This document shows positions 1 through 61,350 of a stretch of DNA of 61,350 nucleotides, piece by piece (the first letter of the stretch is position 1; every line of letters starts with the position of its first letter). Under the pieces are notes generated by a model that worked only from the letters and a program-made list of their open reading frames with translations, was not told the origin of the DNA and searched no databases. Location of the stretch: assembly GCA_937968125.1 (NCBI GenBank), contig CALBUI010000046.1, positions 1 to 61,350 of the forward strand, read 5' to 3'. Origin of the DNA: an uncultured Anaerolineales bacterium (GTDB taxonomy: Bacteria; Chloroflexota; Anaerolineae; Anaerolineales; UBA4823). The position numbers and the translations under genes were made by a program.

Positions 1-55
1 CTGTTCCTCTCACAGATCTTGTCTCATTAGTGCTGGACCTCAGCCTAATGAAATT

Positions 56-80
56 CGCCGCCCTGGATAGGCGGCGTTTT
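56..80 (+). terminator. Rho-independent terminator-like hairpin
   Basis: CGCCGCC-7nt-GGCGGCG followed by TTTT; lies just downstream of the minus-strand lipoprotein gene and could also serve a + gene ending near the window edge. Confidence 0.6.
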
Positions 81-122
81 GATTCAATGGCATAAGGTAT
101 ATCCGGAACTGATTTTGATCGG

Positions 123-554
123 TCAGGGAGTTAACTCTCCAACAACTTCATTGTTTACGATCACTTGATATTCGCCTTCATCCAGGGGAATATTTACCGA
201 AAATGGTTCCAGGACCTGGATACATATCTCATTTGGATCGACTACTGCATAAATTTCAACTGCTAAGCTGTTTTGGTCATCTGAGGAAGATACTTCGACC
301 CGTAAAAGGTGGCAGGGTGTGGGTAATGCTCCTTCAACATGTAAAGCGGATCGGGATGGATCGCCCTCGAGAGATATGAGTTCTATTTCGACGTTCTCAA
401 TTTCGACCCGCTCCATCTCCGCATCACTTGATAGAGGCTCCCAGGGGGCAGGAGTTGCCTCCGGTGCTGGGGAATCACGTCCAGAACAAGCTGCAAAAAG
501 GAGACAAACTAATAAGAATATGCTTCGAGTCTCAATTTTTATATGGTCAGTCAC
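123..554 (-). CDS. Hypothetical lipoprotein (third gene of archease-rtcB unit)
   Basis: Hydrophobic stretch plus lipobox LFAAC, Pro-rich linker, Cys pair (PTPC...ICIQ); in-frame GTG at 554 just after the rtcB stop preferred over the 650 start; start uncertain. Confidence 0.7.
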   Translation of the reverse strand: MTDHIKIETRSIFLLVCLLFAACSGRDSPAPEATPAPWEPLSSDAEMERVEIENVEIELISLEGDPSRSALHVEGALPTPCHLLRVEVSSSDDQNSLAVEIYAVVDPNEICIQVLEPFSVNIPLDEGEYQVIVNNEVVGELTP

Positions 555-561
555 TTTTTGG

Positions 562-2013
562 TCAACCTTTAATAACTGCAACAGGACGTAATCGCGCGAC
601 TTTACTGGCAATGCCGGCATTTTGAACGGTCTCGACGACCGCGTCAACATCTTTGTACGCCTGTGGCGCTTCCTCAGCCAATCCAGCCATCGAACCAGCG
701 CGAATTTGGATGCCCTTTGACTGAAGTTCTTTACGTAGGTCCTCTCCCCAGATAGATTTTTTGGCTTTACTGCGGCTCATTGTGCGACCCGCGCCGTGAC
801 ATGTAGAACCAAATGAGCGCATCATGCTCTCTTCCGTACCAACCAGAACCCAGGAGGCGGTACCCATGCTCCCCGGTACCAGGACTGGCTGTCCAAGCTG
901 GCGATACTCTTCTGGCAATTCTTGAAACCCAGGTCCAAATGCGCGCGTGGCTCCTTTTCGATGGACACAAACATCCACATCGCGCCCTCCGATCTTGTGG
1001 CTCTCAATTTTGCCCATGTTGTGGGCGATATCATAAACTTGGTGTAGATGCCAGTTGCTAACTTTGCCTGCCAGTTCTTCTTCAAATGCCATGCGGGCAT
1101 AATGAGCCAATACCTGGCGGTTGGCAAAGGCGTAATTCGCCGCACAGCGCATTGCTGCCAGATAAGCCTCTCCTTCAGGCGAGTCTAAAGGGGCGCAAAC
1201 CAGTTCACGATCAGGAAGCTTGATCGAATATCGATTCACTGCAGACTGGAAATCACGCACGTAATCTGTACAGATCTGGTGTCCAAAGCCGCGCGAACCG
1301 CAGTGAATCATTACTGTCAGATTACCTTCAATTAGACCCATTACCTGGGCAGCTTGGGGGTGGAAGACTTGATCGACGATACCAACTTCAATGAAATGAT
1401 TTCCGGCACCCAGGGTTCCCAGCTGCGAACGGCCCCGATCTTTGGCTCGTTTGCTGACCCTGGTTGGATCTGCTCCTTCAAGCTGACCACCCTCTTCTGT
1501 CCGCCGCAAATCAGCCTCTGTGGCATATCCCTGATTTAATGCCCAGCGACTTCCCGTTCGACATACTTTCTCCAATTCGACAATTTTCAATCGTAAATGC
1601 CCCTTCTTCCCTACACCGCTGGGGCAGAGCCGGTTTAGCGTGTCTGCTAAACCAGGAAGGTTATTTTTCACCGCTTCGTATTCAATCTGAGAACCCAAGA
1701 GGCGCACCCCGCAATTTATATCGTAGCCGATCGCGCCGGGTGAGATGATACCGTGAGGCAGCTGAGTCGCGGCAACACCACCAATAGGAAAACCATAGCC
1801 CTGGTGAACATCCGGCATCACCACAACTCGATCGACTAAACCGGGCAATGTGGCTGCGTTTACCGCTTGTTCGAGAGATTTGTCACCTTTGATCTGTTCA
1901 AGCAGCTGGCGAGTAGCGAAAATTCTCACCGGGACACGCATATCTGAGCGATAAGATTTTGGGATCTCCCATTCGTAGCGGTTGATCTTTTTCAAATCTG
2001 CTAGGCTAACCAT
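562..2013 (-). CDS. rtcB: RtcB RNA ligase (3'-phosphate/5'-OH)
   Basis: Motifs [51 protein letters not shown]. Confidence 0.97.
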
Positions 2014-2042
2014 GACATTACCTCCACAATCAGCTGGACAAA

Positions 2043-2459
2043 TTACACATCAAAAACGATGTTCGCAACCAAGCCATCTTTATATTCTCGAACTTCGAGG
2101 TTGTGGTAGGTGGCTGCTTTTATTTCCTTGGCCAGTGATTCAATTTTTGAACCGCTCAATATGGCAATTAATCGATCCCCTTGAATTTGTAAATTAAAAC
2201 CATCGAAGCCAATTTTTTCGGATTCAGTTAGGTATATTAGCTCCGTGAGAAAATCAATCAGCAGTGTTTCTGGCTCGCTAAACTGAATTTCCAACTTTCG
2301 GGTCAAACCAGGTTGCGGGGCTAGTTCAAGATGGGTGAGGTGATACATCCCGCGAACTGCGTGTTCTAAAAGAGACTCAAGGTCCGGAGCCCAAACTTCA
2401 AGTTCCCAATCTGCTGTGTGGGATATTTCTCGAAATCCAAACGGTGAGGTGTGGTGCAT
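2043..2459 (-). CDS. Archease (RtcB activator)
   Basis: N-terminal HTAD, C-terminal IKAATYH and terminal FDV; adjacent to rtcB. Confidence 0.93.
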
Positions 2460-2575
2460 AATTCCAGTATACCATTTAGCATTTTTCGCAAAGAATGACT
2501 AATCAACCTCTAGCTGGGTGAGATTTGAACGTCCTTGCAGTATGATCTGCTTGCTTCTATAATAAAGACCTGATC

Positions 2576-3352
2576 ATGGGTTCATTAATCGAAAAAATAT
2601 CCCAACTCGAACTGCGCATTCAATCTTTGGTTGAACGGGGTTCTACGCCATCTATTTCGAAATCAGGAGATTTCGGTGCAAGGATGGTTGCGGCCATGGA
2701 GCAAAGCATCAATAGTGATGATTCCTTGGATTCAACTGCCGCTGATTTATATATCATGTCAGTGGATCAAAGGACTGCCCAATTGTTGGGTGAAGATCCT
2801 GGTTTGGTTGATGAATTTGGAGAGATGATTTACCAGGCAGGAAAAGAGTCTGGATTACGATTTTCTGTCCCTCCGAGGGTTAAAATCAAGTCTGATCCTT
2901 CGCTGGAACCAGGGTTCATTGCGGTCTCCGCCCAATACAGCTTGCAGCAATTTGATGAGACCAGTACGCTAACGACTGCAAATAATGGTGTGACAGAAAT
3001 TCCGGAATATGCATTTTTAATTATCAATGGCGTGCAAATATTCCCGCTGGATGAATCAGTTATTAATTTAGGAAGACGTTCTGATAATCATGTCGTGATT
3101 GATGAAATGAGAGTATCTCGAAAGCATGCTCAAATCCGGGCAATAAAAGGACATTATGTGATTTTCGATCTTGATTCATCAGGCGGGACTTATGTGAATG
3201 GCGTGCTTTCCTCCCAAGCGACTTTATATCCTGGGGATGTCATATCTCTGGCAGGTGTGGACCTGGTCTATGGGCAGGATGCTGCATACCTATCAGGCAA
3301 TGACTCTGGTTCAACACAGCCACTGGTACCTTTCCCCGGTGCGGATGATTAG
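2576..3352 (+). CDS. FhaA-like protein (DUF3662-like N-terminus + FHA domain)
   Basis: FHA motifs LGRR, VSRKHA, DLDSSGGTYVNG; paired with a second FHA gene. Confidence 0.88.
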   Translation: MGSLIEKISQLELRIQSLVERGSTPSISKSGDFGARMVAAMEQSINSDDSLDSTAADLYIMSVDQRTAQLLGEDPGLVDEFGEMIYQAGKESGLRFSVPPRVKIKSDPSLEPGFIAVSAQYSLQQFDETSTLTTANNGVTEIPEYAFLIINGVQIFPLDESVINLGRRSDNHVVIDEMRVSRKHAQIRAIKGHYVIFDLDSSGGTYVNGVLSSQATLYPGDVISLAGVDLVYGQDAAYLSGNDSGSTQPLVPFPGADD

Positions 3353-3370
3353 TGGAATAAGAGCAAGAAT

Positions 3371-3832
3371 ATGAGCGCCACGATTCTCCTCATCATACGC
3401 CTCTTGATGGCTTTAGCCCTTTATGGATTCTTGGGATGGGCGGTTTGGACCCTCTGGCGGGATATCAAACGACAGAATGAACTCATGGCAGCCCGTCGAA
3501 TCCCGGAGCTGACCCTGACAAAACAAGGCGAGTCTGGAGAAGAATCATTAAAGTTTTCCACGCCGGACATTCTAGTCGGAAGAGATCAAATCTGTGATTT
3601 GATCCTCGATGAGAAAACAGTTTCGGCCGAACATGCCCGGCTCTCTTATCATCACGGCAATTGGTGGGTGGAAGATTTAGATTCCAGGAATGGGACGTTG
3701 TTAAACCTGGAAATACTTTCTACTCCAGCAGTTGTGGTATCTGGAGATGAACTTCAATTAGGTCAGGTTATTATCAATATTGAGATTGGGGAAAGTGAAA
3801 ACCATTCTCCAGTTGCAGTTTCCAAGGGATGA
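3371..3832 (+). CDS. FhaB-like membrane-anchored FHA protein
   Basis: N-terminal TM helix; VGRD, VSAEHA, DLDSRNGT FHA motifs. Confidence 0.9.
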   Translation: MSATILLIIRLLMALALYGFLGWAVWTLWRDIKRQNELMAARRIPELTLTKQGESGEESLKFSTPDILVGRDQICDLILDEKTVSAEHARLSYHHGNWWVEDLDSRNGTLLNLEILSTPAVVVSGDELQLGQVIINIEIGESENHSPVAVSKG

Positions 3833-3897
3833 TATTTATCATCCCCGGAAAGTGATCGTCCATTGAACGCTGTTCAAATAGAAGAAGGAGAACTCCT

Positions 3898-4755
3898 GTG
3901 TGTAAACTAGCTGTCATCGGCGGTTCAGGTCTATATGGGATGCCTGGGCTTGAAGATATTCAAGAAAGATCGATTTCCACTCCATTTGGTGATCCGAGCT
4001 CTCCGATTGTCATCGGTCAGTTGGGCGACCAATCGATTGCATTCCTCGCCCGACATGGAATTGGTCATCACATATCTCCATCGGAGATTAACTTTCGAGC
4101 CAATATCTATGCCCTAAAAAGCCTGGGTGTTGAGCGGATCGTCGCCATCAGCGCCTGCGGCTCTCTGCGCGAGGATTACGCGCCAGGGGATATCGTCATC
4201 CCGGACCAGCTGTTCGATTTCACCAAAGGCAGGGAGAGAACATTTTTTGGTCAAGGATTGGTCGCCCATGTTAGTCTGCCTGATCCATTCTGTCCAGACC
4301 TGTCTGAGCGCGTGTACCAGGCAGTGAAGGAAACTGGTAATACTATTCACATGGGCGGAACATACATCACGGTTGAGGGACCCCGTTTTTCTACCCGGGC
4401 TGAATCGAATGCTTATCGTTCTTGGGGCATGTCTTTAATCGGCATGACAACCTCGCCAGAAGCATTTCTTGCCAAAGAGGCTGAGATTTGCTACACATCA
4501 TTAGCCCATGTAACGGACTACGATGTATGGCATATCAGTGAAGAACCGGTCACGGTTGAAATGGTGATTGAAATTCTTAATCGCAACACCACCATTGCCC
4601 AACAGGCGATCAACAACCTGGTCGGCGTATTGGACCCAGAGCGATTATGTGACTGCGAGGATACATTGGCATCAGCATTGATCACCGATCCAAAAGTGAT
4701 CCCGGCCGAGACGCGTCAGCGTCTGAGTCTGCTGGTTGATAAGTATTTGGATTGA
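3898..4755 (+). CDS. mtnP: S-methyl-5'-thioadenosine phosphorylase
   Basis: IGGSGLY, LARHG, EGPRFSTRAES, GMT, VTDYD motifs. Confidence 0.95.
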   Translation: MCKLAVIGGSGLYGMPGLEDIQERSISTPFGDPSSPIVIGQLGDQSIAFLARHGIGHHISPSEINFRANIYALKSLGVERIVAISACGSLREDYAPGDIVIPDQLFDFTKGRERTFFGQGLVAHVSLPDPFCPDLSERVYQAVKETGNTIHMGGTYITVEGPRFSTRAESNAYRSWGMSLIGMTTSPEAFLAKEAEICYTSLAHVTDYDVWHISEEPVTVEMVIEILNRNTTIAQQAINNLVGVLDPERLCDCEDTLASALITDPKVIPAETRQRLSLLVDKYLD

Positions 4756-4798
4756 GGGGGATGTATCATTTCAACTGCTTGTTCCAATCTTTGAGATT

Positions 4799-7510
4799 AT
4801 GACCTCCACAACGAAATCCTTTCATTTGTCAGATTCGCCCCATCGTATTCAGGGCAGGTTGCTGGTATTTGCAGGTGTCTTCTTGGGACTTTATGCACTG
4901 GGATTAACCCTGGCGCCAGCTGCCAGAACTGGCACCTGGGAGGGCGATTACCGGTGGAACCATTGGTTAGGGTATCTGGCCTGGCTGATTCTCATCCTCA
5001 TTGTCAATCGACAAATCAAGCGTATCCTACCCAATCAAGATCCCTTTTTGCTGCCTGTCGCAGCCTTGTTGAGCGGTTGGGGTTTGATGACCATTTGGCG
5101 CCTATTCCCCGATTTTGGTCTCCGCCAGACGATGTGGTTCGTGATCTCAATGGTCCTATTTGCGGCTGGATTGCGATTACCTCAGGATTTACTATTCCTG
5201 CGCAGGTATAAATATGTGCTGCTGACCGGGGGATTGGTGTTAACTGCTTTGACGTTATTGTTTGGCACCAATCCAGGTGGCAATTTTGGTCCAAATTTGT
5301 GGTTAGGTTGTTGTGGGGTTTATTTTCAACCATCTGAGCCGCTTAAATTATTGTTGATCATTTATCTTTCAGCATACCTGGCAGATAAACAACCCTGGAC
5401 GTTGATATCTTCATCCAGTTTCCGGAGTGACGATTCTGATAGAGGAGAAGGAGATCGAGGCAAAACTGAATCCTTATCAGCCGTGCTGCCACTTCTGGTG
5501 CCTATCCTGATCATGACCGGATTAATCCTCCTTTTGCTTTTAGTGCAAAGGGATCTGGGGACCGCAACAATCTTTCTCTTCTTGTTTGCGGTCATCGTCT
5601 ATCTGGCAACTGGGCGCAGACTGGTATTGATTCTAAGTGGAGTGCTCCTATTTCTTGCTGGCATAAGCAGCTATTTCTTATTTGATGTGGTGAGATTGAG
5701 AATCGATGCCTGGTTGAATCCCTGGTTGGATCCCAGTGGACGTTCGTACCAGATCGTCCAATCCCTCCTGGCCATTGCGCACGGGGGAGTTGGGGGCCGG
5801 GGGCCGGGGATGGGCAGCCCAACCCTGGTACCAATTTCTCACTCGGATTTTATTTTTACCGCCATTGTTGAGGAAAGTGGGCTAGTAGGTGGCATTGCCT
5901 TGGTGGTATTACTAATGGTGCTGACCGCAAGTGGTTTGCGCATCGCACAAAGGGCTCCCGATAATTTTCGTCGCTACCTGGCGGCAGGATTGACCGTGTA
6001 CTTGATCGGTCAGAGTTTGTTGATCATTGGGGGCAATATCCGCTTACTGCCTTTGACTGGGGTAACATTGCCCTTCGTTTCTTATGGAGGCTCCTCGCTG
6101 TTGACTGCTTTTGCTTCATTATTATTGTTGATTTTGATCAGTCAAAGCGCTAATGCCAATCCGTTGCCTGCCATAAACACACCAATTTATACGCGCTTAG
6201 GGGCTTTCCTGCTGGTTGGTCTTTCAGTTGCTGCTCTGATCATCGGTTGGTGGACATATGTGCGCGGCCCTGGATTATTGGGTCGAACAGACAACGCTCG
6301 CCGGGGGATCGCAGAGCGGTTCGTGAAGCGAGGTGAGATCTTCGATCGAGATAACACTCCCCTGGTCACCACGACTGGAAGTACCGGTGAATACTCGCGT
6401 CATTACAACTTGCCAAACCTGGGTTCAACAGTTGGCTATTCCCATCCTGTCTATGGGCAATCTGGGTTAGAAGCCAGCCTTGATCCATATCTACGTGGCC
6501 TGGAAGGCAACGCCGGACTGGAGATATGGTGGAATCACCTGCTTTACGGTCGTCCACCGCCAGGCTTGGATGTCCGCCTGAGCCTGGATATGGACCTGCA
6601 GCAGGTTGCCGATGAGCTGCTTGGTGATCGAGCTGGCGCCCTTATCCTATTGAATGCAGAGAATGGGGAAATTCTCAGCCTCGCCTCTCATCCGACATTC
6701 GATCCAAACCAGCTGGAGGAGAACTGGCTCGAACTGGTCAATGATGACAAAACTCCTCTGCTCAACCGGGCGATTCAGGGGCAGTATCCACCGGGAACAG
6801 CCTTAGGTCCGTTTCTTATGGCTGCGCTGACTGCAGAAGGAGGGTTCGCGCAGTTTCCGGAAACCGATTTTTCTGAGGAACTCTTTGCAAGCTCTCCTTG
6901 TGCCATAACCCCTGGAGTCACGAGTTGGGCAGGAGTGATTTCAGCAGGTTGCGAACTTCCCCAGGTAATTTTGAGTGAGGAGCTCGGCCAGGATGCAATC
7001 CAAAAACTATATGAGGATTTAGGTTTCTTTATTGACCCCGGCCTTGGTCCGCTTAAACAAGAGGACACAATTCCACCCTTGATCTTGTCCCCACAGGAGA
7101 TCATTAGCGGCCAGTCGGAATTCCGGTTGAGCCCGCTGCAAATGGCGCTTGCTGCTGCCACCATAAGTTCGGGTGGATCTAAACCCATTCCGATTCTGGC
7201 CTCTGCTCTCAACCGGCCGGATACTGGCTGGACGGTCTTCCTGCCATCCGGTGAGCCTCACCAGGTATTTTCTAAACCCAACGCAGATGGTGTCGCTGGA
7301 TTATTGTCGCAGAATTCATTACCTATCTGGGATTCGGTTGCGACCACGGTGAATGAACCTGACCAAGTGATAACCTGGTATTTGGGCGGTACACTGCCCA
7401 CCTGGACTGGTGCTCCGATCTCGTTGGTGATCATCCTGGAAGAAGATTCTCCCCAGGAAGCGCTGGCAATTGGACAGGCCATGATGGAGGCTGCTCTCCA
7501 GGTTGAGTGA
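4799..7510 (+). CDS. FtsW/RodA (SEDS) glycosyltransferase fused to a degenerate penicillin-binding transpeptidase domain
   Basis: Multi-TM N-half with FQPSE, QRDLG, HSDFIF, GVTLPFVSYGGSS; C-half with PBP features (RGEIFDR, GEILSLASHPTFDPN, LNRAIQGQYPPG, SPLQMA); start could be as early as 4736. Confidence 0.9.
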   Translation: MTSTTKSFHLSDSPHRIQGRLLVFAGVFLGLYALGLTLAPAARTGTWEGDYRWNHWLGYLAWLILILIVNRQIKRILPNQDPFLLPVAALLSGWGLMTIWRLFPDFGLRQTMWFVISMVLFAAGLRLPQDLLFLRRYKYVLLTGGLVLTALTLLFGTNPGGNFGPNLWLGCCGVYFQPSEPLKLLLIIYLSAYLADKQPWTLISSSSFRSDDSDRGEGDRGKTESLSAVLPLLVPILIMTGLILLLLLVQRDLGTATIFLFLFAVIVYLATGRRLVLILSGVLLFLAGISSYFLFDVVRLRIDAWLNPWLDPSGRSYQIVQSLLAIAHGGVGGRGPGMGSPTLVPISHSDFIFTAIVEESGLVGGIALVVLLMVLTASGLRIAQRAPDNFRRYLAAGLTVYLIGQSLLIIGGNIRLLPLTGVTLPFVSYGGSSLLTAFASLLLLILISQSANANPLPAINTPIYTRLGAFLLVGLSVAALIIGWWTYVRGPGLLGRTDNARRGIAERFVKRGEIFDRDNTPLVTTTGSTGEYSRHYNLPNLGSTVGYSHPVYGQSGLEASLDPYLRGLEGNAGLEIWWNHLLYGRPPPGLDVRLSLDMDLQQVADELLGDRAGALILLNAENGEILSLASHPTFDPNQLEENWLELVNDDKTPLLNRAIQGQYPPGTALGPFLMAALTAEGGFAQFPETDFSEELFASSPCAITPGVTSWAGVISAGCELPQVILSEELGQDAIQKLYEDLGFFIDPGLGPLKQEDTIPPLILSPQEIISGQSEFRLSPLQMALAAATISSGGSKPIPILASALNRPDTGWTVFLPSGEPHQVFSKPNADGVAGLLSQNSLPIWDSVATTVNEPDQVITWYLGGTLPTWTGAPISLVIILEEDSPQEALAIGQAMMEAALQVE

Positions 7511-7583
7511 AAGAGATAATGTAAGGGAGGAAGGGAACTTGGGTGGGAATTATCTTAGAAATGGTTTTATCGCTAACAATGAT

Positions 7584-7625
7584 AAAAAAAATCTGATCTA
7601 TTCACCCATAGATCAGATCCTTTTT
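7584..7625. terminator. Bidirectional terminator
   Basis: ATCTGATCTAT-6nt-ATAGATCAGAT flanked by an A-tract and a T-tract between convergent genes. Confidence 0.75.
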
Positions 7626-7649
7626 GTGAAAATAGCGCTTGAGGGTTTC

Positions 7650-8099
7650 TTAGCCCCTTGGACCTCGGCTCATGCGCAGGAACATCCCCGCCACGAAGCC
7701 TGCCGCGGTTATGGCGGCCATGATTACTTTCGTACGATCGGCGACCGGTTCGATTCGTACACCCTCGGGTGAGGCGATCACTACCGCAACCGGCCTCGAG
7801 AGAGTTCGTCCACCACCTCCTCCTCCTCCACCGGCTCCTTCGCCGATCCCTTGACCAGGAGGAGATTCTTCACCTTCAAAATCACCTCTTCCATATCCCA
7901 TGCCTGCTCCAAAACCTAGCACAACCAGGTTTTCCGATGTGGGTATGATTTTTGTCTCACCAACTTCGACAGGTTGACCATATACTTTATCGACACTGGC
8001 AGATTCGATAAAGGTTTTCATTGTCGCATTGACATCTTCGAATGTCTGGTGGAGATTAATGTCTCCAGTATCGCCAGGTCCTTTAACTACCTTGTCCAT
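7650..8099 (-). CDS. YtfJ/GerW-family protein
   Basis: VYGQPVEVGETKIIP, GFGAG, poly-Gly GGGGGGGG, RPVAVVI...GVRIEP, C-terminal TM helix. Confidence 0.85.
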   Translation of the reverse strand: MDKVVKGPGDTGDINLHQTFEDVNATMKTFIESASVDKVYGQPVEVGETKIIPTSENLVVLGFGAGMGYGRGDFEGEESPPGQGIGEGAGGGGGGGGRTLSRPVAVVIASPEGVRIEPVADRTKVIMAAITAAGFVAGMFLRMSRGPRG

Positions 8100-8111
8100 C
8101 AGTCTCTCCTT

Positions 8112-8396
8112 TTACGATTTTGAATTTCGGAATATTAACCATGTGAGCAAAGCGGTGATTAACCCAGCTCCAAGAATGCCAATTTGCATTCGCCTGGTAT
8201 AGTCATGGATGGGGATGATCTGGCGTCGTCCCATCGCATCCTCAACGATCACAGAGCGTGGTCGATTCCAGACAATTCCACCATTTCCAGATGGAAAGTT
8301 TAGTCTGTACGAGCGGGAAACCGGGTAGATCTTTACATCTCCCGCAGTTACCGGCTCTCCAGCGCTGGTCTGCTGAATGAGAATCCTTTTCGCCAT
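8112..8396 (-). CDS. Short YtfJ/GerW-like paralog with C-terminal TM helix
   Basis: AGEPVTAGDVKIYPVS...GGIVWNRP..VIV resembles the neighbouring gene; ATG at 8396 directly follows the upstream stop. Confidence 0.7.
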   Translation of the reverse strand: MAKRILIQQTSAGEPVTAGDVKIYPVSRSYRLNFPSGNGGIVWNRPRSVIVEDAMGRRQIIPIHDYTRRMQIGILGAGLITALLTWLIFRNSKS

Positions 8397-8397
8397 T

Positions 8398-8790
8398 TTA
8401 TTCGCCCTCAACCTCTTCTTCGCCTGACTCATCTGCTTGAGGTATAGGGGGGATCACTCTCTCCAATTCCTTGTTCAGTTTATGCAGTACAGATTGCAGA
8501 TCTGAACGGATTTTCGTCTCTGCTTCTCCGCTCCGCACCCGGTCGCGAAGATCTTCAGCTTCAGTTTTTACCCGCTGACCAGCATCACTTTCTTGGATTT
8601 CGTTGGCGGTTTGCTTAAGCGAGCTGCCCAAGCCTGCTAAGCCATCTTCAATATCTTTTTGCAGGTTTTGTCGCTCCTCGCTCTCCCAGGCGCCGAGGAT
8701 AATGCTCTTCAAGTTTTCGCCCAGGTTTTGGAATTCCGATGCCAGATCTTCTGGCGGGGATTCTTCTTGAGGATCAGGTATATCAGACAT
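8398..8790 (-). CDS. Hypothetical acidic helical/coiled-coil protein
   Basis: Good RBS (AGGAGG); first gene of a 3-gene minus-strand unit. Confidence 0.75.
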   Translation of the reverse strand: MSDIPDPQEESPPEDLASEFQNLGENLKSIILGAWESEERQNLQKDIEDGLAGLGSSLKQTANEIQESDAGQRVKTEAEDLRDRVRSGEAETKIRSDLQSVLHKLNKELERVIPPIPQADESGEEEVEGE

Positions 8791-9003
8791 TAGATGGAAC
8801 CTCCTGTATTTAGTTTTGGATTTTTATACCAATAATTGACGAAGAGGGATGCGTGGAAAATTCTACTGAACTCAGGGTATTCTTACATTGGCTTAATTTT
8901 GCCTTATATTGAGGATTAATGCAAGCAGCCTCACTAATCAGGTCGGGAAAAGATGGAAGCGGTACAATTATCGACAGAATCACATTAGGAAAGGAAGCAT
9001 TTC

Positions 9004-9324
9004 ATGGTCAAAAACAGGCAGCCCAATGTTGAAGTATGGGTTGGTGAGACGCCTCCCACTGAAGCAGAACTGCGTCGCAAGCTAAATGAACAAGGATTAT
9101 CTGTACACCGCTGGTCGAATGGACCTGGAGATACGTATGGTAAACACAGCCACCCATTCCAAAAAGTGATTTACGTGGTTCAAGGTAACATAAACTTCAT
9201 ATTGCCAGAACGGGGCGAACAATTAAATCTGAACGCTGGTGATCGTCTCGATCTTCCGAAAGATGTTGCCCATGAGGCAGTTGTAGGACCACAAGGGGTG
9301 GTTTGTTTAGAAGCTCATCAGTAG
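9004..9324 (+). CDS. Cupin-domain protein
   Basis: HSHPF and GDRLDLPKDVAHEA cupin motifs. Confidence 0.88.
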   Translation: MVKNRQPNVEVWVGETPPTEAELRRKLNEQGLSVHRWSNGPGDTYGKHSHPFQKVIYVVQGNINFILPERGEQLNLNAGDRLDLPKDVAHEAVVGPQGVVCLEAHQ

Positions 9325-9418
9325 TATGGTTCCCTCGCGGAACCAAGACGAATCGTCTTTGTCCTGCTATCAATTAATTCTTCGAATGATTCACCCTCTG
9401 AATATTTCTGTGTTGTTT

Positions 9419-9444
9419 TGCAACTTATCTTTCAGATTAACGTA
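9419..9444 (+). promoter_or_regulatory. Putative ECF (SigW-like) promoter
   Basis: TGCAAC-N16-CGTA, 35 nt upstream of the toast-rack lipoprotein gene. Confidence 0.55.
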
Positions 9445-9479
9445 TATATTGGTAGAAGCAAATTGATTAGGAGGCTATC

Positions 9480-10346
9480 ATGAATATCTATAAAATCTTG
9501 GTCGTAATCGGGGCACTAGCATTAACTACGCTTGCCTGCACGTTCACAATCGATAATCAGATTCAAGGTGTAACTGTTGGTTCACTGGAATCCACAGAAA
9601 TTGAAGTGTCGGAGCCAGATTCGGATCAGATTACCAGAGTGGTTCTTGAATTTGGCGCCGGGCAGCTAGATCTCAGCCCTGGCGCGAGAGACGCTCTCAT
9701 CTCCGGGACGGCTACCTATAACGTCGCAGAATTCGAGCCCCAAGTCACCTTTGATGACAGTCGAGTCAAAATCTCACAACAGGTTGATGAGGTTAACCTC
9801 ATTCCGATCCTGGACGATCAATTACAGAACGAGTGGGATTTGCAGTTTGGCACTTCGCCAATGGAACTTGAGATTTCTGCTGGCGGTTACCAGGGCGATT
9901 TCGAACTAGGTGGCATTCCGCTGCATGAACTGCGGATTGCTGAAGGTGCGGCTGATACCAGTTTATCGTTCTCGGAATTAAACCCGGTCGAGATGGACAC
10001 ACTTCGCTATGATACTGGGGCTTCTCGAGCCACACTTTCTGGATTAGCAAATGCCAATTTTCGAGATTTCGATTTTCGCAGCGGAGCAGGTGATTATCGG
10101 CTGGATTTTTCAGGCCAGCTGCAGCAGGATGCTGATGTCAGTATTAAATCTGGTTTGAGCAGTATCGTGATCATCGTCCCAGAAGGAACACCTGCGACGG
10201 TAAGGTTCGAAGGCGGCTTGACCAATGTTGACCGCAATGGAGCATGGGAAAGATCCGGAGGGGCCTATACGATGGCCGGTGAGGGTCCAGAATTGAACAT
10301 CACGATTGAAATAGGGGCAGGCAATCTGGAGCTTCGAGATCGATGA
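9480..10346 (+). CDS. Toast-rack/DUF2154-like beta-solenoid lipoprotein
   Basis: Lipobox TTLAC; repeated G-A-G beta-strand motifs (EFGAGQLDL, SGAGDYRLD, IGAGNLEL). Confidence 0.8.
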   Translation: MNIYKILVVIGALALTTLACTFTIDNQIQGVTVGSLESTEIEVSEPDSDQITRVVLEFGAGQLDLSPGARDALISGTATYNVAEFEPQVTFDDSRVKISQQVDEVNLIPILDDQLQNEWDLQFGTSPMELEISAGGYQGDFELGGIPLHELRIAEGAADTSLSFSELNPVEMDTLRYDTGASRATLSGLANANFRDFDFRSGAGDYRLDFSGQLQQDADVSIKSGLSSIVIIVPEGTPATVRFEGGLTNVDRNGAWERSGGAYTMAGEGPELNITIEIGAGNLELRDR

Positions 10347-10368
10347 TATCTGAATTTACCCAAATGAA

Positions 10369-10402
10369 ATTCGACCCGCAGGTACTTTTCTGCGGGTCGA
10401 AT
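10369..10402. terminator. Bidirectional terminator hairpin
   Basis: ATTCGACCCGCA...TGCGGGTCGAAT, 12-bp perfect stem between convergent genes. Confidence 0.75.
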
Positions 10403-10423
10403 CTGTTATCTGTGTTTTCCTAG

Positions 10424-10834
10424 CTAGTCCAGGGCGCTGTAACCAGGTCCATCCTGGAAGTAATCATAGTTAGGTTGAATATCCTGAGTTAGATCGATGA
10501 TCTCTCCAGCTTCTGCAGTGCGGACACCTTCGAGGTGGACGGCCTCGCCGTGATGGTCTGAGCCATCGAAAACCTCGTCAAAGCCTGCGGTACCCTTAGG
10601 CATGCTCAGCTGTTCACTGCCTTTGGCTTCATATGCCTCGGGCACTTCATCTTCAACAAAGATCGCTTCAAATGGGCATTCAGGGATGCAAGCCCCGCAA
10701 TCGATGCAAGTATCTGGGTCGATGTAGTACCAGGGCCACTCCTCGACTGGTTTCCCAGGCACAATGCACTCTACTGGGCAAACATCAACACACCCAGAAT
10801 CGCGCAGGCACAAACTAGTGATAATGTAAGTCAT
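10424..10834 (-). CDS. 7Fe/dicluster-type ferredoxin with extended C-terminal region
   Basis: MTYII..C.....CVDVCPVECI and CIDCGACIPECP motifs. Confidence 0.9.
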   Translation of the reverse strand: MTYIITSLCLRDSGCVDVCPVECIVPGKPVEEWPWYYIDPDTCIDCGACIPECPFEAIFVEDEVPEAYEAKGSEQLSMPKGTAGFDEVFDGSDHHGEAVHLEGVRTAEAGEIIDLTQDIQPNYDYFQDGPGYSALD

Positions 10835-10931
10835 TGAATGAACCTCCCAATCTTTGAGATTGATTAAACCGGAATGTCGTTAATTAATTTTACCTCAAAT
10901 CCTTTTTACAAGCGGTGAAGGATTCCGGAAA

Positions 10932-11540
10932 TTATGCTGCTTCAGAGTACCGGCGAGCAACTTCTTCCCAATTTACTACATTCCACCAATTGGATACATA
11001 TTCGGGACGACGATTTTGATATTTAAGGTAATACGCATGTTCCCATACATCGATTCCCAAGACCGGAGTCAATCCTTCCAGCATAGGAACATCCTGGTTC
11101 GGCATCGAGAGGACGGCTAGCTTGCCATCCTTGACTCCGAGCCAGGCCCAACCGCTGCCAAAACGGGTGGCAGCTGCTTTAGCGAAAATCTCTTTGAAGG
11201 CAGCAAAATCACCAAAGGCTGCTCCAATCGCTGCAGCCAAATCACCACTGGGTTCCCCGCCACCACCAGGTGACATTACTGTCCAGAAAAGGCTGTGGTT
11301 GAAATGCCCGCCGCCATTATTGCGCACGGCAGTGCGGATGTCTTCGGGGACGGCTGCCAGATCTGTCGCTAAATCATCGAGAGATTTACCAGCAAGTTCA
11401 GGGTGTTTTTCCAAGGCTGCATTGAGGTTGCTTACATAAGCGTTATGATGTTTTCCATGATGAATTTCCATCGTCATGGCATCGATAGAGGGTTCCAAAG
11501 CTCCGTAGGCATATGGAAGTGAAGGTAATTCAAAAGTCAT
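10932..11540 (-). CDS. sodA: Fe/Mn superoxide dismutase
   Basis: [31 protein letters not shown]. Confidence 0.96.
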
Positions 11541-11628
11541 CGCGTTCTCCTTTATTTCAGATATGAATTTTATTGGGGTTGACTGTTTGATGAGTTGTGA
11601 TGTAGCATAATCGGAAATCTATTTTAGG

Positions 11629-11656
11629 ATTGTAACATCGCTTGAATACCTGTCAA
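11629..11656 (-). promoter_or_regulatory. sigma70-type promoter of sodA
   Basis: Minus strand TTGACA-N16-TACAAT with extended -10 TG. Confidence 0.6.
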
Positions 11657-11676
11657 GATATTGGCTGCTCCCACTC

Positions 11677-12648
11677 ATGAGAGAATCATCTAATAAACCA
11701 TTTCTGCCACCGATTCTGGTGATCATCTTCGGCATCCTGGCAGTCTCAACTGGTTCGATCTTTGTAAGGTACGCTCAAGTCTTCGCTCCTTCCATTGTGA
11801 TCGCAGCCTATCGATTGGGTTTGGCGACTCTTTTCTTGACGCCAATTGCATTGATCAGGCATCGATCCGAATTGGCAGAGATCCAGGGAAATGAACGCAG
11901 GTTGGCGATTGGTTCAGGTATATTTTTAGCGCTTCACTTCGCGACCTGGATCACATCCTTGGAGTTCACCACCGTAGTCAGTTCCGTCGTTTTAGTATCG
12001 ACTGCGCCTTTGTGGGTGGCGCTCCTCTCCCCGATAACTATCAAAGAGCCATTGACAAAACCCGTGCTAATCGGAATGGGATTGGCTTTTTTGGGTGTGA
12101 TAGTCGTTGGCACTAGCGATGTGTGTTCGGTACAAGATGGGGGCTTGGTTTGCCCGCCATTTAATGAATTTATCCGTGGAGATGCATTCATTGGGGATCT
12201 GCTGGCGTTGGTTGGAGCCTGGATGGCAGCCGGATACCTGCTGATCGGCAGAAGGTTAAGAGTTGGTATTTCCCTGGTGCCTTATATTTTCATTGTTTAT
12301 GGAATTGCAGCCGTGGTTTTAATCATTATCATGTTTGCTTCTGGGCAATCGGCATTCGGTTACCCCCCCCAAACTTATCTCTGGTTCGTCTTGTTAGCCC
12401 TGGTGCCGCAATTATTCGGCCATTCCAGCTTCAATTGGGCGCTTGGTTACCTCTCGGCCGCGTTTGTCTCAATCACCTTGCTAGGTGAACCTATCGGGTC
12501 TGCGGTGCTGGCCTATATTTTGCTCGACGAGACACCGACATTGCTGAAAATATTTGGTGCTATACTTATTCTCGCTGGAATATATATTGCATCCCGTGGT
12601 GAAACAAAAGACCAGGCTGCAGACATTGAAAATAATCTGGCAAACTAA
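11677..12648 (+). CDS. DMT/EamA-family transporter
   Basis: About 10 TM helices in two EamA repeats (LALHFATW, LGEPIGS). Confidence 0.9.
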   Translation: MRESSNKPFLPPILVIIFGILAVSTGSIFVRYAQVFAPSIVIAAYRLGLATLFLTPIALIRHRSELAEIQGNERRLAIGSGIFLALHFATWITSLEFTTVVSSVVLVSTAPLWVALLSPITIKEPLTKPVLIGMGLAFLGVIVVGTSDVCSVQDGGLVCPPFNEFIRGDAFIGDLLALVGAWMAAGYLLIGRRLRVGISLVPYIFIVYGIAAVVLIIIMFASGQSAFGYPPQTYLWFVLLALVPQLFGHSSFNWALGYLSAAFVSITLLGEPIGSAVLAYILLDETPTLLKIFGAILILAGIYIASRGETKDQAADIENNLAN

Positions 12649-12722
12649 TCCTTCCTCCACAAATAATGAGTGCGGTGACGATCTCTTAAATGGAAGGTTG
12701 ATTTTTTTAGCAGGTAGTTGCG

Positions 12723-14924
12723 ATGGCAAAGAAATATCCCAAAGAGACCAGCCAGGCAAATAAGGCCGCGGAGTTGGAAGACTCTTCTCAAGTTGCAAGC
12801 GCATCTTTGCGATTCATGGGAAAGATGGGTCGCTACATTTGGGATATTGCCGGCGTATTAATCTTAACCGTTGGATTGCTGACTTTCCTGGCGCTTATCG
12901 AATTGACCAATGGGGTGGTCATTTCCTGGTGGGCAGGACTCTTGCAACGTTGGTTTGGATTAGGAAGTTATTTATTTGTTCCAATCGTATTGGGTTTGGG
13001 AATCATTTTGATAATCCAGAGGTCGAATACAGTAGAGAAAATGAGTTGGGGCCGGATCCTGACCCTGGAAATTGCAGTATTCGCCTTGCTTGCTCTGCTG
13101 GCCATTACTGGAGACAGCTCCCTTGAGAGGGCGACGCAGGGTTTGGATGGTGGCTTGGTAGGTTGGGGGCTGGCGGAATTGATGGGGACATTTATCCGGC
13201 CTGGCTGGCTGCTGATCTTCATCTTGTCGGTAGTGGTTTTCCTCTCGGTATTGATTGGGACTGGTGCCGCGGCCTATCTTGGGCGTCTTGCACAAGAATT
13301 TGCAGCTGTTAACAATGAATTGGTTGAGGTCGAATCAGGGGTAAGTATCGGAGATGAGATCTCTGAAGAAAAATCGGCTAAGAAGAAAAAGAAACCTACC
13401 CGCTTGCCAGCAGAATACCGCAAGAAATTCAAAATCCAGGTCAATGATGAGAAGATGGCAAAACCGCCAATCCGGGATGAAAGGCTCCCCGAATTGGATT
13501 TATTGATCAATGAACAATCTGCCAAACCAGATGAACGAAACATCAATTTGACTGCCGGTTTAATCGAGAAAACGCTGGCTGAATTCGGTATCCCTGCTCA
13601 GGTCGTTGATTTTCAAGTGGGTCCAACAGTGACCCAATTCGCAGTCGTGCCCGGGTTTGTAGAAAAGGGGAACACCGAAGAAGAGATCACCCGTCAAAAA
13701 GTTCGTGTGGCCCAAATCTCCTCGCTTTCTCGCGATCTAGCCCTCGCCTTATCTGCTCCAAGCTTGCGTATTGAAGCTCCTGTTCCAGGAAGACCTTATA
13801 TTGGCATTGAGGTTCCGAATACTCGTTCCACGGTGGTCCGTCTGCGTCCAATATTGGAGACAGAAGCTTTCTATAAATTCGGTTCTCCATTGACGATCGC
13901 CTTAGGAAGAGATGTGTCCGGACAGGCTGTCGTTGCTGATTTAGCGAGTATGCCCCATTTGTTGATCGCAGGTACAACCGGTTCTGGGAAATCTGTCTGC
14001 ATTGCCGCGTTAACCACCTGTCTGGTGATGAACAATACCCCAGAGGATTTGAGGATCGTCATGATCGATCCCAAGATGGTCGAACTGGTGCGGTTCAACG
14101 GACTTCCCCACCTGTACGGGAAAGTCGAGACAGATCTGGAGCGGATATTAGGAGTCTTGCGTTGGGTGGTAGCGGAGATGGATAACCGTTATAAATTATT
14201 AGAAACCTCCCGATCCCGCAACATCAATACTTATAACAAGAAGATGCGCCGGAAACGTGACGGTGAAACCTTGCCGCACATTGTGGTGATGATCGATGAG
14301 CTGGCGGATTTAATGATGTCCGCCCCGGAGCAGACCGAGCCAGCCCTGGTACGTCTCGCCCAGATGGCACGCGCCACGGGAATTCATCTGGTTGTCGCCA
14401 CCCAACGTCCCAGCACAGACGTGGTCACTGGATTGATCAAGGCCAATTTCCCTGCCAGGATCTCTTTCGCGGTGGCTTCATCGATCGATTCGAGGGTTAT
14501 TCTCGATACAACCGGTGCAGAATCATTGCTGGGCAGGGGAGATATGCTCTTTCTACCTCCAGAAGCAGGCTCTCCGTTGCGAGCGCAAAGTGTGATGGTC
14601 TCTGATGAGGAGATTGAGAGAGCGATCACTTTTTGGCAGGGAACTCATCCTCATGATGAGAGCCAGGCGCCACCATGGGATGCTCTGCTAGAGCAGGAAG
14701 CGATCTTGGCACAGAAAGATCAATTGATTGATAAAGCTATTGCCATCGTTCAAGAGACCCAGAGAGCTAGTGCTTCGATGCTGCAGCGACGCCTGCGAAT
14801 TGGATATCCACGAGCGGCACGCTTGATCGATGAATTGGAAGAGCTCGGGGTTGTCGGACCTTCACTAGGTGGTGGCAGGGAGCGGGAAGTGTTGATTGGA
14901 CCTGATGATGATCTCTCTGCTTGA
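12723..14924 (+). CDS. ftsK: DNA translocase FtsK/SpoIIIE
   Basis: 4TM N-terminus, Walker A GTTGSGKS, IDELADLM, ATQRPS, gamma domain LQRRLRIGYPRAARL. Confidence 0.96.
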   Translation: MAKKYPKETSQANKAAELEDSSQVASASLRFMGKMGRYIWDIAGVLILTVGLLTFLALIELTNGVVISWWAGLLQRWFGLGSYLFVPIVLGLGIILIIQRSNTVEKMSWGRILTLEIAVFALLALLAITGDSSLERATQGLDGGLVGWGLAELMGTFIRPGWLLIFILSVVVFLSVLIGTGAAAYLGRLAQEFAAVNNELVEVESGVSIGDEISEEKSAKKKKKPTRLPAEYRKKFKIQVNDEKMAKPPIRDERLPELDLLINEQSAKPDERNINLTAGLIEKTLAEFGIPAQVVDFQVGPTVTQFAVVPGFVEKGNTEEEITRQKVRVAQISSLSRDLALALSAPSLRIEAPVPGRPYIGIEVPNTRSTVVRLRPILETEAFYKFGSPLTIALGRDVSGQAVVADLASMPHLLIAGTTGSGKSVCIAALTTCLVMNNTPEDLRIVMIDPKMVELVRFNGLPHLYGKVETDLERILGVLRWVVAEMDNRYKLLETSRSRNINTYNKKMRRKRDGETLPHIVVMIDELADLMMSAPEQTEPALVRLAQMARATGIHLVVATQRPSTDVVTGLIKANFPARISFAVASSIDSRVILDTTGAESLLGRGDMLFLPPEAGSPLRAQSVMVSDEEIERAITFWQGTHPHDESQAPPWDALLEQEAILAQKDQLIDKAIAIVQETQRASASMLQRRLRIGYPRAARLIDELEELGVVGPSLGGGREREVLIGPDDDLSA

Positions 14925-14992
14925 CAGTCTCCTTCCCTTAAGTTAGCATAACGGATCGTGAAAATTAAAGTCAGAAAAAGGATTTAAATACC

Positions 14993-15619
14993 GTGGAACA
15001 GGCCTCAGAGGAAAAAAAGCGAATTACTTTTACCGATCAGATGCGCCTTCGATTCCGGGGGGTATTAGATCCGATCGGAGGATTTTTAAATCGAATTGGG
15101 TTGATGCCCAATACGATGACGATCCTGGGTTTAATCGGGAATACTGTCGGAGCTGTCTTCCTATCTCAAGGACAAATGACCTGGGGAGGATTAATCATTC
15201 TTGCCATGGGACCGGTGGACGCGCTGGATGGTACCATGGCTCGTTTACGAGGGGAGCCAAGTGAGTTTGGCGCATTTGTTGATTCAGTGACAGACCGTTA
15301 CTCCGAATTGGTAATTTTTGGTGGTCTGCTTATTTATTATGCCCAACAGGGGAATTGGACTGCAGCCCTTGTTACATATTTCGCCGCGGGTGGCTCGGTG
15401 CTGGTATCCTATATCCGAGCTCGATCCTCATCTCTCGGGTATGATACAAAAGTTGGTATTCTAACCCGTATGGAGCGATATCTGGTATTAGCCCCAACGT
15501 TGGTCTTGAACATCCCCCTGGTTGGTCTCTGGATCATTGCTATTTTAGCCAATATCACCGCATTGCAAAGGATCTGGGATGTTCGCCGTCAAATGCGCGA
15601 GGGCAGCAAGGAGAGTTAG
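14993..15619 (+). CDS. CDP-alcohol phosphatidyltransferase (PIP-synthase/PgsA-like)
   Basis: DALDGTMAR...GAFVDSVTDR signature; VSYIRAR. Confidence 0.9.
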   Translation: MEQASEEKKRITFTDQMRLRFRGVLDPIGGFLNRIGLMPNTMTILGLIGNTVGAVFLSQGQMTWGGLIILAMGPVDALDGTMARLRGEPSEFGAFVDSVTDRYSELVIFGGLLIYYAQQGNWTAALVTYFAAGGSVLVSYIRARSSSLGYDTKVGILTRMERYLVLAPTLVLNIPLVGLWIIAILANITALQRIWDVRRQMREGSKES

Positions 15620-16441
15620 ATGGGAATTCAGATTGGCCAGATAACGATTTACTACTACGGGATTATCATCATGCTGGGCGCGGTAGCCGCGGCTTGGTTA
15701 GCTTCCGTGGAAGCCCGCCGGAAAGGCGCCAGCAGCGAGATCGTGTGGGACGGGTTGGTTTGGGTTTTGATTGGCGGCATCATCGGTGCTCGCCTCTGGC
15801 ATATTTTCACCCCTCCAGCCTCTATGGTTGAAGCCGGATATACAACCATGTACTACCTGACTCATCCCCTGGATGCGATCAACATCCGTGCGGGTGGACT
15901 CGGCATCCCCGGGGCGGTGATAGGTGGCTTGTTGGCATTATATATTTTCGCCCGCCGGAGGAAGCTTGAGTTTGCTTTTTGGCTGGACGTGGTTGCTCCT
16001 GCATTGGCTTTGGGCCAGGCGATTGGGCGCTGGGGCAATTTTTTCAATCAGGAGCTTTACGGCAGCCCAAGCGCGCTTCCCTGGGCGATTGAAATTCAAC
16101 CACAAAATCGTTTGCCAGGATTCGAAAACCAGGCCACATATCACCCTCTGTTCTTGTATGAATCGTTATGGAATTTTGGCATCGTGGCTCTGCTGCTCTT
16201 TTTGGGCAGAAGATACGATGATCGCTTAATTAACGGGGACTTGTTTTTGATTTATTTGATCACCTACCCATTAGGTCGCTTTTTACTTGAATTCCTACGC
16301 CTTGATCCAGCCCGGGTAGGGGGGATAAATATCAACCAAACCGTGATGTTATTAGTAATGCTTGTCGCAACTGGATTGCTAATTTGGCGACATCGCAAAC
16401 GGGGTAGTTCGGATGTGGAAGCCGTTGGGGTTGAAAAATAA
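15620..16441 (+). CDS. lgt: Prolipoprotein diacylglyceryl transferase
   Basis: YYGII, GQAIGRWGNFFNQELYG, HPLFLYES, RFLLEFLR. Confidence 0.95.
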   Translation: MGIQIGQITIYYYGIIIMLGAVAAAWLASVEARRKGASSEIVWDGLVWVLIGGIIGARLWHIFTPPASMVEAGYTTMYYLTHPLDAINIRAGGLGIPGAVIGGLLALYIFARRRKLEFAFWLDVVAPALALGQAIGRWGNFFNQELYGSPSALPWAIEIQPQNRLPGFENQATYHPLFLYESLWNFGIVALLLFLGRRYDDRLINGDLFLIYLITYPLGRFLLEFLRLDPARVGGININQTVMLLVMLVATGLLIWRHRKRGSSDVEAVGVEK

Positions 16442-16465
16442 TTATTTTTACGTCACCATTTTATT

Positions 16466-17413
16466 ATGATCGTTACCGAAGACCTCAGCAAAGAATTTGA
16501 GGAATTCATCGCAGTTGATGGGGTAAATTTGAAGGTCAGGGCGGGCGAGGTACTGGCACTCCTGGGGCCTAATGGCTCTGGAAAGACAACCACAGTTCGC
16601 ATGCTGACCTCAATCCTGGGTCCCACCCGGGGGCGGGCTCGCGTGGCTGGATATGATGTTGTCCAGCAACCGGACCAGGTTCGCGCCTCAGTGGGAGTTC
16701 TTACTGAACACCACGGGTTGTATTCGCGCATGCCTGCAGCTGAATACCTCGATTTCTTTGGCCAACTTTACGGGATCGACCAGCACAGCCGTCAGAAGCG
16801 CGCTGATGAAATGCTGGAGAGATTTGGTTTAGAGCCTTATAAAACTCGCGCGGTGGGTAAATTCTCGCGAGGCATGCAGCAAAAGCTTTCCTTAGCCCGT
16901 ACCCTGATCCATGAGCCGCCTGTTCTCCTTCTGGATGAGCCAACCTCGGCGATGGATCCGGAAAGCGCGCGCCTGGTGCGCGACGCTATACAAGTTCTGC
17001 GTTCTTCTGATCGGGCGATAATTCTCTGTACGCATAACCTAGCTGAAGCCGAGGAGTTGGCAGATAAAATCGCTATTATCCGCTACGGAAGGATCATCGC
17101 CCAGGGAACCCCTGAGGAGCTGAGACAGCGTTTGCTCGGTCCTGCGGTCTACGAAGTCCGCTTCGGATTTTCCACAAATTTGGATCAGCTCAGCCTGCCT
17201 AATAATTTGCAAATAAGCGCCCGTGGGGAAAATTGGCTGCGCTATCGCTCCTCACAGCCTGAGATTGATAATCCAATGGTCTTGCAGTACCTGCTCAATC
17301 AGAGCTTAAAAGTTATAGGCCTTGAAGAGGTCCCAAGAAGCCTGGAACAAATCTACTTGCAGGTGATGAATGAGCCCCAATCGATCCATCTGGAGCCAGC
17401 CACTGATGGATAG
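16466..17413 (+). CDS. ABC transporter ATP-binding protein (ABC-2 type)
   Basis: GPNGSGKT, FSRGMQQK, LLLDEPT, TH motif. Confidence 0.95.
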   Translation: MIVTEDLSKEFEEFIAVDGVNLKVRAGEVLALLGPNGSGKTTTVRMLTSILGPTRGRARVAGYDVVQQPDQVRASVGVLTEHHGLYSRMPAAEYLDFFGQLYGIDQHSRQKRADEMLERFGLEPYKTRAVGKFSRGMQQKLSLARTLIHEPPVLLLDEPTSAMDPESARLVRDAIQVLRSSDRAIILCTHNLAEAEELADKIAIIRYGRIIAQGTPEELRQRLLGPAVYEVRFGFSTNLDQLSLPNNLQISARGENWLRYRSSQPEIDNPMVLQYLLNQSLKVIGLEEVPRSLEQIYLQVMNEPQSIHLEPATDG

Positions 17414-18824
17414 CCTGAGACCAGCTCTGGTTATTACCCGGCGGGAAGTGAGAGATCACTTTCGCGATTGGCGCATCCTAAGCCCTATCCTGCTCCTGAT
17501 AATCATGCTGCCCCTCCTAATGAATTATGCCTCGGGGCGCTTTCTGGTATTTGCCGATCGATATGGGGCTCAAATCGAAATTGACCAGGTATTTCCGTTT
17601 ATGTTGATGGTCGTCGGGTTTTTCCCAGTGACTGTAGCCCTGGTTCTGGCACTCGAGAGTTTCGTCGGCGAAAAAGAGCGGCGTAGTTTAGAACCCCTGC
17701 TGAGCAGCCCATTAACTGATTTCCAGATATATTTTGGAAAACTGCTGGCGGCCTTAATACCTTCATTAATGGCCAGCTATCTCGGCATGTTTTTGTACCT
17801 GTTGTGGGTATATTTCCAAGGAATTTGGTTTCCAGAAATCACTCAATTAATCCAGATTTTTGCCCTTGCCACGACAAACTGTTTGATCATGATCAGCGGC
17901 GCGGTTGTGGTCTCCTCCCAAACCACCTCGATGCGGGCGGCAAATTTGTTGGCGGTGTTCATCATCCTACCGATGGCAGTCCTGCTGCAAGCTGAAAGCG
18001 CGGTTATCGTCTGGGCAGACAATATGGTTTTGTTCTGGGTACTGGTAGGGGAAACTATCGTCGCAATTTTGCTGGTAAGAATTGGTCTCGCTCATTTCAA
18101 CCGGGAGGAACTGGTAGGAAATGAATTCGACTCCTTTGATGTGCGCAAGGGTTTTACCATATTCTGGAAAGATTTTCGTGGAGAAGCGAATACACCCTGG
18201 GAATGGTATCGCAAAGAATTGAAGGTTACCTTCGAGAAGATGCGTTTGCCTGCCTTATTAGTCATCGTGGTACTGATTGCTGGATTGGTGCTTGGGGCGA
18301 GCCTGGCAGATCAATTTGTGATTCCATCCGAGTTCATCAGCGTGGAATCAATTAAAGATGGCACGATTAGCGGTAATGAAAACTTGCGTTTCTTTGAAAA
18401 CAGTAATGTACCTTTAGTTTGGTTCAATAACTTGCGTAATATTATCCTGGCAACAATTGCAGGACTATTATCATTTGGAGTGCTGGCGTTAATCGTTATG
18501 GTTCTGCCTGTGCTTATGATTGGTTTTTTTACCGCGTCTATTGCCAGCGCTGGCCTTTCTCCATTCTTGTTCTTGCTGGCGTTTGTAATTCCGCACAGCA
18601 TATTAGAGATTCCGGCCATTATCCTGGCTGGAGCAGCGATATTTCGGCTTGGGGCGGCGATTGCTTCACCCTCCCAGGGGAAAACCATTGGTGAATCTTG
18701 GCTGGCCGCGATGGTAGATTGGGCAAAGGTTATGGTTGGGTTGGTGCTACCTCTCTTATTAGGAGCGGCAATTTTGGAGGTCTTGGTGACTCCCCGCGTC
18801 GCTTCTTGGATATTCGGTGGATAA
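17406..18824 (+). CDS. ABC-2 permease fused to SpoIIM/DUF95-like membrane domain
   Basis: N-half GEKERRSLEPLLSSPL...GK; C-half FNNLR, PHSILEIPAI, AAILEVLVTP; ATG 17406 overlaps the ATPase stop. Confidence 0.85.
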   Translation: MDSLRPALVITRREVRDHFRDWRILSPILLLIIMLPLLMNYASGRFLVFADRYGAQIEIDQVFPFMLMVVGFFPVTVALVLALESFVGEKERRSLEPLLSSPLTDFQIYFGKLLAALIPSLMASYLGMFLYLLWVYFQGIWFPEITQLIQIFALATTNCLIMISGAVVVSSQTTSMRAANLLAVFIILPMAVLLQAESAVIVWADNMVLFWVLVGETIVAILLVRIGLAHFNREELVGNEFDSFDVRKGFTIFWKDFRGEANTPWEWYRKELKVTFEKMRLPALLVIVVLIAGLVLGASLADQFVIPSEFISVESIKDGTISGNENLRFFENSNVPLVWFNNLRNIILATIAGLLSFGVLALIVMVLPVLMIGFFTASIASAGLSPFLFLLAFVIPHSILEIPAIILAGAAIFRLGAAIASPSQGKTIGESWLAAMVDWAKVMVGLVLPLLLGAAILEVLVTPRVASWIFGG

Positions 18825-18863
18825 ATTCGTTCTCTCCCGGAGAACAAAATCAAAGGAAATTAC

Positions 18864-19619
18864 ATGCCAAAAGTGATTATTCTCGGTTCTTCCAATGCAA
18901 TCCCTGATGAAGACCATGAAAACAGCCATATGGCTCTGGTTGGCGCTGAACGCTTAATACTGATCGACTGTGTCAACAATCCCATCGTCCGTTTGAGAAA
19001 AGCCGGTCTTGAGATTGAAAATATCACCGATCTCATCTTGACCCATTTCCATCCCGATCATGTCTCCGGTGTTCCTTTACTTTTGATGGATTTATGGTTG
19101 TTGGGACGTAAGGAAGAATTGAGGATTTACGGACTGGATTTCACTCTGGACAGGCTTGAAACGATGATGGACCTCTATGGCTGGGATACTTGGCCGAATT
19201 TCTTTCCGGTGCAGATGCACCGTTTGGCAGAAGAAGCAATGACCTTGGTCCAGGAGAACGAGCAATGGAAGATATTCTCCTCGCCAGTGAAACACATCAT
19301 TCCCAATATCGGACTGCGGATAGAGTTCCCTGAATCGGGCAAAGTTTTTGCTTATTCAGGTGATACGGAACCAACTCCAGAAGTGGTTCAATTAGCCAAG
19401 GACGCTAACCTGTTAATCCATGAAGCGACCGGTGCCTCATTAGGTCACACGGATGCAGCGCAGGCGGGTCAGATCGCAACAAGTGCAGGAGCAGAGCAGC
19501 TCTTCCTGATCCATTATGCAAATGGGAAGTTCAAAGATAATGGAATCGTGGCTAAAGCCGCGCAAGAATTTAGCGGCCCGGTAGGTTTGGCCGAAGATTT
19601 TTTGGAGTTTGATTTTTAA
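18864..19619 (+). CDS. RNase Z-like metallo-beta-lactamase
   Basis: ILGS, THFHPDH, YSGDT, HEAT, GHT, LIHY motifs. Confidence 0.85.
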   Translation: MPKVIILGSSNAIPDEDHENSHMALVGAERLILIDCVNNPIVRLRKAGLEIENITDLILTHFHPDHVSGVPLLLMDLWLLGRKEELRIYGLDFTLDRLETMMDLYGWDTWPNFFPVQMHRLAEEAMTLVQENEQWKIFSSPVKHIIPNIGLRIEFPESGKVFAYSGDTEPTPEVVQLAKDANLLIHEATGASLGHTDAAQAGQIATSAGAEQLFLIHYANGKFKDNGIVAKAAQEFSGPVGLAEDFLEFDF

Positions 19620-19657
19620 ATCGGGGGGAATTCAGGATTTTCCCAAGGAAAATCTGA

Positions 19658-20161
19658 TTACCAACCTTCAATGAAGGGGACCCAATCCTTGTTTTGATTT
19701 AAATGCCTGGCGAAAATATAGGCAGCCGAAGACGGGGGTTCAATCGGTTTACGCAGGAGACGCATATGCGCTTGATCAAGCGTCCGGCCTCCTTTGCGGT
19801 GATTGCAAGTTGGGCAGGCTGCAACCAGGTTGCTCCACTTATGCCTGCCGCCCTGGCTGCGGGGGATGATATGGTCAATTGTCATGTGCGGCACTTTTTG
19901 GCCACAGTATTGGCAGGAGTAATTATCCCGCCTCAAGACCTCACGCTTGCTCAGCTTGACCCGAATACGCGGCCTTTTGATCATCCTTTCCAGGCGAATG
20001 ATTGAGGGACGCGGGTATTTTTCGGATACGGTATGGATGAAGCCGCGACCGTTTAGGATGAGCGTCGCTTTACTGGTCATCATCAATCCGAACGCTCGAC
20101 GCGTATTACAGATATTTAGCGGCTCGAAATTGGCGTTTAAGACCAGGACTGGTTCCAGCAT
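19658..20161 (-). CDS. HNH endonuclease (stand-alone McrA-like family)
   Basis: VLVLNA.FEPL, RRDNYSCQYCG, TIDHIIPRSQGG, NLVAACPTCNHRKG. Confidence 0.92.
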   Translation of the reverse strand: MLEPVLVLNANFEPLNICNTRRAFGLMMTSKATLILNGRGFIHTVSEKYPRPSIIRLERMIKRPRIRVKLSKREVLRRDNYSCQYCGQKVPHMTIDHIIPRSQGGRHKWSNLVAACPTCNHRKGGRTLDQAHMRLLRKPIEPPSSAAYIFARHLNQNKDWVPFIEGW

Positions 20162-20280
20162 GATTGCACCTTAACTTTGCGAATTATAGCATGCAAATGA
20201 TTAGGTCTGAAGCGTAGTTAATGATATTTTCGCCTTGTCTAATAATGGATAAACGACCAAAATCCTTTATAATCTACCCT

Positions 20281-20811
20281 GTGAACACCATCTCAGAGGT
20301 GCAGATTTTCAAACCAGAGCTAGTTTCCAGGCGCAGTGAATTGATCGCCTGGTTAAGCGCTGTATTGGTAAACGGTACCTGGATTGTATTGTTACTCTTG
20401 GGTCAGCCTATGTCTTTCTGGCTTCCCATTTTAGGTATTCCATTGTTGCTGATTGCCTTTGGTATGAGCCTTGGTAATTGGATGGACCGGCATACGTTCT
20501 TGAAACTAGAATCTCAGGGGGTTGCCTTTAGCAATGGCCTGCGAAATGTGCAGTTAGCATGGTTGGAAATACAGGAAGTGAGGATATTGCCAGCCCAATG
20601 GGGGCAGAAGGTACAGGTGTTTGGTGAGAAATCGTATTTTGGTTTTCACACCTTGGGAGAAGTTGAGGCAAATGGAAGGGTATTGGGTCGCACGGGATTT
20701 GTCGAAGGTGAGCACGTGTTAAAACAAATCCTTGAAAGAGCTGAGTTGAGTGAATCAAAACAGATTGATATTGGAAAGCAGCAGGAAGGTTATTATTATT
20801 CTCGTGAATGA
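20281..20811 (+). CDS. Hypothetical membrane protein (2 TM + bacterial PH-like domain)
   Basis: Two TM helices then beta-rich region with GVAF...LAWLEIQEV; GTG 20281 lies 7 nt after TATAAT. Confidence 0.7.
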   Translation: MNTISEVQIFKPELVSRRSELIAWLSAVLVNGTWIVLLLLGQPMSFWLPILGIPLLLIAFGMSLGNWMDRHTFLKLESQGVAFSNGLRNVQLAWLEIQEVRILPAQWGQKVQVFGEKSYFGFHTLGEVEANGRVLGRTGFVEGEHVLKQILERAELSESKQIDIGKQQEGYYYSRE

Positions 20812-20833
20812 ATTCTCTGCATTTGGGCACCTG

Positions 20834-20865
20834 GCGCCCTCTGTGCAGAGGGCGCGTTTTCTTTT
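20834..20865 (+). terminator. Rho-independent terminator
   Basis: GCGCCCTCT-GTGC-AGAGGGCGC followed by GTTTTCTTTT. Confidence 0.8.
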
Positions 20866-20934
20866 CCCAGCGCCATCAACCTCATTTACACCTGATACAT
20901 GCTGGGGAGAGTAACCAACTAAAGGAGGTGAGAT

Positions 20935-22152
20935 TTGGAAATGAATATCGAAGAACAGGTATCTTACTTGATGCGCGGCACGGAGTATGGGGATGAGGAA
21001 TTAAAAGAGGCGATGGCTGACGAGCTGCACCAACGGTTGGTCGAAGCACAGAACGAGGGACGGGTACTGAAAGTCTACTGCGGGTACGATCCAACCAAAT
21101 CTGATCTTCATCTGGGACATACCATAACGATGCGCAAACTGCGCCAGTTCCAAGAGTTGGGTCATGAAGTGACTTTCCTGATCGGGACTTATACATCTTT
21201 GATCGGTGATCCTTCAGATAAGAATAAGCTGCGTCCCCAGCTGACCCCGGAGGAAGTCGAACACAATGCCCAGACCTACGCCCAGCAGGCGTTCAATATC
21301 CTCGATCCAGAAAAGACCCAGATCCGTTACAACGCTGAATGGCTTTCCCAATTGAATTTCGCAGATCTGATCAGACTGGCCTCAAATTTCACCCTCCAGC
21401 AGTTCATTTCCCGAGAAAATTTCAAACTGCGCTGGGAAAAAGGCGATGCAGTATACCTGCATGAAACCTTTTACGCCATTATGCAGGGATATGATGCCTA
21501 TTCCTTGAAAACCGATGTGCAGGTGGGTGGAACAGACCAGCTGTTCAATATCGTCACCGCAGCGCGCAAGGTGATGACCTCCCTGGGTGAAAAACCGAAC
21601 ATTGCCGTCATCATGGGTATCTTACCCGGCACCGATGGTGAAATCCGCATGAGCAAATCTCTTGGCAATCACATTCCTATCCTGGCCCCCCCGGATGAAA
21701 TGTATGGCAAGGTGATGAGTTTGCCCGACAAGGCGATGGGCGTCTATTTCCGCCTGGCGACCCGCTTGTCAGCAGCTGAGATAGATCAATTGGAAGCCGG
21801 CATCGCAGATGGAAGCCTGCACCCTCGGGATGCAAAAATGAAGCTGGCCCGTGAGATCGTGGAGATCTTCCACGATCAGCAAGCCGCGCTGGATGCTGAG
21901 AAGAATTTCGTGCGCGTATTCCAAAAGCACGATCTACCAGAAGATATGCCTGAGTATGCCTTGCAGAGTGGGCAGACCGTGCTGGATGTGCTCGAGGCCA
22001 GCGGCATGATCAAGTCGCGCAGTGAAGGCCGGCGGCTGATCAACCAGAAGGGGGTTCGGTTGGACGGCGAGGTGCTCGACGATCCCAACCAGCCTTTTCC
22101 GCATGCCGGAGTGCTGCAGGCTGGTAAGCGGCGATTTACCAAGGTCAATTAA
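20935..22152 (+). CDS. tyrS: Tyrosine--tRNA ligase
   Basis: GYDPT, HLGH, GGTDQ, RMSKS, C-terminal S4 domain; RBS AGGAGGT. Confidence 0.97.
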   Translation: MEMNIEEQVSYLMRGTEYGDEELKEAMADELHQRLVEAQNEGRVLKVYCGYDPTKSDLHLGHTITMRKLRQFQELGHEVTFLIGTYTSLIGDPSDKNKLRPQLTPEEVEHNAQTYAQQAFNILDPEKTQIRYNAEWLSQLNFADLIRLASNFTLQQFISRENFKLRWEKGDAVYLHETFYAIMQGYDAYSLKTDVQVGGTDQLFNIVTAARKVMTSLGEKPNIAVIMGILPGTDGEIRMSKSLGNHIPILAPPDEMYGKVMSLPDKAMGVYFRLATRLSAAEIDQLEAGIADGSLHPRDAKMKLAREIVEIFHDQQAALDAEKNFVRVFQKHDLPEDMPEYALQSGQTVLDVLEASGMIKSRSEGRRLINQKGVRLDGEVLDDPNQPFPHAGVLQAGKRRFTKVN

Positions 22153-22158
22153 TTTTTC

Positions 22159-22197
22159 AAACCCGCCGGCTGTTGTTCATTAGCCAGCGGGTTTTTT
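22159..22197 (+). terminator. tyrS terminator
   Basis: AAACCCGCCGGCTG...TAGCCAGCGGGTTT stem with T-tract. Confidence 0.8.
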
Positions 22198-22207
22198 CTT
22201 GAAGTTG

Positions 22208-22267
22208 TCAGGTGCCACGCACTTCCAAAGCATGTCCTGAGCTTGTCGCAGGGTGCATGGCACCTGA
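22208..22267. repeat. REP-like palindromic element
   Basis: TCAGGTGCCACGCAC / GTGCATGGCACCTGA, 14 of 15 inverted match, around a 30-nt loop. Confidence 0.65.
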
Positions 22268-22290
22268 TTACTATATCCAGGCAGGATCAC

Positions 22291-22320
22291 TTGACTTGAG
22301 AACAAACGTTCTATTATAAT
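22291..22320 (+). promoter_or_regulatory. sigma70 promoter with embedded LexA (SOS) box
   Basis: TTGACT (22291-96), 18-nt spacer, TATAAT (22315-20); AGAAC-AAAC-GTTCT at 22299-22312. Confidence 0.88.
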
Positions 22321-22359
22321 GAGACTATCATTTGTCCTGACGAGTAAAGGCCTGTTCCT

Positions 22360-22764
22360 ATGACCATCTGGCAGCGAGTTCTGCGTGTTCTGGGGTATGC
22401 CCCTTCATCACGCCTGGCATTCCATGCGGATGAAGAACTGCTCCAATCCCTGCAGACCATCGCTGAGCGCGAACAGCGCCGTACCGGCGAGATCGCCTCT
22501 GAATTGCTCAGCTCAGCTTTGGCCCGGCGCCAGGTGGATGATGGGCTTGTGGATCATTGGCGATTTCTTTCTCCCCGTGAACAGCAGGTGGCAGCTCTGA
22601 CCTGCCTGAACTTCACCAACCGCCAGATTGCCGCCAGGCTGATGATAACCCCGGAAACTGCCAAGACGCATGTGCGCAATGTGCTGCGCAAATTTGACCT
22701 GCACAGCAAGGCGGAATTGCGCCGGGCGCTGGCTGATTGGGATTTCAGCGCCTGGCTTCAGTGA
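22360..22764 (+). CDS. LuxR-type HTH regulator with N-terminal ribbon-helix-helix-like region (no receiver domain)
   Basis: LSPREQQVAAL...TNRQIAARLMITPETAKTHVRNVLRKFDLHSKAEL. Confidence 0.9.
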   Translation: MTIWQRVLRVLGYAPSSRLAFHADEELLQSLQTIAEREQRRTGEIASELLSSALARRQVDDGLVDHWRFLSPREQQVAALTCLNFTNRQIAARLMITPETAKTHVRNVLRKFDLHSKAELRRALADWDFSAWLQ

Positions 22765-22827
22765 ACGGCTCGTTTTTCCCCTCTACTCCTATTCACCCGC
22801 GCGGTTACTCCGAACATTCCCTGCCTC

Positions 22828-22872
22828 TCCCCTGTAAATGGGATTGTCCTCCCTTACTATTTGGGCTAAGTT
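22828..22872 (+). promoter_or_regulatory. Possible activator-dependent, leaderless promoter
   Basis: TCCC-N8-GGGA dyad abutting TTGTCC-N17-TAAGTT; GTG start 6 nt after the -10; no SD. Confidence 0.4.
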
Positions 22873-22878
22873 AGGGAT

Positions 22879-23418
22879 GTGAATACGCTGCTCAACCCAA
22901 CTCCGGGGGATTTACTGTTAGTAATAGCGCCGCATGCAGGCGGTGCGATTATGTGGGAGCTGATCGCCCGCCTGGCTTGCCGGGGCACCGTACGCCTGTT
23001 GGATGGCGGCAATCGTTTCGATGTCTACCGGTGCAATCTGGCGGTAGGGCATGCCCTGGGTGGCCAGACAGGCGATCTGCCAGCCGTCCTGGAACGCATT
23101 CACCTGGCGCGTGCGTTTACCTGCTACCAGCTGGTGGCGCTGTTGAAGCAGACGCCCACAGAGCCAGTCCCCACGCTAGTTCTGGACTTGCTGTCCACAT
23201 TTTATGATGAAAATGTATCTACAGCGGAGAGCTTGCGGTTGCTGCGGGATTGTCTTGCTCAATTGCAGCGATTAAATCACCTGGCGCCGGTCGCCATCAG
23301 CGCTCGCCCGGGCCTGCCTGACAATCGTCCTGAGCTGCTGGAGGCGCTGATGGGGGCTGCCGGTCAGGTCTGGACATTAGAGCCAAACGTGCCCAAGCCA
23401 CCTCCTCGATTGTTCTGA
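22879..23418 (+). CDS. Inactive RecA/RadA-fold protein (ImuA-analogous; PolB2-associated type)
   Basis: VRLLDGGNRFD, LERIHLARAFTCYQL, Walker B-like TLVLD; Walker A degenerate (APHAGGAI). Confidence 0.75.
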   Translation: MNTLLNPTPGDLLLVIAPHAGGAIMWELIARLACRGTVRLLDGGNRFDVYRCNLAVGHALGGQTGDLPAVLERIHLARAFTCYQLVALLKQTPTEPVPTLVLDLLSTFYDENVSTAESLRLLRDCLAQLQRLNHLAPVAISARPGLPDNRPELLEALMGAAGQVWTLEPNVPKPPPRLF

Positions 23419-23465
23419 GGTGCAGGGCACAAAAAGAAGTTGAGAGAGGTTTTTACAAACTGCCT

Positions 23466-23750
23466 ATGGGACGCACACTACCTTCGATCACACAAGCTTT
23501 TTTGCAAGAGCAAGAATCCTTTTCCCGCTTCCGGCGCGCTTTGCGACGCAGCGATCAGCTGGCGCTGGACGACCTGTTTGCCGCAGCCCACAAACACCTG
23601 GCCGCGGCGGCGTATGCAGCTCACGCACTGCCATTTGAAACTTTTTTGCTGGCCATGCTGCTTGAGGAGCACAAGGAAGTCCAACGCCTGCGCGGGTTGC
23701 TCGAGAACCGTTTGGGAGCGGGAAATGGGGGGACAGCAGGGAAATTCTAG
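23466..23750 (+). CDS. Small helical protein of the PolB2-associated type (arCOG07300-like)
   Basis: MGRTLPS...FRRALRRSDQLALDDLF...H...PFETFLLAMLLEEHK pattern, recognised from memory. Confidence 0.75.
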   Translation: MGRTLPSITQAFLQEQESFSRFRRALRRSDQLALDDLFAAAHKHLAAAAYAAHALPFETFLLAMLLEEHKEVQRLRGLLENRLGAGNGGTAGKF

Positions 23751-23771
23751 ATCAACAAGCCCTGTAGTCCA

Positions 23772-23805
23772 ATACTTTGACAAAGTATCTTATACATGTT
23801 AAACT
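23772..23805 (+). promoter_or_regulatory. mtnA operon promoter with palindromic operator
   Basis: TTGACA(23777-82)-N17-TAAACT(23800-05); perfect palindrome ATACTTTG-A-CAAAGTAT at 23772-23788. Confidence 0.75.
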
Positions 23806-23862
23806 CAGTCCGCTTTTGGCAGGAAGGTGTCTCCATGTGGGGACGCTTTGAAAGGGTTAAAA

Positions 23863-24918
23863 ATGCGGACAGTTACCTGGGATTACACTCACCAGCAAGT
23901 TAAGATGATCGATCAAAGGCTGCTGCCGGGAGAATTCCGGGAAGTCAGCTTCACGAGATACGAACAGGTCGCGGACGCAATCCAAACGATGGTTGTGCGC
24001 GGTGCCCCGGCAATCGGGGCATCGGCCGCGTTTGGGATGGCGTTGGCTGCGCAAACCTCTTCTGCGAGCGATATCCAAGAGATGCGAGCCGACCTGGCTG
24101 CTGCGGGAGAAGTGCTGCGTGCAGCACGCCCGACGGCTGTCAACCTCGCCTGGGCAGTTGAACGTATGTTGGAGGCGGCCGGCGACCCGGGAATTGACGA
24201 CGTTCGCTCTCTGCAAGCTGGCATGCTCGATCTGGCGCAGCGTATTGCCGATGAGGACGTGGAGATCAACAAACGCATGGCCACACACGGGGCCAACATG
24301 ATGCAAGAGAATGAGGTCGTCATCCATCACTGCAACACAGGCGCCCTGGCGACTGTCGATTGGGGCACAGCATTGGGTGTGATCAGGATGGCGCATGAAC
24401 AAGGCAAACACCCGCATGTGCTGGTTGATGAAACTCGGCCGCGTTTGCAGGGTGCACGCCTGACAGCCTGGGAACTTGAGCAGTATGGAGTTTCCTATGA
24501 GATCATCACCGACAATGCCGCGGGATACTTCTTGAGCAGCGGAAAAGTAGACCGCGTGCTGGTAGGCGCTGACCGGGCGGCGGCAAACGGAGACGTGGCC
24601 AACAAAATCGGAACCTACATGCTGGCCTTGGCGGCGAAGGATAACCAGGTGCCATTTTTTGCTGTGGTGCCAACTTCTACTGTCGATCTAAAGATTCCGG
24701 AGGGGAAACAAATCCCGATCGAGGAGCGAAATCAGGATGAAGTTTTGAACATTGAGGTGAAAGGCGAGCAAGTTGCACCCGGGGGCGCGGCGGCCCGCAA
24801 TCCTGCTTTCGATATCACCCCTAATCGATTAATCACCGGGATCGTGACTGAGAACGGGGTTGTCTACCCGCCATTTGAAATGAACCTTCATCAGGCGGTT
24901 AGGGGTAGCCAATGTTGA
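23863..24918 (+). CDS. mtnA: Methylthioribose-1-phosphate isomerase
   Basis: IDQRLLP, MVVRGAPAIG, RPTAVNL, HCNTGALAT, ETRPRLQGARLT, NKIGTY, NPAFDITP. Confidence 0.96.
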   Translation: MRTVTWDYTHQQVKMIDQRLLPGEFREVSFTRYEQVADAIQTMVVRGAPAIGASAAFGMALAAQTSSASDIQEMRADLAAAGEVLRAARPTAVNLAWAVERMLEAAGDPGIDDVRSLQAGMLDLAQRIADEDVEINKRMATHGANMMQENEVVIHHCNTGALATVDWGTALGVIRMAHEQGKHPHVLVDETRPRLQGARLTAWELEQYGVSYEIITDNAAGYFLSSGKVDRVLVGADRAAANGDVANKIGTYMLALAAKDNQVPFFAVVPTSTVDLKIPEGKQIPIEERNQDEVLNIEVKGEQVAPGGAAARNPAFDITPNRLITGIVTENGVVYPPFEMNLHQAVRGSQC

Positions 24919-24944
24919 ACGCATACCTCAGGGAGAGCGGATAG

Positions 24945-25904
24945 ATGGAAATCGTGTTGACTGGCTCGATCGCCTTTGATTATTTGATGAAGTTCCCCGG
25001 ATATTTTGAGGATCACATCCTGCCGGATAACCTGGATTGTCTGAGTTTATCTTTTTTGGTGGAGAGCATGGTCCGCCAGCCAGGAGGTATTGCGCCAAAT
25101 ATTGCTTATAACCTGGCTTTATTAGGAGAGCGCCCACTTCTCTTCGCCACTGCCGGTGAAGATTTTGCAGCCTACCAGGATGTGCTGGAAGGTAAAGGGG
25201 TGGATACCTCGGGAATCAAGTTGATTGAAGGGGAGTTCACCGCCTCATTTTTTGCCAATACAGATTTGGCAAATGCACAAATCGCAAGCTTCTATCCGGG
25301 AGCGATGGCTTCCGCAGCGGACTTGTCATTGAATGACCTTGAAGGAAAAAAACCTGAATTGGTTTTAATTTCCCCCAACGATCCCCTGGCGATGGTGCGC
25401 TATGTCGAAGAATGCAAAGCATTGGAAATTCCTTACATCTACGATCCAAGCCAGCAAATTCCTCGTTTGAATGGTGATGAGCTACAAAATGGTTTGGATG
25501 GTGCGCTGGCATTATTCGTCAATAAGTATGAATTTGGCATGGTCCAGAAGAAGACGGGCTTATCTGCGGAAGAGATCAGGGAAAAAACCCAATTCTCTGT
25601 AGTGACTTTGGGAGAAGAAGGTTCGCTCATCTACCAGAAAGATAAAGAAGTGGATATCCCCGTTGTGACTCCGGATAATATCGCAGATCCCACTGGTGTG
25701 GGAGATGCCTTCCGGGGTGGTTTTTTGAGCGGGTACGCCCACGGCTGGGAGTTGGAAATTTGCGCCGAGATGGGTGCCGTGGCTGCGGCATATTGCCTTG
25801 AGCAAGAAGGTCCACAAGGACATTCCTTCACACCTAAAGAGTTCGTCATTCGCTTTCGAGAGCATTTTGATGACCAGGGAAAACTGGATGAATTAATCAT
25901 TTGA
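24945..25904 (+). CDS. PfkB-family kinase, probable adenosine/nucleoside kinase
   Basis: TGSIAFD, GGIAPNIAY, FYPGAM, DPSQQ, DPTGVGDAFRGG; located beside ahcY. Confidence 0.88.
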   Translation: MEIVLTGSIAFDYLMKFPGYFEDHILPDNLDCLSLSFLVESMVRQPGGIAPNIAYNLALLGERPLLFATAGEDFAAYQDVLEGKGVDTSGIKLIEGEFTASFFANTDLANAQIASFYPGAMASAADLSLNDLEGKKPELVLISPNDPLAMVRYVEECKALEIPYIYDPSQQIPRLNGDELQNGLDGALALFVNKYEFGMVQKKTGLSAEEIREKTQFSVVTLGEEGSLIYQKDKEVDIPVVTPDNIADPTGVGDAFRGGFLSGYAHGWELEICAEMGAVAAAYCLEQEGPQGHSFTPKEFVIRFREHFDDQGKLDELII

Positions 25905-27203
<1,299 letters not shown>

Positions 27204-27340
27204 TCAAACAAAATCATTCCTCGCCATTTTGAGCATTGCGTTCAAAGAAGATTTTAAACAAATATCCCAATTCATTCACCTGAAAAGGTGACCTCGAACT
27301 GGGATTATTTATTATTATTCGAGAATAGCTGCTTTTGGAA

Positions 27341-28381
27341 CTATTTACGCAAAACTAATGGTATATAGTTGTGATTCCACCGGAAGATCCAAATCGTTTC
27401 AAAGTCTGAGTAATTTCCTGCCAGATCAATAGCCTGAGCAAAAATCTGGTTCCAGGCCATGTTTATCGAATTGCTGTCGATTGTAGTCGTATATGGCGCC
27501 TGGCAGACCTTATCTAGATTGTGGAAGACCATTGTTGTCGCATCCCAGCGGAGGAAATCGACACAATCTACCTGGAAGTTGTCTTGAACGGACACTTCTA
27601 AAGGGATAGTTTCATTGACAATCTCATAAGTATCACCAGTCTCAACGGGTGAAACCCAGATCAGGTTTGGAGGGGATTGGTCGGCGATAGTGATTGATGC
27701 AGTTGAGCAATCTCCATCACCATCACAGACTGAATAAGAAAACTGGTCGAATCCAAGGAAGGAAGGATGGGGAGTATAAGTAATTGTGTCATCGGGAGCA
27801 GGATTAATGATATAGGAACCATTTGTGGGCTCGCTGATGACACCTAATTGGAGTGGTGTATCGTCCAAAGCAAAATCATTTTGCAGAACAGGAATTACTA
27901 TGGGTGAATATCCATTAATTGGTGGGTAATCATCATTAGCAATTGGTAGCGCATCATTAATATTGGTGAGGGACACCGTGGGCATCTCGAGATTGCCAAA
28001 CAAAGGATCTGCGCTGGTAACGGAACCAAATACCTGGTAGAGGACATCCCCATCCTGAATGCCATCCGCGATCCCAGTGACCTCAATAGTGCGAGGTTTA
28101 TCCCAAGTTCCCTGGGTGAATACGACTGAAGTGGGCAACACTGTCCCTTCAGAGAGATCACTGCTATATAAATCGATCTTCACATTGGCAGTTGGCAAGC
28201 TGTCTAAGACGATAGTAAAAGAATCGCTGCTGCCGTTCTCATCGGTGAATAATCCTTCAGTAGGGGAGACGAGGATAGCTGCGGTTATTTCAGCATTCGC
28301 AGGATGAGTACGCATGCTTAACAGAACAACTAGAATAATGGAGATTGAAGCAATGATTGAAGCGAGAGATCTTTGGCTCAT
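27341..28381 (-). CDS. Secreted Ig-like/cadherin-like repeat protein
   Basis: Signal peptide (..PANA), Calx-beta-like region, PIANDD...VLQND...YTP..F.G.DQFSY repeat, Ig domain, C-terminal YIPLVLRK. Confidence 0.82.
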   Translation of the reverse strand: MSQRSLASIIASISIILVVLLSMRTHPANAEITAAILVSPTEGLFTDENGSSDSFTIVLDSLPTANVKIDLYSSDLSEGTVLPTSVVFTQGTWDKPRTIEVTGIADGIQDGDVLYQVFGSVTSADPLFGNLEMPTVSLTNINDALPIANDDYPPINGYSPIVIPVLQNDFALDDTPLQLGVISEPTNGSYIINPAPDDTITYTPHPSFLGFDQFSYSVCDGDGDCSTASITIADQSPPNLIWVSPVETGDTYEIVNETIPLEVSVQDNFQVDCVDFLRWDATTMVFHNLDKVCQAPYTTTIDSNSINMAWNQIFAQAIDLAGNYSDFETIWIFRWNHNYIPLVLRK

Positions 28382-28513
28382 CTAACCGCCCTGCTCAAGA
28401 TTGTTGCCGGGTTTGATTAAGAATTGTGACTGGTATGACTGCTGAAATTTGTTTTTAAACCCGGAATATTGCTGTGTTGGATGGAGAGGTGAACGAATTG
28501 GAACAATTGGTTT

Positions 28514-28527
28514 AGAACGCTGGTTCT
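28514..28527. promoter_or_regulatory. Candidate LexA box
   Basis: AGAAC-GCTG-GTTCT in a divergent intergenic region, 3 nt downstream of a minus-strand TGnTATAAT (28531-36). Confidence 0.5.
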
Positions 28528-28633
28528 TCGATTATAACAAGATTCACCTGTTGAGCGTGCTATAATCCGGAAAATCCGACAAATGTCTTGGATTCTTAAC
28601 CCATCTTTGCGAGGTAAACCCATTTTTTTTTAA

Positions 28634-29581
28634 ATGAGCGCGATTCTGGTAACGGGAGGGACTGGCTTCATTGGACAGGCCCTGGTGCGCCATCTGGCGG
28701 ATGCTGGACACAACGTCAGGATATTATTACGGGCTTCTGCCCAATCACCTAACCTTCCCATCAGTTTGCCGGTCGAGGTTGCCATCAGTGGTCTCAATGA
28801 TGAGCGTGGTTTGCGCGCGGCAATGGTTGGCATCGATATCGTTTATCACCTGGCGGGTGCAGAATGGCGAGGTGCATACGCCAGCTTGATGGAAATTGAT
28901 ATCCAGGGAACTCAAAACATTGTCGCAGCTGCCGCAGATGCGAAGGTGAAACGGCTGTTCTTTGTCAGTCATCTGGGTGCCGACCGGGCTTCTGCTTATC
29001 CAGTTTTGAAGGCCAAAGCCATCGCCGAGGAGAATATTCGCCGAAGCGGGATTGATTTCACGATCATGCGCACCGCGATTGTTTTCGGCAACAACGACGG
29101 GTTTACCACGGGTTTAGCCCAGCTAATTTCCAGCATTCCGGGATTCTTTTTTGTTCCCGGAGATGGGGAAAATCTATTACAGCCATTATGGGTGGAGGAC
29201 CTAGCGACCTGTCTGGTTTGGGCATTGGAAGATGAGCGGACATTCAATCAGATGTTTGAAATTGGAGGACCGGAATATTTGACCTTCAATCAGGTTGCCC
29301 AAATAGTGATGGAGAAATTGAACTTGCGCAGGAGATTTGTCCACCTGCGACAGCCATACCTGCGTGCCTTGACCGTATTCATGGAGAATTTACTGCCCGC
29401 GACACCAGTATCAGTCTATTGGTTGGATTATCTGGCGACCAACAGAGCCAGCAACCTGGATGCCATTCCACGGTTTTTTAATTTGATGCCCTCCCGTTTG
29501 TCACAAAGATTGGCATACCTGGAAAGTCGGGATTGGCGGCGAGATATGTGGCGAAATGTCATCCGCCGCAGGGGAAGATGA
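28634..29581 (+). CDS. NAD(P)-binding SDR/epimerase (NDUFA9-like)
   Basis: ILVTGGTGFIG, Y...KAIAE, QPLWVEDLA, EIGGPE. Confidence 0.88.
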   Translation: MSAILVTGGTGFIGQALVRHLADAGHNVRILLRASAQSPNLPISLPVEVAISGLNDERGLRAAMVGIDIVYHLAGAEWRGAYASLMEIDIQGTQNIVAAAADAKVKRLFFVSHLGADRASAYPVLKAKAIAEENIRRSGIDFTIMRTAIVFGNNDGFTTGLAQLISSIPGFFFVPGDGENLLQPLWVEDLATCLVWALEDERTFNQMFEIGGPEYLTFNQVAQIVMEKLNLRRRFVHLRQPYLRALTVFMENLLPATPVSVYWLDYLATNRASNLDAIPRFFNLMPSRLSQRLAYLESRDWRRDMWRNVIRRRGR

Positions 29582-29606
29582 GGTATTCATTACATTGAGA
29601 GAAGAA

Positions 29607-30518
29607 ATGGAACATAATTGGCAAATCCGAATTTTGGATAAGATTGAAGAGCTGCAAATGGTGGAGGAATTGCAGCGGATCATTTGGCCAGGCAGTGATA
29701 CGGATGTGGTTCCGACACACCTGCTCATAACCGTGGTACATAATGGAGGTCTGGTACTCGGTGCATTACCTCCTGGTGAAAACAATAGCGGCATCGATAA
29801 ATTGGTTGGTTTCGTATACGGGTTTCCTGGTTTGTATTCAACACCGGATGGCCCACGCCCAAAACATTGTTCGCATCAGCTGGGTGTTCACCCAGATTAC
29901 AGGGGGCAGAGGCTGGGTTTTTCACTGAAGCGTGCACAATGGCAGATGGTTCGCCACCAGGGCATCGACCGTATCACCTGGACATTTGACCCGTTGCTAA
30001 GCAGGAATGCATATTTGAATATCAGCCTGTTAGGATCAGTATGCGGCACATACCTGCGGGAGTTATACGGTGAGATGCGTGATGGTTTGAATATTGGCCT
30101 CCCATCCGACCGGTTCGAGGTGGATTGGTGGGTAAATACCGAAAGAGTTCAACGGCGATTGAGTAAAAAAGCCCGCCTGAATCTGGACCTGGCGCATTTC
30201 TTCGCCGCCGGAGCTGAAGTCATCAACCCGACGAAGTTGGGAGAGAATGGCTGGCCTATCCCCAGCGAACCAGTAAACTTACCCTCGACATCTCCAACGG
30301 GTGATCAAGAAACTTTGATTTTGTTGGTGGAGATACCTGCGGATTTCCTGGCCTTAAAAGCAGCGGATATTGAATTAGCCAAGGAATGGCGTCTGGTGTC
30401 AAGGGAAATATTCGAAAATTTATTTGAGAGCGGGTACCTGGTAACGGATTTTGTTCACTTGCGTGGAGAACACCCGCGCAGTTATTATGTGCTCAGCCAC
30501 GGTGAAGGGACTTTTTAG
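29607..30518 (+). CDS. GNAT acyltransferase, putative D-amino acid N-succinyltransferase type
   Basis: SHQLGVHPDYRGQRLG, WTFDPL.SRNAYLN, YGEMRDGLN.GLPSDR; adjacent to OSBS/NSAR gene. Confidence 0.8.
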   Translation: MEHNWQIRILDKIEELQMVEELQRIIWPGSDTDVVPTHLLITVVHNGGLVLGALPPGENNSGIDKLVGFVYGFPGLYSTPDGPRPKHCSHQLGVHPDYRGQRLGFSLKRAQWQMVRHQGIDRITWTFDPLLSRNAYLNISLLGSVCGTYLRELYGEMRDGLNIGLPSDRFEVDWWVNTERVQRRLSKKARLNLDLAHFFAAGAEVINPTKLGENGWPIPSEPVNLPSTSPTGDQETLILLVEIPADFLALKAADIELAKEWRLVSREIFENLFESGYLVTDFVHLRGEHPRSYYVLSHGEGTF

Positions 30519-30527
30519 GAGAGACAG

Positions 30528-31634
30528 GTGATCATCACAAAAATCAACTTGCATCATTTAAGAATGCGTTTGCAAAGTCCGTTCGAGACTTCGTTTGGCA
30601 GCACCCACGACCGGGAATGCATAATCCTTGAAGCGCACTCTGATGATTTTGTGGGGTATGGGGAGTGCGTTGCAGATGCAGATCCGGGGTACTCCTATGA
30701 GACTGCTGTCACGGCCTGGCATATCCTGCAAGATTTTCTCATCCCGCAGATCATCAATACGAATTTACAGAGTGCGGAGGATTTGCAATCAAGAATTTCC
30801 AATGTCAAGGGACACCCGATGGCAAAAGCCGGGTTAGAGATGGTATATTGGGATTTGCTTGGAAAGTGTGAGGGAAAAAGCCTCCAGGAATTATTGGGTG
30901 GGCAGGGGAAACAAGTAAAAGTTGGCGTATCGGTTGGTCTCCAGGCAGATCTGGATGCATTGGTGAATGCAGTCGCACGCTATTTAGACCAAGGTTATGG
31001 GAGAGTGAAGTTAAAAATCAAGCCTGGTCGAGATGTTTCTGAGGTGGAGGCAGTCCGCGATGATTTTCCTGATCTCCCTCTACAAGTTGATGCAAATTCA
31101 GCCTATACCCTCGGTTCTGCACGCGCCCTAAATCCGCTGGACGAGATGGATCTGCTGATGATTGAACAGCCTTTATCTGAAGATGATTTATGGGATCACC
31201 GCCAGCTCCAGGCTGGTTTCCGTACACCAATCTGTCTAGATGAGAGCATTATTTCCCCTCGCCATGCTCGCCAGGCACTGGAGATGGAGGCGTGCCGGGT
31301 GGTTAATATCAAGTCTGGCCGGGTTGGTGGTCTGAGCCAGGCTAGAGCAATCCATGATCTTTGCCATACAAAGGGTGTGCCGGTGTGGTGCGGCGGCATG
31401 CTGGAAACAGGTGTTGGTCGCGCGGCAAACCTGGCTTTAGCCAGTTTGCCTGGATTTGTTTTCCCGGGGGATATTTCCGCAACTGACCGTTATTACGCCG
31501 AAGATATTACTATTGAGCGATTCGAGCTTAATCCAGATAGTACGATAGACGTGCCAGAAAAGGATGGCCTGGGCATCTCGATAGACACCCAGGCTTTGGA
31601 GAGCGCGACTGTTAACAAAGTAGCAATTGGTTGA
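30528..31634 (+). CDS. menC: o-succinylbenzoate synthase / N-succinylamino acid racemase (enolase superfamily)
   Basis: FETSFG, KLKIKPG, VDANSAY, IEQP, LDES, NIKSGRVGG, WCGGMLETG, PGDIS. Confidence 0.88.
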   Translation: MIITKINLHHLRMRLQSPFETSFGSTHDRECIILEAHSDDFVGYGECVADADPGYSYETAVTAWHILQDFLIPQIINTNLQSAEDLQSRISNVKGHPMAKAGLEMVYWDLLGKCEGKSLQELLGGQGKQVKVGVSVGLQADLDALVNAVARYLDQGYGRVKLKIKPGRDVSEVEAVRDDFPDLPLQVDANSAYTLGSARALNPLDEMDLLMIEQPLSEDDLWDHRQLQAGFRTPICLDESIISPRHARQALEMEACRVVNIKSGRVGGLSQARAIHDLCHTKGVPVWCGGMLETGVGRAANLALASLPGFVFPGDISATDRYYAEDITIERFELNPDSTIDVPEKDGLGISIDTQALESATVNKVAIG

Positions 31635-31739
31635 ACTGCACTAATCTTCTATCTGTAACTGGGTCAAGTTGAATTGCAATTGGGTTATACAATTGATCAA
31701 GTGATTTCAATCATAGGATACTGATTATTCGTTGCCTCC

Positions 31740-32552
31740 CTATTCGATTTTTTCAACAGGAAATTGTATCTCTGTAACGGTTTGAGGGTCTGTCTGGCTG
31801 CCATTGCTTGCTGGCCTCAGGTAGATCTCGCGTTCAGGCCCGTTTATCTTGTATCCATTAGCATCGATCCATTTTATGATCGCGGTATATGCTTCACTTA
31901 TAGAAATAAAAGGGCCATTATGAATTACAGTGGCCATCATTTCAACACCTGGCAGCTGGCGTTCATTAACCCTTGGATCTTCAGGTATTGAGGTGTTGAC
32001 CGGTTCGCAAACTTCAGTATCGATATTGGGTTCGTCCGAATAGTAGATTGTAAAACACGGTCCTTCAGGTTTGATCTGGTGGTGAGCCAGGAATGATTCG
32101 AGCTCATCCCACAGGTGCCCTTGTTCCGGATGTCTGGGAATAGTATCCCTTACCGTCGCGGCTGAGATTGGGTTTATTTTTTTGATTACAATATCGTAGT
32201 TTGGCATTTTATTCTCCTGTTCTATCATTTTTAAACGTGCTTCTACGCGGGCCTGTTTATCCTTTTCCTCCACCATCTGTTGTTGGATTTCCACCTGCTT
32301 TAATCGCAGCATCCCTCTCAGCTGCTCTGCAGTTAGGTCATCGTTGAGCAGCTGAGCGATTTGCTCAAGTGAGAGCCCCAATTCTTTGAGAGCAAGAATG
32401 CGGTTGAGTCTCGGCAGCAGATCAAACGAGTAATACCGGTATCCAGTAACTGGATCGATCATTTGAGGGGTAAGCAAGCCCAGACTGTCATAATATCGCA
32501 ATGTCTTTACCGAGACCTGCCCGATTCTTGAAAATTCCCCAATTTTAAGCAT
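31740..32552 (-). CDS. MerR-family regulator with GyrI-like effector domain
   Basis: IGEFSR..VSVKTLRYYD.LGLL, TGYRYY; C-terminal HNGPF...REIY...TEIQFP. Confidence 0.93.
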   Translation of the reverse strand: MLKIGEFSRIGQVSVKTLRYYDSLGLLTPQMIDPVTGYRYYSFDLLPRLNRILALKELGLSLEQIAQLLNDDLTAEQLRGMLRLKQVEIQQQMVEEKDKQARVEARLKMIEQENKMPNYDIVIKKINPISAATVRDTIPRHPEQGHLWDELESFLAHHQIKPEGPCFTIYYSDEPNIDTEVCEPVNTSIPEDPRVNERQLPGVEMMATVIHNGPFISISEAYTAIIKWIDANGYKINGPEREIYLRPASNGSQTDPQTVTEIQFPVEKIE

Positions 32553-32599
32553 TTGGCATCTCTCCTGTCGGGATTAGAACTTGGATGGCATTAAGCAAG

Positions 32600-32630
32600 A
32601 GTATACAACCTCCAGTTAGGGGAGAGTCAA
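32600..32630 (-). promoter_or_regulatory. MerR-type promoter (19-bp spacer with dyad)
   Basis: Minus strand TTGACT-N19-TATACT; spacer contains CTCC-N7-GGAG. Confidence 0.8.
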
Positions 32631-32769
32631 GAACTGGTTTACAAAGGAAAGATCGGGACATTTAGTCCTCGATAAGTAGAATTGATTTTGTTGATTTTTC
32701 ACAAACCCTAATATATACTTTGATCAAGACCCGGATTCGTATCCGCATTCAATCTGACGGAGAACACTA

Positions 32770-33402
32770 ATGCGCACATATGATATTACTCTGACTATTT
32801 CGCCTGACTTGCCCACCTGGCCCGGCGACCCTGGGATCGCAATTGAACGAGTGGAAAAAATCGAAGATGGGTCAAATGCCAATGTATCCAGGGTAGACAT
32901 GGGTGTACACACAGGCACGCATGTTGATGCACCTTATCACTTCCTCCAAGACGGTATCACGGTTGACCAGTTGAACCTCAGCCTGCTCACTGGTAGAGCT
33001 TATGTCCTCCATCTACCGGATGTGGATGTGATTACAGCTGCAGTGCTTGAAGAGGCGCAAATACCTCCCCGAACACGTCGGGTGTTATTTAAGACTCGCA
33101 ATTCTGAACTGTGGGCAGGCGGAGAGACCGATTTTCAAACTAATTTCGTCGGCTTGAGCGAAGATGGTGCTGAGTACCTTGTACGACGTGGAGTGAAGTT
33201 GGTCGGTATGGACTACCTTTCAATCGCCCCGTTCAAGGAAAGCCGTCCAACTCATGAAAGACTGCTGGAGGCTGGCGTAGTGGTCGTGGAAGGATTAAAC
33301 CTTACAGAAGTTGATCAAGGACGCTATACGATTTATTGTCTGCCATTAAAAATCGCCAATTCGGATGGCGCTCCGGCGCGAGCGATCTTAATTGGAGTTT
33401 AA
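32770..33402 (+). CDS. Cyclase-family metal hydrolase (KynB-like)
   Basis: WPGD, HTGTHVDAP.H, GMDYLS, VVEGLNL, DGAPARA. Confidence 0.92.
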   Translation: MRTYDITLTISPDLPTWPGDPGIAIERVEKIEDGSNANVSRVDMGVHTGTHVDAPYHFLQDGITVDQLNLSLLTGRAYVLHLPDVDVITAAVLEEAQIPPRTRRVLFKTRNSELWAGGETDFQTNFVGLSEDGAEYLVRRGVKLVGMDYLSIAPFKESRPTHERLLEAGVVVVEGLNLTEVDQGRYTIYCLPLKIANSDGAPARAILIGV

Positions 33403-33444
33403 TTCCTAATTGATCCGAAAATAGACCGTATTAAGGCTGATCTT

Positions 33445-33476
33445 AGTGCCCTGAAAATCATCCTTCTCAGGGCACT
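33445..33476. terminator. Hairpin between convergent genes
   Basis: AGTGCCCTGA...TCAGGGCACT, 10-bp stem. Confidence 0.6.
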
Positions 33477-33494
33477 TATTGATCGTCCTTTACT

Positions 33495-34268
33495 TCACTG
33501 CAGGAGGGTATAACCCCCATCGATCAATATGACCTGACCGCGGATCATGTTTGCACCCGGACTGCATAGGAAAGCCACCAGTTGGGCGACATCTTCTGGG
33601 CTGACCAGGCGTCCGGCAGGGGTCCCTTCAACGATGGATTCGAATGTCTCCTCCCCATGAAACGCATCAAAATGCTCCAGTGCTTCGGTCTTAGCGATTC
33701 CAGGTGATACTGCATTGACCACGATATTCTTGTCTGCCAGCTCGACTGCCAGATACCTGGTAAGGGTTTCGATAGCAGCTTTACTTGCTCCGACAACTGC
33801 GTAGTCGGGTAGAACCCGGAATGAGCCTGGACTGGTGATGCTGACAATGTAGCCTCCCCCTTGATTTTCCATCAGTGGGACTGCTCGCTGGGTGGCGAAA
33901 AGCAGGGCGCGCGCATTGATGTTCATCGTCCAATCCCAACTTTTTGGGGTTTGTTGAAGGGCGGGGCGATTGTAACCTGAGGCTGCATTGCTGACCAAGA
34001 TATCTAATGCCCCAAAATGAGAATCAACCTGGGAGAATAAGTGATCTAGTCCTTCATCTGTGCCGACATGTGCTTTCACCACCAGCGCTTCTTGACCAAG
34101 TTCTCGAATGCGAGCAGCAGTTTCCTCGGCAGGTTTGCGATTGCGGTAGAAATTGACCACGATGTGAGCGCCTTGCTCCGCAAGATGCAAGGCTATCGCG
34201 CGTCCTATCCCCCGGCCAGAGCCAGTGATCAAGGCAATTTTGCCTTCGAATGGATTCTGTTCTTTCAA
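33495..34268 (-). CDS. fabL: SDR, enoyl-ACP reductase FabL type
   Basis: TGSGRGIG, NAASG, WDWTMNINA, Y..VGASKAA.E.LTRYLAVEL. Confidence 0.8.
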   Translation of the reverse strand: MKEQNPFEGKIALITGSGRGIGRAIALHLAEQGAHIVVNFYRNRKPAEETAARIRELGQEALVVKAHVGTDEGLDHLFSQVDSHFGALDILVSNAASGYNRPALQQTPKSWDWTMNINARALLFATQRAVPLMENQGGGYIVSITSPGSFRVLPDYAVVGASKAAIETLTRYLAVELADKNIVVNAVSPGIAKTEALEHFDAFHGEETFESIVEGTPAGRLVSPEDVAQLVAFLCSPGANMIRGQVILIDGGYTLLQ

Positions 34269-34310
34269 GGTTCAAAACCTTTGAGTGAGTGAAATATCAG
34301 ATGAGTTAGG

Positions 34311-35279
34311 CTATGAGAATGGTAATTCTGTAGTCCTTATAAGGGCGCCTTTTTCTTTTTCCCCAGCGACCAGTTCATTTCCAGTTTCATAAAATGGTCG
34401 CTTGATTATTGCCAGGGCAACTTGACCGTAGCGCGGAGAGTTCGCGATAGAGGTTACTTTCCCGACAGGCTGCTGTGAGTCAGGTGGATAAAGCGTATCC
34501 CCAATCTGTGCTGCCTGGCTTAATTTTAGTCCCACCAGTTTGCGGGTGACCTTGTCGTAATTGACTTGCCGGGCAATAACCTCCTGGCCTGTGTAACAGC
34601 CTTTGTTATCTGACACAGCCCAATCAAATCCCGTCTCTAAGGGTGTGTAGTCTTCAGTGAGCTCATGCATTGCAGCAGGCAGTCCGGCTTCAACCCGCAG
34701 GATCTCATAACGATCTGGAGTTAGTGATTCTGCCCCTTGCTTGTCTAGTCCTTCCAGAATCTTTTCTATTGCATCCTGTGGCACCAGCAACCGGTGGGCG
34801 AACTCCTTCTTTTTAAGAAGAGTGACCTCTGAACCGGAGATTTTGAGTTTGAGAATATCGTCTTCAATTGAGCTGTGATCCCTGCTAAACTTCATTAAGA
34901 ATTCGTCGATCCCAACCCCAAACAAGTCAATCTGGGCGTGTTCCTGGCTGGCATCTTCCACGGTCACTTTATCCATGAAGAAGATGCGGCTTTGCAGGAA
35001 ATTGAGTGTCTCCTGACCTTTTCCTGGCAGCGTTATCGCCCCAAAGGATTCTCCCTCATCAATAACCCACAAAACGTCTAGAATTCTCCCCGCAGGAGAA
35101 GTTAGCACGGTCACCAGGGATCGATTAGGTGAGAGCAAATCTATATCGTTCGTTGTCTGGCGCTGAAGGAAGGTGTGCCGATCTTCACCTGAGATACGCA
35201 GGAAACCCCCATCTTCATGGGGGTAATAGAAGGTACGATCTGCGGAGTTTTCTGTCAGGGATTTTTCGTTATTGTCCAT
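34311..35279 (-). CDS. YgfZ/GcvT-family folate-binding protein
   Basis: KGCYTGQEVIAR signature. Confidence 0.9.
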   Translation of the reverse strand: MDNNEKSLTENSADRTFYYPHEDGGFLRISGEDRHTFLQRQTTNDIDLLSPNRSLVTVLTSPAGRILDVLWVIDEGESFGAITLPGKGQETLNFLQSRIFFMDKVTVEDASQEHAQIDLFGVGIDEFLMKFSRDHSSIEDDILKLKISGSEVTLLKKKEFAHRLLVPQDAIEKILEGLDKQGAESLTPDRYEILRVEAGLPAAMHELTEDYTPLETGFDWAVSDNKGCYTGQEVIARQVNYDKVTRKLVGLKLSQAAQIGDTLYPPDSQQPVGKVTSIANSPRYGQVALAIIKRPFYETGNELVAGEKEKGALIRTTELPFS

Positions 35280-35364
35280 AATAGATAAATCTGAAGGTGG
35301 TTAAAATCAAAGGCGTGGAACATTTTGCTATTATATATGTTCCACGCCCAGTTAATTTTCTGGA

Positions 35365-37242
35365 TTACGCCATTTGTGGGACGACAGATTGTGGAACTGG
35401 CGTTCCGCTGTTCTTAGGAACAGGGGGCGGGAACATTTCTTCGAATTCCTCGCGAGTGACAGTTTCAACCTCAAGTAACCGCTGGGCGACTATGTCCAGT
35501 TTATCACGGTATTGATTCACGATCGCCTTAGAGTGTTCGTAAGCCTCACCAACCAGTTTGCGAACCTCTATGTCTATCTGTTTGGCAACATCTTCAGAGT
35601 AGTCACGCTGCTCTGAAATCTCCCGGCCTAAGAAAATCAGCTCTTCTTTTTGGCCATAAACCATGGGTCCCAGCTCAGAGCTCATTCCGAGGCGAGTGAC
35701 CATGGAGCGGGCCATGCGGGTAACTCTTTCCAGATCGTTTGAAGCACCGGAGGTGATATCGTCGAAGACGATAGATTCAGCTGCTCGTCCGCCGAGTAAG
35801 CCGACCATATCCGCATAGAGTTTCTTGCGAGACATGAGCGTGCGGTCTTCCTCAGGCAGCATAATCGTGTAGCCACCAGCCATACCTCGTGAAGTTATAG
35901 AAACTTTATGCACTGGATCAGCTTCTGGAAGAGAATTCGCTACGACAGCGTGACCGGCCTCGTGATATGCCACAATGCGCTTTTCTTCTTCGCTGATCAA
36001 GCGGCTCTTGCGCTCAGGACCAGCGATAACACGTTCAATTGCTTCCTCGAGATCCGTCTGACCGATTACTTTCTTGTTACGCCTTGCAGCGAGGATTGCA
36101 CCCTCGTTGACCAGGTTTTCAATGTCGGCACCGACGAACCCAGGAGTTGAACGAGCCAAGACAGACAGATCGACCTCTGGGGAAAGTGGTTTACCTTTGA
36201 CATGGACTCGTAGAATGGCTTCGCGACCGCGCATATCAGGCCGGTCCAGGACCACCCGGCGGTCAAATCGACCAGGTCGTAAGAGTGCCGGGTCAAGAAT
36301 ATCTGGCCGGTTTGTCGCGGCCACGATGATTACATTCGTGTCCGTGTCGAAACCATCCATTTCGACCAGCATCTGGTTCAAAGTTTGCTCACGCTCGTCA
36401 TGAGAACCCCCAAGGCCGGCGCCACGCTGGCGACCAACGGCATCGATCTCATCCACGAAGACAATACATGGTGAGTGGCGTTTGGCTTGCTCGAAAAGAT
36501 CTCTCACCCGACTGGCGCCAACACCGACAAACATCTCCACAAATTCGGAACCAGAGATTGAGAAGAATGGCACGCCTGCTTCGCCGGATACAGCTTTTGC
36601 CAGTAAGGTTTTCCCGGTTCCTGGCGGGCCAACAAGCAGTACACCCTTTGGTATTCTCGCACCAAGAGAGATGAACTTCTCCGGTTCTCGCAAGAATTCA
36701 ACCACTTCAGCCAGCTCTTCTTTAGCTTCCTCGACCCCAGCCACATCTTCAAATGTGACTGCGGGGTGATCGCCGGAGAACATGCGGGCGCGTGATTTGC
36801 CAAAGGACATGGCTGCATTGTTGCTGCCTTGGGCCTGACGGAAAACAAACCAGAATACCCCTGCGAGCAAAATGAAGGGGATAAAGTAACCCAAAGCAGT
36901 GGCGATGCCCAGCCAGGCGCTCGGTGGTTGGACTTCGATCTTGATATTTTCAGCGGACAGCGCAGCGGTGGTAACACCCAGCTCTTTAAGCTGTTGAATT
37001 AAGGTTGCGTCGGACTCTTTCTGTGATTCTGCTTCAGTCCCGTCAGAATATGTTACTCGGAGCCGATTATCGTCTTCGATAACGCGATTTACCTTGCCAG
37101 CTTGAACATCTGCCGCTAATTCATTAATTGTTAATGATTCTTGGGTTGTCGCCTGCTGCTGGAACTGGTAAACCACCATGACAATGATGGCCACAAACAG
37201 CAGCAAGTAAATTATTGATGAACGGTTGCGGGTCGGATTCAC
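35365..37242 (-). CDS. ftsH: ATP-dependent zinc metalloprotease FtsH
   Basis: 2 [27 protein letters not shown]. Confidence 0.98.
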
Positions 37243-37338
37243 TTATACCTCCAAAATTGTTGACAGACCGCAGATTGCGTAATCATTATACCAACCTCTG
37301 ACGCGGACAGGTACATTTGAATTACCTTTGCTGCGAAA

Positions 37339-37357
37339 TTCTAACATCGTTCTAACA
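37339..37357 (-). promoter_or_regulatory. Tandem direct repeat upstream of ftsH (OmpR-family-like site)
   Basis: TTCTAACA twice at 11-bp period (minus strand TGTTAG-N5-TGTTAG). Confidence 0.4.
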
Positions 37358-37435
37358 ATTCCAGTTTGACTTGAAATTGGTGTATTCAGAAGCTTATTAT
37401 GCCAGATTTTTGGAGCTTTTTTGGGATATTAACGA

Positions 37436-37467
37436 AAATGAGGGTGCAAAATCCTGCACCCTCATTT
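37436..37467 (-). terminator. Terminator after fabF-fabH
   Basis: AAATGAGGGTGCA-6nt-TGCACCCTCATTT, 13-bp perfect stem. Confidence 0.75.
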
Positions 37468-37493
37468 GGTTTTACGTGTTATGCAGTTCTCGA

Positions 37494-38600
37494 TTATTCA
37501 TTTCTCCAGAAAAAACCCTCAACACGCCGGCGAAGGCGGGAAAAAATAGACCTGGAGCGAGCAAACAAACGCACTCTGCGTGGGCTTACCTTGCGTTCGT
37601 ATGAGAGAGGACCAGACCATTGGATTAGGGCAGCTCCCCAGGTCAACCCTCCCCCAAAGGCGACCATGACTGTGTTGTCGCCTGGATTTAGTCGTCCCTG
37701 TTCTAATGCTTCTACAGTAGCAATCGGTATCGAGGCGGTGGAAGTGTTCCCGTATCGATCCAAATTGACCATGACCTTATCCATTGGATAGTTCAATCCA
37801 CGCGCGGCTGCTTCAATGATTCGCTGATTGGCCTGGTGGGGGATGAGCAGTTGGATGTCATCCATATCCATATTAACAGATTCGAGCGTTTGTTGAGTTG
37901 CATCTGCCATTACCCGGGTTGCGAACCTAAACACTTCTCTGCCATTCATCTGGATGTAATGTAAACCATCGTAAAGTGTTTGCATACTGGCAGGGTTTGC
38001 GCTGCCTCCACCGGGTACTGAAAGCAGGTCACCACCTGATCCATCAGATCGAAGAACTGCTGAGAGGACACCACCTGGTTCATCGCTGGCCTGCATAACA
38101 AAAGCCCCGGCGCCATCTCCAAATAAGATACAGGTGTTCCGATCCTTCCAATTGACTACTCGAGAGAGAGTTTCGGAACCGATAATTAATACGTTGCTCG
38201 CGCTGCCCGATTTGATGGCTTGCGATCCCAAGTTAATAGCATACACAAACCCCGTGCAGGCTGCCAGTACGTCGAAGGCGCCAGCTTTCACAGCTCCGAT
38301 CTGATCTTGAACCAGACAGGCAGTCGCGGGGAATATATACTCCGGTGACGAAGTAGACAGGATGATCATATCGAGATCGCTGGGGTGGACATTGGCGACC
38401 TCTAATGCGCGCAAGGAGGCTTCAGCAGCTAATGAGGCTGTGGTCTGGTCGGCACCCGCGATCCTTCTCTCCCGAATACCCGTCCTGGAGACGATCCACT
38501 CATCGTTGGTTTCGACCATTTTCGCCAGATCATCATTGGTCAAAATATTTTCTGGGACAGACATTCCCCACCCGGTAATATGTGCAAAGGGGGGACTCAT
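37494..38600 (-). CDS. fabH: Beta-ketoacyl-ACP synthase III
   Basis: WIVSRTGIRERR, AACTGF, PHQANQRI, GNTSTAS, FGGGLTWG. Confidence 0.96.
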   Translation of the reverse strand: MSPPFAHITGWGMSVPENILTNDDLAKMVETNDEWIVSRTGIRERRIAGADQTTASLAAEASLRALEVANVHPSDLDMIILSTSSPEYIFPATACLVQDQIGAVKAGAFDVLAACTGFVYAINLGSQAIKSGSASNVLIIGSETLSRVVNWKDRNTCILFGDGAGAFVMQASDEPGGVLSAVLRSDGSGGDLLSVPGGGSANPASMQTLYDGLHYIQMNGREVFRFATRVMADATQQTLESVNMDMDDIQLLIPHQANQRIIEAAARGLNYPMDKVMVNLDRYGNTSTASIPIATVEALEQGRLNPGDNTVMVAFGGGLTWGAALIQWSGPLSYERKVSPRRVRLFARSRSIFSRLRRRVEGFFWRNE

Positions 38601-39847
38601 GATTGCGCCTTCTCAAATTTTTTCAAGATTATCGTGGCGTTGTGACCACCAAAACCGAAGGAGTTTGACATAACATAATCAACCTGCTTCTGGCGAGGTT
38701 CATTGGGGATGTAATCTAAATCACACTCGGGATCCGGAACTTCATAGTTTATGGTGGGAGGCATAATGTCGTTCTGGAGGATTTCCACCGCGAACACCGC
38801 CTCTACTGCTCCTGCTGCGCCAAGCAAATGGCCTGTCATAGATTTGGTGGAAGACACTGGCAGCTCGTAGGCATATTCCCCAAAAGCTGATTTTATGGCT
38901 GCTGTTTCACTTTTGTCATTTAACGGAGTTCCAGTTCCGTGGGCATTGATGTAGTCGATATCCTGTGGGTTGATACTGGCATCTTCAAGGGCCAATTTCA
39001 TACAGACCGCTGCACCAGAGCCGTTTTCCGCAGGGGCTGAAATGTGGAAGGCATCATTTGTGCTGCCATAGCCGACCAATTCAGCCAGGATGCGTGCACC
39101 TCTGGCCTCGGCGTTTTCAAGGGATTCCAGCACCAGGATCGCAGCCCCTTCGCCCATGACAAATCCAGTCCGATCGAGGTTGAACGGACGGCTGGCCTGG
39201 CTTGGATCACCATCGTAAGTCGACATGGCCCCCATTTTTGAAAGGCCTGCCATCGCAAGGGGCACGATTGCAGCTTCACATCCACCAGCCAGCATGACAT
39301 CAGCCTGACCGCGGCGGATAATTTCGCTCGCTTCTCCAATAGCATTCGTGCCTGTCGCGCAGGCTGTCACCACTGCAAAATTCGTACCTTTGATGCCCAT
39401 ATTAATCGCGATCCTTCCCCCTGGAGTGTCAGGGAGCATCATTGGCACAAGGAAAGGACTTACCCGGGAAGGTCCCCTTTCTGTGAAATTTCTAAATTGA
39501 TCATAGAGAGTTTCAATTCCCCCAATTCCTGTCCCGACTACTGCTCCGATGCGATCGGAATTTTCTGCGGTAATTTCAAGCTCTGCATCTTGTACAGCTT
39601 CTTGCGCAGCTGCCAGGGAAAATTGCGTGCTGCGATCCATGCGTCTTGCCTCTCGAGCCCCGAACAAGGACCTCCCATCAAATCCTTTTACCTCCGCAGC
39701 AATCTTGCAATCATATTCTGTTGTATCGTAATAAGTTATTAAGTCGATCCCGGCTTTTTTCTGGAGTAAAGTATCCCAGGTTGTTTCTACGTCATTTCCG
39801 AGCGGGCTGATGCACCCAAGGCCCGTAATGACCACGCGTTGATCCAT
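38597..39847 (-). CDS. fabF: Beta-ketoacyl-ACP synthase II
   Basis: TACATG, NAHGTGT, KSMTGHLLGAAG, NSFGFGGHN. Confidence 0.97.
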   Translation of the reverse strand: MDQRVVITGLGCISPLGNDVETTWDTLLQKKAGIDLITYYDTTEYDCKIAAEVKGFDGRSLFGAREARRMDRSTQFSLAAAQEAVQDAELEITAENSDRIGAVVGTGIGGIETLYDQFRNFTERGPSRVSPFLVPMMLPDTPGGRIAINMGIKGTNFAVVTACATGTNAIGEASEIIRRGQADVMLAGGCEAAIVPLAMAGLSKMGAMSTYDGDPSQASRPFNLDRTGFVMGEGAAILVLESLENAEARGARILAELVGYGSTNDAFHISAPAENGSGAAVCMKLALEDASINPQDIDYINAHGTGTPLNDKSETAAIKSAFGEYAYELPVSSTKSMTGHLLGAAGAVEAVFAVEILQNDIMPPTINYEVPDPECDLDYIPNEPRQKQVDYVMSNSFGFGGHNATIILKKFEKAQS

Positions 39848-40002
39848 TCTTTTCTCCTTCCTGCACGTAATTCAACCATTAAAAACGCGCTTAAATTAAA
39901 AATATTTTTCAGACACTAATAATATGAAAATCCGATCAAGACAAATTTAGGTGATATAACACCATGCCAGCTAAATGGAGGCGGCAACCAGTAAACAATA
40001 GT

Positions 40003-41253
40003 TCAGGTACCCAAATTCAAAGTTCTCGCAGCACCTAATACTTGTGGTGAGATCTCCTCCAATGAGTTTTTTGCTTGCCGGACATGGAGGCGATCGTGAC
40101 CAACGATTATGCTGACTAACTCCTTTAAATTCGTAGGTCCAAAAATCGCATGCCGGGCTGGTTTCTGCCAGTCATCAGAGTTTAATCCATCTAATATCTC
40201 AAGCAGCTTCATCCGAGAAAGAATGAAGTCTTGCAATGCTTGCGGGCCATTTTGACAGTAGTAAAGTCTCTCTTCCGCCCATTTGTCAGAATCTATGCCT
40301 GGCAAGAAAGGATTATCATCTTCCAGCACTTTATTCACTCTGGGGGTATTAACTTCAGTGTCCACATCCCGCATATGACAGATAATCTCTGTGAAATTCC
40401 ATTCGCCTGGTTCGGGATGTTCTTGCCAGCTGACAGTTTCTAAATCTCTTGCAAATGAGTTCAGGACAGCTGGAGTAGCCCTGAGGACCGCTTGCATGGC
40501 TTCAACCTGGCTGAAATCTGGTTCGTGGATTTCAAGGGGAGTGGCATCTATCCAGGGGAGTAAATCCTCTAAATTTCCATATCCTTTGGAGTTATCAAAC
40601 TCACTTTCGATTACTTGCTCGCCATTGGTAACCCAGAATGTACCAATGCCAAGCTTTTGAGCGGGAACTATATCGTGCTCGATATTATCCCCAACCATGA
40701 CCACGGGTCCTTCGGGCCAACCGAGTAAAGACAGCGTCTCAGTAAAAAACGCCGGATTGGGTTTGGCAAAATACGAAGTTTCATAGGAAGGGATCAAACT
40801 AAATGGATACTGGCCTGGAGACAAACCTGCCCATTCCAGCCGCTGAAGGATGGCAGTGAGTGGAAATAGTGGATTTGTTGCTATGCCTACTGAGTAGCCC
40901 CGGCGGAATGCTTCCTTTACCATGCTGACAGCTTCAGGACGGAATTGGGTTAGTCTTTTTAGTCTCGGGAACACTTCTGAATAAAACGAATCGAAACGGT
41001 CAGTGAAATTTTGTGGGTCGAATCCTACTTTGGTGTAAAAAGCTCGATCAAAAACCTGTTTAAGTGACCGGTCAGGACGCTGATTTTCAAGCATTTCTTG
41101 GGTGGATGACAGGAGCGCCGGCAGCATTTCCTCCGGTGAAATGATATCAGCCAGGTGATCTCCCAGGGCTTGCAGGTAAGCTGGGATGAATGTATCCATG
41201 CTGTTTCCCAAACAAGTGTCGTCGAGATCAAGCAATAGAACCAGGGACATCAA
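40003..41253 (-). CDS. HAD-family hydrolase fused to DinB_2-like domain
   Basis: DLDDT, ATNPLF, KPNP, GDNIEHDI; C-terminal WNFTEIICHMRD...GHDRLH. Confidence 0.85.
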   Translation of the reverse strand: MMSLVLLLDLDDTCLGNSMDTFIPAYLQALGDHLADIISPEEMLPALLSSTQEMLENQRPDRSLKQVFDRAFYTKVGFDPQNFTDRFDSFYSEVFPRLKRLTQFRPEAVSMVKEAFRRGYSVGIATNPLFPLTAILQRLEWAGLSPGQYPFSLIPSYETSYFAKPNPAFFTETLSLLGWPEGPVVMVGDNIEHDIVPAQKLGIGTFWVTNGEQVIESEFDNSKGYGNLEDLLPWIDATPLEIHEPDFSQVEAMQAVLRATPAVLNSFARDLETVSWQEHPEPGEWNFTEIICHMRDVDTEVNTPRVNKVLEDDNPFLPGIDSDKWAEERLYYCQNGPQALQDFILSRMKLLEILDGLNSDDWQKPARHAIFGPTNLKELVSIIVGHDRLHVRQAKNSLEEISPQVLGAARTLNLGT

Positions 41254-41580
41254 TCACTCCGTGAAAATGGGCGGCAAGGGATGGCATTCACCACAACCGA
41301 TCTTTGGTTCGGCAACATCCCGGAGAGTTTTGCTGCAGTAAGCCTTCACCCGCACCACCTTTTTGATATAAGGGAACGGGCGCTCTACACTTCCTTCGAG
41401 AATCATATTGGAGCATGCATTAGCAAGTTGAATTTCTGGTACTGGACAGGAGAAACAGAGATCAGGAGTCCAATTTTGTGGGGGGGAGGCCGCCAATAAC
41501 AAGCGACATTCCTCGTGATCGCGGCCTCGATAATAGTCCCCATAAAAATAGCTGCATTCTTTTCCCGCGGGTGTTTCCAT
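41254..41580 (-). CDS. Hypothetical cysteine-rich protein
   Basis: 108 aa, 8 Cys including CxxC and CxxCH; 11 nt downstream of efp and abutting the HAD gene. Confidence 0.8.
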   Translation of the reverse strand: METPAGKECSYFYGDYYRGRDHEECRLLLAASPPQNWTPDLCFSCPVPEIQLANACSNMILEGSVERPFPYIKKVVRVKAYCSKTLRDVAEPKIGCGECHPLPPIFTE

Positions 41581-41591
41581 GGATATATCCG

Positions 41592-42149
41592 TTAGACTCG
41601 GGTGATATAAGTGCCAGTGCGGGTATCGACGCGAATCACATCGCCTGCCTCGATGAAATTTGGCACCTGAACTTTTAGACCGGTTTCTGTTGTTACTTTC
41701 TTGTTTACCCCCGTTGCAGTATCTCCGCGAACAGCGACTTCTGCTTCAACCACATTCAAATCGACAGTGATCGGTAGCTCGATATCGATCGGTTCATTTT
41801 GATAAAATGTGAGCTTGATACTTAGATTCTCTATAAGATAATTGGCTGCTTCCCCAATCACCTCAGCTGGAATTGCCGGCTGCTCGAAGGTGTCCTGATC
41901 CATGAAGTGATAAAGGGACCCATCCGAGTAAAGGTATTCAACATTATGATATTCCAAATCCGCTTCCTGGACCCGATCGCTTGAGATAAATGATTTGTCG
42001 AGGATAGTTCCCGTGCGCAAATTTTTTGCTTTGATACGGATCGTGGCTTTTCCGCGACCTGGTTTATGATGCTCATACTCTAATACTTTGAAGAGCCCAT
42101 TATCCAATTCAAAAGTAACGCCTTTTCGAAGCTCATTTACATCAATCAT
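41592..42149 (-). CDS. efp: Elongation factor P (Arg32, PGRG loop)
   Basis: HHKPGRGKA loop, YLY.DG..YHFMD..TFEQ, RGDTA, ETG...VP.FI..GD...VDTR. Confidence 0.97.
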   Translation of the reverse strand: MIDVNELRKGVTFELDNGLFKVLEYEHHKPGRGKATIRIKAKNLRTGTILDKSFISSDRVQEADLEYHNVEYLYSDGSLYHFMDQDTFEQPAIPAEVIGEAANYLIENLSIKLTFYQNEPIDIELPITVDLNVVEAEVAVRGDTATGVNKKVTTETGLKVQVPNFIEAGDVIRVDTRTGTYITRV

Positions 42150-42315
42150 TTTTCATTCCTCATACTTTTTCAGAGAAGGTTCGCGGCAGGATTATAGCCC
42201 AGCGTAAGAGGCATGACAAGGGCGAGATGATTTGGCGAGCAGAAACTGCATGCCTTCCCACTTATGGTACACTAATCGGTGCCTAAATTCCAAGGCTCTG
42301 ATCGAAAAGGTGGAA

Positions 42316-42705
42316 ATGGATAAGCCAACAAGGAAAGTAATTTACTTTGAAGACGACAAAGATATGGTTGAGCTGGTACGGATAATCCTCGGTCGAGAGG
42401 GTTATCAAATAAATGGTGTTGCAGAGGGACACGCTGGCATTAAAGCTGTCCAGCAAGAGGCTCCAGACATAGTTTTGTTAGATCTTATGCTTCCCGATAT
42501 GGATGGATGGGAGATCTACCAGCAGCTTAAGCACGATGATTCTACGGCAGACATCCCGGTAATCGTCATTACTGCCAAAGCCCAGAGCATCGATAAAGTA
42601 TTGGGATTGGAGATCGCCAAAGTGGATGATTATATCTCCAAACCATTCACCCCCCAAGAACTGATTGAGAGGGTAGACAGGGTGATAACTGGCCGAAAAA
42701 ACTGA
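42316..42705 (+). CDS. Single-domain response regulator (CheY-like)
   Basis: EDD, LLDLMLPDMDG, ITAK, KPF. Confidence 0.92.
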   Translation: MDKPTRKVIYFEDDKDMVELVRIILGREGYQINGVAEGHAGIKAVQQEAPDIVLLDLMLPDMDGWEIYQQLKHDDSTADIPVIVITAKAQSIDKVLGLEIAKVDDYISKPFTPQELIERVDRVITGRKN

Positions 42706-42777
42706 TCAGATGCGACATGATAAATTGGTGAGCATCCCTCAAAAACTCGAGGGATTTATGTTTTAATTAGTAAATAG

Positions 42778-44220
42778 ATGAAGATTTTTCGAGGATCAAT
42801 CCTGTTGAGATACCATCGGTTGGCTATTATTATTGCAATCCTGCTGGTCGTGATTCCACTGATTCCAGGCGAAATTGCGGCCAGAGCCCAGGAGGCTGAA
42901 CCAAGTGGACCAGTTTACATCGTCCAAGAGGGTGATACTCTCTGGGATATTGCCCAAAGATTTGGGGTTCCTTGGGAGGATTTAGCCCAGGAGAACGAAA
43001 TCAGTGATCCCGGTCAGCTTTCTGCTGGCGATGAATTGGTTATCCCTGGTTATGCTGGTGCCGCAGGTGTGCTGGTAACCACTCAGGTCCCTTTTGGTGA
43101 AAACCTGCGCAGTTTAAGCCGCCGTTATCATCTCCCCCAGGAATCGATCATCCGGCTAAATCACCTGACCAGCCCTGCAGAATTGTACCGGGGCTATGAC
43201 CTGGTCATTCCAGAGAGTAATCAGGTAGACCTTTTGGTTGACCGGTTAGCCATATCGGGAGGTCAATCATTGCTCGAGCTGGCAATCACCAGCGGCATCA
43301 ACCCTTGGGAGTTCGTGGTAGGGAATGAACTGGCAGGGACTTGGAGTGCAGTACCAGGAGATGTAATGCTTGTCCCCAACTTGGATTCTGTTAATGGTCC
43401 AGGGAGTTTACCAGGTGAGATTTCCGGCTTGCAGTTTTCCCCAAACCCGCTGATCCAAGGGGAAACCTCAGTTCTACATGTAACCTCATCCGAGGATATG
43501 GAGGCTGGTGGTTCGCTGATTGGAAACCAGCTAAACTTCTTCCCATACGAATCTGGAGAGTATGTGGCGCTGCAGGGAATCCACGCTTTAACAGAACCTG
43601 GCCTTTACCCGCTTACCATTGAGGGGGAGCTGGCCAATGGGGTGCCGTTTGGATTTTCGCAAAAAATCTTTGTTGAGGCTGGAGACTTTATCTTTGCTTC
43701 GCTGGAAGTCCCACCGGAGACGATTGATCCTGAAGTCACCAAACCCGAAGATAAAATCTGGTACAAGTTAGCCAAACCGGTAACAATGACTCGTTTCTGG
43801 AATGGAGTATTTCAAAGCCCAGTAGCGCCTGCACCTTGCGGCTATACTGATTTTTTCGGCAATCGCAGATCTTACAATGGCAGTCCTTATAACTTCTTCC
43901 ATACAGGTCTTGATTTTTGCTACAACTACAACACCGACGTGAATGAGATTTATGCCCCCGCGGATGGGGTCGTGGTCTTCGCGGGACCTTTGATCGTCCG
44001 GGGGAATGCGGTTATGATCGATCATGGATTTGGTGTTTACAGTGGGTATATGCACCAGGAGGAGATCCTGGTTGAAGAGGGTGATCAGGTGGAAACTGGA
44101 CAGGTCATTGGTATTGTAGGGGAGACTGGACGGGTAAATGGTCCTCACCTGCATTTTGAAATCTTTGCAGGTGGAGTTCAAGTCGATCCGTTAGACTGGC
44201 TCGAAAGATCGTTTCCTTAG
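42778..44220 (+). CDS. LysM + M23 peptidase, secreted
   Basis: Signal peptide; YIVQEGDTLWDIA LysM plus further LysM-like repeats; HTGLD and HLH zinc motifs. Confidence 0.92.
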   Translation: MKIFRGSILLRYHRLAIIIAILLVVIPLIPGEIAARAQEAEPSGPVYIVQEGDTLWDIAQRFGVPWEDLAQENEISDPGQLSAGDELVIPGYAGAAGVLVTTQVPFGENLRSLSRRYHLPQESIIRLNHLTSPAELYRGYDLVIPESNQVDLLVDRLAISGGQSLLELAITSGINPWEFVVGNELAGTWSAVPGDVMLVPNLDSVNGPGSLPGEISGLQFSPNPLIQGETSVLHVTSSEDMEAGGSLIGNQLNFFPYESGEYVALQGIHALTEPGLYPLTIEGELANGVPFGFSQKIFVEAGDFIFASLEVPPETIDPEVTKPEDKIWYKLAKPVTMTRFWNGVFQSPVAPAPCGYTDFFGNRRSYNGSPYNFFHTGLDFCYNYNTDVNEIYAPADGVVVFAGPLIVRGNAVMIDHGFGVYSGYMHQEEILVEEGDQVETGQVIGIVGETGRVNGPHLHFEIFAGGVQVDPLDWLERSFP

Positions 44221-44492
44221 CTGCTTTCACCTTCCTCAGAATCCAAATTATCATCAACCTCGAAATTCCCGGCATAATAGTCGTCCACAATTTCTTGAGC
44301 TGCTTCTTTTTGGTTTTCCGGAACCAATATCTGCACCTCACCGAGTGGTCCGAGGCTTAACCCTACAGCCTTACCAGCCCCTTCCTGGTTTAGAAAAACT
44401 TTAATCCCCTGCGCCTCTAGCAAATTGCGGACTAAACCGGCTTGAAGTTCGCCGGATACCTCCGTGACCACTACCCATTTATCATCCGTCAT
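44217..44492 (-). CDS. DUF2007 / putative signal-transducing protein
   Basis: QAGLVRNLLEAQGI.V...GEVQILVP....AAQEI pattern; RBS GGAG before ATG 44492. Confidence 0.82.
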   Translation of the reverse strand: MTDDKWVVVTEVSGELQAGLVRNLLEAQGIKVFLNQEGAGKAVGLSLGPLGEVQILVPENQKEAAQEIVDDYYAGNFEVDDNLDSEEGESS

Positions 44493-44633
44493 TTCAACTC
44501 CTTTTTTTAGCAGCAATTGTGATTACGACCTGCTGCGCCAATTTTATTCATAGAGTATAATTATAAGCTAGCAAATCAGCACGAACTTTAAATCTAATAT
44601 CGGGGTTCAGGCTGATGTTTTTGCGAGGAAATT

Positions 44634-46217
44634 ATGGTTATGGCAACACTGTCACTCCGGGAAGATTATTGGGAAACCTTTACTCTCCAGGAGCAGGACA
44701 TCGAATTTATATACAATTATCTTTTAGATATTGAAACGCCTCTGACACCAAACGAGCTGGTCGTCGCTTTAGTTGAGGAACGGATTCGCCGGGAAATTGA
44801 AGATTTTGAGAATCAGCGCACCTCTGCTGGGGATCTCTACTCTCCCAGCGGTAGTTTCACTGAAAACCAGAAATTAATTTTTCCGGCTATGGCATGGCGC
44901 CAGGGAGAGGTGATTGGATCGCGGCAGGGAGTTAATCCTGATACTCCGAATTTAAAAGTGATCGCAGTCAAGTTCGAAAATGGCGAAGAGCGCGAATTTG
45001 CTAGTGAGCTCGCCGATCATGTTTTGAACGATCCGCCAGAAATTAGCCAAGAAGGTGAGCTGCTCAACGAGCAGTTCGTCATTGAGACATACAATGGTCA
45101 GTTGGTGGAAAGTTTGGAAGTGGGACTAACCGCGAATGAAGATTTTGTGCGCATTGCAGGTCGCTGGTTCCCGCGGGCTTTATTGGTAGACGTTAATCAA
45201 GGGCACCTAAACCTGGCTGAAGCAGTGCTAGATATGGCTGGGGGTGGCCCATTACGGACCCAATCATTGCTGGAACAAGTCGAGCTGCCTTCTTCAGAGA
45301 ATCCGAAACTGGTTGAATTTTCGCTAGACCTCGGCTTAGAAGAGGATCCACGTTTTGATGAAGTAGGTCCAGCTGGCGAGGTTCTCTGGTATTTACAGCG
45401 TCTGGAACCAAAAGAGGTACTTGAGACACCCGTCTTCTTACGCTATCACGAGATCGAGCACGATCGCGATTTGATGACTGAGGAAATGCTCGCCTTGGAG
45501 CGAGACCTGGATGATGAACTTTCGCCAATCACATCGAATGGATCGCAGAGCGATGAAGTGGTGATCAGCTTGAATTTTCCTCACTGGAGGGTTGGTTCGT
45601 TACCCTTGTCTTCAAAACTCGACCACTTGTTCCCCACCGCATACGAAGCTCCGCGCATTCGTTTCATGCTCGAAGATCAAAAAAGTGGTGACACCTTTCC
45701 TGGATGGGTGGTGCGCGAGAAGCGCTATGTAATTGGTCTAAAAGATTGGTATGAAAGTCAGGGGCTGATACCGGGCAGCCAAGTACGCGTCCGGTTAGGA
45801 GATGATCCTGGGAAGGTAGTGGTATCGGCTGACTCACGCAGGTCGAGTAGAGAGTGGATTAGAACGGTTTTGATCGGTTCGGATGGTGGAACCGTTTTCG
45901 CGATGTTGAAACAAGTCGTTACGGCAGCCTTTGACGAGCGCATGGCGATCAAAGTCCCCGATGTCGAAGCTTTAGATTTGGTTTGGGAAAAATTACAGAA
46001 GGAGAGACCACCTTTTGAGCGAGTGGTGGTGGATATTGTCAGAGAATTAACCAAACTGAATCCGCAAGGACATGTCCATGCCAGTGAGTTGTACGCCGCG
46101 GTGAATGTAGTGCAAAGATGCCCGCCGGCCCCGATCCTGGCATTATTGGGTTCTCGACCCTGGTTTGTACATGTTGGCGACCTGCATTTCCGGTTTGATG
46201 ATTCGGAACAAGGGTAA
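44634..46217 (+). CDS. Uncharacterised multidomain protein (predicted wHTH and B3-like domains)
   Basis: 527-aa ORF with RBS GAGG; no known family recognised. Confidence 0.85.
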   Translation: MVMATLSLREDYWETFTLQEQDIEFIYNYLLDIETPLTPNELVVALVEERIRREIEDFENQRTSAGDLYSPSGSFTENQKLIFPAMAWRQGEVIGSRQGVNPDTPNLKVIAVKFENGEEREFASELADHVLNDPPEISQEGELLNEQFVIETYNGQLVESLEVGLTANEDFVRIAGRWFPRALLVDVNQGHLNLAEAVLDMAGGGPLRTQSLLEQVELPSSENPKLVEFSLDLGLEEDPRFDEVGPAGEVLWYLQRLEPKEVLETPVFLRYHEIEHDRDLMTEEMLALERDLDDELSPITSNGSQSDEVVISLNFPHWRVGSLPLSSKLDHLFPTAYEAPRIRFMLEDQKSGDTFPGWVVREKRYVIGLKDWYESQGLIPGSQVRVRLGDDPGKVVVSADSRRSSREWIRTVLIGSDGGTVFAMLKQVVTAAFDERMAIKVPDVEALDLVWEKLQKERPPFERVVVDIVRELTKLNPQGHVHASELYAAVNVVQRCPPAPILALLGSRPWFVHVGDLHFRFDDSEQG

Positions 46218-46276
46218 TTGGCAGGAGATAATTTGCAGCTGATTGGCTCACTATTGGGTTAGTCAGGAGGAGTGAA

Positions 46277-46714
46277 GTGACGGAACTAAAGCGTTTTAGC
46301 TTGGTTAAACCCAACCTGCAGACGCGTTTTCATATCGATTTTGATTGGTGGGGTCAAAATGATCGCAATTGGCGAGTAGATTTATTCAGCTTCTTGTGTC
46401 CGGAACATCAAGAGGCGTTTGCGGGAGTTCGGGATGATAACCTGATCGATTGGGTTGATCCAGAGACGGCAGAAGTTCAACAGGTTGATGGCCTGCAGCA
46501 CATATTGATCACCCATTGTGCCAAGCAATCCAGATTTATCGATGATAGAACCTCGCTGGTTGAATCAGCGTTCCGCTTGTTTTTATCAAATGGCAATACT
46601 CCCCTGACTCCGGTTGAACTTGCTGACCACCTGGGACGCTCTCCATCCGTGATCCTCCAGACTCTTTCTGGTCCCCGGGTATACAAAGGACTGCGCCCAT
46701 GCCCGGAGTGTTGA
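46277..46714 (+). CDS. Uncharacterised protein with C-terminal HTH-like region
   Basis: Strong RBS AGGAGGAG; CPEH...HC residues; PLTPVELADHLGRSPSVILQTL. Confidence 0.85.
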   Translation: MTELKRFSLVKPNLQTRFHIDFDWWGQNDRNWRVDLFSFLCPEHQEAFAGVRDDNLIDWVDPETAEVQQVDGLQHILITHCAKQSRFIDDRTSLVESAFRLFLSNGNTPLTPVELADHLGRSPSVILQTLSGPRVYKGLRPCPEC

Positions 46715-46728
46715 TAAAATATAGACAT

Positions 46729-46801
46729 GCCCCCGTAGCTCAAAGGACAGAGCAGAGGTCTTCTAAACCTAAGGTTGTGGGTTCGAATCCCGCCGGGGGC
46801 G
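46729..46801 (+). tRNA. tRNA-Arg (anticodon TCT)
   Basis: Acceptor GCCCCCG/CGGGGGC, D-arm GCTC/GAGC, anticodon loop CTTCTAA, T-loop TTCGAAT; CCA not fully encoded. Confidence 0.96.
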
Positions 46802-46946
46802 CCTCGGTGGGGGTATTGAGATCTACTCAAGAAGAGTATGAGAAAGTGTTGGTAGGTGATGTTCCTCATCCGATGGGATCTATGGAATTAGTTTGACAAT
46901 TAATGGCTGAGCGCTGGAAATTACTGGCGCTATTTGGAGGTATGAA

Positions 46947-47477
46947 GTGATGATTGAGAGAGAAGGTTTGTTCGAATTCAAAGGACAGGGTGTAACGATT
47001 GTTGGTGAAGATATCAAGGTTGGAGATCAGGCCCCGGAGTTCAATGCCCTTACTAGAGATTGGACATGGATGCCAGCTTTGGAAAGTACCGATGGGAAAG
47101 TCCGAATAATTGGATCCTTGCCATCATTAAGCACCTCAGTATGCGATCGTGAGACGAAAAAGTTTAACGATGTATCAACATCATTGAGCGATGATATCGT
47201 AATTCTGATGGTTAGCATGGATCTGCCATTTACTCACGGTCATTGGTGTAATGGGGCAGGTGTCGAAGATGTAATTACCCTTTCCGATCATAAGAGTACA
47301 GATTTCGGCCCAAAGTATGGCGTATTGTTGAAAGAGATTAACATTTTCCGCAGGGCTGTGTTTGTTACTGACCGGAGCGCCAAAGTAGTATATGTTGAAT
47401 ATTTACCGGTGCTTGGAGACGAACCTGATTACGAGGCTGTTCTCGAAGCAGCCCGCAACGCTTTGGATGCTAATTGA
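46947..47477 (+). CDS. tpx: Thiol peroxidase (Tpx-type peroxiredoxin)
   Basis: PSLSTSVC, SMDLPF...WC, LSDH, RAVFV, EPDY. Confidence 0.93.
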   Translation: MMIEREGLFEFKGQGVTIVGEDIKVGDQAPEFNALTRDWTWMPALESTDGKVRIIGSLPSLSTSVCDRETKKFNDVSTSLSDDIVILMVSMDLPFTHGHWCNGAGVEDVITLSDHKSTDFGPKYGVLLKEINIFRRAVFVTDRSAKVVYVEYLPVLGDEPDYEAVLEAARNALDAN

Positions 47478-47494
47478 AAGTAGGAGTTTGAACG

Positions 47495-47920
47495 ATGGAT
47501 GAGCTGGAACTACAATCAGAACCCTTACAGCCTCGCTGGTACAGCACTGAAGAGATCGAATCTTTGTCAGAAGGCGCAAACCGTTGGAGGAATGGTGTCC
47601 GTTCACCAATCTGGCGTCCAGCCACAGATCTATACGAGACAACGGATTCGATTATCATCAGAGTGGAGATAGCCGGGATGCGAGAAGAGGACTTCTCTGT
47701 CTCGCTGACTGGAAACCAGCTGTCGATTCGTGGAAACCGGACGGATATCCACGAGCGCCGTGCATATCACCAGATGGAAATATTCTTTGGAGAATTTCTA
47801 ACTGAAGTGGAACTCCCTGGACCAGTGGTCTCTGATGAGGTTAGTGCGGAATATGTCGCCGGATTTTTGCGATTGGTATTTCCGAAAGAAAAACCAACAA
47901 AGATAGATATCACTGAGTAA
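47495..47920 (+). CDS. Hsp20/alpha-crystallin small heat-shock protein
   Basis: P.TDLYET, EIAGM, EIFFGEF, AEY..GFL...PK. Confidence 0.92.
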   Translation: MDELELQSEPLQPRWYSTEEIESLSEGANRWRNGVRSPIWRPATDLYETTDSIIIRVEIAGMREEDFSVSLTGNQLSIRGNRTDIHERRAYHQMEIFFGEFLTEVELPGPVVSDEVSAEYVAGFLRLVFPKEKPTKIDITE

Positions 47921-47932
47921 ACGGTATAAACA

Positions 47933-50515
47933 ATGCCCGCATCGCGCTGGAACCAAAGCATTATAGACCTGTTGAGCTGGTTTGATGATTTAGACGAACT
48001 CCAACAGGAACTGTTTTTAAGACCGATCACACCTCGCGTCTTGGACAAAGATGAACAGGATCAAAGTGAGATCTTAGACGAGGCGGAGCTCTTCGATCAG
48101 ATTCCGCCAGAACTGCCCATCCTGCCCTTGCGAGGTGTCGTGGTCTACCCGCAGACGGCAGTTCCACTGACAATTGGGCAGCCGCGCTCAATTCGCCTGG
48201 TTGATGATGTGATGGCTGGGGAAGACCGGCTGATCGGTTTGGTCGCTTCTAAAGATCCGGAGCTTGATATGCCGGCACCTGATGACCTCTACACCGTCGG
48301 CACGGTTGCCATTGTACATCGCCTCTTCCGGGCTCCAGATGGCACTATTCGATTGCTAGTGCAGGGTCTAGCGCGCTTTCATTTAGGGGAATTCGTCCAT
48401 TTAGATCCATACCTCAAAGCAAAAATCGAGTTATTCCCTGAATCAATGGAAGACGATCTCGAAGTTGAGGCGTTAGCAAGGAATGCACGCGATCAGTTCG
48501 AGCACATCGCCGAGATGATCCCATCCATCCCTCGTGAACTGGTTACTTCAGTGGTTGGCTTGGAAGATCCCTTACAAACGATTTATACCATTGCCAATTT
48601 CCAACGTATGGATTTGAACGATGCCCAGGAGCTCCTTGAGCTGGATCCGGTGCTTGAGAAGTTGAAGAAACTGGTCACAATTCTCACCCACGAAGTCGAA
48701 ATGCTGGAAATTGGTCAAAAAATCCAAAACGAGGCTCGCTCTGAGATTGACAAAGTCCAACGTGAATACTTCCTCCGGGAACAATTAAAGGCCATTCAGC
48801 GTGAATTGGGTGAAGAAGACGAACAGGCCTTAGAGACAGAGGAATTCCGGCAAAAGATCGAAAAAGCGGAGATGCCTGAAGAAGCTGAGAAGATGGCCCG
48901 CCGGGAACTCGACCGGCTGTCAAGACTTCCCACAGCAGCAGCTGAATATGGCGTCATCCGAACTTACCTGGATTGGTTGGTTTCACTACCCTGGTCTGTG
49001 GCCACCAAAGACGATCTGGACATCTCCCGGGCACGCAAGGTATTAGACCAGGATCATTATGGCCTGCAGGATGTCAAAGAGCGCATTCTTGAATACCTGG
49101 CTGTGCGGAAGCTGAAACTTGAACGACAGGGGGAATTTGAAGAAGAGGAAACTGTCGATGCCATCCGCAGGGTGCGCGAGGGGGTGATCCTGTGCTTTGT
49201 TGGACCTCCTGGTGTCGGGAAGACCTCCCTTGGACAGTCGATCGCTCGCGCCATGGGGCGAAAATTCATCCGTATCTCGTTAGGCGGCGTGCGAGATGAG
49301 GCTGAAATACGTGGACACCGGCGAACTTACATAGGAGCCATGCCCGGTCGGATATTACAGGCCATCCGCCGGGTGGAAAGCAGGAATCCAGTCTTCATGC
49401 TCGACGAAGTGGACAAGCTGACTTACGATTTTCACGGGGATCCGGCTTCAGCTTTGTTAGAAGTGCTCGATCCTGAACAGAATGTTGAGTTTCGGGATCA
49501 CTATCTTGAGGTCGGGTTTGACTTATCCCAGGTGATGTTCATCACGACTGCCAACCTTTTGGAACCAATTCCTGCTCCACTGCGCGATCGGATGGAAATC
49601 ATTATGCTTTCCGGGTACACCGAGAATGAAAAGATTGAAATCGCGAATGGTTATTTAATTCCCCGCCAGCTGCGTGAGAATGGTTTACGCCCGAAGGAAG
49701 TGGTTTTCACCCGACCGGCCTTGCAGAAAATAATTCGTTCTTATACACGCGAAGCCGGAGTGCGCAACCTGGAAAGGGAAATTGGTGCGGTAAACCGGAA
49801 GGTGGTCACCCGCATTGCAGAGGGGAAAAAGAAGAAGGTTAAAATCAATCCCAAATTGGTACGCGATTTTTTGGGGCGACCGGTTTTCTTTGGCAATGAG
49901 GAAGTAGCAGAGCGTACCGCATTACCCGGTGTAGCGACTGGATTGGCATACACACCAACAGGCGGGGATATATTATTCATTGAAGCCACGGGAATGCCGG
50001 GCAGCAAGGGCTTCCAATTGACTGGTTCTCTGGGTGATGTTATGCAGGAGTCGGCCAGGGCAGCCCTTTCATATGTTCGCTCTCGAGCAGAGGATTACTC
50101 ATTAAAACCATCCTTCTTCGATGAAACCGATATCCACCTGCACGTTCCCAGTGGAGCTCAACCAAAGGATGGGCCCTCCGCGGGTGTCACGATGGCAACA
50201 GCATTGGTGTCTTTGATCTCTAAACAGCCCGTCAGTGCTGATGTCGGCATGACCGGTGAGATCACCCTGCGCGGCCAAGTCTTACCTGTGGGTGGGATTA
50301 AAGAGAAAGTATTAGCTGCTCACCGCAGTGGATTGAAAACCGTCATCCTGCCTCAGCGCAATGAGGCTGATTTAGAGGACCTCCCGAAGGAAGTGCGTAA
50401 AGGAATGAATTTTGTTTTTGTTGACACTGTCGACCAGGTGATCAGCAGCGCATTGACATCCACAACGAAGAAATCCTCCAAGAAAAGGAAACCTGAGAAA
50501 AACAGCGGGGATTAA
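47933..50515 (+). CDS. lon: Lon protease (LonA)
   Basis: [34 protein letters not shown] (Ser), GGIKEK (Lys). Confidence 0.98.
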
Positions 50516-50519
50516 GATC

Positions 50520-50882
50520 ATGCCGAAATTGATGGTGATTGAAGATGATGCGAATATGTTCTCCTTGCTCCAAATGCTGTTGGAGTTTGAGGGATACGAG
50601 GTCGTTTTGTGGGAAGGGGGAGAGCAGGTTCAGGACACGGTCGATTCACTTTGCCAGGAAAAACCCGATCTGATATTAATGGATGTGCACCTTCGCCATC
50701 TAAATGGTATTGATGTGCTGGAATCCCTGCGCAAAGAACCAGAATTAGACGGGGTTAAAGTTTTGATCGCTTCGGGAGTAGATATGACCGGCCGCAGCCT
50801 CCAGGCTGGGGCAGATGGGTTCATCCTTAAACCTTTCATGCCGGATGAACTAATTGAGAAAATAAAAAATACGTTAGGATAG
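50520..50882 (+). CDS. Single-domain response regulator
   Basis: IEDD, LMDVHL...NG, ASG, KPF. Confidence 0.9.
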   Translation: MPKLMVIEDDANMFSLLQMLLEFEGYEVVLWEGGEQVQDTVDSLCQEKPDLILMDVHLRHLNGIDVLESLRKEPELDGVKVLIASGVDMTGRSLQAGADGFILKPFMPDELIEKIKNTLG

Positions 50883-50892
50883 AGAGAAAATA

Positions 50893-52641
50893 GTGGCAAA
50901 AAAACCTTCACGCGGCTCAATGAAATGGCGAACGATGGATTTACACCTCCATACACCCGCCTCGGTAGATTACCAGCAGCCGGGCGTGACATATTTAGAA
51001 ATACTACAAAGGGCTGAAGCGCGAGGCTTGGATATCATCGCCTTCACCGATCATAATACGATCTCCGGCTATCGCCGGATGATGGATGAGGTTGAACGAC
51101 TGGAGTTCTTGGAAAATTCTGGACGCTTATTAGCTGAAGAACAACTTCAACTGAAGGAATACCGCAGGTTGTTCAGTAAGATATTGGTCCTCCCTGGATT
51201 CGAATTCACTGCAACCTTCGGTTTTCATATTTTGGGAATTTTTCCTGAGGATAAACCCATTCGCGAGATCGAGCACATTCTCCTTAATTTAAACATTCCT
51301 GCTGAACAGCTTGATTATGGTTCAGATACGGTGGGCGCCTCAACGGATGTGATTGGCGCCTATCAAGCCATCGCCGAGGCAGGTGGATTGGCCATCGCGG
51401 CCCATGCAAATTCCAATCACGGAGTTGCAATGCGGGGATTTACTTTTGGCGGGCAAACCAGGATTGCATATACTCAAGATGCCAATTTGTATGCCTTGGA
51501 AGTGACTGATCTCGAGAAGAAGGGACGTCGCACAACTGCTGCCTTCTTCAGTGGGACTAAGCCAGAATACCCCCGGCGAATGCACTGCATCCAGGGATCT
51601 GACGCGCACCGTTTGACGAAGGACGAGAAAAGAAAAGGCAATCTCGGGATTGGAGATCGACCCACCGATGTATTAATCCCGGAAGTAAGTTTTAAAGCCT
51701 TGAAAGATCTTTTCTCCAGCAATGATTTCTCACGAGCCCGCCCCCATAGATTGAAAGCTGAGCCGGCCTACGATTTCATTCGGTCAGCTAGGGAAGAAGG
51801 GGCGAACATCGTCCAGGATTTTCACGAGAGTACCTCCATCCGGGGAGGCCGCTTATATGCGGTCGTTGCCGATATTAGCGCTTTCGCCAATACCAATGGG
51901 GGAACCCTCTTCTTAGGTCTTAACGCTGATCCGAACAAGGCTATCACGGGGATCTCAAAACCCAACCAGGCAATCACCCAACTTGAGAAGGAAATTGGCA
52001 ACCGGATTAGCCCACACCTGCACTGCACGATCGATTCTCACAAGACAGGCGGGAAGACGATTCTCCGGGTGCTGGTTCCGCGCGGAGATGATCCACCTTA
52101 CGTGGTGGATGATTACAAGATTTATGTGCGTACTGAATCAGAGACCAGTCAGGCAGTCCGAGACGAGTTAGTCAGCCTTGTCCGCCGGGGAAAGAACAAT
52201 ATTGCTCCACATTCCAGTAAGGCTGAAGATACAACTGATGAAAAAGAGATCAAAACTCCTGTATTGCCTGCGGAAGAGGATGTTGATCTGGCGCCGCGTA
52301 CCGGAGTGGAAGTGGTTGGTGTTGAAGAGCGGGACGGCGGTAGTTTCTACACCGTGCGCGACCTGCGAAATGGGAATATGGTCAAGAATGTAACTTTAAA
52401 ATCAGCCCGACGACTTTGGCATTATGCCCTGACCCAATATGCTCGTTTACCATCAGACATCGAAAAAGCTGATATCCAATGGCAGGGTGATTTTGGGTTA
52501 CTCCATCAAGGCAAACAAGGTAAACGACCCAATTATGATTTGATCCAGCGAACTCCTCAAGGCTATCGATACTTTTTTGGGGTGACGGACGATGGCATCC
52601 ACGGTCCTTGGAAAAAACCGGTCGGTCAGGAAGAGGAATGA
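50893..52641 (+). CDS. PHP phosphoesterase + Schlafen/AlbA_2 + unknown C-terminal domain fusion
   Basis: DLHLHTPAS, TDHN, GFEF, AHAN, GSDAH; ISAFANTNGGTLFLG...YVR....S. Confidence 0.88.
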   Translation: MAKKPSRGSMKWRTMDLHLHTPASVDYQQPGVTYLEILQRAEARGLDIIAFTDHNTISGYRRMMDEVERLEFLENSGRLLAEEQLQLKEYRRLFSKILVLPGFEFTATFGFHILGIFPEDKPIREIEHILLNLNIPAEQLDYGSDTVGASTDVIGAYQAIAEAGGLAIAAHANSNHGVAMRGFTFGGQTRIAYTQDANLYALEVTDLEKKGRRTTAAFFSGTKPEYPRRMHCIQGSDAHRLTKDEKRKGNLGIGDRPTDVLIPEVSFKALKDLFSSNDFSRARPHRLKAEPAYDFIRSAREEGANIVQDFHESTSIRGGRLYAVVADISAFANTNGGTLFLGLNADPNKAITGISKPNQAITQLEKEIGNRISPHLHCTIDSHKTGGKTILRVLVPRGDDPPYVVDDYKIYVRTESETSQAVRDELVSLVRRGKNNIAPHSSKAEDTTDEKEIKTPVLPAEEDVDLAPRTGVEVVGVEERDGGSFYTVRDLRNGNMVKNVTLKSARRLWHYALTQYARLPSDIEKADIQWQGDFGLLHQGKQGKRPNYDLIQRTPQGYRYFFGVTDDGIHGPWKKPVGQEEE

Positions 52642-53066
52642 TCGCGTCGGTCAAGATCCGTCCTTTCCGACAACCTGACGATTATGAAGCAGTTATCGAA
52701 TTGTGGGATCAATCGGGTCCAGGTGTACGTATGGGGAGGTCGGATACATTAGATGAAATCTCCAAGAAGTTAAGCAAAGATCCCGAACTTTTTCTTGTTG
52801 CAGAATATAATGGGAAAGTCATTGGGGCGGTAATCGGTGGCTTTGATGGCCGGCGGGGTTTGATTTACCACCTGGCAGTATCAGAAAGATATCGCGAGCA
52901 GGGGATTGGCAATGAGTTGATGTCGATCTTAGAAGATGGCTTACGGGATAAGGGCTGCCTGCGTTCGTATTTGCTTATTACAAAAGATAACCCAGCCATC
53001 AAGTTTTATGAGAAGCAGGGCTGGCAGTTGTTGGATTTGTACGCTTTAGGAAAAGACCTGCAATAA
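52638..53066 (+). CDS. GNAT acetyltransferase (YpeA-like)
   Basis: GGFDGRRGLIYHLAV...R.QGIG, N..AIKFYEK.G; ATGA overlap with the upstream gene. Confidence 0.9.
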   Translation: MIASVKIRPFRQPDDYEAVIELWDQSGPGVRMGRSDTLDEISKKLSKDPELFLVAEYNGKVIGAVIGGFDGRRGLIYHLAVSERYREQGIGNELMSILEDGLRDKGCLRSYLLITKDNPAIKFYEKQGWQLLDLYALGKDLQ

Positions 53067-53084
53067 GTACGATGGAGACAATCT

Positions 53085-53582
53085 TTGCGCATAGGTATCA
53101 TAACCGTATCTGATCGATCTGCTCGAGGTGAACGTGCCGATCTCTCCGGACCAGCCATTGAGGAACTGATCCTCGCTCAAGGCTGGGAGGTTAGTCAAAT
53201 GGATATCGTCCCGGATGAGCTGGAAGATCTCATTGATATCCTGAGTTCCTGGGCTGATTCTGGTGAATTGGATATCATTCTAACCACCGGCGGGACTGGA
53301 TTCAGCCCGCGGGATATCACCCCTGAAGCTACCATGCAGGTCGTCGAACGGGAAACTCCAGGATTGACCGAAGCCATGCGGGCTGCCAGCCTCAGTGTTA
53401 CCCCGCACGCTATGATGTCTCGAGCAGCGGCAGGAATCCGACGGCGTACATTGATCGTGAATCTACCCGGCAGTCCGAGAGGGGCGGTTGAGAATTTAAA
53501 TGTCATCCTGCCAGTTTTTGAACATGGAGTTGCCTTGTTATCTGATGATCCGGGTGCAGAAGCCGGTCATCGGAAAGTTTGA
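53085..53582 (+). CDS. mog: Molybdopterin adenylyltransferase MogA/MoaB
   Basis: TVSDR, DLSGP, TTGGTG..PRDITPEA, SRAAAG, NLPGSP. Confidence 0.92.
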   Translation: MRIGIITVSDRSARGERADLSGPAIEELILAQGWEVSQMDIVPDELEDLIDILSSWADSGELDIILTTGGTGFSPRDITPEATMQVVERETPGLTEAMRAASLSVTPHAMMSRAAAGIRRRTLIVNLPGSPRGAVENLNVILPVFEHGVALLSDDPGAEAGHRKV

Positions 53583-53606
53583 ACCTAATCGCTAAAGGAT
53601 CAATTC

Positions 53607-54200
53607 TTGAGAGAATTACGCAGTGAAGAATATCCTGATCCTCCAGAGGAGCATTCACAGCGGGGAGGATTAAAAAGATTCGCTAGGGACATTCTTGAGA
53701 TTTCCCTGATATCTTTGTTTTTGTTCGTCAGTATTAACACGTTATCAGCCCGCATTCGGATTGAATCAGTCAGCATGGAGCCCACGCTGTATGCGGGAAA
53801 TTTCGTCGTGGTAAGCAAACTGGCTTACCAGTTTACTGGACCCAGCCGGGGGGATATCATTGTCTTTCACTATCCACCAAATCCCGAACAGGATCCGTAT
53901 ATCAAGCGGATTATTGGTCTCCCTGGAGATCAAGTAATTGTGGAGGAGGATGATGTCCTGATCAATGGCGTCCGCATTGCAGAACCTTACCTGGATTCCC
54001 CGACCCGCCAGGGAGGAGAATGGACGATCCCACAAGACTCACTCTTTGTGATGGGTGATAATCGCAACAACTCTTCTGATTCACGGTCCTGGGGTGTGGT
54101 GCCGGTGGAAAATGTGATCGGCAAAGCCCTGGTAGTCTATTGGCCTCCCAATAAATGGGAGCTCCTTGGCAGCTCCTACGCTATTGCAGCAGAACCCTAG
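53607..54200 (+). CDS. lepB: Signal peptidase I
   Basis: SMEPTL, YIKRIIGLPGD, GDNRNNSSDSR. Confidence 0.95.
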   Translation: MRELRSEEYPDPPEEHSQRGGLKRFARDILEISLISLFLFVSINTLSARIRIESVSMEPTLYAGNFVVVSKLAYQFTGPSRGDIIVFHYPPNPEQDPYIKRIIGLPGDQVIVEEDDVLINGVRIAEPYLDSPTRQGGEWTIPQDSLFVMGDNRNNSSDSRSWGVVPVENVIGKALVVYWPPNKWELLGSSYAIAAEP

Positions 54201-55348
54201 TTAGTTTCCAGTATCCGGCGGGCGATAACCATCCGCTGGACTTCGCTGGTGCCTTCTCCGATAGTCATCAAGCGCGTATCTCTATAAATTCTCTCAACCG
54301 GATATTCACGGCTGTAGCCATAGCCTCCCAGGATTTGGATCGCATTCCGGCAAACCTGTTCAGCCATCTCTGTCGCATTGAGCTTTGCCATTGAGGCTTC
54401 GACCGAAAAAGGCTGTCCCTGTCCTTTTAGCCAGGCTGCGTAATATATCATCAAACGGGCAGTCTGGATTTGTGTAGCTGCATCTGCCAGCATCCATTGG
54501 ATGGCTTGATGGGATGTCAGCGGGGCGCCAAAAGTATGCCGCTCTTTGGCATAGCGCATCGCCTCTTCATAAGCCGCCTGGGCCAAACCAACTGATAGCG
54601 CACCAATTCCCACCCTTCCCCAATCCAGCACAACAAAGGTTTGTTGCAGCCCCTCACCTACCTGGCCCAACAGATAATTCCTTGGAACGCGAACATTTTC
54701 ATAGGTCACCGGGTGAGTTGGACTGCCTTTTAATCCCATCTTCTTTTCCGGTGGACCGATGGACAGGCCGGGTGTGTCAATTGGCGTCACGATCAGGCTT
54801 AGTGATTGTGAGCCACCATTTGGATCAGTGCGCACAAGCGTGACAATGAAATCAGCAATACTGGCGTTCGTGATCCACATCTTGGTACCATTGATCACCC
54901 ACTCGTCGTTTAACAGCTCCGCACTTGTGCGCACTCCACCTTTCAAGTCCGATCCGGCATCCGGTTCCGTCAGGGCAAGCGCGGCAAGTTTTCCCTCGCC
55001 TGTCGCGACCGGGGGTAAAAATCGCTCCTTAATCTCAACCTCACCGAATAAGGTCAATGGAGCACAACCCAGCCCATTATGGGCAGAGATTGACAAAGCA
55101 GTGCTGCCGCAACCCCAACCCAGTTCTTCGATCGCGATCGCTGCACTGATGGCATCTACCCCAGCCCCGCCATATTCTTCCTCTACATTCAAGCCGAGCA
55201 GCCCCATGGGTCCCATTTTATGAGTGGCCTGCCAGTTGAACTGAGCCTCCTCATCGACCATCTGGGCGTGTGGTTTGACCTCCTTAGATACGAAGTCATG
55301 GACAATTTCCTTCCATTTGCGTTGTTCTTCTGTCAAGTCGAAATCCAT
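54197..55348 (-). CDS. Acyl-CoA dehydrogenase
   Basis: ALTEPDAGSD, GTKMWITN, KMG, QILGGYGY, IGEGTSEVQR. Confidence 0.95.
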   Translation of the reverse strand: MDFDLTEEQRKWKEIVHDFVSKEVKPHAQMVDEEAQFNWQATHKMGPMGLLGLNVEEEYGGAGVDAISAAIAIEELGWGCGSTALSISAHNGLGCAPLTLFGEVEIKERFLPPVATGEGKLAALALTEPDAGSDLKGGVRTSAELLNDEWVINGTKMWITNASIADFIVTLVRTDPNGGSQSLSLIVTPIDTPGLSIGPPEKKMGLKGSPTHPVTYENVRVPRNYLLGQVGEGLQQTFVVLDWGRVGIGALSVGLAQAAYEEAMRYAKERHTFGAPLTSHQAIQWMLADAATQIQTARLMIYYAAWLKGQGQPFSVEASMAKLNATEMAEQVCRNAIQILGGYGYSREYPVERIYRDTRLMTIGEGTSEVQRMVIARRILETN

Positions 55349-55372
55349 GCGTTTTCTCCGTCATTAATCGGT

Positions 55373-55594
55373 TTAACTGCGGCCGAAAAACACCAACAGA
55401 CAAAGCAATGCAACTCCAATGCCAATAATGAGGGGAATGAGGACGATAGCAATAGTGTAAGCGCTGAACCAGGCGATATCTGAACGGCTGAAATCTGTTT
55501 CCTCCCCTGATTCAGCGAGTTGGGCTCCACAGCGCGGGCATACCTCAGTCCCCTCAATAAGCATTGCATTGCATTCTGGGCACCAATCAGGCAT
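55373..55594 (-). CDS. Small zinc-ribbon membrane protein
   Basis: CPECN...CPRCG plus C-terminal TM segment; RBS GGAGG. Confidence 0.8.
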   Translation of the reverse strand: MPDWCPECNAMLIEGTEVCPRCGAQLAESGEETDFSRSDIAWFSAYTIAIVLIPLIIGIGVALLCLLVFFGRS

Positions 55595-55607
55595 TGAACC
55601 TCCCTTA

Positions 55608-57563
55608 TCAAGCAGCTTTTTTGATTGCGGTTATTGCCTCAGGATTTACCAATGAGGAGGTATCTCCTGGATCTAATCCTAGGTGGGCTGCGCGTACCAT
55701 GCGGCGCATTACTTTCGCGTTGCGAGTTTTCGGTAGATCATCGATAAAGAGGATTCTTTCTGGGGTGAGTGGCTTGCCCAATGAAGATGCGATGGAATCT
55801 TTCAACTCTCCCCCCAATTCATCACCAGGTGGATAATCATCAATCAATACGCAGTAAACCACCAGCGCACTACCTTTGACCTCATGCGGGACTCCTATAG
55901 CCGCGGCTTCAACCACAGCGGGATGAGCGACTAGAATTGATTCTACTTCGGCAGGTCCCAATCGCTTTCCAGCGATTTTGATCGTATCGTCAGATCGACC
56001 TAGTATGTACCATTGTCCATCTGAATCGACCGCTGCAAAATCACCCTGAACCCACACGCCAGGCCAACGTGACCAATAGGTCTCTTCATAACGTTCCGCA
56101 TCACCCCAAAAACCACGTGTCATGCCTATCCAGGGTGCCTTGATGACCAGCTCTCCGACCTGATCGCGCACCGAATTGCCCTCCTCATCGAATACATCCG
56201 CGGCAATCCCAGGGCAGGGAGCCGAAAAAGCGGTTGGTTTCAGGGGCAGCAGCGGGTTACCCATCACGATTCCCCCAGAGATCTCTGTGCCGCCGGAGTA
56301 ATTGATAATGGGTCGTTCCCCTCCGCCGACTTTTTCGAACAGCCACATCCAGGGATCAGGGTTCCAGGGTTCACCGGTTGAGGCAAACAGCTTGATCGAT
56401 GAAAGATCATGAGCTTTCAGGTGCTGATCTCCAGACGGCATCAGGGTCCTGATCAAAGTCGGCGAAATTCCAAGGGTGGTTATTTGGTGCTTCTCTACAA
56501 GCTGCCAAAGTTTTGCCGGACCGGGATAATCGGGTGCTCCATCGTATAACATAAATGTGCTGCCCAGGACCATCGCTCCAAAAACAAGCCATGGACCCAT
56601 CATCCAACCCATGTCGGTCATCCAATAGAAACGCTGACCAGGGTGCAGATCAGTTCCGAAGGCCATATCCTGGGCGGCTTTGACCGGAAATCCGGCATGT
56701 GTGTGTACAGCACCTTTTGGACGACCGGTTGTTCCGGATGTATAAATTACCATCAGCACACTTTCAGCATCGATGGTCTCGGTCTCAGCCTGAGTCGATT
56801 GTACGTCAACCAGTTCGTGCCACCAATGGTCGCGCACTGGAGCCATATCTGTCTCTAGACCTACTCTATTGGTCACGATCATATGCTGCAAGGAAGGCAC
56901 CGATTTTACAGCCTGGTCGGCGACCGGTTTCATCCCGATATTTCGCCCTCTACGCTGAAAACCATCGGCTGTAAATAGTGCCTTTGCCTGCGTATCGGCC
57001 AGCCGGGTGGCTACCGCACCGGATCCATAACCGGAGAATAATGGCAGGATGATCCCGCCGATCTTGGCGATCGCCAGCATGGCCACCACAATTTCACAGG
57101 TCATGGGCATGTATAAGCCGATCGCGTCACCAGGTCCCAGTCCCAAGCTGCGCAGCGCGTTCGCAGCCTGGTTGACCCTGCGAAAAAGTTCACCATAAGT
57201 GAAAGTGCACACTTCTCCGGTCTCATCCTCCGTGATAAGAGCGGGGCGGTGTTCGATCTCGCTGCCGATATATTTGTCCAGTAGATTATGGACGATATTC
57301 ATTTTCCCCCCTACAACCCACTGCGGCCAGGCGATGCCTTTGGACAGGTCGAGGATATTCTGGTACGGAGTCTGAAATTGAATATCTAGATAGTTGAGTA
57401 TTGCTTCAGTAAACCAGGCTATATCTGTCGTGGAGCGCTGCATTAAGGAATCAAAATCTGGGATATCCTCACGTTTCATGAACCGGGTCAGGTGAGCGTC
57501 GTCGATGTAATCGGCAGATGGCCGCCAGATAAATTCACCCCCAAAAGAATAATCCTCGCTCAC
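55608..57563 (-). CDS. Acetate/acyl-CoA ligase (AMP-forming)
   Basis: YTSGTTGRPKG, STGEPW, GGTE, GRSDD, PKTRNAKVMRR. Confidence 0.93.
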   Translation of the reverse strand: MSEDYSFGGEFIWRPSADYIDDAHLTRFMKREDIPDFDSLMQRSTTDIAWFTEAILNYLDIQFQTPYQNILDLSKGIAWPQWVVGGKMNIVHNLLDKYIGSEIEHRPALITEDETGEVCTFTYGELFRRVNQAANALRSLGLGPGDAIGLYMPMTCEIVVAMLAIAKIGGIILPLFSGYGSGAVATRLADTQAKALFTADGFQRRGRNIGMKPVADQAVKSVPSLQHMIVTNRVGLETDMAPVRDHWWHELVDVQSTQAETETIDAESVLMVIYTSGTTGRPKGAVHTHAGFPVKAAQDMAFGTDLHPGQRFYWMTDMGWMMGPWLVFGAMVLGSTFMLYDGAPDYPGPAKLWQLVEKHQITTLGISPTLIRTLMPSGDQHLKAHDLSSIKLFASTGEPWNPDPWMWLFEKVGGGERPIINYSGGTEISGGIVMGNPLLPLKPTAFSAPCPGIAADVFDEEGNSVRDQVGELVIKAPWIGMTRGFWGDAERYEETYWSRWPGVWVQGDFAAVDSDGQWYILGRSDDTIKIAGKRLGPAEVESILVAHPAVVEAAAIGVPHEVKGSALVVYCVLIDDYPPGDELGGELKDSIASSLGKPLTPERILFIDDLPKTRNAKVMRRMVRAAHLGLDPGDTSSLVNPEAITAIKKAA

Positions 57564-57866
57564 CTTGCTGCCTCCAGGATGGTCAAATTAAATGTGATAT
57601 TTACCCTGGAGTCGCCCTTTGTTGTTTTGCAAGGAAAATTTTGGTGAGTGTACATTTTGCGGACTTATGACATACTTATCAGCCGATCGCATTGAGCTTG
57701 TCCACCGCCCTTGAGGTGGAATTTACCCTCCTCAAGTAAATTATATCATTCTGCGAGTATTCAATTTGGGAATGGATTGATCGGAATCTATGGTCAGATT
57801 GAGAATTAGGAATTAGCGGAAACAGTTCAGGTAGATTTTTAAATCCTATGGGAGTGTTCGATTCTA

Positions 57867-58394
57867 TTAGGGATTTTGAACGACAACTTCGATGAAGATT
57901 GGGTCGCCGAAAATTTCCCCCTGGGGATCAAATGCCTGCCATGCGCTGCGATGTACACCTGGCTCTTGTGGAGCGGTGAAGAGGATGTGGATTTCAGCCT
58001 GGGTCCCGCTGCGTGCGGGAAACAGGGCATATTCCGGTTGGTTAGTCATGCTGGGTCCAGCAATTAACCGCAAACTAAACCGGTCATCCCAATTGCATGA
58101 GCCGGAGTTTTCTACCAACCACCGTTTATCCAAAATTTCACCCTGGGCAACCAGGGTTCCATCTGGAATAGTAGTATCTTCGAGGTAAGTTAATCCCGCA
58201 GAGCAAGCCGGGGAGGGGGAGGGTTGCGGGGACGGTGTCCCGGGTTCGGCCTCGAATTCGGAGGCCGGTGTCTGGCTCGGGACATTTAACGGACTTTCTT
58301 TCGTCGGAGGACTATAAAGCGTGGGCGTAGTTTGACCAGCACAAGCAGACAGCAGAATGACGAGGAAAAATCCGATTAGAGGCGTATTTTTCAC
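57867..58394 (-). CDS. Lipoprotein with NBR1-Ig-like (FW) domain
   Basis: Lipobox LLSAC, Pro/Thr linker, D.TIPDGT...KRW.V.NSGSCNW...AP..PG...S.WQ. Confidence 0.88.
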   Translation of the reverse strand: MKNTPLIGFFLVILLSACAGQTTPTLYSPPTKESPLNVPSQTPASEFEAEPGTPSPQPSPSPACSAGLTYLEDTTIPDGTLVAQGEILDKRWLVENSGSCNWDDRFSLRLIAGPSMTNQPEYALFPARSGTQAEIHILFTAPQEPGVHRSAWQAFDPQGEIFGDPIFIEVVVQNP

Positions 58395-58457
58395 ATTATC
58401 CGTGTTATTTCCTAATCCAGTTTGCTGTTGTCAGATGTTGAACAAATATTCTCGTCT

Positions 58458-59543
58458 TTAGGCTTCCAGCTCTTCTTCAGGAATTTCCAGCTCTTCGTCC
58501 TCAACGACCGCCATCGGCAGTATCCCGCTGAGGGTTTGCTGGCGAATCGCCAGGTCGATCTCTTCCATCATGTCCAGATTTTCACGCAAGAATCCTTTGG
58601 CATTTTCGCGACCCTGCCCGAGTCGGATGTCGCCATAAGAATAGAAAGAACCGCGTTTATCAATTAATCCTAATTCCACTGCCAGGTCGAGAATATCGCC
58701 GGATTTTGATATGCCTTCGTTGTACATGATGTCAAATTCAGCTGTCCTGAACGGCGGGGCGACTTTGTTCTTGACCACCCTTACGCGGGTCCGGTTACCG
58801 ATGATCTCAGAACCTAGTTTTATCGATTGGATCCGGCGTACATCCAAGCGAACAGAAGAGTAGAATTTAAGTGCCATACCACCAGTGGTCGTCTCCGGAT
58901 TACCGAACATAACCCCGATTTTCTGGCGCAGCTGGTTGGTGAAGACCACTGAAGTGTTAGTCTGTTTTATCGCTCCGGAAAGTTTTCGCAACGCCTGGGA
59001 CATCAAACGGGCTTGCATACCCATCGGTGAATCGCCCATATCGCCTTCAATTTCAGCACGGGGGACCAGGGCTGCCACCGAATCGATGACAACGATATCG
59101 ACTGCACCGGATCGCACCAGGGTCTCAGTGATCTCGAGGGCTTGTTCGCCCATATCGGGTTGGGAGATTAACAAACTATCTACATTAACCCCACAACGGG
59201 CAGCATAAGATGGATCTAAGGCATGTTCCATATCGATGAACGCACAGGTGCCGCCCAGGCTTTGCGCTTCCGCGACGATGTGCTGGCAGATGGTCGTTTT
59301 ACCGGATGACTCAGGTCCATAAATTTCAGTAATCCGGCCACGTGGAATCCCTCCGGTTCCAAGGGCGATATCCAGTGATAGAGAACCTGTGGGAATGATG
59401 TCGACATCTAGCAGGTGAGATTCTCCAAGGCGCATGATCGTGCCGTCGCCATAACGCTTGGTAAGATCGCCGATAGCCTTGTCCAATGCAACCTGTCGGG
59501 ATTCGTCAATTGCTTCAGGGGTGGGTGATTTCTTACGGGCCAT
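58458..59543 (-). CDS. recA: Recombinase RecA
   Basis: [36 protein letters not shown]. Confidence 0.99.
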
Positions 59544-59663
59544 TTAATAATTCTCCTCTAGAAGGGGACTTTTATTCAATTGGGATTGTATCTGGTAGTG
59601 GAGATTATCGCAATCCAATAGGTTGGAGGTTAATCTTAAATTGGTGCTTTGATCTCACCCCTA

Positions 59664-59691
59664 AGTTTAGCACAGATGTTCTGTTTGTCAA
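59664..59691 (-). promoter_or_regulatory. recA promoter with LexA box
   Basis: Minus strand TTGACA-N16-TAAACT; AGAAC-ATCT-GTGCT (59669-59682, one mismatch) lies in the spacer. Confidence 0.85.
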
Positions 59692-60860
59692 GGGGTCTGC
59701 GGGGGATCAAAATCGGCCCCCGGCAGGGGTGGCGCCTCATTGGTAAACCCGCTGCGACCGCGAAATGTAAAGTATGTCACCAGGCCAGGATAGATGTCAA
59801 TCTCTCGCCGATAAATTCTGGAAAGATAGTTGATTTGGATCTCGTATCGCCCCGCTGGTAAATCACTAATCACTAAATTTTCCAGGTAATATGGATCGGA
59901 ATTGATTGTGCCCCCATGGTAAGAATTCGCGCGCCAGAACTGCTCACTTTCCGGTGGTCTCACGATCACCAACTGACCTTTGACTTTTCTTCCCCCGGTG
60001 TTCATCACCCGCCCGGCTAACAGCCCCCATCCTTGAGGCGGCACTAACCATAATTCCGGATTTCGGGTGGAGAAAAATCCCTGTCCAGACTCGTCCAGGC
60101 GGACTTCAAAGTGCAGGTGTGGGCCAGAGGTCGCCCCAGTCTTGCCGCTGAGACCGAGTAAATCGCCGGCTTCAACTTGTTGATCCTTTTCCACAAATAC
60201 CTGATCGAGGTGAGCGTAAACGGTGTAGACGAGTGCGCCCTGATAACCGAAACTGTGCCGGATCATGACAGCATTACCATAAGGATCATCTGGATCATAT
60301 CTCCCGGCAAACAATCCATATCCCGCCCAGGTCACTTTTCCCGGCCCGGCCGCGATGATCGGAGTTCCGACCGGAATTTTTATATCCATCCCGCTGTGGA
60401 CCACATCTTCAAAGAAGGAACCGCCGTAGCGGTAATCTTCCACCGGCCAGCCAGTTTCGTTAACTGCATATGGGCGGGAGAAATAGAAATGATCAAATGG
60501 GGTCAGCGCCAAAGGAACTGGATATAAGGGTGGTCGCCAGCCTGATACCATTTCCTGGTTGGGAGCAGAAAATTCAATCTCTAATGGTTCAAGCGCGGAT
60601 ACAGGGACGGGATTTTCTGATTTGACTGCAATTTCTTGGAGGGGTTTTTTTACCTTGATGCTTTCCTGAACCTTGGGCGCCGGAATAGGAACGCTTACCA
60701 CAGGTGTTGAAGTTGCTGGAGGTTGGGTGGCGGTCGGGGGGAGGGCAGTTGCCGTTGGTACTTGTGTAGCGGTGGGTTCAGGAGCCTGGCAAGCTGCACA
60801 GATCAACAGGATGATGGTTAATAACCATACAGTATTTGGAACTCTTCGCCGGGTAATCAT
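59688..60860 (-). CDS. M23 peptidase lipoprotein
   Basis: Lipobox ICAAC, Pro/Thr linker, HSGMD and HLH motifs; ATG 60860 overlaps the upstream TGA. Confidence 0.9.
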   Translation of the reverse strand: MITRRRVPNTVWLLTIILLICAACQAPEPTATQVPTATALPPTATQPPATSTPVVSVPIPAPKVQESIKVKKPLQEIAVKSENPVPVSALEPLEIEFSAPNQEMVSGWRPPLYPVPLALTPFDHFYFSRPYAVNETGWPVEDYRYGGSFFEDVVHSGMDIKIPVGTPIIAAGPGKVTWAGYGLFAGRYDPDDPYGNAVMIRHSFGYQGALVYTVYAHLDQVFVEKDQQVEAGDLLGLSGKTGATSGPHLHFEVRLDESGQGFFSTRNPELWLVPPQGWGLLAGRVMNTGGRKVKGQLVIVRPPESEQFWRANSYHGGTINSDPYYLENLVISDLPAGRYEIQINYLSRIYRREIDIYPGLVTYFTFRGRSGFTNEAPPLPGADFDPPQTP

Positions 60861-61350
60861 GGCGCGGGGGGCCAACTCGGGGTCCGGGTTGGCGTTAATG
60901 TTGGTGGCAGGATTGGGGTGGGCGTGACCAGGTATTCTGCTGGGTAAAGATCGTTCATCGCACCCTGCCAGGATTTATCAGCAGGGATGACAAATTCGTT
61001 GAAACGGGCAGCGAAGAATGCCGACTGCCAGGTGGGTAAGGCTGGCAAGCGCTGCCAGCCAAGTGCCTGGGCGATCTCAGTGAAATCTACCCAATATCCA
61101 GCCGGATTTCCTAACCCCATCTCCCCACCTTGCTCGTAAAAGAGGGGGTCACCGGTGTAGCGCGCATTAAATACCCAGGGCACAGCCAACAAAGGTTTCC
61201 CCTGAGAACCGTTTTGGAAGCGCGCCTTTACATAGACCCGCCAAAAAGTTTCATGACCATAAATCTCTGGCACTATCGCCAACCAGCCTCCGTTCATCGG
61301 CAAAGTATCAAAGGCAAACGCCCGGCCGGTATACAGCCAGTCATTTCCCA
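60857..61350 (-). CDS. C-terminal part of an uncharacterised protein (truncated by window edge)
   Basis: Frame stays open to the window end; ends in a Pro/Thr-rich tail. Confidence 0.75.
   Translation of the reverse strand, partial: GNDWLYTGRAFAFDTLPMNGGWLAIVPEIYGHETFWRVYVKARFQNGSQGKPLLAVPWVFNARYTGDPLFYEQGGEMGLGNPAGYWVDFTEIAQALGWQRLPALPTWQSAFFAARFNEFVIPADKSWQGAMNDLYPAEYLVTPTPILPPTLTPTRTPSWPPAP

Follow-up and report, generated by a model that had tools for sequence, protein, structure and literature searches.

A predicted SOS-controlled cassette in an Anaerolineales genome as the very probable accessory half of a PolB2 translesion mutasome

A 61,350-nt stretch of DNA from an Anaerolineales bacterium (hereafter, the window) contains three small genes behind a promoter with a LexA-type SOS box, and the question is which part of the damage response, and which polymerase, these genes serve. 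In our study, we found that the cassette very probably encodes, under SOS regulation, the accessory half of a bacterial PolB2 translesion "mutasome". An earlier, sequence-only reading of this DNA had described a perfect AGAAC-N4-GTTCT box between TTGACT and TATAAT, followed by three same-strand genes that lie between tyrS and mtnA, and both observations were confirmed. The promoter P1 reads TTGACT-TG-AGAACAAACGTTCT-AT-TATAAT and scored 11 of 12 hexamer matches in the promoter scan, which gave 4 promoter-like sites in the region 22050–23950 against 0.9 expected. The three co-oriented ORFs all lie 3′ of P1 (Table 1), and the ORF list contains flanking ORFs of 405 and 363 aa, identified by eye as tyrS and mtnA, respectively. 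A terminator-like hairpin after tyrS, read by eye, was taken as the upstream border of the cassette; it was absent from the scan output, presumably because the loop limit of the scan is 8.

Table 1. Positions of the cassette features and of the recA promoter in the window.
Feature	Position	Strand	Remarks
Terminator-like hairpin, CCCGCCGGC / GCCAGCGGG	22162–22197	+	12-nt loop, then T6; read by eye
Promoter P1	22291–22320	+	-35 TTGACT 22291–22296; 18-nt spacer; -10 TATAAT 22315–22320
LexA-type SOS box, AGAACAAACGTTCT	22299–22312	+	Inside P1 spacer; from sequence and conservation in orthologous loci
g1, 134-aa stand-alone LuxR/NarL-type HTH regulator	22360–22764	+	Pfam GerE 4.5e-13
IR1, inverted repeat CACCCGCGCGGTTAC, candidate regulator site	22794–22808	+	g1-g2 spacer
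IR2, TCCCC-TGTAAA-TGGGA, candidate regulator site	22828–22843	+	Abuts -35 of P2
P2, putative internal promoter	22844–22872	+	-35 TTGTCC 22844–22849; 17-nt spacer; -10 TAAGTT 22867–22872
g2, iRadA, 179-aa inactive RadA/Rad51-core protein, GTG start	22879–23418	+	Predicted fold, Foldseek
Degenerate P-loop position APHAGGA, residues 17–23 of g2	22927–22947	+	Strand 1-helix 1 loop; no Lys or Ser/Thr
PPRLF tail of g2, candidate β-clamp-binding motif	23401–23415	+	C-terminal end
g3, PPB2 (arCOG07300 / DUF8156), 94 aa	23466–23750	+	Helices 8–25, 28–49, 56–87
MGRT N-terminal arm of PPB2	23466–23477	+	g3 begins MGRTLPSIT
recA promoter with 1-mismatch SOS box (59669–59682)	59664–59691	-	Internal control

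LexA of Firmicutes, Actinobacteria, and Dehalococcoides recognises the sequence GAAC-N4-GTTC. The 12-mer was found 46 times in the genome against about 65 expected from composition, which is no enrichment, and 4 times in the window against 0.99 expected, a count reached by 3 of 100 shuffles. The predicted box takes its significance from context and conservation. The 4.26-Mb assembly contained nine perfect 14-mer boxes; seven of them lay in A+T-rich, promoter-like flanks with an ORF start just 3′ (flanks read by eye, the copy at C46:28514 left out), and the flank of the copy at C180:17380 was read as being without a convincing ORF 3′. Copies with at most one mismatch were found in the same genome upstream of recA, uvrA, and the gene of a radical-SAM/HhH repair protein, and they also precede GyrI-like and glyoxalase/bleomycin-resistance-like genes. 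Such boxes occur 84 times per 4.26 Mb, or about 0.007 per 330 nt. Among 80 orthologous loci, 69 had a box with at most one mismatch no more than 300 nt 5′ of the first operon gene, and in 43 the box was perfect. The recA promoter of the window had been offered as an internal control of the same architecture, and it is a real control, although an imperfect one: its minus-strand sequence is TTGACA-aac-AGAACATCTGTGCT, its box contains one mismatch (GTGCT), because of which the exact-pattern search missed it, and its -10 TAAACT overlaps the box. The ORF 3′ of this promoter is RecA (Pfam 8.5e-134). As the motif precedes both recA and uvrA in this genome, the reading of the site as their common SOS box stands. 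It is extremely improbable that the palindrome is the operator of some other repressor, for example g1. A DNA-binding g1 is indeed encoded right behind the site, the role of LexA there is predicted from sequence, and lexA is only partly assembled; yet recA, uvrA, and other repair genes are preceded by the same motif, and so are 31 of 40 operons devoid of g1.

In the assembly, which is 80% complete, lexA is represented only by its last ~60 residues at the end of contig C161, and this fragment matched TIGR00498 at 2.5e-12, below the cut-off. Two other candidates for lexA were rejected, namely a 172-aa ORF whose Pfam LexA_DNA_bind match was only at the cut-off (23.8 bits) and which appeared AsnC/Lrp-like by eye, and an ORF at the start of contig C38, beside a 1-mismatch box. 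A search for literature on the Chloroflexi SOS regulon with LexA, judged by title and abstract, gave nothing relevant.

The second gene, g2, had been read as a RecA/RadA-fold protein without the P-loop lysine, and this was borne out by structure search. The AF2 model of g2 (pLDDT 89.7, pTM 0.85) contained its first strand from residue 13 onwards, and its best Foldseek matches in the PDB were RAD51 paralogues, RAD51, and RadA (E 3e-7 to 8e-6, TM 0.60–0.72, probability 1.00); no Pfam or NCBIfam match was found in the local libraries. The protein has 432 homologues, and a collection entry 100% identical to it is 155 aa long (87% of g2), which we read as a start at Met25. The Walker A motif GxxxxGK[ST] was present in none of the 79 complete homologues. 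At the C-terminal end, 57 of the 79 contained [LM][FLW] within the last 4 residues, and QLSLPL or QLRLPF was present in two. Clamp motifs are reported for bacterial iRadA in section 3.3.3 of PMC11791011, and the tail of g2 is probably a β-clamp-binding motif.

The third gene, g3, was found to be of the PolB2-partner type, as proposed earlier, on account of its MGRT arm, its three helices, its DUF8156 label, and the PolB2 gene that adjoins it in relatives. The three helices were modelled with middling confidence (pLDDT 75.8), and the model showed no Foldseek neighbour in the PDB at E ≤ 0.001. All 74 homologous g3 ORFs start with (M/L/V)GRT; the MGRT motif is defined in section 3.3.1 of PMC11791011, and that paper says that it contacts PolB2 and iRadA alike. 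More than 4800 homologues of g3 were found; by precomputed labels, PF26485 was present on all 120 among the matches listed, and DUF8156 is the Atlas label on all 30 matches. Clusters of DUF8156 in the Atlas come from Nitrospirota, Myxococcota, and Methanobacteriota, one of them being 71% Archaea, and we infer that DUF8156 is the same family as arCOG07300. The local Pfam and NCBIfam libraries gave no match to g3; the local Pfam does not contain the PF26485 model. A PPB2 profile built from 24 Anaerolineae sequences, not broad enough for archaeal arCOG07300, gave 0 matches in 200 other genomes from the phylum of one archaeal-labelled MAG. With no match from such a profile, the proposed sequence homology of g3 to archaeal arCOG07300 is carried by the DUF8156 label, not by alignment, and the same result suggests that the two archaeal-labelled loci of our set (L048 and L069) are misplaced bacterial contigs.

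Gene linkage was counted in 80 related Anaerolineae loci found with g2; these loci are related to one another, and the counts therefore exaggerate the independent support. The g3 gene adjoins g2 in 74 loci, and in 61 a family B polymerase directly follows g3, so the neighbourhood survey in relatives gave the order g2-g3 and then a PolB2-type polymerase; iRadA-PPB2-PolB2 is the only order reported for bacteria in section 3.1 of PMC11791011. In the window itself, iRadA is followed by PPB2 alone. The polB2 of this genome was found at C203:19489-21783, on a different contig, preceded by a LexA box of its own. Its product matched Pfam DNA_pol_B (1.5e-26), archaeal (Pyrococcus) PolB in the PDB at 7e-43, and E. 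coli Pol II at 6e-7; by these matches it belongs with the archaeal type of family B polymerases and not with Pol II. Its YVD aligns onto DTD, the first Asp of DxD being replaced, and LH[LM]YVDG was present in 46 of 48 complete homologues. No exonuclease-domain match was found in Pfam, and the N-terminal alignment was only weak. Among the relatives with the order tyrS-g1-g2-g3-mtnA, polB2 lies elsewhere in 4 of 5; each relocated copy has a box with 0–1 mismatch 53–58 nt before the start of the match, the distance in the present genome being 52 nt. In the lineage of the window, polB2 has thus evidently moved to another locus and has kept a LexA box of its own. The idea of a self-contained module was given up, as the polymerase served by the cassette is that of C203. 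A complex prediction of this polymerase with g2, run without controls, gave a score of 0.30 and a mark of 0.32 and counts neither for nor against an interaction.

The relocation might be taken as functional uncoupling, with iRadA-PPB2 acting alone or with another polymerase. In haloarchaea, iRadA-arCOG07300 gene pairs that lack a polymerase are described (PMC4104785), and at four of our loci (L035, L037, L039, and L060) g2 follows a LexA box and neither g3 nor a polymerase occurs within 6 kb. We consider uncoupling very unlikely, however, because 4 of the 5 split relatives, like the present genome, retain polB2 with its own LexA box, no change is seen in the MGRT arm, for which contact with PolB2 and iRadA is claimed, and purifying selection is strong. 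Within the tyrS-g1-g2-g3-mtnA lineage, dN/dS was 0.06–0.13 for g1, 0.07–0.14 for g2, and 0.00–0.04 for g3. In one close relative (L019, genome G005), g2 was reduced to residues 61–179, g1 and the box were missing, and polB2 was not found with this query. That the cassette of the window is a decaying remnant left after the loss or move of polB2 is scarcely credible, since its reading frames are intact, dN/dS is 0.00–0.14 across the three genes, the promoter is conserved, and polB2 is present.

The imuA-imuB-dnaE2 system is likewise controlled by LexA, serves mutagenesis, and includes a RecA-like protein that is no recombinase, whereas its polymerase is of the C family, its ImuB is Y-family-like, and it has no known homology to PPB2 or PolB2. 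The Dpo2 operon of Sulfolobus contains the same three protein families; it differs in being archaeal, in that PCNA, not the β clamp, would be its clamp, in the absence of a LuxR-type gene, and in its induction via archaeal factors, not LexA. Dpo2 (PolB2) is described as damage-induced, needed for damage-induced mutagenesis, and an extender in translesion synthesis (PMC11791011). The same paper draws the analogy between the PolB2 complex and the Pol V mutasome. E. coli Pol V (umuDC with RecA) likewise joins a LexA-repressed mutagenic polymerase to a RecA-family subunit and a small accessory oligomer, but the polymerase is of the Y family, RecA is active, and UmuD is unrelated to PPB2. The likeness to E. 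coli Pol II (polB/dinA) is that of a family B polymerase under SOS induction (PMC11791011), whereas Pol II works as one subunit, has an active exonuclease, and is matched by the C203 polymerase at 6e-7 against 7e-43 for archaeal PolB.

The closest likeness is to the bacterial PolB2 operon, for example the four-gene locus with lexA of Leptospirillum ferriphilum, which contains an inactive RadA with a clamp-type tail, a PPB2 of about 90 aa with three helices and the MGRT arm, and a family B polymerase with the first catalytic Asp replaced, in the same gene order and with a link to SOS. The bacterial iRadA-PPB2-PolB2 operon and its lexA link are already in print (Makarova 2014, PMC4104785; Timinskas 2025, PMC11791011). 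The sequence-only reading had thus recognised the right system, the cassette being the iRadA-PPB2-PolB2 "mutasome" of both papers, but its view of the module as uncharacterised did not hold. In the published operon, as far as the text of these sources goes, the link to SOS is a neighbouring lexA gene, whereas here the operator lies inside the promoter, polB2 stands apart from the cassette with a LexA box of its own, and a LuxR-type gene heads the cassette. The terms "LuxR", "Chloroflex", and "Anaerolin" have 0 occurrences in the main text of PMC11791011. Judged by the main texts searched, the new elements here are the split layout and the extra regulator; the system itself is already described.

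This regulator, g1, agrees with the earlier claim that the cassette has its own transcription factor: the GerE HTH match marks it as a DNA-binding regulator, and the HTH belongs to the GerE-type four-helix class both by Pfam and by a homologue profile (8e-13 to NarL). The profile, built from 25 homologues, matched only the C-terminal domains of NarL, VpsT, and VraR. Residues 1–65 gave no family match and no receiver or ligand-binding input domain in Pfam, NCBIfam, or the profile search. By these matches g1 is no response regulator; it joins a stand-alone HTH to a short N-terminal stretch of its own. Its C-terminal WDFSAW motif is kept in the alignment of homologues.

The g1-g2 spacer contains two inverted repeats and a putative internal promoter, P2. 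The half-sites of IR1 are conserved across loci and its centre is variable. The -10 of P2 lies 6 nt before the GTG of g2, so that the g2 mRNA would be leaderless, and because this -10 is weak, P2 was missed by the promoter scan. Conservation of the block was partial in 47 stacked sequences, where 5 of 7 positions of GGGATTG (-39 to -33) and 3 of 6 positions of TAnnnT (-12, -11, and -7) reached 1 bit. In this genome, a strict pattern of IR2 plus promoter matched twice, with overlap, at the g2 site and otherwise only at one place where no ORF begins. Loose patterns of the inverted repeats gave 143, 158, and 56 matches genome-wide, too common to point to targets of g1, and a composite IR1+IR2 expression was so strict that it missed even the copy in the window. 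About half of the Anaerolineae PolB2 operons begin with g1. A LexA box directly before g2 was present in 31 of 40 loci without g1 but in 2 of 39 with g1; in the g1-headed operons a conserved promoter-like block with inverted repeats takes its place, and this block is absent from loci without g1. Neither a LuxR-type head gene nor such a block in place of the box was found in the main texts searched.

Since the block replaces the box wherever g1 is present, the arrangement suggests a cascade. We propose tentatively, at somewhat less than even confidence, that about half of the Anaerolineae PolB2 operons are run by a two-step cascade from LexA to g1 to the mutasome, not by LexA directly. LexA would repress g1 only; g1 would then bind IR1 and IR2, the latter abutting the -35, and the internal promoter would be turned on to give a leaderless iRadA-PPB2(-PolB2) message. 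In the lineage of the window, polB2 would stand outside the g1 gate, directly under LexA. A single LexA-only polycistronic operon, in which g1 is merely co-transcribed and the spacer acts as RNA (by folding, processing, or as a translation signal of g2), is rather unlikely in our judgement. Contigs from RNA libraries run from the 3′ end of g1 into g2 (22738–23152) and bridge the g2-g3 junction (23334–23484), the g1-g2 gap contained no terminator-like site in the scan of 22050–23950, the conserved G-run at -5 to -2 could be a short-spaced ribosome-binding signal, and hairpins could form from IR1 and IR2. These contigs, however, from 4 runs of 3 studies, have a depth of about 2 and cover parts of g2 and none of the g1 body, and DNA carry-over is possible, so they allow no conclusion on expression. 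The half-sites are kept in sequence (CCCC/GGGG), not by compensatory change, TTG and TAnnnT keep a constant promoter-like distance, the spacer being 17 nt, in the 47 stacked sequences, and the loci without g1, which lack the block, have the LexA box directly before g2 (31 of 40, against 2 of 39 with g1).

Our observations cover the anatomy of the cassette, its folds, its gene linkage, the conserved box, and the purifying selection, and the mechanism would follow from the known families. DNA damage would activate RecA, LexA would cleave itself, and both promoters would open. PolB2, iRadA, and a PPB2 trimer would then assemble in a 1:1:3 ratio, iRadA binding PolB2 through a Rad51-oligomerisation-like motif, and be brought to the clamp, and the complex would extend past lesions or mismatches, a step for which the genetics and biochemistry come only from Sulfolobus Dpo2. 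With lower confidence, g1 would act on the conserved inverted repeats before g2.

The core result is one of annotation, in which two "hypothetical" genes become helper subunits of PolB2. PolB2 is a horizontally acquired, archaeal-type translesion polymerase, and the literature searched contained no experiments on any bacterial PolB2 complex. For the SOS regulon, the Anaerolineae data add direct operator evidence to earlier work, which in the text of those sources offered only nearby lexA genes. The three-gene unit can apparently be split without loss of co-regulation, which is a warning against operon searches that demand adjacency. If the cascade is true, it would delay and gate an error-prone polymerase. 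E. coli meets the same problem by the late induction of umuDC and by the cleavage of UmuD. In the Anaerolineae, g1 and its inverted-repeat block may serve as a testable handle on how a mutagenic polymerase is gated downstream of LexA.

Three co-oriented genes had been read between tyrS and mtnA, and their ORFs were found (Table), with tyrS and mtnA assigned by eye. The promoter P1 in front of them contained cTTGACTtgAGAACAAACGTTCTatTATAATg at 22290–22321, so that a perfect LexA-type box (AGAAC-N4-GTTCT) was indeed present between TTGACT and TATAAT. In the promoter scan its hexamers gave 11/12 matches with a spacer of 18 nt, and the scanned cassette stretch contained four promoter-like sites against 0.9 expected. 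The promoter taken as internal control shared this layout and was followed by a RecA ORF (8.5e-134), but its box contained one mismatch (GTGCT).

Table. Features of the cassette and of related sites
Feature	Position	Strand	Description
g1	22360–22764	+	LuxR/NarL-type regulator, 134 aa
IR1	22794–22808		inverted repeat, g1–g2 spacer
IR2	22828–22843		inverted repeat, g1–g2 spacer
g2	22879–23418	+	iRadA, 179 aa, GTG start
g3	23466–23750	+	PPB2, 94 aa
tyrS and mtnA ORFs	either side of cassette		flanks
recA promoter	59664–59691	−	internal control
g1 paralogue	C198:1990–2501 (L001:1990–2501)		156 aa; 56% identity over residues 6–133; GerE 3.9e-13

The 12-mer core of the box was not enriched in the genome (46 copies against ~65 expected), and the window contained four against 0.99 expected. 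The 14-mer was found in 4.26 Mb as nine perfect copies and 84 at ≤1 mismatch. Judged by eye from their flanks, promoter-embedded copies were present upstream of the genes for recA, uvrA, a radical-SAM/HhH repair protein, a GyrI-like protein and a glyoxalase/bleomycin-resistance-like protein, and of a 764-aa family B polymerase (contig C203) and the g1 paralogue. In this assembly (80% complete), lexA was a C-terminal fragment cut by the end of contig C161.

A second perfect box of the window, AGAACGCTGGTTCT (28514–28527), followed by GATTATAAC, was found 106 nt upstream of a 315-aa ORF (28634–29581), which by eye resembles an NAD-dependent epimerase/dehydratase and may be a further SOS gene. 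At C75:27262–28127 (L003:5263–6128) two perfect boxes (27262 and 27285), 9 nt apart, preceded a 267-aa ORF with a sole weak FtsK/SpoIIIE-like match below the cut-off (0.0011), possibly an SOS gene not recognised before. Near-identical spurious peptides (...CEAIS.LGDCHAAR..LAARNDRHLGSDVRFFVRRSG...) were obtained from C75:26792–27261, C159:4695–4901 and C137:5198–5455 (minus strand), just upstream of three SOS-box promoters, which points to a short repeat family adjoining them.

No match to g2 was found in Pfam or NCBIfam, and its 432 homologues were all unnamed. Its AlphaFold2 model (pLDDT 89.7) resembled the cores of RAD51 paralogues, RAD51 and RadA in the structure search (E 3e-7 to 8e-6, TM 0.60–0.72). 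The P-loop position contained APHAGGA, and GxxxxGK[ST] occurred in none of the 79 complete homologues; the RecA/RadA fold without the P-loop lysine, predicted from sequence, was thus recovered. The ending [LM][FLW] was conserved in 57 of the 79 (PPRLF in the window) and two contained QLSLPL or QLRLPF, a C-terminal end that looks like a candidate beta-clamp tail. The GTG start agrees with the promoter block, with the modelled strand 1 and with the conservation of the first 24 residues. Collection entry P0002 (155 aa), 100% identical over 87% of g2, was read as starting at Met25.

The g3 protein had been called PolB2-partner-like, and this held. PF26485 (DUF8156 in the Atlas, with clusters in Nitrospirota, Myxococcota and Methanobacteriota) was found on 120/120 of the matches listed among >4800 homologues; the model showed a free N-terminal arm followed by three helices, and all 74 g3-homologous ORFs started with (M/L/V)GRT. 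One clade contained C-terminally extended PPB2 of 139–166 aa in total (L038, L040, L042–L044, L047, L049, L051, L052, L054, L055, L057, L059, L061–L065), ending in ...(I/L/M)N(F/M/L)HG in most of its loci.

Eighty loci, nearly all from Anaerolineae MAGs, were collected via g2 from GTDB species genomes. g3 was next to g2 downstream in 74, and a homologue of the C203 polymerase was immediately 3' of g3 in 61. The other 19 comprised 11 close relatives of the window (L008–L016, L018, L019), four g2-only loci (L035, L037, L039, L060), three cut or degenerate loci (L056, L075, L087) and L081, where the polymerase was immediately 3' of g2. In the g2-only loci, which had a perfect LexA box, the 6 kb downstream contained neither g3 nor a polymerase; iRadA may occur there as a stand-alone variant. 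The C203 polymerase contained a DNA_pol_B domain (1.5e-26) and matched archaeal PolB (7e-43) much more closely than it did Pol II of E. coli (6e-7). Its YVD aligned with the catalytic DTD, and LH[LM]YVDG was found in 46 of 48 complete homologues. L048 and L069, under archaeal MAG names, contained a g1-g2-g3-polB2 operon of bacterial type, LexA boxes included. For one of the two, 200 further genomes from its phylum were searched with the PPB2 profile and gave 0 matches; both are probably mis-binned Anaerolineae contigs.

In the window lineage the layout was tyrS-g1-g2-g3-mtnA, with polB2 at a separate place: on C203 in this genome, and in four of five relatives searched; in the fifth, G005, it was not found with the query used. 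Each separate polB2 had a box with 0–1 mismatch 52–58 nt upstream. The dN/dS of g1, g2 and g3 was 0.00–0.14, indicating purifying selection. In L019 (G005), a very close relative with g3 98% identical, g2 was reduced to residues 61–179 and g1, the box and the upstream tyrS were absent; either the system is decaying there or the assembly is at fault.

The cassette was found to carry its own regulator, as proposed: g1 residues 70–120 form a GerE/LuxR HTH (4.5e-13), and a profile of 25 sequences matched solely NarL/VraR-type C-terminal domains. Residues 1–65 matched no family. g1 was upstream of g2 in 39/80 loci. Among 60 evenly drawn genomes of the order plus this genome, the 16 strongest g1 matches were examined; 12 were followed by g2, four were stand-alone, and 14 had a box (≤1 mismatch) within 300 nt upstream. 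The g1-type proteins are thus a separate regulator family preceded by SOS boxes. The C198 paralogue had its own perfect AGAACAAGCGTTCT box upstream and a glycosyltransferase-like ORF downstream; no mutasome genes were found downstream in its flanking sequence.

The g1–g2 spacer was conserved among relatives well above neutral. A stack of 47 sequences, selected for g1 or the block and aligned at the g2 start codon (re-set in five to an in-frame codon behind the block, which biases toward the pattern), contained TAnnnT at −12 to −7, GGGATTG at −39 to −33 (TTG as −35, 17-nt spacer), an inverted repeat CCCC-N4–7-GGGG adjoining the −35 and a second repeat around −86 to −68. A box was directly upstream of g2 in 2/39 g1 loci against 31/40 non-g1 loci, and the strict block pattern in 26/39 against 8/40; because these 79 loci are related, the contrast is no statistical test. 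Of the eight non-g1 loci with the block, one was truncated and four were kin of g1-bearing loci.

To the anatomy, folds, linkage, operator conservation and purifying selection established here, the protein families would add a mechanism. LexA repression would be lifted through RecA-stimulated self-cleavage; PolB2, iRadA and three PPB2 would assemble, the iRadA tail would bring the complex to the clamp, and the complex would extend past lesions or mismatches, like Sulfolobus Dpo2. With lower confidence, g1 would bind the candidate sites IR1 and IR2 and drive an internal promoter that gives a leaderless transcript. The principal alternative to this last step is a spacer acting at the RNA level on a single P1 transcript. 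Weak RNA-library contigs of low depth, running from the 3' end of g1 into g2 and across g2–g3, are consistent with this alternative but may be DNA.

Makarova et al. 2014 (PMC4104785) linked PolB2, inactivated RadA and arCOG07300, and described this gene trio from a number of bacteria, at times with lexA. The names iRadA and PPB2 are from Timinskas et al. 2025 (PMC11791011), whose text gives iRadA-PPB2-PolB2 as the sole bacterial gene order, a three-helix PPB2 with an MGRT arm, PolB2 without the first Asp of DxD, clamp motifs in iRadA and bacterial PolB2 neighbourhoods enriched for lexA; PolB2 is also a known bacterial group in the NAR 2026 survey (PMC12926913). Every testable feature of the first two reports was found at the cassette or its relatives, including the order, MGRT arm, three helices, lost first Asp and clamp-type tail; therefore, the identity of the cassette is settled and its kind is already known. 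The sequence-only reading of a damage module was supported in every testable point, but the system is not undescribed. The split layout and the g1/inverted-repeat block were absent from the main texts searched, and the neighbourhood gene lists in the supplements of PMC11791011 may contain them. Relative to those main texts, the cassette differs in its split, doubly LexA-boxed layout and in g1 with its inverted-repeat block.
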